This document shows, in pieces, positions 1-36,726 of a stretch of 36,726 bases of DNA. Position numbers and translations under genes: made by a program. The notes beneath the pieces were generated by a model. The model saw only the letters and a list, made by a program, of their open reading frames with translations, was not told the DNA's origin and did not search any database. Numbering within the stretch: position 1 is the first letter of the stretch; each line of letters opens with the position of its first letter. This DNA comes from a virus (taxonomy: Duplodnaviria > Caudoviricetes): positions 1 through 36,726 of IMG/VR virus record IMGVR_UViG_3300025018_000306. One strand, written 5' to 3'.

Positions 1-139
1 TTCAAGCCGTCGTGTATGAATCCGGGTTCAATTCCACGCCGATACCGCGACGGCCCATCTTGATTGCCATGTATGGCACAGTGAAAAGCCCTGCGAACGG
101 GTCCATAACCAGGTCGCCTTTGTTGGAGTATCTTTCAAT
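1..139. repeat. Terminal direct repeat, left copy (assembly overlap of a circular/permuted genome)
   Basis: 1-139 matches 36587-36726 except that the left copy lacks one A (gtcgtgtatg vs gtcgtagtatg). Confidence 0.95.
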
Positions 140-2431
140 TATCCGCTCCACAATGTCGAATTGCAGCGGGCAGATATGCATTGCCAGTTCCTTCCGGGCT
201 TGCTCTCCGTTCAGGGTCCGCATACGGTTAACGTCATCCCATACCCATTCGCTTGTTGTGCCCGGAGCCACTACCATGAAAGACGCTGGAAGCTTCCCGT
301 CATCCTCGAGATCCTCGGCAAGCTGGACATGATCGTGATAGTTGTATTCCTCTGACCGGGAAAAGTCGCGGTATGCGGCCTGAAGGTCAGACACTTGAAG
401 TTTGCGCAACTCTTCCAGCATTAATAGCCGGTCCCCGGATGATTTCCAGAAAGCGTGCGCATCGATCTGCCAGCGGGCGCGGGTGTAATCATCCTTGCTT
501 TTGACTACCGGGTCGTCAGCATAAGCCCTGCTGGTATCGCTCGGCAGCTTGCGGAAAAGCAGCACGTATTCCGGACAGCCTACGCCCATCTTGGTTCCGT
601 CCTTGCACTGTTCAGTCCAGCCTAATCGGTACGTCTGGTTATTTTCCCTTACCACGTCGGTAACTACAGTAATCCTGCCCATGTACTGAAAACCATGCTT
701 GATAAAGTGAAACACGGTCATATCAGAAAACGGGTCAACAGTAGGCATACCGGTCCCGGTTGCGTTGCCGAACAGGATCCTGTCCTTGACATGGATAGCG
801 GCGACACGGCCTGGTTTCAATACGCGCAAGAGTTGCGGAGTCAGATAGTCCATCTGATCAAAGAATCTGACATTATCCTCATTGTGCCCGAAGTCGTTAT
901 ACGTCGGCGTGTACTCGTAATGATTGGAAAATGGAATTGAAGTATGGATCAGGTCGATACTGTTTTCTTCCCATTTCGGGATCTCAAGGCAGTTGTCATT
1001 CAGGATAGCCTTGTACAATCCGCCGTCTTTTTCATCCCGGTTGAAAGATATTGTCCTTGACAGCTTTTCAAGCACCGATGTAGACGCAAGGCCATTCTCC
1101 TGGATGATCTGCGTCATCTTCCCGACAAGGTACTTGTGCTGGTCCCATTTCTTCTGCAAGGTGTCAAGTATGGCCTGTTCACTTTCGGCGTAGATGATAT
1201 GCACCTCTACCGGATATTTCTGCATGAAACGGTAGATGCGGTGGATTGCCTGAATGAAGTCGTTGAACTTGTAGCCGATTCCCAAAAATATGCACTTATG
1301 GCAATGGTATTGCATGTTCCCGCCCTGGGCGCTCATGTCTGGCTTTGTGGCAAGAAACTGGATTTTCCCCTCTTTAAACGCTCTGGTGATATCTGCGTTC
1401 TTTTCATAATCCTGGGAGCCGTAAACTTCGGCGGCTGCGGGTATGGCTTTCTTGATTGCGTGGCGCTCGGCTTCCAGGTCGTGCCACAGTATGTAATGGT
1501 CATCTGGTGCGGTTGAGATTATTTCAAGCATCTTTTCAACACGTGCGTCTATGCTGTCCCGCTTTTCTTTCGCTGCATCCCGGAGTCCAAACGCCGCATC
1601 CCTGAACAACTTGACCTGTCCGTCATCTTCCTTGCCTGCGGTTGAATGATCTACGGCCACCTGATGATAAAATACGTTTAGCGGAGGCTGGGTATATCCA
1701 TCGTCATCGTAGCCAAGATCAGATGGCTTGGTTATGAAAAGCGCCCATGTCGATATCCAGAACCAGAACTCATGCTCTTTATGCGGGTATAAAGTTAGAT
1801 TGTTGGCCTGCGTAGAATCCCGATGAAAGAACCGGGTAAGAGCCTGGCCAGTGTCCATGATGCCAAGAAACCCGGCGTAGTGGATCAGCTCCTTATACTT
1901 GTTCGGCGATGGGGTAGCCGTGGCTACAAAGCGGTATCGGACATCCTGAAACTTAAGCAGGAACTCTTGATAGGTCTTTGAGCCGTAAGACCTAAGTACC
2001 GACGCTTCATCCAGGCTTGTGGCGGTAAAATATCCGGGGTCGATATCACCATCTCGGACCCGCTCATAATTGGTTATCAATATTCTGCAATCGGCGGCTT
2101 CCGCTTCGGCTTGCGTCTTTATGTACTGGATCGGCAGGCCATTCAACAATCGGTCAGCGTCGCTTTTGAACTCATCCACCACATTGAGCGGCGCAACGAT
2201 CAATGCCTTTCCTTCCGATACGGACATGAGCAGGCGCATAATCTCAAGCTGGGTCACGGTCTTTCCGAGTCCAAAGCTAGAGAATATGGCACGCTGTCCA
2301 CCTTTTGCGGCCCATAGAACCGTATCCCGTTCATGCGGTTTCAAGATCGGGTTGACATCCTCCGCCCTGAATTCTACGCCCGTATCCGGCGCGATCTTGA
2401 TCTTGCTTTTCAGAAACTCCAAGTATTCCAT
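2..2431 (-). CDS. SF2/SNF2-like helicase fused to an N4/N6 DNA methyltransferase; true C-terminus lies across the circular junction (stop at 36532)
   Basis: Walker A GLGKT, DEAS, TATP, helicase-C motif QAIHRIYR; MTase motif IV-like TSIPF and motif I DPFAG in beta-class order. Confidence 0.9.
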   Translation of the reverse strand: MEYLEFLKSKIKIAPDTGVEFRAEDVNPILKPHERDTVLWAAKGGQRAIFSSFGLGKTVTQLEIMRLLMSVSEGKALIVAPLNVVDEFKSDADRLLNGLPIQYIKTQAEAEAADCRILITNYERVRDGDIDPGYFTATSLDEASVLRSYGSKTYQEFLLKFQDVRYRFVATATPSPNKYKELIHYAGFLGIMDTGQALTRFFHRDSTQANNLTLYPHKEHEFWFWISTWALFITKPSDLGYDDDGYTQPPLNVFYHQVAVDHSTAGKEDDGQVKLFRDAAFGLRDAAKEKRDSIDARVEKMLEIISTAPDDHYILWHDLEAERHAIKKAIPAAAEVYGSQDYEKNADITRAFKEGKIQFLATKPDMSAQGGNMQYHCHKCIFLGIGYKFNDFIQAIHRIYRFMQKYPVEVHIIYAESEQAILDTLQKKWDQHKYLVGKMTQIIQENGLASTSVLEKLSRTISFNRDEKDGGLYKAILNDNCLEIPKWEENSIDLIHTSIPFSNHYEYTPTYNDFGHNEDNVRFFDQMDYLTPQLLRVLKPGRVAAIHVKDRILFGNATGTGMPTVDPFSDMTVFHFIKHGFQYMGRITVVTDVVRENNQTYRLGWTEQCKDGTKMGVGCPEYVLLFRKLPSDTSRAYADDPVVKSKDDYTRARWQIDAHAFWKSSGDRLLMLEELRKLQVSDLQAAYRDFSRSEEYNYHDHVQLAEDLEDDGKLPASFMVVAPGTTSEWVWDDVNRMRTLNGEQARKELAMHICPLQFDIVERIIERYSNKGDLVMDPFAGLFTVPYMAIKMGRRGIGVELNPDSYTTA

Positions 2432-2446
2432 ATTGCCCTTTCAAAT

Positions 2447-2484
2447 AAAAAAGCCCCTTAGCCGGTGAGAGTCGGCAAAGGGGC
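2447..2484 (-). terminator. Intrinsic terminator/attenuator upstream of the helicase-MTase gene
   Basis: Minus strand GCCCCTT-T-GCCG-ACTCTCAC-CGGC-T-AAGGGGC followed by a T run. Confidence 0.7.
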
Positions 2485-2546
2485 CAAGCGTTCGCGAATC
2501 GCTCCCGGAGTCTCTCACCCCTCCGGCAACGATCTATTGATTAGTA

Positions 2547-2575
2547 ACGGTATCACGGGTCTGTAAAGCTGTCAA
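2547..2575 (-). promoter_or_regulatory. Sigma70-type promoter
   Basis: TTGACA-17bp-TACCGT with TG extended -10. Confidence 0.55.
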
Positions 2576-2861
2576 GCATATTCCGTCTTTCGGCCTCTTC
2601 AATGACCCACCCGGCCCATGGTGCAGGATATCCAAGGCTTGCGCTGATCTGTTCAAGGGTCATGCCTGATGCACGTAGGCCCAGGACTAAACCAACCTGC
2701 TTGACCTTGATTGCAAAACCTTCAGGCTCGGCTGGCTTTTTCTTCTTGTGGTGCCGGTTCTCCTGGTTTTCGACAACAGGCGGGCGGGGTGCTGTCAAGC
2801 GTAGGTGTATCGGGCAGTTGTGGTCCGGGTGCTTGCGCCATGGGGCGATTATTGGACTCAT
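2553..2861 (-). CDS. Hypothetical protein with C-terminal HTH-like segment
   Basis: LRASGMTLEQISASLG resembles an HTH; start overlaps the upstream stop. Confidence 0.55.
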   Translation of the reverse strand: MSPIIAPWRKHPDHNCPIHLRLTAPRPPVVENQENRHHKKKKPAEPEGFAIKVKQVGLVLGLRASGMTLEQISASLGYPAPWAGWVIEEAERRNMLDSFTDP

Positions 2862-3025
2862 TCAATTCCGACCGTTTCGAACAGTTTCGACCATCGGTGA
2901 ATCACTTCCTCAAGGTTCAGAGCCATGTTGCGGTATACTTGGAGTTCGCAGGCTATTGATTTTTGATCGTCTGTGGACAATTCCCCGGCCATACCTTTGG
3001 TTATCAGTTCGTCGGTTTTACTCAT
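2858..3025 (-). CDS. Hypothetical protein (55 aa, MSKTDEL...)
   Basis: Internal ATG of the 2858..3097 ORF overlaps the end of the upstream gene. Confidence 0.5.
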   Translation of the reverse strand: MSKTDELITKGMAGELSTDDQKSIACELQVYRNMALNLEEVIHRWSKLFETVGIE

Positions 3026-3239
3026 TGCCGAATCTCTGGCAGCCGCCACCAGTGCGGTACTTCTCCTGATCCTCTTCCGATAGGCTCCAAAAATCATTCA
3101 CAATATCTACCACATAACCGGGGACCCGCTGATAAGGATTGCCGCTTTTATTCGACGGCCAGGGTCCGCCGCCTCCGAGTAGTTCTATGACTATTTCCCT
3201 ATACTCATAAATCCTCGGGCCGCAGATGAAGCCGGTCAT
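3018..3239 (-). CDS. Hypothetical protein
   Basis: GGAGG RBS before the ATG; tight packing. Confidence 0.65.
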   Translation of the reverse strand: MTGFICGPRIYEYREIVIELLGGGGPWPSNKSGNPYQRVPGYVVDIVNDFWSLSEEDQEKYRTGGGCQRFGNE

Positions 3240-3412
3240 TTTAGTTCCTCCGCTCTATAAACAACCCGCCCGTGGCCGTCGATCTCGCGCCACGTGTCCC
3301 CGATCTTCACGTGTCCATCAACGCCGTCAATCCTGCGGCGGCAAGCGGCGATGAAAAGCCCTGTTGCCAAGCCTAGAATAAGTGCGGAAAATACTGCGAT
3401 TGCTTCGATCAT
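3236..3412 (-). CDS. Small membrane protein (58 aa, MIEAIAVFSALILGLATGLFIAAC...), not in the ORF track
   Basis: Translated by hand; ATGA overlaps at both ends; N-terminal hydrophobic helix. Confidence 0.65.
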   Translation of the reverse strand: MIEAIAVFSALILGLATGLFIAACRRRIDGVDGHVKIGDTWREIDGHGRVVYRAEELK

Positions 3413-3930
3413 CTAAAAACCTCCTTGATATATCTCTCTGTTGTCTGCGGCCACGGTCTAGACTTAGCCCGCTCTGGCCCGCAGTTGTACGCGGCAACGG
3501 CATATTGCCAATCGCCAAAAAGCTCATAATTGGAGGCAAGATACCGGGCGGCTATCCGGATGGATACCAGCGGATTGAACGGGTCTACTCGCTGGCCGTC
3601 ATTGAATCGCTCGGCAAAGTAGGCTAGATACCGGCTGTTCAGTTGCGCTATCCCCTGGTCCATCGTGCCATTGGTGTTATGGTTGATGGCCCATTCTTTG
3701 TAGCCGGATTCATGCTGGATCACCCCGGCCAATATCCATTCTGGCACCCTGGCGGCTTTGGCCTCCATTTCGATTACGCCATGGTATGGAAAAGGCGCGT
3801 CCCATATTGGGGACAGGTCATACCCTGATCCTGATTCAATAACCGGTATTGTAATATGGTATCCTGTTGCCGCACCCTTAATCGGGTATGGGATTGACAA
3901 GATGGCAATACAGACAATCAAAGGTTTCAT
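3409..3930 (-). CDS. Lytic transglycosylase (SLT domain) with N-terminal signal-like segment
   Basis: Motifs VIQHESG, DQGIAQLN, AVAAYNCG; start at MKPLIVCIAIL overlaps the upstream stop (ATGA). Confidence 0.9.
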   Translation of the reverse strand: MKPLIVCIAILSIPYPIKGAATGYHITIPVIESGSGYDLSPIWDAPFPYHGVIEMEAKAARVPEWILAGVIQHESGYKEWAINHNTNGTMDQGIAQLNSRYLAYFAERFNDGQRVDPFNPLVSIRIAARYLASNYELFGDWQYAVAAYNCGPERAKSRPWPQTTERYIKEVFR

Positions 3931-4133
3931 GCTTCGACCTTTGGCCGGTACGTGCTGCAATGGGCCGCATCCCTTGCCGGGGGTTTTAGAAAATGCGACG
4001 GGGTAAGCGGGCCGGGGAAAAACCTTGAGCAGCCTGTACAGAGTTTGTGGCCGCTGACACCCTGGCAAAGCGAGTCATGATCATAGCGCCTGATATCGGC
4101 ATGATAGGTGCCGGGTTTCCATACTGTTTGCAT
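3927..4133 (-). CDS. Hypothetical Cys-rich protein
   Basis: AGGAGG RBS; several Cys/His. Confidence 0.6.
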   Translation of the reverse strand: MQTVWKPGTYHADIRRYDHDSLCQGVSGHKLCTGCSRFFPGPLTPSHFLKPPARDAAHCSTYRPKVEA

Positions 4134-4142
4134 TCCATCCTC

Positions 4143-4370
4143 CTATGGCAGTTTTACCATCCCAGTCTTTATGGCTTCCGTAATCACTGGAGCCATAAGC
4201 TTGGCATCTGAATAAAGCCGTTCAAACTGTATCCGCTTGTCCCGGCCTTCCCGCCTGGTTATCCATTCTTCAAACGCGATATGCGCTATCTCGTGCCTGA
4301 TTTTGGGGTTCGATATGTACCGGCTGGCCCGATCCCATTCAGCCGCGTTTATGTCGTATTGAATCCTCAT
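4143..4370 (-). CDS. Small putative DNA-binding protein (ribbon-helix-helix-like)
   Basis: AGGAGG RBS; alternating N-terminal strand RIQYDIN followed by two helices. Confidence 0.55.
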   Translation of the reverse strand: MRIQYDINAAEWDRASRYISNPKIRHEIAHIAFEEWITRREGRDKRIQFERLYSDAKLMAPVITEAIKTGMVKLP

Positions 4371-4384
4371 TCTGGTTGCCTCCT

Positions 4385-4440
4385 ATGGCGCTAAATACTA
4401 CAGTCCTGTAATAGTATAGCGCCATTTGGATAATATGCAA
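4385..4440 (-). promoter_or_regulatory. Promoter with an overlapping inverted repeat (operator candidate)
   Basis: TTGCAT-16bp-TATACT; inverted repeat ATGGCGCTA...TAGCGCCAT at 4385-4425 covers the -10 and reaches the RBS. Confidence 0.6.
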
Positions 4441-4476
4441 TGGTTATTATTCGGGCTTGCTGTAGGCAATTTCGGC

Positions 4477-4833
4477 TCATGCCTGCACTTCGACGAAGTT
4501 GATGTCGGGAAAGCGCCATAGCAAGAGCTTTTTCTTGATCCGGTAGACTTCGGTCAGTGCGCCTTTTACATCCTCGACAATGATTTTGCCTTGCCTGTCT
4601 TTGTAGCGGAAGTCGCCGCGATACGACACGCCTTGGTGTTTTTTGCCCATCTTGTCAATAAAGGCGGGTACAAGCAGGAATGTCGGCTGTCGTTCAAGAT
4701 CGGTGATTTCCCTGGCTAGTTCCATCATCTTAAGCGCGCCCCATCTTGACGCCTCGGCTTTGCTGTCAAACTTGATCCCGTCAACCGTCCGGGCTTCGGG
4801 AGCGGATACGCCATACTTGTTGCGCTTCATCAC
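4477..4833 (-). CDS. DUF1064-family PD-(D/E)XK endonuclease-like protein
   Basis: NKYG...TVDGIKFDSKAEA...LERQPTF...YRGDF...VEDVKG...YRIKKKL. Confidence 0.88.
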   Translation of the reverse strand: MMKRNKYGVSAPEARTVDGIKFDSKAEASRWGALKMMELAREITDLERQPTFLLVPAFIDKMGKKHQGVSYRGDFRYKDRQGKIIVEDVKGALTEVYRIKKKLLLWRFPDINFVEVQA

Positions 4834-5081
4834 ATGGCCTCAATCTTTCGGCTTCGGGTTGTGTAATTCCAATCGTCCATCGCTTCGGATATTGTCGGCT
4901 TGTTAAGGCCCTGAAAGCCACAGGTGCATGCCACCCGGACAAGATTATAGGCCACCGATACAACCATGGGCATACGGCCGCAAAGGCATGATGCAGGCAT
5001 TTCCTGTTGGCCTGTTGCGGTGCTGATTTGATCCTGTATTCGTTGTTTTGCTTGCTCTGATCCCGGATATTCTTTCGTCAT
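4830..5081 (-). CDS. Lar-like (restriction alleviation) zinc-binding protein
   Basis: CLCG...VACTCG...EAMDDWN pattern. Confidence 0.55.
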   Translation of the reverse strand: MTKEYPGSEQAKQRIQDQISTATGQQEMPASCLCGRMPMVVSVAYNLVRVACTCGFQGLNKPTISEAMDDWNYTTRSRKIEAM

Positions 5082-5101
5082 AAATCCCCCTTAGACCTTC
5101 T

Positions 5102-5130
5102 ATCATAAGCCGGGTATTGCTATCTGTCAA
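5102..5130 (-). promoter_or_regulatory. Sigma70-type promoter
   Basis: TTGACA-17bp-TATGAT with AT-rich upstream DNA. Confidence 0.75.
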
Positions 5131-5246
5131 ATATATTTTATATATTTTTATGGATAATAGCGGTTGTGTTAAGTGGTTTTGAGCAATTCTACTATACAAG
5201 AATTATCGTTTTTTGCGATTATTTTCTATATTTGCAGATATTCCCC

Positions 5247-5275
5247 TTGCATATCCTAACGTTTGGATATATACT
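5247..5275 (+). promoter_or_regulatory. Promoter with a palindromic operator filling the spacer
   Basis: TTGCAT-17bp-TATACT; ATATCCTAACGTTTGGATAT (5251-5270) is a near-perfect palindrome. Confidence 0.7.
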
Positions 5276-5307
5276 CATATTATCAAGAGTTGATAAGGAG
5301 ATACCAA

Positions 5308-5583
5308 ATGGTACAGATCGTTAAGCAGCACAAGGTAACCGGCGAGATTGCAAAAGTTGACGGGTCAAAGTGGACCGACCGCTCAATCGGCAAGATCAAT
5401 GATGCGACTTTTGCCAAGATCAAAGCAGCGACCGAAAAAGCTACTGACTGGCTGATTATCGGACAGGAAGGCTCAACCTTGATGACCAGGGACGAGGCGA
5501 TTGCCGCCATGACCGACAAAGACCGCGAGTTGAAGGCATACTGTGACCGCAATGACAGCGTTAAAAAGGCTATGTCTTACTAA
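5308..5583 (+). CDS. Hypothetical protein (91 aa), first gene of the plus-strand moron
   Basis: TAAGGAG RBS before the ATG at 5308. Confidence 0.8.
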   Translation: MVQIVKQHKVTGEIAKVDGSKWTDRSIGKINDATFAKIKAATEKATDWLIIGQEGSTLMTRDEAIAAMTDKDRELKAYCDRNDSVKKAMSY

Positions 5584-5594
5584 GGGAGGATGCA

Positions 5595-5930
5595 ATGGAC
5601 TTGACAAAAGATGTTTTGATTTTTAGCGGCGAGGGAACTGAAGGCACATGGGAGCGCTACTTTGGGGCGCGGACTGAAAAAGCGTTACGCTCGAAGCTGT
5701 CCCGCGAGAGGTGCCATGGTGACAGATGGGCGCAGGCGTGGGTACTTGCCGACAGATACAGCGACGGTACCGGATGGCCTGTGTATCAAAGGTTTGATGG
5801 CGACGGGATGCGGTCAGTAAACCCGGAAATGGTCAAAGAAAAGCCAGCGGCTATGCTCCGGGCTGGCAAGGTAAATCACGCCAGCGCTGAAAACGGCAAG
5901 CTCGGCGGCAGGCCGCGCAAAGCAAAATAG
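5595..5930 (+). CDS. Hypothetical protein with C-terminal ENGKLGGRPRK (AT-hook-like) motif
   Basis: GGGAGG RBS; terminal GGRPRK motif. Confidence 0.8.
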   Translation: MDLTKDVLIFSGEGTEGTWERYFGARTEKALRSKLSRERCHGDRWAQAWVLADRYSDGTGWPVYQRFDGDGMRSVNPEMVKEKPAAMLRAGKVNHASAENGKLGGRPRKAK

Positions 5931-6005
5931 CCCCCTGGGAGCCTTGACCTCCCGGCCTCTCCTGGAACGGTGTGCAAGTGGCATTACCAGCGGCGGGGGC
6001 ATAGA

Positions 6006-6356
6006 TTATCTAAGGATCAAGGCCCCCGCTACCAGCCCCGCCAGCACCAGATTCAAGGTCACGGAGAGCCTCAAGAATCGCGCGGATCTTTGCAACGCTT
6101 GATTTGCTTGACTCAAGTTCTGACTTTGCGCTGCTGATAAATCCTGCGCTTCGGTCAAGCTCCGCTCTAAATTGGCTGACCATAGTTTCTGCATCAGCAA
6201 GCTGGATTCCAAGTTCTCGATTAGTTCGGATTGCCTGTTCAAGCTGGCCTCCAAGTTGTCCAATTCTAAGAGCGCCTGCTCGATAGACGATGGCTCCGCA
6301 GATACCGGCACCGATAGCAAGGCCAAGCACAAAACAAAGCAAATAGCTTTTAACAT
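6006..6356 (-). CDS. Signal peptide + coiled coil + C-terminal TM helix protein (spanin-position, overprinted)
   Basis: MLKAICFVLCLALLSVPVSA/E signal, heptad Leu pattern, hydrophobic C-terminus; GGGGG RBS 7 nt before the ATG. Confidence 0.65.
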   Translation of the reverse strand: MLKAICFVLCLALLSVPVSAEPSSIEQALLELDNLEASLNRQSELIENLESSLLMQKLWSANLERSLTEAQDLSAAQSQNLSQANQALQRSARFLRLSVTLNLVLAGLVAGALILR

Positions 6357-6363
6357 GCATCAT
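6010..6363 (-). CDS. i-spanin (Rz)-like protein: N-terminal TM helix + coiled coil
   Basis: Hydrophobic residues 7-26 then a long coiled coil; ATG overlaps the holin stop (ATGA). Confidence 0.65.
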   Translation of the reverse strand: MMHVKSYLLCFVLGLAIGAGICGAIVYRAGALRIGQLGGQLEQAIRTNRELGIQLADAETMVSQFRAELDRSAGFISSAKSELESSKSSVAKIRAILEALRDLESGAGGAGSGGLDP

Positions 6364-6551
6364 CCCCCCTTGGGCTTCGTGAACGAATCAGCCGCCACGT
6401 ACCCGCCCACCACGCCGATCAGCAATGGCAGGGCTGTACCCATTCCGCCTGGTATGTCTCCGCTGTACACGCCGTAAAGCAGGATGACGCTCGACATAAG
6501 CATAGCCCAGAGCGCTACCCACCATCGGCGCGATTGCCACTTGTTATACAT
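6360..6551 (-). CDS. Putative holin (2 TM)
   Basis: KWQSRRWW followed by two hydrophobic helices; directly after the endolysin candidate. Confidence 0.7.
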   Translation of the reverse strand: MYNKWQSRRWWVALWAMLMSSVILLYGVYSGDIPGGMGTALPLLIGVVGGYVAADSFTKPKGG

Positions 6552-6951
6552 GGCGGACGAATACCCTGGATGAAACGGATTGGCCCAGCCTGACAGTCAC
6601 GCTGTCCCCGAGAGGGTCATAGGCGATACTTCCTTCATGGTCCATCAGGACAAAATGAGTGAAGGTCTTGGCTGTGGTCTTTCGCTCATACCGCATGACA
6701 AGCACCTCCCCAGGCCTGGCCTGGTACGTACGCGAATCGTGCCTTCCTCCCCACTTATCCCCGGTCATCAGCTCCATGATCCTGGCAGGGTTCACCAAGT
6801 AGCAATCCTCGTGCATCAGCCCAAGATTGACAGCGGCTTCGTATACTTCCACTGCATCTATGCGCTTGCCGGTCACCCCCTCGGCAGCATGGACAAGGCA
6901 AAGAAAGTAGCACCCCTCAGACCCGATCCGCTCCATGATCTTCTGTCTCAT
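6544..6951 (-). CDS. DUF261-like / peptidase C39-like protein, endolysin candidate
   Basis: GCYFLCL...THFVL...YDPLG gives a Cys-His-Asp arrangement; lies between membrane genes in the lysis cassette. Confidence 0.6.
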   Translation of the reverse strand: MRQKIMERIGSEGCYFLCLVHAAEGVTGKRIDAVEVYEAAVNLGLMHEDCYLVNPARIMELMTGDKWGGRHDSRTYQARPGEVLVMRYERKTTAKTFTHFVLMDHEGSIAYDPLGDSVTVRLGQSVSSRVFVRHV

Positions 6952-7271
6952 TTGCCCGACCTTTCCAATCGCTTCACAAGGTAATCATCGAACTCTTTTG
7001 TCGATTCAAGGATTGCCTCGTGAGCCCGATCAACATTCCCATTGCACTCGCCCTTAAGCGCCTCAAGGGTTGCCTTGTGCGCTGCAAGCTGCGGGCGCTG
7101 GATCTTGGCAATAACATAAATCGCTTCGGTTTGCTCGATATCAGCTTTCACCAGCCCGTCTATTTTTTTTGACAGCCCGATGATGTGCCTGACAAGAGAT
7201 ACCAGGGCCAGCAAGGCCCCGGAACCAATCGCGCCAATGAATGCTTCCCATGCTGTAATGACTGATTCCAT
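6948..7271 (-). CDS. Single-TM membrane protein (holin/antiholin-like)
   Basis: N-terminal TM helix followed by a helical soluble part; first gene of the lysis cassette. Confidence 0.65.
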   Translation of the reverse strand: MESVITAWEAFIGAIGSGALLALVSLVRHIIGLSKKIDGLVKADIEQTEAIYVIAKIQRPQLAAHKATLEALKGECNGNVDRAHEAILESTKEFDDYLVKRLERSGK

Positions 7272-7286
7272 GCGGGCCTTCCCTTC

Positions 7287-7457
7287 TTAGCTCGGCATCG
7301 GCACTTCGGTCTTTTTGACCGCTGTGAATGAAACGGTTTCAACAATCAGGATCTTTTCGTTGTTTACCGTGGGCGGGCTTACCACTTCGGATACCTGCCA
7401 GCTGTACCCTGCCTTGTCGATTGCGGCGGTGATGATCGCCTTGTCTGCGTTGGTCAT
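7287..7457 (-). CDS. Hypothetical protein (56 aa, MTNADKAIITAAIDK...), not in the ORF track
   Basis: AGGAGG RBS; fills the gap after the tail tip gene. Confidence 0.7.
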   Translation of the reverse strand: MTNADKAIITAAIDKAGYSWQVSEVVSPPTVNNEKILIVETVSFTAVKKTEVPMPS

Positions 7458-7467
7458 TTGGGCCTCC

Positions 7468-10400
7468 TTAGCCTGTCAGTGTTCGGGAATATGGGCGGGA
7501 TATTGAAAAAGAAAATCGATAAAGTCTTAACTTATCACTAGTACTATCTATAACCGCAACATCTGTTCCGTTTAAGGTGCACATAGCGGCTAAGCTAGAC
7601 GCAATAATTCCCGTATCACCAGAGTCTGCTATTTTGCTAAATATTGACCCGTTAAATCGATATACTGATAAGGTTTCATTATAATGATCTATTACGGCTA
7701 TATCTGATCCATTCAATGCTGAGACTGTTGTATCTGACGAAAAAGCAAGTGTTGAGGCACTACCAACCTGCGACCATGTTGATCCATTAAATCGATACAC
7801 TCGCCCATCGCCTGAAGCAAGCACTATATCTACGCTATTTAGCATAGTTGCGCTTGACCGAAAAAACCCGACATTAAGATATGATCCCAACTCCGCCCAA
7901 CTACTGCCGTTAAATCTGTATGCTTGTAAATGATAACTGCCATAAGTGTTTTTGTATAATGCTATATCAGTGCCATTCATTGCGGCTAAAATTACAAATG
8001 ATAGTCCCGGTATTGATAATCCAGTTCCAACCTGCGACCATGTTGATCCATTAAATCGATATGTCCTCAACTGCTCTATTGTTCCATCATAATACGCAAT
8101 ATCAGTTGCATTTAACGCCGATATAGCAGGCTCACCCATTCCCGTAATGGTAAAATCAGTTCCAACTGACACCCAAGAACTTCCTTTAAATCTAAAACAC
8201 TTCAGCTTGGAACTTATTGTATCTGCTACGACAACATTACTACCGCCCAGCGCGGTAATACTGCACCACGCAAGAGATGTTATGGTTAAATCGCTTCCAA
8301 CTTGTACAGGCCTCCCCCATTGTACGCCACCGTTCAGATCCCCCTCAAACTCTATGCCAGCGACCTTGCACCCGCCTGTAAGGCCGCTAAAGAAAAACCC
8401 AAGCTTAGTACCATCAATAGTCGTGCCGTCTTCGTCATATCTATCCCCCCCCCGTAGTGATGCGCTGACCTTGAGAAATTTTGCCATCAATTTGTTTATA
8501 AAAGCCGTCTGAACGGCCAGTACCTCAAAAACATTCGCCCCGGTGCCTATGTAGTCGGCAATCTCGCCATAAGGCCCGCCGGAAAAGCCGCCATCGGCGA
8601 CGGCTATTGTTGCCCGCGAGATATCCGGCCACGCAAGGGAAAGCATGGCAACGGTCGGCCCGGTCTGCTTGGCCCATGTGCCGGATTCCCATCGGTAGAC
8701 GCCACGCTCGGCTAGGGTGGATGAGTAGAGTACGGCGATGTCGTTTTCGTTTGCTGACCCTGGCCCGGAAGCGTACAGATAAGCGCCTTTGTAGACCGGG
8801 ACGGCTGCAAGGGCGGCATTGGCTTTGTTTGTCGCATCGCTTGCCGCCGCTGCTTCTGCTGCTGATTGTGCGGCTGTGTACAAGGCGTTCAGTGCGTTTT
8901 GACGTGCTGTGTAGACATCCTGGAACTTGGCTGTAAATGTGGTACGGACTATTGTCGTATAGTCTGTGTAATTATTCCATAACACCGGGCTGGTAAGGGT
9001 GGCAAGGTAATTTGTCAAAGCGGTTATAGCATTGTCGTAGGCTGTCTTTAGTGCCGTCAGGCTGTATGAAATAAGCTTTGTTCCTATGCCAGATTGTTCG
9101 GCTATTATTTCGGCATGTTCTTTGACTACCCATGGCTTTTCATCGATCGACAATTTGTCATCGTCAACGATTGTAGCTATGTCGTTCAGGGCTTCGGTCG
9201 CGTCCCCCTGGGCGTCGCTTGCGGCTGTCTGTGCGGCGTCGGCTTCGGCTAGTGCTGCTGCGGCAATGACGGAGCTTGAGACATATGTGTCTGCAACGCT
9301 TTCCACTACCTTCTTAACGGCGGCACTTATCACGGTAGCAGGTGCGGTTGATTGGCCGATCTGTGGCGGGCGGGATACTTTGGAGTCGTAAGCCGGGATT
9401 GCGCCTGAATCGGCAGTGTGAACCGCGTCGGCCCGGTCGGTTGCGAATAGGCGGCATCCAAGATCCTCCCCGGCTTCTACGCCGACAATCAGGGCCTCGA
9501 GGCTTTCAATGCTGGCCTCGCCGAACAGGACAAGATCCCCGATAGCCGGGATGGTAGCGACGGCAACGGTAAAGGTTAGCGTGTTGGATTCCGTGCCAGC
9601 GGCATTGTTGATAGCGGCATATACGGTGGAATTGTCAGACGTTAAACGCATCCGGACAGCGTAGGATTTGCCCGCCTCGAACCGGCAAAGCTCATCGATG
9701 GTTATGGCAGTGGCGTTGACCCCGGACATGGCAACGGATTTGATCCGGGATGATATAAGGCCGACCGCTATTGAGTCATGGGCTATACGTACAAGGTCGC
9801 CGGGCTCGGCAATTATGCCCTCGGCGTCCGTCTCGAAACTGTAGACCTCGGGCCTGAGCCTGGAAACGGCAAGAAGGTACCGGCCATGCTTGAACGCAAG
9901 GTCGGCGCTTGTGACCCCGGCGAGTTGCACCTGCTCAAACTTGGTAGCGTTTGCGATTGTATAGCCGTCATCGTAAACGATCCGCTCTGCTGGTGCGTAG
10001 CCATCCGCTGCGTTTATATAGTTGATCTTGAGCGCGTGGGGTCGATCACGGAAGGCTTTTTGCCACGTGAAGTTGCGGACATTCCTTGCTGCAAAATGCT
10101 GGATTACCGTACTCTTTGATTCGTCAACCACGGCTGAATAAAGGCCATCCCGGAGCGTCATCGAGGCCCGTCCGGTCTGTGCTATCGTTGACAGGATATC
10201 CCTCAGCCTGGTGCCGCTGGACAGGACAAAGTTACAGGTCCATCCTTTTGTGGCGCAGGTCGTGTACCATGACTGAATGGTAGTCCAGTCGATCAGGGCG
10301 TCGGCTACCGGGCGTTGACCCATTGGCCCGCGCAAAGCTGCAAGGTACAGGGCCGCTGGATTCTCGGAGTACCCAAAGCTTGACCAGTTGCCTCCGGAGT

Positions 10401-11691
10401 ATATCGGGACGCTCTGCTTGGCAATGCAGTTGATTTGATCGACCGTCCCCTGAAGGTCTGCGGTAGCCTTGATCTTGATTGCCAGGATACAGATGCCAGC
10501 CTGGACGGTTGCATCTATCGGCCTGACTCCTGACTTGATCGAACGGAAAGCTGACCATTGAGTGAGGCTTGTGCCTTTGAAGTCGCTGGCATCGTTGGCC
10601 GATCTGGTTAGCGCGTAGTCGTACTGGCCCGATGCTACCGTTTCGGTAAAGTTGTACCGGGCGGTCTTGGTAATGCTTTTGGTTAGCGAAAATGTATTGA
10701 CAGTAGAAGCCGCTGCCCATGCGGTGCCAGACCCCGTGACCCGTCGCTTTACGGTTACGGTCACTGAATGGTTCTGTTGCGCGCCGTCTGAGTTGTAGCT
10801 GAACAAGCCGCGAGGCAAAGTAATGTCGATCGAAACTTTGGTCGTCCCCGGAGCGGTTGAACGCCACATGTTGTCACCGGGAACGTCTGAATCAAGCTCT
10901 ACCCCCGGTGAATCCTCAAGGACTATCTCCGGGAATAGTGATGGATTGGTGCCGTTGTTATAGACCTGGGCGGTTGCGGTAAATGGCCCGTCTACGGTAA
11001 TCGGATTGTTGATCTCATTGGCCGCATTGGTCGCAAGGATTGTTTCCCCAACTTTGATATCCGACACCAGCACATTTCCGCCCGTCCTGGCATGGGCAGA
11101 CACGGCCATGATGGTATGCAGGTACATATCAACGCCATCGGTTCCATCGATTGATGTATAGCTTTTCGCGGCGTACATGGGCTGTATTAGGTGGGTTCCA
11201 AAAACGCAAGGTACCTTCCCCCATGGATTAGCACGGTTGCGGCCACCGCGGATTGATGGAAGGGTTTCAGAGCGGGGAGCGCCTGAGCCTGGTGTAAATG
11301 CGTCCATCAAGATGGATGATCCAACCAGAGCAACTCCACTAAGTAAAGTCGCCGCTCCTAATCCGACAAGCCACCCTTGCCCGGTAAGACCTCCGACAAT
11401 AATCATTGCCCATCCGGCTACCGAAGTCCAGCCACCTGCCTTGCCCAGGTTCTCTTGAGTATCCCCGCCAGCCGGTACAACCCTGACTACCATATTTGCT
11501 CCCGGCTTGGGAATATACTTGTAATCAGTTATCAACTCGCCATCGACGGCAACAATTATCCGGCCTACGCGGTGCTTGACCACTTCGGGAATGATTTCTT
11601 CGATTGATTTTCCGGGTAATATTTGTTTCAGGATTCGATCTTGCGGCGCGAACGGGTGGACGTGTGCTACGATCTGAATATTATCTGACAC
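7468..11691 (-). CDS. Tail tip / host specificity protein (lambda gpI-like N-terminus fused to gpJ-like body) with C-terminal repeat domain
   Basis: Ubiquitin-like N-terminus (IVAVDGELI...VVRVVPAGG), NRANPWGKVPCVFG, SENPAALY; C-terminal YRFNGSxWxxxG repeats. Confidence 0.88.
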   Translation of the reverse strand: MSDNIQIVAHVHPFAPQDRILKQILPGKSIEEIIPEVVKHRVGRIIVAVDGELITDYKYIPKPGANMVVRVVPAGGDTQENLGKAGGWTSVAGWAMIIVGGLTGQGWLVGLGAATLLSGVALVGSSILMDAFTPGSGAPRSETLPSIRGGRNRANPWGKVPCVFGTHLIQPMYAAKSYTSIDGTDGVDMYLHTIMAVSAHARTGGNVLVSDIKVGETILATNAANEINNPITVDGPFTATAQVYNNGTNPSLFPEIVLEDSPGVELDSDVPGDNMWRSTAPGTTKVSIDITLPRGLFSYNSDGAQQNHSVTVTVKRRVTGSGTAWAAASTVNTFSLTKSITKTARYNFTETVASGQYDYALTRSANDASDFKGTSLTQWSAFRSIKSGVRPIDATVQAGICILAIKIKATADLQGTVDQINCIAKQSVPIYSGGNWSSFGYSENPAALYLAALRGPMGQRPVADALIDWTTIQSWYTTCATKGWTCNFVLSSGTRLRDILSTIAQTGRASMTLRDGLYSAVVDESKSTVIQHFAARNVRNFTWQKAFRDRPHALKINYINAADGYAPAERIVYDDGYTIANATKFEQVQLAGVTSADLAFKHGRYLLAVSRLRPEVYSFETDAEGIIAEPGDLVRIAHDSIAVGLISSRIKSVAMSGVNATAITIDELCRFEAGKSYAVRMRLTSDNSTVYAAINNAAGTESNTLTFTVAVATIPAIGDLVLFGEASIESLEALIVGVEAGEDLGCRLFATDRADAVHTADSGAIPAYDSKVSRPPQIGQSTAPATVISAAVKKVVESVADTYVSSSVIAAAALAEADAAQTAASDAQGDATEALNDIATIVDDDKLSIDEKPWVVKEHAEIIAEQSGIGTKLISYSLTALKTAYDNAITALTNYLATLTSPVLWNNYTDYTTIVRTTFTAKFQDVYTARQNALNALYTAAQSAAEAAAASDATNKANAALAAVPVYKGAYLYASGPGSANENDIAVLYSSTLAERGVYRWESGTWAKQTGPTVAMLSLAWPDISRATIAVADGGFSGGPYGEIADYIGTGANVFEVLAVQTAFINKLMAKFLKVSASLRGGDRYDEDGTTIDGTKLGFFFSGLTGGCKVAGIEFEGDLNGGVQWGRPVQVGSDLTITSLAWCSITALGGSNVVVADTISSKLKCFRFKGSSWVSVGTDFTITGMGEPAISALNATDIAYYDGTIEQLRTYRFNGSTWSQVGTGLSIPGLSFVILAAMNGTDIALYKNTYGSYHLQAYRFNGSSWAELGSYLNVGFFRSSATMLNSVDIVLASGDGRVYRFNGSTWSQVGSASTLAFSSDTTVSALNGSDIAVIDHYNETLSVYRFNGSIFSKIADSGDTGIIASSLAAMCTLNGTDVAVIDSTSDKLRLYRFSFSISRPYSRTLTG
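7763..8061. repeat. 35-bp perfect direct repeat (7763-7797 and 8027-8061) in the tail tip C-terminal repeats
   Basis: ccaacctgcgaccatgttgatccattaaatcgata occurs twice, encoding YRFNGSTWSQVG. Confidence 0.9.
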
Positions 11692-12076
11692 GGTAAAAGC
11701 CCTCCAGCCGTTTGGCCCATCGTGACCCGGCGTAGGATTCCAGCGCCGAATCGTGCTTGTATAGAGTATGTACCATGAGACCGGCCCCGGCTACAACCCC
11801 GATATGACAGTGAGCGCCCAGGATGGTAAGCAAGGCAAGGTCTCCCGGCTCTGGGTCCTCAACCTTATCAACAGGGGCAGTCGGCAAAGCTGAATCGACA
11901 ATCGCCGACAAGCCAGCTCGATCCGCTCCGTCATGCGCGTAGCCTGGTAACTCCTTGCCGTACTCCCGACGCAAGATCATCCTGACAAGCCCCCAGCAAT
12001 CAGCCCCATCCATTCCGTACCCGCTGAACTTGTACGGGATGCCGATATAATTGTTCACCCATGGTGCAACGTGCAT
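11681..12076 (-). CDS. NlpC/P60 tail assembly protein (lambda gpK-like)
   Basis: YIGIPY...GADCWGLVR...HIGV...MVH. Confidence 0.9.
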   Translation of the reverse strand: MHVAPWVNNYIGIPYKFSGYGMDGADCWGLVRMILRREYGKELPGYAHDGADRAGLSAIVDSALPTAPVDKVEDPEPGDLALLTILGAHCHIGVVAGAGLMVHTLYKHDSALESYAGSRWAKRLEGFYRVR

Positions 12077-12567
12077 CAGAACAGCCCCGGAAAGGTGTTC
12101 GGCCTGAACTCGAGTACCGGGAACTCAAGATCAAGCCGCTCTTCGTAGATCAGGTCAGCGGTAATCATTTCCGCATTGCCTCCGACATTCCGCAGGACAA
12201 ACTCCCATGATGCCATTGGCTCGAAGTAGACCGATCCGGTTTCGTCCGTGTAGAACATTGCATGGGCAATCACGGTAGGGGGTACGTCGGTTGACCGGAC
12301 AATAGCGGCTATCTGCTGGTCAATCGCCGAGATGGTCAATCGTGCGTTTGCAATCTCCCCTGCGTCCCTGATATCGGGCGGGTCGAACTTGAACGGGAAG
12401 GCAATATAAGTATTACCGCTGTAAACCAGATTGGTAGTATTGTTGACAATCAATAGCGGGTTAGGATACCCGGCCACGCCATGAGTGATTGAAAGCAGGA
12501 CTGGCAAGCTATGCCCGGATGATTCCGAGTACAGCCCTGCCCGCATGGTGCTCGATAGACTTCTCAC
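12076..12567 (-). CDS. Minor tail protein (DUF1833 / gpL-like)
   Basis: LLSITH...IVNNTTNL...YIAFPF...FxPxxFPGLF; position between Dit and NlpC/P60. Confidence 0.8.
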   Translation of the reverse strand: MRSLSSTMRAGLYSESSGHSLPVLLSITHGVAGYPNPLLIVNNTTNLVYSGNTYIAFPFKFDPPDIRDAGEIANARLTISAIDQQIAAIVRSTDVPPTVIAHAMFYTDETGSVYFEPMASWEFVLRNVGGNAEMITADLIYEERLDLEFPVLEFRPNTFPGLF

Positions 12568-13970
12568 GGCAAAACCTCCAAGGCGACGGATGCGGTATAT
12601 TCCTGATTGTTCGGCGTGTACTGTGGCGGGCCTGCAAACCGTGCGTCCACATTGTATCCGTCCGGGTGAGGGTACTCAAAGGCTAGAGAGCCGCCGCGCG
12701 TAACCGACCGATAAAAGTGATCCAGCACTTGCCGCTGGTTGTTATCCGCGTCGTACTGTGCGGTAAAATAAGTAGCAAGCGCCGTGAACCGCTGACGTGT
12801 CTTGCTTGGCCCGATGTCGGTAGGTGAGCGGATTATCCCCTCTTGCGGCATTTCGGAAAAGCCGTCTTGCAGCGGGTATTCTGATAGCGGATTGTAAATG
12901 CCCGGATTCTGGTACAGCTCCAAAACTTCCTCCGCACTCAGCGCACGGTCGTATATGCGTGGGTCGTCGATGGTGCCTGCAAAAAAAGTCAATGTTGCCG
13001 CTCTTTTCATAAAATACATAATTGAAGAAGTCGGCGCCACAGGGGTAGTTAAGTTTTTTGTTTCAAATAGCGTCCCATTAACAAATAGTTTTGCAGTGGC
13101 AGAAAGGAAATCAACCTCAAGACCTATGTTTGTATACAAACCATCCAAGCCCGTGAAAACGCCAGTGAAGTTAGTAGAGTCGACTCCTGTTCCATTATAA
13201 TATACAAACCTAGCATCGTCAGTTGAAACAACGCGACGAAGCGAGAAAGTTGCAGAGGCGTCCACTTGGTCTAAGAAATAACACTCTGCATTTGTTGTTA
13301 CCATTATTCGAAAATTACAATTAAATATACTTCCAAACGTGTTATGTATAGTGAAATAATCATTCACCCCATCAAAACTTAGCACCCTCCCCGTGATCCC
13401 GGCCACAGGAGTTGCGCCGAAAACGGAGCCATGGTTGCCATTGCCGCTTGCGTCTAGGGCGAGGGAGGAGTAGGTGCCGTCGCCGATATAGATGAAGTCG
13501 ATTTCAAAAGTATCACCAGACACAACGCCATTAAAACCGGGATACACCCGTAGTAGTCCTGTAGCACCAGCACCTATATATAAATTATGAAAATCTGTAC
13601 CATCGTATGTTTTTGTATCTTCATAGATAGTCCCAGTAGTATTTGCAATCCGTGAGCTGGTAGCATCGCCGGTTAATATCTTCGTTTTAACGCGTACTGT
13701 TTTTTCTGCTGTTACGGCTATATAGATAAACGGGGCTGTTCCTGTTGAGGTGACAATCATTTTCCCATTGGAATACGACAGTGTACAGCCAGAAACAGCC
13801 CATCCTTGTGCGTCAGTAAAATCTTTATATAACGCCGTAGTCCCCGCCACGTTGTCCGGGTACTCGGTGAGTAAATTGAAATTGCCATGGAATATCTTTC
13901 CCCGCTCCCGGACATTCCCGCCGGACAGGTTGACGTCATCCAATCGATACGGCCAGCGTAGTACGCCCAT
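12564..13970 (-). CDS. Distal tail protein (gpM/Dit-like) carrying LamG/concanavalin A-like domain(s)
   Basis: C-terminal PLQDGFSE...IIRSPTDIGPSKTRQRFT...GSLAFEYPHP is Dit-like; DASGNGNHG...LSFDGVNDY...GTIDDPRIYDRALSAEEV is LamG-like. Confidence 0.82.
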   Translation of the reverse strand: MGVLRWPYRLDDVNLSGGNVRERGKIFHGNFNLLTEYPDNVAGTTALYKDFTDAQGWAVSGCTLSYSNGKMIVTSTGTAPFIYIAVTAEKTVRVKTKILTGDATSSRIANTTGTIYEDTKTYDGTDFHNLYIGAGATGLLRVYPGFNGVVSGDTFEIDFIYIGDGTYSSLALDASGNGNHGSVFGATPVAGITGRVLSFDGVNDYFTIHNTFGSIFNCNFRIMVTTNAECYFLDQVDASATFSLRRVVSTDDARFVYYNGTGVDSTNFTGVFTGLDGLYTNIGLEVDFLSATAKLFVNGTLFETKNLTTPVAPTSSIMYFMKRAATLTFFAGTIDDPRIYDRALSAEEVLELYQNPGIYNPLSEYPLQDGFSEMPQEGIIRSPTDIGPSKTRQRFTALATYFTAQYDADNNQRQVLDHFYRSVTRGGSLAFEYPHPDGYNVDARFAGPPQYTPNNQEYTASVALEVLP

Positions 13971-16246
13971 TATCCCCTCACTCCCTGGGGCCTGACCCCA
14001 TAGCGGCCCATACTCGAATCCATCTTGCCGGTTGCGAATGCGCCGCGCATGATGTTTTCCACGGTCACGATTATCTGCTTTGATCCGTCCGAGTTGGTAG
14101 TCTCTGCGGCATTGGCTACCGTGCCTGATGCGTTATTGTTGATTACCACTGACACGCTTGAGCCGGAAGCCTTGACGCCTAGCTTGCCGTCCGATCCACG
14201 AGACAGAGGCATGATAGCTTCAGGGCCAGCCTCGCCCATCAAGCCTGCACCCTTGGCAAAGGCAAACATTGTTGGTTGATTTACGACCTGGCCAGAGTAG
14301 GCAGACAGGGAAGGCGAGTCATAAACTCCGCCTAGCGCGTTGGCTGTCACGCTTGAGCGGGCAGAGTTTGCAGCACCCGCGCCGATTGCCACAATGCCGG
14401 AAGCGGCTACAAGGGCAACTCCTAGCCCGAATGTTGCCGGTTTGAGCATGGCGGTAAGTCCCGCATTGAGTAGCAACATGGGCAGCTGGTTGAGCATCTG
14501 GATTCCCATGTCGGCAAGTGCCATTGCAAGCCCCTCGCCCGCGTTGGCTCCGGTTGCAAGCGCCTCGCCGATCGCCTTGAACGAATCGACGTAGCCTTGC
14601 TTGAGTGAATTCTGCATGGCTGTTTCAATCGCTATGATTGCAATTTCATAATCTGTCAACGCTGGCTTGAGATTGGCAAGCTGACCTTGAAGCTCAGCTA
14701 TTGCGCGGGTGTAAAGATCGGCATCAATCTTGCCCATTGTGAAAAGCTCGCCCAGCCGTTCCATGTCTGATATGATTTGCTCGCTCGGATCGGCGAATCG
14801 GCTTTTAACAGCTTTGATTTCATCGTCAAGTTTTTTGGCTGCATCGGCTGCGGCTTTGAGTTTATCGGGTATTATTTCAAGTGATCCGACTGGGATTTCT
14901 GCTGATCTTGCAAACTCCACGGCCGTATCGACGAGGCGCTGGTATAGCGGGTTGGAGGTGCTAATTAATCCGTTTGAATCTTCGAGTAATTTCTTTGCTT
15001 CTTTCCACGCGGAGTTTGATAGACTTTGGTAATCAATAAGCTCGCCGAAAGTATCAACCCGGCGTTGTTCGGCCTGCTCCATTGCCACTACACGCTGGTA
15101 TGCGTCATTGCCTAGCTCTGAGGCTATCTGGTCGTCAGAAGGCCCTCCGCCACCCCCGCCGCCTGTTTTGGTTTTTGGTGTCTGTGAGCCCAGCGCCGCG
15201 TCAAGCCTTTTTAACTCTTCTGCCTGTAATAACAACACGGCAAGCCTTTTTTCATACATTTCTATTGTTTGATCTGTGCCGATGCCAAGCATATTGCCGC
15301 GAACATATTTTTTTTCAAAAGCGGCACGATCGCGCTCAGCAAGTGCAAGCACGTCTTGAACCTCGACTATCGCCCGTGCAGTGTCAGTACCACCATAAAA
15401 CATGTTTCTTAATGCGGTTGACGCGTTGTTTGCTTCGCGGATTATGTTGGTCAGCTTCACCACAAAAGGATTCATGCCATCGGCTATTACTTGTCCAAAC
15501 CCTTCTTTCATATCGCTGATCACGCCTGAAAGTTTTGTAAATGCGCCCGTTGACGTATCTCCTGCCGCTCTGGCCGCTCCCCCGAATGCCTTTTCTACCT
15601 CGCCTAGTATGATTTCTTGAGCGCCTAAAAGGTCGCCGGATTCTTCGAGAACTTTGACCATTTCTTTTTGTTGATCGGTAAAAATAAATCCGACCTTGCC
15701 AAGTGCTCCCATCCCTTGAATTGGGCTATCAAGAGCCTTGCCTAATTGCTGTGCGGCTCCGACAAGATCACCCCCCATGATTGTAGCCATGTCCAGGATA
15801 GCTTCGGTTGTGCGCTCGAACTGGTCGCCGCGAATACCACGGAAACCAAGCAGTACAGCATTCATCCCGATGATCGCTTCATCCCCAAAAAGCGTAACTT
15901 CCTGGAAAGCGGATGCCATGTCCTGCAATTCCCTGGAAGTCAAACCGACCGTGCCACCTGTGGCTTTCAATACCGCATCAAGATTTGACACGGCGCGTTC
16001 TTGAACTGCATACAGGTCTGTCAGTTCTTTACCAGCGGCATAGAGTTGTTTCATTCCACGGGTCAAAACGCCGAATGCCGCGACCGGGCCCTGCATGACG
16101 GCCTGCATGTTGCGGAACTTGTCCATCATGGACATCGTTGTTTTTTCGGTTTCTTTGCCGGTCTTGGCCAGTTCATCAAGCTGTTTCTTGGCTTCGGCAA
16201 TTCCTTTGGGAGTGACTTCAACCGTTAGTTTCGCGATATCAGGCAT
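13970..16246 (-). CDS. Tail tape measure protein
   Basis: Long Ala/Gly-rich helical protein; C-terminal NALGGVY...GLMGEAGPEAIMPL motif. Confidence 0.93.
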   Translation of the reverse strand: MPDIAKLTVEVTPKGIAEAKKQLDELAKTGKETEKTTMSMMDKFRNMQAVMQGPVAAFGVLTRGMKQLYAAGKELTDLYAVQERAVSNLDAVLKATGGTVGLTSRELQDMASAFQEVTLFGDEAIIGMNAVLLGFRGIRGDQFERTTEAILDMATIMGGDLVGAAQQLGKALDSPIQGMGALGKVGFIFTDQQKEMVKVLEESGDLLGAQEIILGEVEKAFGGAARAAGDTSTGAFTKLSGVISDMKEGFGQVIADGMNPFVVKLTNIIREANNASTALRNMFYGGTDTARAIVEVQDVLALAERDRAAFEKKYVRGNMLGIGTDQTIEMYEKRLAVLLLQAEELKRLDAALGSQTPKTKTGGGGGGGPSDDQIASELGNDAYQRVVAMEQAEQRRVDTFGELIDYQSLSNSAWKEAKKLLEDSNGLISTSNPLYQRLVDTAVEFARSAEIPVGSLEIIPDKLKAAADAAKKLDDEIKAVKSRFADPSEQIISDMERLGELFTMGKIDADLYTRAIAELQGQLANLKPALTDYEIAIIAIETAMQNSLKQGYVDSFKAIGEALATGANAGEGLAMALADMGIQMLNQLPMLLLNAGLTAMLKPATFGLGVALVAASGIVAIGAGAANSARSSVTANALGGVYDSPSLSAYSGQVVNQPTMFAFAKGAGLMGEAGPEAIMPLSRGSDGKLGVKASGSSVSVVINNNASGTVANAAETTNSDGSKQIIVTVENIMRGAFATGKMDSSMGRYGVRPQGVRG

Positions 16247-16592
16247 CAGCCGCCTCCCTCGTTTTCTCCGCTACAAAGGCCTGGTACTCTCCGTCCATGG
16301 CCTTAATTGCCTCAATCTCCCATGGCTCAAGATTGCACCCGGTCGCCTGCTGGTACGCTACGATTTCGGCATAGGTTATCTTCTCCGCGCCTACCAACTC
16401 CCAAAACTTGTAAAACAGGTATTCAACTCCGGTCGGTATGACCACAGAATCCAGTTGCTTGTCACGCCGCCCGGTCTGCCTTTCCAGGCTTTCCAGATGC
16501 TCCCTTAGCGTCCCCGCTTTGCCCGGCCATTCGAGTTTGAGGCGGGCTTTGACGGCTCGCTTGAGTCCCCGGATGCGGGCAGCGTAAAATTT
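16239..16592 (-). CDS. Tail assembly chaperone frameshift extension (gpT-like segment)
   Basis: The -1 frame is open from the slippery site to 16239 (FYAARIRG...TLREHLESLERQTG...LEPWEIEAIKAMD). Confidence 0.8.
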   Translation of the reverse strand, partial: KFYAARIRGLKRAVKARLKLEWPGKAGTLREHLESLERQTGRRDKQLDSVVIPTGVEYLFYKFWELVGAEKITYAEIVAYQQATGCNLEPWEIEAIKAMDGEYQAFVAEKTREAADA

Positions 16593-16990
16593 CTACGGCT
16601 CTCGACAAACATTTTGACCTGATTCCGGACGATCACTGCAGAGCGATACAGCTTGGCTGCGTTGGCTTCGGTGCAAGTAAAGTCTTTGCCCTCCCATGTC
16701 ACACTCTCGCCGTCAACGGTGCTTTCCCAGTCAAGGGTAAGCGCCGCGTAAAACTTGGCCTCTTTTTCAGCTTCGGTCAGCTTTTCAGGTTCAGGCTCAA
16801 GCCCGTTTGAAGCGCTGGCAATGGCCCGGTATGCGTCCCGCTGTACTTCATCCCGGAGTTGGCCGTATTTGCGCGAATCCGGTCCGAGTACTTTGATCTT
16901 GATCCCGATGGAGTTTCCCTCCATGTCTTTGGGTTCAATCCACCGGCCCGCCTCGGAGCCGGTAGCTGTGTCAAATTTTGATAGATCCAT
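16505..16990 (-). CDS. Tail assembly chaperone (gpG-like)
   Basis: MDLSKFDT...IKVLGPDS...DWE; between tail tube and tape measure genes. Confidence 0.85.
   Translation of the reverse strand: MDLSKFDTATGSEAGRWIEPKDMEGNSIGIKIKVLGPDSRKYGQLRDEVQRDAYRAIASASNGLEPEPEKLTEAEKEAKFYAALTLDWESTVDGESVTWEGKDFTCTEANAAKLYRSAVIVRNQVKMFVESRRNFTLPASGDSSEPSKPASNSNGRAKRGR
16586..16592 (-). other. Programmed -1 ribosomal frameshift site A AAT TTT
   Basis: X XXY YYZ heptamer in the correct phase (AGA AAT TTT). Confidence 0.82.
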
Positions 16991-17901
16991 TATGCTGGTG
17001 TCCTCGTGATCTGGATGGTTGTGGATGAGGATGAATCAAAATAAGCCTGGAAAGGCATGTTTAGGACGATGTTGTTTTCTCCCACGTCCCTGGTTGAGCC
17101 GGTATATTTGAGTTTCGGAATTACAAAGATGTAATCGTTTCCGGCAAGGTCGGTCAGGGTAAAGCCCAGGCTTGATTCTGTTTCGTTGAAAAACTTGTTT
17201 GCCAGTGTCGCATTGTCAAAAAATGCCGATATGGTGCCGGTAAGGTTTGCCCTGCCGGTTACGATCCGGTCCGGGTTTTTTGCCATGACACGGTGCAGCG
17301 GCCCGCCGACATTGTCAAGGTTCAAGTTTAGTGCAGTAACAATTGCTATCGTTAACCCGCCCTCGGTAATCGCTCCAGTGAACGAATCGAACGGTGCAGT
17401 CGTGGTCAGCGCTGTATGTGCAGCTGCCTGGATCGGCGTGCCACTCAATGCAGTTACCTCAAGCCCGCTGAATCTGAAGTTACCGGTCACCATTGCATTG
17501 GGTGCAATTTTAAGATCCATCCCCGTACACAGCGCGCCTTTTATGGCCTGATACTGCGGGGTACCCATGTCAAGAAAGCCTTCCTCGAAGCTGTGATACT
17601 TTTTGGTCGTCCCCTGTTTAAGTACATTGGTAGTCCATGCGCCTTGAAATGCCGATTCTAAAAATGAATCATACGTACCGTAAGACATCTCAAAAGGTAT
17701 GTTGATCTGCGGATTTGCGTTGCCATGACGGATGATTCCCATGCCACGGTCGGAGCGGAATTCGTTTGATGCAAGCGTTTGTTTTGCGTCGGTTACAACG
17801 CTATCTCCGGTCTGCCTGAGCATTGACCATCCGGTAACAGGGCTGGTACCTGGTGTTACCTCTGCGACGTAAGACAGTCGCCGCCTTGATCCCTCTGCCA
17901 T
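16990..17901 (-). CDS. Major tail tube protein
   Basis: YVAEVTPG...SNEFRSDR...GRANLTGTISAFF, tail tube family pattern. Confidence 0.9.
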   Translation of the reverse strand: MAEGSRRRLSYVAEVTPGTSPVTGWSMLRQTGDSVVTDAKQTLASNEFRSDRGMGIIRHGNANPQINIPFEMSYGTYDSFLESAFQGAWTTNVLKQGTTKKYHSFEEGFLDMGTPQYQAIKGALCTGMDLKIAPNAMVTGNFRFSGLEVTALSGTPIQAAAHTALTTTAPFDSFTGAITEGGLTIAIVTALNLNLDNVGGPLHRVMAKNPDRIVTGRANLTGTISAFFDNATLANKFFNETESSLGFTLTDLAGNDYIFVIPKLKYTGSTRDVGENNIVLNMPFQAYFDSSSSTTIQITRTPA

Positions 17902-17969
17902 AATGTCCCCCTTTACGTCATCACGACGTTAAGAAAATGTCCGACTGTCTCACGACGTTGGACGCTGTT

Positions 17970-18395
17970 TCAATTCGCTACATCGGCGCGGTACTCAATA
18001 AGTACCGGCACCATAAACCAATCCTCGCTAGGTATCGCCGAGCCACGATAGGCCCGCTCGATCCTCACGCTCACACCACTGTATGTTAGCACAGTTCCCC
18101 GCTTGTAACAAGTTGCGATTCGCTCGGCTTCATTTCCCGGCAATACATCTCCGTTGTCTTTGGGCTCGCATACGTCGATTTGCATAAGGCCATAATGCCG
18201 GTTCTGTGCGTCAACTCCTACCGCCGCAGCCTGGGCCATTCCGGGCAGGAAGGTTGCACGATACCAGCGGGTACCGGCTACCGGGGTAAATGATTTATTC
18301 TCCCATGCAATGATACTTGACGATATCGCCGCGCCTGGTGAAACGGCAATCAGCCTGGATATCAGGGCGGCTCGTATTTCCGTAGTTCCGCTCAT
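17970..18395 (-). CDS. Tail terminator protein (DUF4128-like)
   Basis: IAWENKSFTP...GLMQIDV...WFMVPVLIEYRA; synteny. Confidence 0.8.
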   Translation of the reverse strand: MSGTTEIRAALISRLIAVSPGAAISSSIIAWENKSFTPVAGTRWYRATFLPGMAQAAAVGVDAQNRHYGLMQIDVCEPKDNGDVLPGNEAERIATCYKRGTVLTYSGVSVRIERAYRGSAIPSEDWFMVPVLIEYRADVAN

Positions 18396-18847
18396 GTTGC
18401 CTCCTCGCTTACGATCCCGCCGAACTCGGCTACAGTGATACCTACCATCCCCTGCGGTGCCTGCAACGATCCTTTGTTTCCGACACGGCCACGCTCAAGC
18501 ACCTCAATGTACGGCAGGTTGTTTGTCAAAAAGATTGATTGGCCTTTGGACGGGTCCCATAGCGCTGTTTGACGTGAAGCCCTTGATACTGGAGCTTGAC
18601 CTGTCGGTGCTGGATAATTAGTAGTTTCACTCGATGGCATCCCGACCGACGCAAACCAGTTATTTCGTGCCCTTCCTCCTACATATCCTTTTGGCTTGTA
18701 AGGGACTTTCCATAAGGCCGGGTTTCCAACAGGTGTTCTAAATATTACACGCCTAAATACTTCAATCGATACTTTGCGGCATACCTGATTTGTTTTCTCC
18801 ACCGTGTCAGTTGCGTACTTGCCAAGGTCGATGCTCCATCCGCTCAT
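18392..18847 (-). CDS. HK97 gp10-like neck/tail completion protein
   Basis: RTPV...GRARNNW...NNLPYIEVLE...SLQAPQGMV. Confidence 0.82.
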   Translation of the reverse strand: MSGWSIDLGKYATDTVEKTNQVCRKVSIEVFRRVIFRTPVGNPALWKVPYKPKGYVGGRARNNWFASVGMPSSETTNYPAPTGQAPVSRASRQTALWDPSKGQSIFLTNNLPYIEVLERGRVGNKGSLQAPQGMVGITVAEFGGIVSEEAT

Positions 18848-19215
18848 ATACGCGCCTGCACTTCATAGATGACGTTTGTCTCTCCGTGGTTTAATGGCAT
18901 GACGGTAATGATTTCCAGCTTGACGGTTGACACTTCGATCTTGTGGCCGGTTGCCATCTGGGCTAGTGCGCTGCCGTCGGTTTTCAGGCCAGCCACGATG
19001 AAGCGGCGGTCATTGGCCTTGACCATGGTTCCATCCCGCTCGGCCTGGCTGTACATGATCTCTACGGCTTTTGCGCTGTACTCGATGTCTGCCCCTGGCG
19101 TATCAAGCCCGGTTACTGGATCATAGGCAGTGCCACCGGGTAGAATGATCTTGACGGTCTTTCCACTCTTGGCAATGGTCGCCGCTGTTCGCTTGCGGAT
19201 GCCTTCATAATCCAT
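18844..19215 (-). CDS. Head closure / head-tail joining protein
   Basis: YDPVTG...DGTMVKANDRR...YEVQAR; synteny. Confidence 0.75.
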   Translation of the reverse strand: MDYEGIRKRTAATIAKSGKTVKIILPGGTAYDPVTGLDTPGADIEYSAKAVEIMYSQAERDGTMVKANDRRFIVAGLKTDGSALAQMATGHKIEVSTVKLEIITVMPLNHGETNVIYEVQARI

Positions 19216-19715
19216 TATCCCCTCCTGAATACAACGGCACCGCCTACCCGGACAATGCTCGATAGCGCGTTCTTAATCGTGTTGTAGACGGTTGTAGACG
19301 GTGCGCTTTCGGAGTACTGCGTTTCGATAGGGCCTACCTTTTCCCGGATTATCGCCCCGCCTCGGTCAAGGGATGGAGACAAAGCGCCGGGAGTGGCAAG
19401 CTCGATCAGGGCGGCTTCGAGGGTTGCATTGATTACGGCAACGGGCAGACCGGCCAGCGGGTAACCGTCAAGATCCCATGCACTTGATCGAGGCCACGCA
19501 AGCGACTGGTCCTGTGTCGACTTGAGTCCTGGCCATCGGGAATTGTACATGCCGTCGATAGCCTGGGTTCCCCGTACAAGCGCCGCTTCCTTGACTGCAT
19601 CAGTGCCGGTCCACGCGGTCACGCCACGCAATAGGAAATAAGCGTCTGCGGTTGTAAGAGCTGCGTAACTGTTCGCTTCGGCCTTGCCGGTTCCGTCCTC
19701 GACTATTAATGCCAC
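19215..19715 (-). CDS. Head-tail adaptor (often annotated DnaT-like ssDNA-binding protein)
   Basis: LIVEDGTG...ANSY...ADAYF...QSLAWPR...EKVGPIETQY. Confidence 0.82.
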   Translation of the reverse strand: MALIVEDGTGKAEANSYAALTTADAYFLLRGVTAWTGTDAVKEAALVRGTQAIDGMYNSRWPGLKSTQDQSLAWPRSSAWDLDGYPLAGLPVAVINATLEAALIELATPGALSPSLDRGGAIIREKVGPIETQYSESAPSTTVYNTIKNALSSIVRVGGAVVFRRG

Positions 19716-19717
19716 AG

Positions 19718-20275
19718 TTATACCTCGATTACAGTACGCTCGTATATCTGCATGGTTGCAGACATAAGGATGTTGTCAGCCTTGGCAGTGAAGCGCAGAA
19801 GGTATTTGGTGTTAGGAAAAAGGTTGATTTCCACGTCTCCGCGAGTAGATGCCACAACACGACCTACTCCAGTAGTTGAACCGAATATCTGCTTTTTGGG
19901 CTCGGTCTGTGTGCCGGTTGCTGTTACAGTAGGGTTGAGAAGGAACGTGGTACCAATTGTGATTGCTGACGCCTTGCGCTTGTTGTACGGCGTGATTGCT
20001 GTGCCGGTTGCGTCAGTTACAGTTGGCCCCTGGTACATGAGCACTTCAACGCGCCCGCCCGCAGCCGATGCTTCCCAGAAAAAGTGCCCTTCTTTATCTC
20101 CAGTTTCGATAACGATATCGACATTGGTATCGGTGTCAAATGTGGCGTTTACTGATTCGGCGGTTGCTTCGAATACACAGCCCATGTGGACAAGGCCGTG
20201 CAGAATATCGGCTACAGTCGCAAACCCTCCACGCTTGTCTTTGGGGACATCCGGCCCAAGATCGAACCAGCTCAT
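19718..20275 (-). CDS. Hypothetical virion-associated protein
   Basis: Beta-rich Thr/Gly/Val protein within the head-neck module. Confidence 0.7.
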   Translation of the reverse strand: MSWFDLGPDVPKDKRGGFATVADILHGLVHMGCVFEATAESVNATFDTDTNVDIVIETGDKEGHFFWEASAAGGRVEVLMYQGPTVTDATGTAITPYNKRKASAITIGTTFLLNPTVTATGTQTEPKKQIFGSTTGVGRVVASTRGDVEINLFPNTKYLLRFTAKADNILMSATMQIYERTVIEV

Positions 20276-20433
20276 GCTTCACCGCCTTTCGGCTTGCGCC
20301 AGTGTTTGGGCTTGTCGGCTTCAACCTCGACCGGCGCATCATACAAGACATGCCGGCCAGGGTCAAAATCCGATTCGTTTATGATGGCGTAGCCCATGGC
20401 GTTGGCTTTTACGATTCGGATGGTTTTAATCAT
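20272..20433 (-). CDS. Small protein (53 aa, MIKTIRIVK...IINESDFDP), not in the ORF track
   Basis: Translated by hand; ATGA overlaps at both ends. Confidence 0.75.
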   Translation of the reverse strand: MIKTIRIVKANAMGYAIINESDFDPGRHVLYDAPVEVEADKPKHWRKPKGGEA

Positions 20434-20828
20434 AGACGGTGGCCTATGAATACCACGATTCCACGATCGGCCGCGCCGTTTGCGTCTACGCCTACAGTGT
20501 CACCGGCTGCAAGCACCAGCTTGGTGTCATCCACCCCTGCGGCCATGCGTGCCAGCGCGCCATCGGTTGCACAGGCTATCTCGGTACAGATAGCATCGGT
20601 TCCCTTTTTGGGGATTACCGTACCGCCTCCACTGGTTGCCGTTGCGATTACATGGATATCATCGATCTGCATAGCAAACGGCGCTGTGAACGCGGTCGGG
20701 TTTCCGGTTGCGTCGGCGGTTATCGCATAGGCGAATATCACCGGGGCATAGGCCACGCAATCGCCAAGTCTTACCCTCTGCGCGTCGGGGCTCGTGTTGT
20801 TCAGGATACCCCTAGTTGTTTCGCTCAT
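20430..20828 (-). CDS. Putative capsid decoration protein
   Basis: Follows the capsid gene; AGGAGG RBS; Ala/Thr/Gly-rich beta composition. Confidence 0.6.
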   Translation of the reverse strand: MSETTRGILNNTSPDAQRVRLGDCVAYAPVIFAYAITADATGNPTAFTAPFAMQIDDIHVIATATSGGGTVIPKKGTDAICTEIACATDGALARMAAGVDDTKLVLAAGDTVGVDANGAADRGIVVFIGHRL

Positions 20829-20873
20829 CTTTCCCTCCTAGGAATTGGCGGGGCATTACACCCCGCCGTCTGC

Positions 20874-22022
20874 TTAACCAAGCAAGATCGCTACATGCTC
20901 GGGCTGAACGACCTTGAAACCCCATGAAAGCAGGATCTGCCAGGTGCGCTGGCCGTACTGGTCGATCTCCAGGAAAAGGTAAGACAGGCCTTTGCCGTCC
21001 GATATCATCATCGGGCGGATGGTTGCGTTGGAGGGAACCAGAGGCGGGCGCATTACGCCGACAACCGCGCTCCGCTCGAAGGCAAAGTTGGGGGTATAGT
21101 CGTTGCCTATGGTGCCCTCTACGGTATTGGCCAGACTCGCGCGGAGTCCAGGCTTGTTCAGGACGATATTGCCTGCAGCGGCCCCGGAGGCGGTAGCTGA
21201 AAGTACAATGTACTTGTTGGTATCGCCTGCCCATGTAACCACGTCGCCGTTAAGAATGGTCCCTGAGTCAGATCCGTCGACTACGATGGTCTTGTCTCCA
21301 ATCGCGTAGTTAAGGGCATTGTTGACATCGAACCCGGTAGCGGTTCCCTTGGTGTGCAGTTCGATCCCGGCAGAGGTCTTGATCTGAAAGCCCATCTGAC
21401 GACCTATGATGCCGGACCGCCGCTCTGCGTCATTGCCAGCGGCATATGCCTGCTGGATGATGCCGAGATTCAGCAGGTTAGCCTCTGAATCTGTATTGCC
21501 GATAAACTGCAAGTCTGCCATGGGAGCGCCGTTGTCACGCAGGATCTTGCGTACAGCTACCAGGTCGGAAAGGCTGGTTGAGAATGGGGTTGTACCGGCG
21601 GTGCCAACTGCGCGGGAAGCGCCATACTTGACGGCAAGGGCAAGGTCGGCCTCGGCCTCATTGCGCAATACGCGCATAGCCTGGGCTGCCCACTGCCTGA
21701 CCCATTCCTGGTAATTTCCGCCGTTTTCGAGGGAACGGATCTGCTCGCCGGTAAGGATCATGGATGATTCGCGCTGCTTGGTAATCTGGACAGATACTTC
21801 CTCAGCGGTTCCGGCGCCAGTGCCAGCAGGGGCAACATTGGCCGGGGTGAAGTTGCCAGCGGCCTGAGCCGGGACAACAGGAACTTTGACGGTATCGTTA
21901 AGGGCGACACCCTTATTGTCAAAGTCCATGAAAACAGAACCTGTAAGCGCGTGCGCTTCGGCGCTTACTTCCTGGGCTGCGCTAAACAGAGTCGGCGCAA
22001 TAGCGGTCAATACAGTAGCCAT
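20874..22022 (-). CDS. Major capsid protein (P22 gp5-like)
   Basis: Size and position; AQAMRVLRNEAEADL, RAVGTAGTTPF, WGFKVVQPEHVAILLG. Confidence 0.9.
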   Translation of the reverse strand: MATVLTAIAPTLFSAAQEVSAEAHALTGSVFMDFDNKGVALNDTVKVPVVPAQAAGNFTPANVAPAGTGAGTAEEVSVQITKQRESSMILTGEQIRSLENGGNYQEWVRQWAAQAMRVLRNEAEADLALAVKYGASRAVGTAGTTPFSTSLSDLVAVRKILRDNGAPMADLQFIGNTDSEANLLNLGIIQQAYAAGNDAERRSGIIGRQMGFQIKTSAGIELHTKGTATGFDVNNALNYAIGDKTIVVDGSDSGTILNGDVVTWAGDTNKYIVLSATASGAAAGNIVLNKPGLRASLANTVEGTIGNDYTPNFAFERSAVVGVMRPPLVPSNATIRPMMISDGKGLSYLFLEIDQYGQRTWQILLSWGFKVVQPEHVAILLG

Positions 22023-22060
22023 ACGGCCCCCTTTTTAAGCCAGGCCGTATGGTCAAGGGA

Positions 22061-22750
22061 TCAGACTATCTGTCCCCCGGACTTCATAAAGTCGGCCTGT
22101 TCTTGTGGCTTCATCGCGTTGTACGCGTCGATAGCCATTTGCCTGGTTGTTCCTCCATCCCTTCCGGGTGAAGCTCCTGCACCTGAATTACCATCGGGTA
22201 TCAAAGCTTTCGCCTCGTCCCGTCCGATCCATTCTTTGGTTACAAAGTCAGACAGGGATAGTTCTACTTCCTTGCCTTCCTTCACGACCTTGGCAACCGC
22301 CCTTCGGATGTCGCCCTCGGTCTTGATGTTCAGAATACCCTCAGACTCGATCAAGAGACGGGCAGCCTTGAGCCGCTCCTTAGGAACCCCGGCTTTAACA
22401 AGCTCTTCTGTCAGTCCATTTTCAATCAGCAGCTTTGACGTTGCCTTTTGCTCGGACTGTGCCAGCGTCAACGCTTCGTCACGCTCGGCGGCCAGCTTCT
22501 TGGCTGTCTTCTCAGAGTCTTTCGTCACCCTTGCAAGCTGATCGGTCAAGTCCTCGATCTTGATTTCGAGAGCCGCTACATCCTCAGGGCTTTTCCCTTC
22601 GGCTCGTTGCTCCAGCTTCTTGATCTGCTTGTAATCCCTTGCCGCTATCGGCTCCATGTCGGATATCAGGTCATCCAGCGTTTCCTTGCTGGCCTGTTCA
22701 CCCTTTGCCCACTCAGCCTTGAAAGCTGCAATCAACTCCTTGAGATTCAT
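22061..22750 (-). CDS. Capsid scaffolding protein
   Basis: Charged coiled coil, NSGAGASPG linker and terminal FMKSGGQIV; directly upstream of the capsid gene. Confidence 0.8.
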   Translation of the reverse strand: MNLKELIAAFKAEWAKGEQASKETLDDLISDMEPIAARDYKQIKKLEQRAEGKSPEDVAALEIKIEDLTDQLARVTKDSEKTAKKLAAERDEALTLAQSEQKATSKLLIENGLTEELVKAGVPKERLKAARLLIESEGILNIKTEGDIRRAVAKVVKEGKEVELSLSDFVTKEWIGRDEAKALIPDGNSGAGASPGRDGGTTRQMAIDAYNAMKPQEQADFMKSGGQIV

Positions 22751-22858
22751 AAAGACTCCTTCATGGATACGCCATGTCGTGCTTGCGGTTTATAGACCCG
22801 CAGTCTGCTTTCGCGGATAGTGCCGCGCCACGCTTGAGGGTTTCCCCTCATTCACAAG

Positions 22859-22886
22859 AATATAGCACGTAATCAAATGTTGTCAA
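22859..22886 (-). promoter_or_regulatory. Promoter for the scaffold/capsid operon
   Basis: TTGACA-16bp-TATATT with TG extended -10. Confidence 0.65.
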
Positions 22887-23928
22887 GCGTACGCAACCCA
22901 TCCAAGGTTACCAGCCTGCCACGGTCGATAAAGCCGTCCAGAGCCTTGCCGGAGCGGAACATATTCGCGCGGGTCGGGCCTAGTACGTCATCCTGCATCT
23001 CTTTTGATTGGCTCTTGAGCCACTTTGCATATGACAGCTTTTCGGGTACTTGTCCATCCATGCTCGCGCGGGTGCCGTCGGGTATTTCGTCTATGTCAAG
23101 GCCAAGCTCTCGGAAGGATTTCAAAACGACAATATAAAGACACCTGTCATTAGGGTGGATTGGAATTGACGGCCTTGATTCACCAACCGCCCATACCTGC
23201 CCATCGTAGGACCCGCAGACTGGACAAGTAGACGCGTCCAAAGTCGCAACCCACTGATAACCCTTGATTATATCTTCATTGGCCTGGTAAACGGCTTCCC
23301 GCGCTTGATTGTTGACATGGGCTACTGCGGTACGGACTAAGGCCTGTGCACCTTTGGTGGTAGCCTGGATCGCGCCACCCTCGTACACACCTGGGCTTGT
23401 CTTTGTGGCTCTCTTGATTACCCGGCCCCGGACCCGGCGTACAAGGTCATCAACGGTATCTCCTTCGGACACCCCTAGCCGGATTGCATGGATGAAACGG
23501 TCAACCGAGTTGGCTTCCCATTTTTTTGTTAGCTCGGAAAGTGTAGCGCCTTGCGTGGCCGGGTTCAGCCGGATAGCGGCCCATAGTTGCTCGGGTGCGG
23601 GTGCGGTGGTCTCGAATCGAACAGGGATGGAGCCGGTAAAATCTTTATATGCCCGCTCAGCTTCGTACTCGGCAAGTAGTTTTAGATCGTCAAACAGCTT
23701 GGCCTCAACGCTGCCCGTCGCTTCTTTCAGGATGCGCCGCGTGTCAATCAATATCTCATTAAGCCGTTGCCGGGTCCATGCGCCGTTAGTCTTTTCAATC
23801 CGTGCCAGTACATCCGAGTATGCCGCCTCCAGGGTCTTGATAAGCTCTAGGGCTTCCTGCTTTGTGTATCGCTCAAGGTAAACCCCGTGGCGTATGGCAA
23901 GATCCCGGATGCGCTCGGATGCTGTCAT
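22873..23928 (-). CDS. Minor head protein (Mu gpF / SPP1 gp7 family)
   Basis: LVRTAVAH...WVATLDASTCPVC...PIHPNDRC...RASMDGQVP. Confidence 0.9.
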   Translation of the reverse strand: MTASERIRDLAIRHGVYLERYTKQEALELIKTLEAAYSDVLARIEKTNGAWTRQRLNEILIDTRRILKEATGSVEAKLFDDLKLLAEYEAERAYKDFTGSIPVRFETTAPAPEQLWAAIRLNPATQGATLSELTKKWEANSVDRFIHAIRLGVSEGDTVDDLVRRVRGRVIKRATKTSPGVYEGGAIQATTKGAQALVRTAVAHVNNQAREAVYQANEDIIKGYQWVATLDASTCPVCGSYDGQVWAVGESRPSIPIHPNDRCLYIVVLKSFRELGLDIDEIPDGTRASMDGQVPEKLSYAKWLKSQSKEMQDDVLGPTRANMFRSGKALDGFIDRGRLVTLDGLRTLDNI

Positions 23929-25358
23929 TCAAGCGTTCCAGTATCGCGCTCAGCACTCAAGGCCAAGTCGTTTATCACATCCTCATCCGTCCGGTCGGCT
24001 TCGATCAGGCCTACCTTGCGGAGCCTGCGGATAAAATCAAGTATCGGGATGGTCCCCTGGATCACGCCTTGCATCAAGGCGGTTACTTCCTGCGGGTCTA
24101 TGCCTTCGGTTGAGTATTCTGTGTTTAGCTTGACGATAGCTTCCTGGCTGATCCCTGCCCATTGGCCTGCAAAGGTGAGGGCCTGGCTTAATAGCCGGGA
24201 AACGCTTTGAGCCATGTCTGCAAGTGTTGCGGTCTGGACGGATATTTTCATTTTCACGGTTCCAACCGCTTCGGCCTGGCCCCGGTCGGCCAGCATGTCG
24301 ATGCTATGGCGGGCCATCATGGCGTATTTCTGATCCAGGGCTCGTTCAAGGGGTTCGGTGCCCTGCCCGGTGTATTCGAGGAATCCGCATTTTGAATCCG
24401 TGTTTACCGCGTGAATCCCATTCAGGCCACCTAAGACAATTTGCCTTGCCTCTTCCTTGTTAAACCCAAAAAAGTATGGCGTCGGCACTGAACAAGCAAA
24501 CCGGGCATGCTCTAGATCGGCGCTGGACTGGTAATGGCTCTTTGCAATGTTGACAATATCCAGCAAAGGCGGCTCGACCGTCTCGACCGATCCTGACTGC
24601 GGTCCAAAGAAATAGAATGGTATTGCTTTGATCGATGCGCCATTCAGGACCGGATACACAATGCCGGATTGGGCATACTCCCCGGTCGGCTTGCCGTCGC
24701 GGTCGCGCTGCCTTGTCCACATAGTCACGCCATAGCCTGCGCTGTCCATGGTCAACTCCCGGAAGGTATCGTTGCCCTCATCGAGTACCACGCGGGTTAC
24801 CATCCATCGATTGTTAACCCGCTCCATTTTCCAGTTGATTATCGTTTCGGCTTTGTACAGGGCAAAGTATGGTCTTACCCCGGCGGCCTGTGTCTCGGCT
24901 CTTGATACCCCTGGCGCTGAAGGTGGACGGTCAACAAGTACCCCGACACGGCCAACACTCATGACCTCGGATATAACCGATTCGCAGAACTCATCAAGTG
25001 GCGTTTCCATCAAGTCGGCGTCATTGTCAAAGTAGTTTATCCCGGCTGGTATTTCGATGATTGGATCTTTGGAGAATATCAGTCCGATCAGGCTATTTTT
25101 AATTCGCTTTACAGTGTTGTCGTACAGGGCCCGCCGGATATACGTCTTGAACTCAGTCAACGATTGCCGTTCTGACAGCCGCTCTATGTAAGACCCCTCG
25201 ACCCCGGCCATCCTGGTATCGTGGTCGATAAGTGCATCGGTGCCAGCCAGAAAATCCCGGCAACGCTCCCATTGCTGGATTCGCTTCCAGTACTCAGGGT
25301 GTTTATTTTCGATGGTCTTTTTTGTGGTGGTGGTTTGTGTCGGTATGGAGATTGGCAT
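23925..25358 (-). CDS. Portal protein (DUF4055-like)
   Basis: HPEY...W..CRD...GRVGVLVD...YKAETIINW...HYQSSAD; start at MPISIP after an AAGGGGG RBS. Confidence 0.9.
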   Translation of the reverse strand: MPISIPTQTTTTKKTIENKHPEYWKRIQQWERCRDFLAGTDALIDHDTRMAGVEGSYIERLSERQSLTEFKTYIRRALYDNTVKRIKNSLIGLIFSKDPIIEIPAGINYFDNDADLMETPLDEFCESVISEVMSVGRVGVLVDRPPSAPGVSRAETQAAGVRPYFALYKAETIINWKMERVNNRWMVTRVVLDEGNDTFRELTMDSAGYGVTMWTRQRDRDGKPTGEYAQSGIVYPVLNGASIKAIPFYFFGPQSGSVETVEPPLLDIVNIAKSHYQSSADLEHARFACSVPTPYFFGFNKEEARQIVLGGLNGIHAVNTDSKCGFLEYTGQGTEPLERALDQKYAMMARHSIDMLADRGQAEAVGTVKMKISVQTATLADMAQSVSRLLSQALTFAGQWAGISQEAIVKLNTEYSTEGIDPQEVTALMQGVIQGTIPILDFIRRLRKVGLIEADRTDEDVINDLALSAERDTGTLE

Positions 25359-25369
25359 ACGTGCCCCCT

Positions 25370-26596
25370 TTAGATTGCGCCCAGCTTGATCGACCCGGCC
25401 CCGGACCGCATGGGCAGTTCCCATAGCAACAAGTATGCAGCCGCGTCCGTGATATGGTCAAGGCCAAGGCTCTTGTCTATCTCGCTCGTGCCCTCTTTGA
25501 AGGTCAAGCCGTCCCACCCTTTGCATAGATTCGGGCACTTGGCCGGGTTGACGTAGACTTTGCGGACCCCGGTTGACGTACATAGAGCGCTGTTGACCGT
25601 GTTTATCTTATCAGCTATGGGGTATGGGTGTGAAGGGGCTACAACCTGGAAGCCTGCATCCCGCAGGATGGTGAAGTCAGTCTGCCCGACAGGTGCGCTT
25701 GTCTTTCGTGCATTGCCGGTCGGGTCCGGGTAAATCACAATCTTTCTATCCGGGAATCTGCGCTTGATCGCATGTGACATTTCGACGGTGTTACCGTTCT
25801 GAATTAGTAACTCATCAAAAAAATGCACCTGATCGGCTGCCCTGAATGCGAACGCTGCCGACATTGGATTGACGTTAAAATCCATCCCCACAAGTACCGG
25901 GCAGTTTCCAGGGTCAATGGCTGGTATCGTGTTTTTCTCCCGGTCGTAGGCATAGTAGACGCGGCCGGACAGAGATTCAAAGCTGGCTTCGTACTCTTGC
26001 CGGAAGGTGCGCTCGTCCAGTTCGGCGCGGGCGGCTTCCACCTCTGAGGCTGGAACATTGCCGCCTTCAAGCGTGGTAAACTGGAAGGCTGACCAATCCG
26101 GCTTGGCCTTGGCCGATACGTATAAATCATAGAACCAGTTATATCCAGCCGGGGTTGAAATGAACAAGGCGCGGCCCATCCGGTCTGACAGGCTTGGCCG
26201 TATCGCCTCTGTCCAGGTTTCGCGTGACTGGAAAGCCGCCTCATCGAGTACCACAAAGTCAAGCCCGACGCCGCGCAAGCTGTCCGGGTTATCCGATCCT
26301 CTCAGGGCTATGGTGGACCCGTTGATGAAGTCCAGCCGCAGGTCGGTTTCGTTTTTCTTGGCTATGTAGGCTTTAGGTATCAACTCTTTCAGCTTTGACC
26401 AGCATATTTGTTGAGCCTGGCGGTAGGTCGGGGCAATCAGCCAGTTTATGGACCCTGGGTTGTTGACCGCCGATGTAAGCAGTTCGATGGATGCAAGGTA
26501 GGTTTTGCCGAATCGCCTGCCTGCATTGATTGCCCTGAATCTTTGCTTGCTTTTGTATACCGCCAGTTGCGAACCCGACAGGTCATACTCAATCAT
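25370..26596 (-). CDS. terL: Terminase large subunit
   Basis: AGRRFGKT Walker A, VVLDEAA Walker B, ISTP, GMDFN and DHITDA nuclease motifs. Confidence 0.97.
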   Translation of the reverse strand: MIEYDLSGSQLAVYKSKQRFRAINAGRRFGKTYLASIELLTSAVNNPGSINWLIAPTYRQAQQICWSKLKELIPKAYIAKKNETDLRLDFINGSTIALRGSDNPDSLRGVGLDFVVLDEAAFQSRETWTEAIRPSLSDRMGRALFISTPAGYNWFYDLYVSAKAKPDWSAFQFTTLEGGNVPASEVEAARAELDERTFRQEYEASFESLSGRVYYAYDREKNTIPAIDPGNCPVLVGMDFNVNPMSAAFAFRAADQVHFFDELLIQNGNTVEMSHAIKRRFPDRKIVIYPDPTGNARKTSAPVGQTDFTILRDAGFQVVAPSHPYPIADKINTVNSALCTSTGVRKVYVNPAKCPNLCKGWDGLTFKEGTSEIDKSLGLDHITDAAAYLLLWELPMRSGAGSIKLGAI

Positions 26597-26879
26597 CGCG
26601 CTTGCCTATCATTATGTGCGGAATCTCTGCGGCTATGATCTTGTTGGTGACAGTCGGGCTGCCATCAATCCGGTCAATCAGGTATTTCAATGCAGGAACA
26701 TCTCCTGCAATGGCAAGCTCGAGTAGTTTCCTTGCGGCGGCTTCCTTGCCGGTAATCTTGATATCCCGGTAGGTGACGCTTTCCTCTTGCAGAATGAGGT
26801 TAAGGGCGTCGGTGAATGTCTCGCCCTTCTTTGGCCGGCCATTGCGGTTTATGTTGGTGTCACCTTTCTTGAATGGCAT
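26589..26879 (-). CDS. terS: Terminase small subunit (DUF5681-like N-terminus)
   Basis: PFKKGDTNINRNGRPKKG...AIAGDVPALKYLIDRIDG; AAGGAG RBS; directly upstream of terL. Confidence 0.8.
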   Translation of the reverse strand: MPFKKGDTNINRNGRPKKGETFTDALNLILQEESVTYRDIKITGKEAAARKLLELAIAGDVPALKYLIDRIDGSPTVTNKIIAAEIPHIMIGKRDD

Positions 26880-27582
26880 TGGATGCTCCTTCACTAAGCG
26901 CCGGGGTCGGAATTGAACCGCCTTCTTTCTCCTGGAGTGGAGAACGTGTTACCGTTTCACTTCCGGCGCAAGGTTTCTTTGGGTACGGTTTTCTTAATGG
27001 TTCTATCTGTTTTCTTATGGATTCATCAAGGGGCATGAGGTATTTGTACTTAGGCTTACCATCTGCCCATTCAACATCAAGGCCAGTTGCTTTAAGTCTT
27101 TCAATGCTATTATAGCCATACTGGGAATAAATTGTTTTTCTGTGTGTCTTTTTGCCGTTTACAATAAGTGCATCCATCTTTGATTCACCAGTATACACCC
27201 AGCTTCCTGCTTGGTAAATACTACCTATATGGCCTTGGTCATTATCTGCATAGCTTACAACTAACTTTATTCCAGCTGATTGTTTTTTTAGCATTTTTAA
27301 AGATATGGCAATTATCCTTGAAACACTTGATTTATGTTTATTAAGTGCAACCCTAACAAGCTCTATGCACTCATATTGAGTTAGTTTATATGGCTTACCT
27401 ATGTTGTTATTTGCGCCATGTGAAAATAACACAGCGCCTATGTATTGATTATCCTCCCATACCCCAATTTTGACAATCTTTCCGACAGGCATACACCTTG
27501 AATAATGCCAATGCTCACAAGCGAACTTTGCCGCTTCGTGTGAACACCAGTCAAGTTTAAGGTCTACTTTGTCAGAACTCAC
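26860..27582 (-). CDS. mom: Mom-like adenine modification enzyme (GNAT fold)
   Basis: HWHYS, ELVRVAL, VVSYADNDQGHIGSIYQAGSWVYTG, KYKYL...PYPK; probable GTG start at 27582 after GGAG (the ORF track starts at 27621). Confidence 0.85.
   Translation of the reverse strand: MSSDKVDLKLDWCSHEAAKFACEHWHYSRCMPVGKIVKIGVWEDNQYIGAVLFSHGANNNIGKPYKLTQYECIELVRVALNKHKSSVSRIIAISLKMLKKQSAGIKLVVSYADNDQGHIGSIYQAGSWVYTGESKMDALIVNGKKTHRKTIYSQYGYNSIERLKATGLDVEWADGKPKYKYLMPLDESIRKQIEPLRKPYPKKPCAGSETVTRSPLQEKEGGSIPTPALSEGASNAIQER
26897..26969 (-). tRNA. Non-canonical tRNA-Gly-like element within the 3' end of mom
   Basis: Acceptor GCGCCGG/CCGGCGC+U73, D arm GTG/CAC, anticodon stem TTCTC/GAGAA with loop CACTCCAG, T loop TTCAATT; CCA not encoded. 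Confidence 0.8.
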
Positions 27583-28096
27583 AGCCACACTCCGGACATA
27601 CGTGTTTCTGCTTTTCGTCAAGTCTGCCCTGTTCTTCTATCCCCACAGGCTTGAAGTCTGGCCCGACTATGGCAAGATTGTACCCTGCAGGAAGCGCTAA
27701 CTCATCCCACTGAACATCAATCCCATCGGTAAACTCCAGCACACTGTCAATGGTCATCTGTCCATACTGGCTATTGAGGCGCAATAGCTTCTGTTTTGCA
27801 TCGGCTTCATCCTTGGCGTTTATATATGCCACAGGGAATAATGGCAAGCTATAGCCCGCTTTCCGCATTTCACAAAGGGCCTGGATGCGGCCATGCCCAT
27901 CAAGGCAGCGGTTATGCCCGTCGCTGTTCCATACGAAAAATGGGAAGGAAAAACCATACTTCTCTATGCTCGTTATAATTGAATCGATCTCTTTTTTCCC
28001 ACGCTTTTTTAGATTGCCCTGAAAATCCTCGATTGCATCGAGTGGCAAGAGGTCGGCTCCTTGGCATTGTATTTGTATAGTTTTACTATCTTGCAA
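27572..28096 (-). CDS. ParB N-terminal (ParB/Srx-like) domain protein with C-terminal CPECG zinc ribbon
   Basis: SIEKYGFSFP...LDGHGR...LRLNSQYG...VCPECGCEF; TTG start. Confidence 0.82.
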   Translation of the reverse strand: MQDSKTIQIQCQGADLLPLDAIEDFQGNLKKRGKKEIDSIITSIEKYGFSFPFFVWNSDGHNRCLDGHGRIQALCEMRKAGYSLPLFPVAYINAKDEADAKQKLLRLNSQYGQMTIDSVLEFTDGIDVQWDELALPAGYNLAIVGPDFKPVGIEEQGRLDEKQKHVCPECGCEF

Positions 28097-28139
28097 CTTT
28101 ACAACCTCTCTTATACTTTGACGGTCTGCCTGCTGGCAT
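28086..28139 (-). pseudogene. 17-aa ORF MPAGRPSKYKRGCKVAR, possible truncated terS remnant or leader peptide
   Basis: AGGAG RBS; MPAGRPSKY is a typical TerS N-terminus; overlaps the start of the ParB-N gene. Confidence 0.5.
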
Positions 28140-28150
28140 AATCTCTCCTA

Positions 28151-28223
28151 AGCCCCCGGAAGGAATCGAACCCTCGACATACTGATTACAGGTCAGTAGC
28201 TCTGCCTTCTGAGCTACAGGGGC
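28151..28223 (-). tRNA. tRNA-Thr(TGT) with C at position 33
   Basis: GCCCCTGTAGCTCAGAAGGCAGAGCTACTGACCTGTAATCAGTATGTCGAGGGTTCGATTCCTTCCGGGGGCT folds as a cloverleaf; CCA not encoded. Confidence 0.9.
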
Positions 28224-28228
28224 AAGAT

Positions 28229-28312
28229 TGAAAGCGGCGGGAGTCGAACCCGGCGAACAGGGGGTTCAAATACCTATCATTCCAGCCGCCTTACCCTTAC
28301 GGCCTCGCTTCC
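28229..28312 (-). ncRNA. tRNA-like RNA / pseudo-tRNA with degenerate anticodon arm
   Basis: Acceptor GGAAGCG/CGCTTTC+A, D stem GCC/GGC, T arm CGGG-TTCGACT-CCCG; lies 5 nt upstream of tRNA-Thr. Confidence 0.6.
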
Positions 28313-28359
28313 ACCGACTCTTTTTAACGTGTCCAAGCCGTCACGCTCGATCAAACTTA

Positions 28360-28388
28360 ACTCTACCGCACGCGCGGCCTGTTGTCAA
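28360..28388 (-). promoter_or_regulatory. Promoter for the tRNA-mom-terminase operon
   Basis: TTGACA-17bp-TAGAGT. Confidence 0.7.
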
Positions 28389-28400
28389 GGTTGGGCCTTT

Positions 28401-28670
28401 CTATGGTCTTGATTGCCTGCCATGCGGTTTTACAAACAGAATCTGCTCATACCTGCGCTTGTACAGCTCATTCATGTCTATGCCAAGTTCTTTAGCCTCA
28501 AGATAGCCTGGCCAGAATCCGGTCCACCGAGCAAAGGCTTTGTCGTGGCCACGGCAAGCACAGATAAACCACTGGTCTCCGCAGACTGAGCATCTTTCAA
28601 CGTCGCACCCTTCACGGTGGGGTTGGCCTGGTATTGCTCCGCAATCTGGGCATGTTTCAAGGTTTTTCAT
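28401..28670 (-). CDS. Cys-rich zinc-binding hypothetical protein
   Basis: CPDCG...H..GCDVERCSVCG...C.C..HD...WTGFWPG. Confidence 0.75.
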   Translation of the reverse strand: MKNLETCPDCGAIPGQPHREGCDVERCSVCGDQWFICACRGHDKAFARWTGFWPGYLEAKELGIDMNELYKRRYEQILFVKPHGRQSRP

Positions 28671-29452
28671 TTTATCGCTCCTATGGTTTGGTTTAGCCTG
28701 ATTGAAATATCGCGGAAGTATTTCAACAACTCATTGGCTGCCTGGTGCTGAACAGTTACCGATTCACCTTGTATGAATACTTCCCAGTTTTCAACCATCA
28801 TCTTGACAATCGCGCTTGCATCATTAAGGGTGGTGTATTCTTCATGCACCTCCGGCTTTTCAACTCGCGGCGGTGTCTCTATTGGCTTTCTCGGTGGCGC
28901 TTGGTTGGCTGTCCCTGGCTTTGGTGGCTCCGGGTTCGTCCAGGCTGTCCGTCCGATATTCTCGGTGTTCATCGTCGACGTGGTGCCGTGCTTTGTGGTG
29001 TAGGTTTTCTCACTGGAAGTTCTTCCAGTGACATCTGGCCGAAGTGATGCCACAAGGGGATGACCGACATTGCACTTTCGCGCTATCTCCCGATCACTCC
29101 ACTTTCCCCACTCAGGATCTTCCAGCAACCGCAGGACAGCCCTGCGCTTGTCCTCGTTCGTCCTACGTAGCCCATGGGCAGAATTGACGCCGACACTGAA
29201 CAGGACCGCTTCCCGTTGCGTGCCCTGCTTTATATCCGCGTCAATCTCAATGATATTGGCCATCCTGGCAGCGCCGACACGATGGAAGCCATCAGCAAGC
29301 CAGTATTCCTTCCCGTCATTGAATACGGTAATGGGTGGAAATACTGTACCTTCCTCCATGGCGTGCATGTACTCGGCTATGGTTTCGGCGCTTAGCTGCG
29401 CCCTAGGTTGCGTCCCGCCATCAAGGCGGATTTTGTCGGTACGGATTTTCAT
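28667..29452 (-). CDS. ParB/Srx N-terminal domain + HTH protein
   Basis: TQPR...FPPITVF...LADGFHR...NSAHG...WSDREIARKCNV. Confidence 0.85.
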   Translation of the reverse strand: MKIRTDKIRLDGGTQPRAQLSAETIAEYMHAMEEGTVFPPITVFNDGKEYWLADGFHRVGAARMANIIEIDADIKQGTQREAVLFSVGVNSAHGLRRTNEDKRRAVLRLLEDPEWGKWSDREIARKCNVGHPLVASLRPDVTGRTSSEKTYTTKHGTTSTMNTENIGRTAWTNPEPPKPGTANQAPPRKPIETPPRVEKPEVHEEYTTLNDASAIVKMMVENWEVFIQGESVTVQHQAANELLKYFRDISIRLNQTIGAIK

Positions 29453-30120
29453 AACCCGGCTAACCTGTTTTGCCCTTTCAGGCTATCTTCGATAATGCCA
29501 AGGTATACGTCGATCTTGTTTTGCAAGTCGGCATAAAAGCCATTATCCCTGGCCCAGTCTGGCAGGCTTTGCTTGTTTGCAAGGTTTATTTTCCCTCCCA
29601 AGTCTGACCCAAAAAGATCCCTAACCATATTCCACACAGTTCTTACGTCTACTGGATTATTAAATACAAAGTGGTTGATTTTTTTATGCAAGGAATCACT
29701 TTCAATCTGAAGGACTGTTTTTTGTTTTTGTGGCTCATTGCCTGATTCAATCACGCGCTCCAGTTTTTCCAGTCGCTTTTGAAATGATGCCATTATAGCG
29801 GGCGAGGCCTGGTTTGCCCTGGCTATTGCCTTGGCTTTTACTATTACGGGTAATGTTTCCTGATATGGCTTCGGGGCTTTTTCGCCTCGCCTGTCTAGCC
29901 ATTCTAGAATAGATGGGCGGTCTTTTCTGCCATACCAATCGGCAAGATAGGCAAGCAATACTCTTGATTGTTCGGGACTGACTTTTTTAGTTGATCCATA
30001 ATGCCCTTGGTTTTGCTCCATCTCGTGCAGCACGCCATAGACATAATCAGACTGGATTGTGCGCCCTAGCAATGCGCTTGCGTTGGCAGCTAAGGCAATT
30101 ACAGTAATTCCCTTGTTCAT
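29449..30120 (-). CDS. Hypothetical protein
   Basis: AGGAG RBS; 223-aa ORF coupled to the ParB-like gene. Confidence 0.75.
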   Translation of the reverse strand: MNKGITVIALAANASALLGRTIQSDYVYGVLHEMEQNQGHYGSTKKVSPEQSRVLLAYLADWYGRKDRPSILEWLDRRGEKAPKPYQETLPVIVKAKAIARANQASPAIMASFQKRLEKLERVIESGNEPQKQKTVLQIESDSLHKKINHFVFNNPVDVRTVWNMVRDLFGSDLGGKINLANKQSLPDWARDNGFYADLQNKIDVYLGIIEDSLKGQNRLAGL

Positions 30121-30133
30121 AAATTGCTCCTAC

Positions 30134-30264
30134 AAAAAAAGCGCATTATGAATCCGCCTGGCATGGCTTCGGGCTGGTAAGGGCAGCCCTGGATTCATAA
30201 CGCGCTCTTGCAAGATTACGCCCCTTACAGGCCGCTGTCAAGCCAAGATGCCGCCCGCCTGACA
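30134..30264 (-). ncRNA. C4/CI-like antisense-attenuator leader RNA, copy B
   Basis: Long stem AGCGCGTTATGAATCC/GGATTCATAATGCGCT+T run enclosing loops CCCTTAC and ATGCCA; upstream GTAAGGG and GGCAT are complementary to them. Confidence 0.75.
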
Positions 30265-30270
30265 AAATCT

Positions 30271-30299
30271 ATATTATCACGGCTTTGATCGGCTGTCAA
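30271..30299 (-). promoter_or_regulatory. Sigma70-type promoter
   Basis: TTGACA-17bp-TAATAT with TG extended -10. Confidence 0.65.
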
Positions 30300-31561
30300 T
30301 CATAACCCTTTGTGACCTCATAAAACTTGATATATTCCCGGTGGAATACGACCGGTACAGCACCTTTCGCACCGTCCCTGTTTTTTTTGACAAGCAACAG
30401 GCTCGACCGGCTTTCGTCCTCATCCTCGTCTTTCTTCGGCCTCGGGTGGTAGATAAATATGATCTCGTCCGCGTCCTGTTCGATCTGCTTTGAATAGTCT
30501 AAGTCGGCCATTTCAGGCTCCCTGCCTTCTGCATCGCGCTTAAGCTGGCTTAGTCCGACTATCGGTATCTTGAGCTCACGCGCAAGCTGTTTTAGGCTTC
30601 TTGAGACAGCGGCCACCTGTTCATGGATCGCAAGCCGCGAATCCTCCCAGCGGATGATCTGGATATAGTCCACGAATATCACCTTGACTTTGTGAACAAT
30701 CACCATCTGGCGGGCTACGCTTTTCATCTCGCTGAACCGGATATTTGGCGCGTCGTACAGGTAGAGCGGCGCGTGGACGGTCCTGGCTCCGACATCTCCC
30801 AGGCTAGTAAAGTCGGCCTTTGTCAGTAGCCCGGTCATCATAGCATTACCTGAAATATGGCCCTCACTGGCTATTACCCTGGTTACTATCTCCGTATTCG
30901 ATGATTCGGCGCTGATTATGCCGGTCGGGGTATTTTGCGTGATTGCGATATTGCAGGCCATATTCAGGGCCAGGGCGCTCTTGCCGTCGCTCGGGCGGGC
31001 TCCGATCACGATATACCGATCATCCTGGAAGCCGCCGGTTATATGGTCCAGGCCTGGTATTCCGGTTGCCAGCCCAGGCAGCTTGCCTTTCAGGTAGTAC
31101 CGCTGTTCAATAACCTTCCCGACTCCCGGCAGCACTTCCCCGATGCTCTGGATCTTCCGGGTCTGCCCGTTGGTGCCAAGCTCTAAAAGCTCATTCTCTG
31201 CCATCTCGATTACGGCAGTTGAATCATCCGTGACAGCCAACTCTGCCAGCTTGCGCCCAAGGGCTTGCAGCCTGTTCTTGCGGTATGTCTCGATCAGCTT
31301 TGATTCATAGTACTGCCAGTTGGCCGCGCTCGGCACTTTGTCCGATATCGTGACCATGTACAGCTTGTCAATCTCAGGGTCAACATCCGACACGGATATG
31401 TAGTCAATCTTAATACCCTGATCAGCGCACCGCTGCATTGCCCGAAATATGCGGCGATTCTTGCCGGTTATGAAGTGCTGCTCAGATATTGACGATTTGA
31501 AAACAAGATCCGGTGAAAGAAAAATGCAAGCTAAGAAAATGGCTTCATCGTCGTTCATCAT
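30296..31561 (-). CDS. dnaB: Replicative DNA helicase
   Basis: GARPSDGKS, FVDYIQI, LKQLARELKIPIVGLSQL, IEQDAD, KNRDG. Confidence 0.95.
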   Translation of the reverse strand: MMNDDEAIFLACIFLSPDLVFKSSISEQHFITGKNRRIFRAMQRCADQGIKIDYISVSDVDPEIDKLYMVTISDKVPSAANWQYYESKLIETYRKNRLQALGRKLAELAVTDDSTAVIEMAENELLELGTNGQTRKIQSIGEVLPGVGKVIEQRYYLKGKLPGLATGIPGLDHITGGFQDDRYIVIGARPSDGKSALALNMACNIAITQNTPTGIISAESSNTEIVTRVIASEGHISGNAMMTGLLTKADFTSLGDVGARTVHAPLYLYDAPNIRFSEMKSVARQMVIVHKVKVIFVDYIQIIRWEDSRLAIHEQVAAVSRSLKQLARELKIPIVGLSQLKRDAEGREPEMADLDYSKQIEQDADEIIFIYHPRPKKDEDEDESRSSLLLVKKNRDGAKGAVPVVFHREYIKFYEVTKGYD

Positions 31562-32334
31562 GATTGCTTCTCGTAGGATCGCATGATCATAGCCCGCTCC
31601 TCTGGTGTCATTTGCTTTGGCCCATACAACCTTAGAAACTCAGACTGTTCCGGCTCTCTCTTCGGGTCTGGAATGTCAACGTGCTCGTAATCGTCCAGGT
31701 TGTTCAAAAACGTGGCCGGGTGCCGTATGAATTGCTTATCAGTTTTCGCGGCTTGTAGTTGCGCAGTGTATACCTTGAGCCGATCCATGATCAACTCGTG
31801 GGTTGATCCTTTTTTTATCTGAGAGGCGTAGGCCTTCTTAGCCTGTCCCTTCCCTTCCTTGCGTGGGTATGCTGTCCAGAATGATTCAAATAACGGGTTG
31901 TCCACCTTGCCGCTAGGCATACTATCCTTATCTATACTTACCTTACCTAACCTAGGTGTACAACTTGTTTCCAGTCTGGATACATTATGTATACATTCTG
32001 TATACGCTCCATTCTCTTTTTTTATAAGTTTATTGTATTCCTCGACATATAGCGTCGGCTTATACCTGTCTTTTTGTATGTAATTATGTATCTTCCAATG
32101 TTTTATAACGATTATGCCGCTATCGAATCCAAGGATATACCGCTTGGCAAGTAGTATTTTTAAGTCATCGTCTCCAGCACCTATAACCCTCATTATCTTT
32201 TTTGGGCTGTTTATAAATCCGTCATCATCGGCACGCATGGCTAGATGAAAATACAGATTCTGTGTTGACTGCGGCATGTCTAAAAATATGTCACTGTCAA
32301 CTATGCTTTTTGCAAACATTCTGCGTTCAGCCAT
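31558..32334 (-). CDS. Replication initiator / replisome organizer
   Basis: MAERRMFAKSIVDSDIFLDMP...LYFHL...ADDDGF N-terminus; FESFWTAYPRKEGK...HPATFLN C-terminal domain. Confidence 0.9.
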   Translation of the reverse strand: MAERRMFAKSIVDSDIFLDMPQSTQNLYFHLAMRADDDGFINSPKKIMRVIGAGDDDLKILLAKRYILGFDSGIIVIKHWKIHNYIQKDRYKPTLYVEEYNKLIKKENGAYTECIHNVSRLETSCTPRLGKVSIDKDSMPSGKVDNPLFESFWTAYPRKEGKGQAKKAYASQIKKGSTHELIMDRLKVYTAQLQAAKTDKQFIRHPATFLNNLDDYEHVDIPDPKREPEQSEFLRLYGPKQMTPEERAMIMRSYEKQS

Positions 32335-32346
32335 AATTACTCCAAT

Positions 32347-32477
32347 AAAAAAGGCCTTGATGAATCCCCGCTGGCAACGGTTCGGGATGTTATGGCACCC
32401 CTGGATTCATCAAAGCCTCTCTGATTATCGGCTCCATAAAGCCGCCTATCAACACGCCGCCAGTTGCGTTGACAGGC
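32347..32477 (-). ncRNA. C4/CI-like antisense-attenuator leader RNA, copy A
   Basis: Long stem AGGCTTTGATGAATCC/GGATTCATCAAGGCCT+T run enclosing loops CCATAA and TTGCCAG; upstream hairpin loops TTATGG and CTGGCGG are complementary to them. Confidence 0.78.
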
Positions 32478-32479
32478 TT

Positions 32480-32508
32480 ATTCTACACCTATCTCCGGGT
32501 TGCGTCAA
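32480..32508 (-). promoter_or_regulatory. Promoter for the replication genes
   Basis: TTGACG-17bp-TAGAAT. Confidence 0.72.
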
Positions 32509-32510
32509 GA

Positions 32511-32951
32511 TTAAAAAGGCACTTCGTCTGCAAAGTGATCGTCAAGCGGTGGCTGTGCTGGTTTTGCTTGCTGGCTTGCAGGGGTAGTGCCATAGCCGAT
32601 ATCACCTTTGGCCGGGGCCTGGCTTGACTGCTGGGACTTGCCGCCTAAAAGCATGACTTCCTGGGCGTTGACCTTGACGCGGGTATGCTTAACATTGTCC
32701 TTCTCCCATGTGTCCTCGTAGGCTTCCCCTGTTACGGCTACTTGGGTTCCTTTGCTCATGAACTGCGCCAGGCTCTCGCCACGCTTGCCCCATAGGGTGC
32801 AGGTCCAGTAGGAAGGCTCCTTGACCCACTCATTGCCCTTTTTGGCACGGCGGTCTGTGGCGACTGTAAAGCTTAAGATAGGGTCGCCGGAATTTGTGTA
32901 TTTTAGCTCTGAGTCTCGGATCAGTCTGCCTACGATTGTTATTGATACCAT
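32511..32951 (-). CDS. ssb: Single-stranded DNA-binding protein
   Basis: IVGRLIRDSELKYT...WGKRGE...KGTQVAVTG; acidic tail DEVPF. Confidence 0.96.
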   Translation of the reverse strand: MVSITIVGRLIRDSELKYTNSGDPILSFTVATDRRAKKGNEWVKEPSYWTCTLWGKRGESLAQFMSKGTQVAVTGEAYEDTWEKDNVKHTRVKVNAQEVMLLGGKSQQSSQAPAKGDIGYGTTPASQQAKPAQPPLDDHFADEVPF

Positions 32952-32952
32952 G

Positions 32953-33120
32953 TTACGTCCTTTCGTTGTTTTGTAGACGATTGTTTATTGCATGATCCGG
33001 GTCGCTTGGCACGGTCCATCCTAAGCTGATCTTCCCGCATTTGGTACAAGTCAGCTCTTGCCATAGTTTCTGGTCGGACCAATACCAGCGGGTTTCCGTC
33101 CATTCGTGGTCGCACGGCAT
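32953..33120 (-). CDS. Small zinc-ribbon-like protein (55 aa, MPCDHEW...CTKCG), not in the ORF track
   Basis: Translated by hand; CxH...CxxC; stop lies just before the ssb start. Confidence 0.6.
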   Translation of the reverse strand: MPCDHEWTETRWYWSDQKLWQELTCTKCGKISLGWTVPSDPDHAINNRLQNNERT

Positions 33121-33136
33121 CAGTCTTGCTCTCCGA

Positions 33137-33460
33137 TCATGGTACCGATAATGCCGATGAGGATAAGCAGGAAAAGCATTGCTCCGGTCGTTCCTTCACC
33201 TCCCCGGTCAAAGTATCATCCTTGAGTTGCTCGGCCTTGAACTCGGCAACATCGTCCGGTCCAGGCTGATCATAGTCTGCCTTGCAGGTCGGACACATGC
33301 TGTCGCTGTCTCCAAAGCACTGAACACAAAAGTATTCACCGCAAATAGTGCAACAGGCAGCATCGCAATCATCTATGACTTCACCGCAGTCTGAACAGGT
33401 GCGCTTGGATATTTCTTGCCTGGCCTCGGCTTCTAAACGGCGCCAGGTGTCAACGTTCAT
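33137..33460 (-). CDS. Cys-rich zinc-finger hypothetical protein
   Basis: Four CxxC motifs plus one near the C-terminus. Confidence 0.7.
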   Translation of the reverse strand: MNVDTWRRLEAEARQEISKRTCSDCGEVIDDCDAACCTICGEYFCVQCFGDSDSMCPTCKADYDQPGPDDVAEFKAEQLKDDTLTGEVKERPEQCFSCLSSSALSVP

Positions 33461-33608
33461 CTTTGGCCTGCCCTTCCTCGCTTTTCCGGACGGCCTTCAT
33501 AAGGGTCATCTTCACCCATGCAGGCCTTGAGATTCCCTCTGCATCGCGCTTGCGGGTGGCGTCCATGCGCTCACCCTCTTCATCGGTCAAGTTTACCTGG
33601 ATCAACAT
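33450..33608 (-). CDS. Ribbon-helix-helix-like protein (52 aa, MLIQVNLTDEEGERMD...GISRPAWVK), not in the ORF track
   Basis: Translated by hand; CopG/Arc-like pattern; overlaps both neighbours. Confidence 0.7.
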   Translation of the reverse strand: MLIQVNLTDEEGERMDATRKRDAEGISRPAWVKMTLMKAVRKSEEGQAKDER

Positions 33609-33805
33609 CCTTTCACTTCCTTTCCAATCAGCCTGTTTTCGGCGTAAATGTCGCCTTGCCTTGTAATCTCACAGGGTATCCCTAGCTGGTCTACCCGGCG
33701 CAGGATATCGCGCTCTGTCCATTCCGGTTCTGATTCGGGGTTCCAGACTGGATCGGTGAGGGTGTAAAAACGGGTGCGCTTAAAGTTTTGCATGTTAAAT
33801 CTCAC
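33602..33805 (-). CDS. Hypothetical protein
   Basis: Tightly packed ORF; the true start may be the ATG at 33793. Confidence 0.6.
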   Translation of the reverse strand: MRFNMQNFKRTRFYTLTDPVWNPESEPEWTERDILRRVDQLGIPCEITRQGDIYAENRLIGKEVKGC

Positions 33806-34013
33806 ACGTCACACAAGCAAACTCTGCAATGTGCAGCAGCTTGGCAAGCTGTCCGTACCGAACTCCGTAGCCGGGTCGGCTCCACTTAACTACCAGAGCA
33901 TCAAAGGCTTCCCGGCTCTCACCTATCCATGACCTTGATTGCGGGTTGTAAGTGTAGCCGATCTTTTTCAGGTCATCTTTGGCTTCATAGGTCTTTCCGG
34001 TTATTTCGTACAT
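33795..34013 (-). CDS. Hypothetical protein (ITGKTYEAKDDLKKIG...W motif)
   Basis: AGGAGG RBS downstream of a promoter. Confidence 0.75.
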   Translation of the reverse strand: MYEITGKTYEAKDDLKKIGYTYNPQSRSWIGESREAFDALVVKWSRPGYGVRYGQLAKLLHIAEFACVTCEI

Positions 34014-34041
34014 ATCGTCCTCCTGTATCTAATCTAATACC

Positions 34042-34069
34042 AGTATACACTATTTATAGAATCTTGCAA
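34042..34069 (-). promoter_or_regulatory. Sigma70-type promoter in an AT-rich gap
   Basis: TTGCAA-16bp-TATACT. Confidence 0.6.
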
Positions 34070-34128
34070 TAGTTTTCTATACTATTTTATGTTTTTTTAT
34101 AGTTTCTGTGTAGTAGTTTTGGGGTAAA

Positions 34129-34419
34129 CTACTTAAAATCTGCTTGAACCAGGGCCACAATCTCGGCGCACTTGTCCGGCTTGAATCCACAGTTTAGCGC
34201 GTCATTGCAGCGGCCCCGATGGGTGCAGGCTTTATTATGCGGGCTGTCGATGACTTGCTTCCCGAATCGCTTTGTATTTGAAACGGTCGACGCTATGCGA
34301 TGGGCCACTTCGAAACTGTTGATATCCACCGGCAACCCGCAAGCTTGGCAGATCCCACCGTCCCGGCTGTAGATTGATAGGCGCTCTTCGTGCAAGGCTA
34401 GTTTCTGGCGGTCGGTCAT
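34129..34419 (-). CDS. HNH-like endonuclease
   Basis: IYSRDGGICQACG...EVAHRI...N...TH...CN. Confidence 0.75.
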   Translation of the reverse strand: MTDRQKLALHEERLSIYSRDGGICQACGLPVDINSFEVAHRIASTVSNTKRFGKQVIDSPHNKACTHRGRCNDALNCGFKPDKCAEIVALVQADFK

Positions 34420-34652
34420 GATTCGTCATTATTTTTCCCGCAAAACGGGCAGAATGTCCCGCCTATAGGGTGGTCGTGCGGCTTGGTAAAAGATCCGTCT
34501 TTTTTCTTGTCTCTGTATTCGCAATACATGGAAACATAAAACGACATCTTTCCTGTTTCGCGATTGATTGAGTAAGACACTTTGACCTTTGCTTCTGGGT
34601 CGCCTGATCTCTCGGCCAGCATTGCGTTAAACTCTTCAATACATTTGCACAT
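34416..34652 (-). CDS. Hypothetical protein (MCKCIEE...FCPFCG)
   Basis: AGGAGG RBS before the ATG at 34652; terminal CPFCG. Confidence 0.7.
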   Translation of the reverse strand: MCKCIEEFNAMLAERSGDPEAKVKVSYSINRETGKMSFYVSMYCEYRDKKKDGSFTKPHDHPIGGTFCPFCGKNNDES

Positions 34653-34654
34653 CT

Positions 34655-35098
34655 TCAATCCTCCTGTAAAACTATCCCCAGCTCCCCGGCCAGGATATGC
34701 GCTTCCTCGATACACCATGAGCATTGCAGGCTGTCCATGTCGGCCTCACTGATCGGCATGGCTAGGCCATCGGCCAAAGAGTAGACGATTGATCCATCCG
34801 GGCGCTGCTTGAGTGGCAAACCTCGGCTGATTGCCTTGCGCTTGATGTACAATTTCACATCGGCAAAGTCGTTCCCGGTTTCGTTGGCTATCTGTTGTGC
34901 ATGGCCGTTGAAATGAGCGTTGGCTGATCGGTAGCCGGTCGACCGTAGCTTGCGGTATTTCTTGATTTCGACCGTGTACAGGCCATCGCCGATTTCCTTG
35001 ATGAGCCGTGCGTACTCTTGACGATAGATAGGCGGCACCTCGAAAGACACCGCGTCGGCCGTGCCTGTTTTTATCCGGGATACCGCCTTAAGTTTCAT
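34655..35098 (-). CDS. Recombination-module protein (NinB-like, tentative)
   Basis: RS...NAHFNGHAQQIANETG...SEADMD...ELGIVL; coupled to the exonuclease gene. Confidence 0.55.
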   Translation of the reverse strand: MKLKAVSRIKTGTADAVSFEVPPIYRQEYARLIKEIGDGLYTVEIKKYRKLRSTGYRSANAHFNGHAQQIANETGNDFADVKLYIKRKAISRGLPLKQRPDGSIVYSLADGLAMPISEADMDSLQCSWCIEEAHILAGELGIVLQED

Positions 35099-35712
35099 TC
35101 CATCTTCCTCAGCTTTTCGGTCAGTTCGTCAAGCTCGGCCATAAACCGCTTGATACCATCGGTTACCAGTTGTACCGGCAATTCTGCCCGTGTGAACCGC
35201 TTGCACCAGTAGCAGAGATTGTCTGGCAAAGCGGGGTCGAACGATACAAAGTCCCACCATTCGGCCTCAAAGTTGATAAGGTTTCCGGTCATCTGGTAAA
35301 TGTATGGAGTGTCAATCTTGCCTGTCATCATGGTTTTGAAGTGCTTCTTTGTCTTTGGGCATTTGACCTCAAGCCCGCCGCCGGGAAGGATCAGCCCATC
35401 GGGTGAGGCCCAGAATCCGGGGATCGGGCCATCGTCTTTGCCGGGATGCTCTGTCACGATCTGGCCGGTTTTGACTTCGTAGGTGCCACGTGCAAGCGCT
35501 TCATTCTCTGTCCCGTCCTCGATCCATGACGGGGCGCGGTGGAATTGCTCGTATGGCTTGCCGGTCAATCGCTCACATACCAGCTCATACAGGTAATCCT
35601 CACGCGTGGTTGCCATTGCGGAACCTTTGCCCTCGGCGAGCATGTCGGATATCCGGGAGGCTGAGGGCTTGCCAAGCCGGGCGGCTCTCCATTCGTCGGT
35701 TCCCTGGATCAT
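35095..35712 (-). CDS. YqaJ / lambda-exonuclease-family protein
   Basis: QGTDEWRAARLGKPSAS...GTENE..AR...ASPDGL...LEVKCP...YQM...WDFVSF. Confidence 0.93.
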   Translation of the reverse strand: MIQGTDEWRAARLGKPSASRISDMLAEGKGSAMATTREDYLYELVCERLTGKPYEQFHRAPSWIEDGTENEALARGTYEVKTGQIVTEHPGKDDGPIPGFWASPDGLILPGGGLEVKCPKTKKHFKTMMTGKIDTPYIYQMTGNLINFEAEWWDFVSFDPALPDNLCYWCKRFTRAELPVQLVTDGIKRFMAELDELTEKLRKME

Positions 35713-36452
35713 GGCTGCAACCTCTTGATAAGATCATTTTTGACGGCAAGCAGGCGGGATTGACCGGGCTTGTCATTGGTAAGGGATTTGAAATGGCGTA
35801 TGTAGACATCCATCAGGGCTTTCTGGCTTTGCTGTTCGGCCATCTCCTCAATCATTGGCCTGAGCTTGTCCTCACTGGCTACGTCGGCAACCTGGCCGTC
35901 CTCATCCTCGCCCTCGATCACCAGCCCGAAACCAGCCTTAAAGGTATACCGCTGGCCGTAGGTACTCATCATTCCGGCGGTCTGGACAAGGTTGGTTACC
36001 GCGTTTCCGGACCGGGAAGTTATCTGTGGAAGCTGTGGGACGTCAAAACTGTTTGAACGCACATGCCCATAGCCGAATATGTCCATGTATACGCGCTTGC
36101 CCTCTGATATTGCTTCCTCCCGCCACGAATAAGAAAAGCCGTGCTGATAAATAACCGGGTCGCACCTGCGCTGGAGCTGTTCAAGCGGGGCATAGCTGTA
36201 CGCCTTCTGGCCTCCGATTGCGACATCCTTTGCCTTTATGATCGTCGGCAGCTTACCGCGCATTCGGCTAAACTCTTCCTCGAACCGGATACGCGCCTGC
36301 CGTTCTTCCTCGGACTTAAGCAGGGCGATGTACCGCTCAAGTACTTCGATGTTCCCGGATTCAAGCACTTTCTCAAGCAGGCGCTCTTGCTGGCTTTGCT
36401 CGGTCTGGATTGTCACAGCCGTTTCCGGCTTTGAATCAAATAAATCTCCCAC
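35709..36452 (-). CDS. ERF-family single-strand annealing protein
   Basis: YSYAPLEQL...HGFSYSW...Q..G...TYGQRYT...EDEDG. Confidence 0.85.
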   Translation of the reverse strand: MGDLFDSKPETAVTIQTEQSQQERLLEKVLESGNIEVLERYIALLKSEEERQARIRFEEEFSRMRGKLPTIIKAKDVAIGGQKAYSYAPLEQLQRRCDPVIYQHGFSYSWREEAISEGKRVYMDIFGYGHVRSNSFDVPQLPQITSRSGNAVTNLVQTAGMMSTYGQRYTFKAGFGLVIEGEDEDGQVADVASEDKLRPMIEEMAEQQSQKALMDVYIRHFKSLTNDKPGQSRLLAVKNDLIKRLQP

Positions 36453-36476
36453 TGTTTCCTCCTCAGGATACCATCA

Positions 36477-36504
36477 AGTCTAGCACTTATTTATATATTG
36501 TCAA
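36477..36504 (-). promoter_or_regulatory. Promoter for the recombination operon
   Basis: TTGACA-16bp-TAGACT with TG extended -10. Confidence 0.65.
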
Positions 36505-36531
36505 GTGTTTTTTATGGGTTTGTATTGCCTT

Positions 36532-36726
36532 TTACTTAAAATCGAACTCTGGTGTCTCAATTTCCATGGCTGCTTCCTTGAGATATTTCAAGCCGTCGTA
36601 GTATGAATCCGGGTTCAATTCCACGCCGATACCGCGACGGCCCATCTTGATTGCCATGTATGGCACAGTGAAAAGCCCTGCGAACGGGTCCATAACCAGG
36701 TCGCCTTTGTTGGAGTATCTTTCAAT
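36532..36726 (-). CDS. C-terminal end of the helicase-methyltransferase (continues from 2431 across the junction)
   Basis: Reads ...DPFAGLFT...ELNPDSYYDGLKYLKEAAMEIETPEFDFK-stop. Confidence 0.85.
   Translation of the reverse strand: MERYSNKGDLVMDPFAGLFTVPYMAIKMGRRGIGVELNPDSYYDGLKYLKEAAMEIETPEFDFK
36587..36726. repeat. Terminal direct repeat, right copy
   Basis: Matches 1-139 with one extra A at 36600. Confidence 0.95.

Follow-up and report, generated by a model that had tools for sequence, protein, structure and literature searches.

A tRNA-Gly-like RNA inside the reading frame of a Mom-family gene of a tailed phage, a candidate glycine donor for DNA modification

Phage Mu's Mom enzyme takes glycine from Gly-tRNA-Gly, accepting all three E. 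coli isoacceptors and rejecting Gly-tRNA-Ala, and transfers the glycyl group to N6 of dA in double-stranded DNA, where it rearranges to 6-NcmdA and blocks restriction, as set out in the main text of the report on this reaction (Silva 2026, PMC13219725). The first-pass annotation of the DNA described here had named this co-substrate, and the published work bears it out for Mu Mom. Overexpression of Mu Mom is lethal, and the enzyme is under tight control (PMC7261163). A comparable supply of glycine is described for staphylococci (PMC7826273), in which Gly-tRNA is contested between EF-Tu and a GNAT-type transferase, a competition that certain special tRNA-Gly species evade, the first three T-stem pairs setting the affinity for EF-Tu and being normally tight in glycine tRNAs. 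Finally, a 76-bp tRNA-Gly-like "pseudo-tRNA" was described in 2011 within the first 150 bp of a mom homologue in the ssrA islands of Dehalococcoides (McMurdie 2011, PMC3146451), and the portion of that paper covered here gives no function for it. As far as these sources go, both a tRNA-Gly-like RNA in a mom homologue and the co-substrate of Mom are thus already known. The joining of the two was not found in the literature: a search that covered few subscription papers retrieved no link of a phage-encoded tRNA-like RNA to Mom activity, the main text of PMC13219725 contains neither "tRNA-like" nor "encoded tRNA", and two of its supplements are likewise silent on such an RNA.

The window analysed here, i.e., the whole stretch of 36.7 kb, is a linear record of a tailed phage with an estimated completeness of 50%. 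On its minus strand, replication genes are followed by a promoter-like site, a tRNA-Thr, a ParB-like gene, mom, a likely terS, terL, and the portal, head and tail genes. The promoter-like site (28360-28388) is a sigma-70-like consensus match at 10 of 12 positions, ahead of the tRNA-Thr, parB-like, mom and terS genes. The tRNA-Thr(UGU) at 28151-28223 is ordinary, does not encode CCA and was called by both ARAGORN and Rfam. The gene for the ParB-like nuclease domain (27572-28096; phrog_620, phrog_498) lies directly upstream of mom (26860-27582) and overlaps its start; a ParB-like gene also precedes mom in phiEf11, in MenE and in five scanned viral loci. The likely terminase small subunit (DUF5681, 26589-26879), whose start overlaps the mom tail, is named from its place before terL, where relatives have terS, and the large subunit (25370-26596) has Pfam and PHROG matches. 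No terminator-like site was found on the minus strand in 26500-28700. The DNA reads of three runs were consulted, of which a possible source run contains the stretch whole, with no variant over the element. At the other end of the window, a gene truncated by the contig end (2-2431, minus strand) encodes a fusion of an SNF2-type helicase with a DNA methylase domain of the N6/N4 type, and is a second DNA-modification gene of this phage.

The Mom-like nature claimed for the 240-aa product of 26860-27582 was borne out by profile and fold comparisons. It matches the Pfam family Mom (PF25680, E 1.5e-46, 159 bits against a curated cut-off of 27.1) and phrog_1384, and Mu Mom (PDB 8bv8) is both its best profile match (E 4.8e-19) and the first-ranked fold match of its predicted structure (E 2e-10, TM 0.64-0.69). 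Six of the seven proposed Mu active-site residues (H58, Y59, R111, S124, D149 and Y159) are kept as H26, Y27, R77, S88, D113 and Y123, whereas Mu R151 aligns to D115, at a position variable across 59 homologues, and Mu W48 and W181 are not kept either. Given that R151 and W48, both essential in Mu, are not kept in the clade of the window, the chemistry or the RNA binding in this clade may differ from that of Mu. Mu Mom ends at the motif PYPK, which also closes the core of the window protein (residues 1-202). Here, a tail of 38 residues follows, largely a translated RNA, predicted to be disordered (pLDDT about 46-62 against 83-98 in the core). Mu itself encodes no such RNA and uses the host isoacceptors.

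This RNA is a 73-nt tRNA-Gly-like cloverleaf at 26897-26969 (minus strand), with the sequence and coordinates first proposed for it. It starts 7 nt past the PYPK codons, a few nucleotides as had been stated. Its position by mom therefore stands, with the correction that it lies inside the mom reading frame: codons 205-229 of the tail are the element, and the frame runs on past U73 (26897) to a stop at 26862-26860, 37 nt further and within the next gene. An SD-like AAGGAG of the likely terS (26891-26886) begins 5 nt past U73. The acceptor stem pairs 26969-26963 with 26904-26898 and is followed by A8 and A9; the D stem pairs 26960-26958 with 26948-26946; the anticodon stem pairs 26944-26940 with 26931-26927 and closes an 8-nt loop (26932-26939) containing UCC, with C35, C36 and A37; the T stem pairs 26922-26918 with 26910-26905, leaving unpaired an A at 26907, on the 3' strand between positions 63 and 64. 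The first T-stem pairs are G49-C65, G50-C64 and C51-G63, a UUC T loop and the GG of the D loop are retained, and the three bases past U73 are not CCA. The minimum free energy fold is this cloverleaf (-29.3 kcal/mol, z -2.15), with 5 of 200 shuffles equally good, which taken alone is modest evidence.

Standard tRNA finders do not call the element: in the run of ARAGORN and Rfam (E<=1, including RF00005) that had been proposed as a check, the tRNA-Thr was the sole find of both. In contrast, a covariance model built from 76 relatives excluding the window (one close relative, L160, being in the training set) scores the element at 73 bits (E about 7.5e-16), whereas the tRNA-Thr receives 25.6 bits and ordinary tRNA-Gly 40-54 bits. 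Assignment to canonical bacterial tRNA-Gly was rejected on A8, the 8-nt loop, the bulged A, C51-G63 and the miss by ARAGORN and RF00005. Both A8 and the bulged A had been singled out early and occur in most of the family (see below). The enlarged anticodon loop, singled out with them, is present but belongs to the sub-lineage of the window, shared with L160 and L189, where the D loop is shorter by one base and so balances it. In most relatives the loop has 7 nt and positions 32 and 38 pair, as seen in 57 of 72 rows for alignment columns 35-41.

Mom-like matches were gathered at 238 loci, of which 230 entries, window included, reach the core end and 205 distinct ones have enough 3' flank. Using a strict parser, which required the stems and G53-C61 and no glycine-specific base, an element was found at most 45 nt from the Mom core end in 169 of the 205 distinct loci, a proportion that overstates prevalence because the viral set (the best 80 of 589) and the metagenome set (the best 80 of 553) were chosen by score to a query including the tail. 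The same parser gave 0/205, 1/205, 1/183 and 1/168 in four control windows; an earlier, looser one was dropped, its control matches being 9/205, 3/174 and 18/205 at the cut-off. The fair figure is that of the unranked genome set, 34 of 60 loci by the parser and 38 of 60 with model matches added. The linkage also holds in reverse. When viral contigs were searched with a T-arm and acceptor pattern, 74 of the 80 loci with flanks, among 120 matches listed, had a Mom-like HMM match within 3 kb (62 of them at 40 bits or more, the weakest at 23.6), and the remaining six have a short flank. These elements lie on the 5' side in 29 cases, further upstream in 2, on the 3' side in 42 and on the opposite strand in 1. 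With a looser pattern, 60 of 68 matches lacked a Mom match and by inspection nearly all of these are not this element, the other eight being family members. One strict pattern leads to an estimate of about 620 viral stretches, and a blastn search of the window element against 50,697 phage records retrieved one record only. The expected co-occurrence with mom homologues is therefore found in both directions.

The element is absent nearby in 22 of the 60 genome loci (parser and model matches), and the absences run by clade: six Serratia/Yersinia loci, eleven mostly Bacillota loci, four others, and Mu. The Serratia/Yersinia and mostly-Bacillota clades of close homologues have no element within 1.5 kb, and neither do phiEf11, JD024 and S-SSM7. 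In a model search of five whole element-less genomes, with 150 candidates scored in each, the ten best places were nine ordinary tRNA-Gly and one tRNA-Arg, so that distant copies may still exist. These absences, together with the use of host isoacceptors by Mu Mom, do not sustain the term "dedicated", applied at first to this RNA, in its strict sense. Bacillota-type mom loci lacking the glycine RNA present instead, within about 130 nt past the mom stop, a hairpin followed by another, different conserved fold of three stems that contains an inner palindrome and a small AT-rich loop (L058, L092, L097, L098, L104, L107, L157, L228, L094, L111, L152 and L239, the last being phiEf11). This fold, in which the SD of the following gene seems to be hidden, is possibly an undescribed cis-regulatory RNA or promoter structure.

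The marks of glycine identity are almost invariant across the family, and the parser demanded none of them. G1-C72 and C2-G71 are found in 169 of 169 elements, as is CC in the loop (extended to CCA in 142), G3-C70 in 168 and U73 in 164. G1-C72, C2-G71, U73, C35 and C36 are published glycine determinants (PMC9976931, PMC7826273), and U73 protects Gly-tRNA from DTD (PMC6097841). The window element has this GlyRS identity set in full, in agreement with what had been noticed from its letters. Two related Methanobacteriota loci have elements with A73, which is the archaeal discriminator. Look-ups in PHROGs, NCBIfam, the Atlas and clusters gave no host for the A73 viral loci. Only L378 and L395 group with the Methanobacterium Mom (support 0.88) and the other A73 loci are scattered, so that two related loci carry the link to archaea; no element accompanies a third Methanobacteriota Mom (L246). 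In another locus (L006, 154-715), the A73 element is intact although a stop interrupts mom after 132 codons and a middle stretch of the gene is missing; the near-identical L370 carries the whole gene.

CCA is encoded in 117 of the 169 elements. The D arm is absent in 60, all of which encode CCA, against 57 of the 109 full forms; the D-armless forms are spread over 29 clades of a weakly supported tree, so that their independence is uncertain. As forms with a poor elbow would be unable to rely on CCA addition, this distribution suggests that the 3' end is mature and can be charged. In PMC5389517, E. coli GlyRS did not charge one irregular tRNA with U73, and in the window the 8-nt loop and the absent CCA could lower charging.

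In contrast to the glycine marks, those of translation are largely lost. Position 8 is A in 145 of the 169 elements, position 55 is G in 112, position 34 is A or U in 155, and U33 is kept in 48; the GG of the D loop, present in 62 of the 109 full forms, is uninformative. The bulged A occurs in 165 elements, with flanking pairs that covary in this register, and the four unbulged members have A-U, U-A or G-U at 51-63. The tight pair G51-C63 is found in three elements, all with A73, as opposed to eight of eight ordinary tRNA-Gly, which also have U8 in eight of eight. Its avoidance agrees with the weakened EF-Tu site first proposed from the window.

These features invite comparison with the staphylococcal NP1-NP3 tRNA-Gly, donors for FmhB, FemA and FemB, as they are described in the part of PMC7826273 covered. 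Both combine glycine identity, a weakened EF-Tu site and a GNAT-type partner, and the NP species share with most family members a 6-bp anticodon stem, a UGC-type T loop and G at 55. In contrast, the NP species come from separate genes on the chromosome, have a regular T stem (A49-U65, U50-A64, A51-U63) and serve cell-wall synthesis, whereas the window element has a bulged G/C T stem and A8, lies in the frame of its partner and is proposed to serve DNA modification, and D-armless forms occur in its family. Membership in the NP type was rejected on G49-C65, G50-C64, C51-G63 and the bulge; at most, the two work alike. The 8/4 selC* and allo-tRNAs, likewise non-canonical, also have an A bulged from the T stem (A51a), but theirs is on the 5' strand of an 8/4 branch in Cys, Sec or Ser types, whereas the window has a 7/5 branch with a 3'-strand bulge; the consulted parts of both sources (PMC5389517, PMC7609411) mention neither Mom nor such a tRNA-Gly. 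A further likeness, by its description in PMC3146451, is to the Dehalococcoides pseudo-tRNA, which has a tRNA-Gly-like fold and an NCC anticodon and is likewise embedded in a mom homologue with a ParB-domain gene upstream. It lies at the 5' end of the gene and in integrative islands, whereas the window element lies at the 3' end, in a tailed phage and before terS-terL; copies at the 5' end occur within the window element's own family.

Indeed, the position of the element varies from the 5' end to the 3' end of mom, past its stop, 1.3 kb off and, in one case, the opposite strand. Cultured phages that carry the RNA include Arthrobacter phage Martha and Salinibacter phage B2_17. In the latter it follows the mom stop (92.5 bits), and tandem copies of a D-armless element stand directly after the Mom core in three loci (L202, 1086 onward; L235, 771 onward; L101, 970-1108). 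In Microbacterium phage MenE (L240, 2154-2228), a near-regular tRNA-Gly(CCC) with A8, annotated as tRNA-Gly, lies right after mom on the opposite strand; its T stem is regular and it is therefore counted as weak support only. In a further locus (L127, 2071-2234), a tRNA-Met(CAT) comes immediately after the element, an arrangement like that of a tRNA operon. Within mom, each of the three phases is represented; of the 169 elements, 7 contain a stop and 3 have one before them. The Mom frame is free of stops through the element in 92 of 102 dereplicated elements, as opposed to 54 and 27 in the other frames, a bias that shared ancestry may inflate. Among non-standard phases alone it is open in 20 of 24 (13 and 8 in the other frames), and the frame is open through 30 of 31 copies at the 5' side and 36 of 42 copies at the 3' side of the reverse set. 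Read-through thus appears to be favoured at both gene ends, which a purely trans-acting donor would not need.

Selection acts on the RNA rather than on the peptide. Among 73 distinct full-length elements aligned, 92% of cells pair and 18 of 22 pairs change on both sides, with a covariation score of 0.536 against 0.136 when shuffled and at most 0.129 in slid registers; in this alignment the structure was drawn from the same sequences and the boundaries were set by conserved bases. When anchored on invariant bases only, acceptor pairs 4-7 still pair in 146-158 of 167 elements (shuffle maxima 84-109), and the T-stem pairs, without pairing being demanded, do so in 167 of 167. Acceptor pairs 4-7 underwent 53-74 parsimony changes each with pairing kept, counts that are upper bounds because the tree is weakly supported. 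The covariation predicted for the element is accordingly present. At the codon level, the 84 in-phase elements use a single codon for each conserved tail residue (Gly 81/82, Pro 80/81, Thr 82/83, Ala 62/62, Arg 72/72), and the same Gly, Pro, Thr and Ala codons account for 15-33% of usage in the Mom core. Covariation and frozen synonymous sites together indicate that the RNA is selected, not the peptide. That the cloverleaf is a relic left by some old insertion of a tRNA, or merely accompanies a conserved peptide tail of the type GGxxPT, could have been argued from the GGxxP-like tail of 105 of the 117 homologues with PYPK (a loose pattern) and from the dispensability of the element in some clades. 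These explanations are scarcely credible and largely refuted by the covariation, the anchored pairing and the codon data; in addition, about 52 of the 169 elements lie in other phases or contain stops, and the tail is predicted to be disordered.

The translation of the RNA as part of mom opens a cis-regulatory reading that the first-pass annotation did not contain. The tRNA mimic would act within the mom message, as an RNase P cut site or a binding site for Mom or GlyRS, limiting a toxic enzyme or separating mom from terS-terL, with charging incidental or absent. Read-through in all phases and at both ends fits such control, as do the lethality and tight regulation of Mu Mom and the SD just past U73, and cleavage at either gene end would disable the message. 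RNase P requires neither C35-C36 nor glycine-specific acceptor pairs, yet both are fixed here, even in D-armless forms with CCA, and stand-alone, distant and opposite-strand copies occur. Control in cis is compatible with a donor role; we consider it rather unlikely, but a real rival or else a second role of the same RNA. The identity and processing marks would fit equally well an RNA that is processed and perhaps charged to absorb host defences targeting tRNA-Gly, or to spare the host pool, without feeding Mom directly, and Mom can use host tRNA-Gly, as the main text of PMC13219725 reports for Mu. The near-exclusive linkage to mom in the reverse test, while Gly-tRNA-Gly is the Mom co-substrate, makes such a decoy or buffer improbable. 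Even less probable is a tRNA-Gly that, though odd, works in decoding and supports translation at a late stage of infection. ARAGORN does call near-canonical relatives tRNA-Gly in 8 of 60 loci on the mom strand and in MenE on the opposite strand, and the window retains its UUC T loop and D-loop GG; against this stand the scarcity of U33, the prevalence of A8, of A or U at 34 and of the bulged T stem, the 60 elements without D arm and the 8-nt loop of the window.

Overall, the best reading is probably that of an RNA processed, charged by GlyRS, evading EF-Tu and donating its glycine to Mom, since this would most simply account for the identity marks, the two-way linkage with mom and the free position of the element. 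The tRNA-Thr, parB-like gene, mom with its RNA, terS and terL lie on one strand and would form a single late transcript. RNase P would cut at G1, a 3' nuclease would trim the other side and the CCA enzyme would finish the end, as the phage tRNA-Thr also needs. The host GlyRS would recognise the identity elements and charge the RNA, and the T stem (bulged A, C51-G63, G50-C64) and the lost U8 and U33 would let it escape EF-Tu and decoding, giving a free pool of Gly-RNA. From this pool, Mom would move the glycyl group to N6 of dA in phage double-stranded DNA, giving 6-NcmdA, a step demonstrated for Mu Mom only. Maturation of the RNA would take away the mom stop in 3' copies, or the mom start in 5' copies. 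In the window, excision would leave a mom message without stop, each transcript yielding either full Mom or donor RNA, so that the dose of the toxic enzyme would be capped; as Mu Mom is lethal when overexpressed, processing may also serve to limit that dose. Since Mu and whole clades do without the RNA, it is not obligatory, and under the donor reading it is a booster for Mom rather than an obligatory partner. Of the two-part system of enzyme and private tRNA initially put forward, the homology, the co-occurrence, the covariation, the identity set and the avoided G51-C63 hold, whereas strict dedication and the enlarged loop as a family trait do not.

More tentatively, it is possible that these loci form a module, widespread among phages, whose DNA specifies at one and the same place the end of a DNA-modifying enzyme and its translation-proof aminoacyl carrier. 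This carrier would be matched to the synthetase of the host, by U73 in bacteria and A73 in archaea, and reduced as far as loss of the D arm. As its excision would destroy the message of the enzyme, a single cleavage would both supply the co-substrate and set the ratio of enzyme to donor. The element family is large and mostly overlooked by tRNA finders, and the conserved GGxxPT tail of many Mom homologues would be translated RNA rather than a protein motif. A GlyRS-charged RNA that avoids EF-Tu could also serve as a useful tool. If the donor reading is true, the newly solved Mom reaction gains a phage-encoded RNA partner, which would answer how Mom obtains Gly-tRNA normally held by EF-Tu. It would also explain a pseudo-tRNA left without a function since 2011, and would add the modification of phage DNA to the uses of dedicated tRNAs that do not serve translation, so far those of the staphylococcal cell wall.
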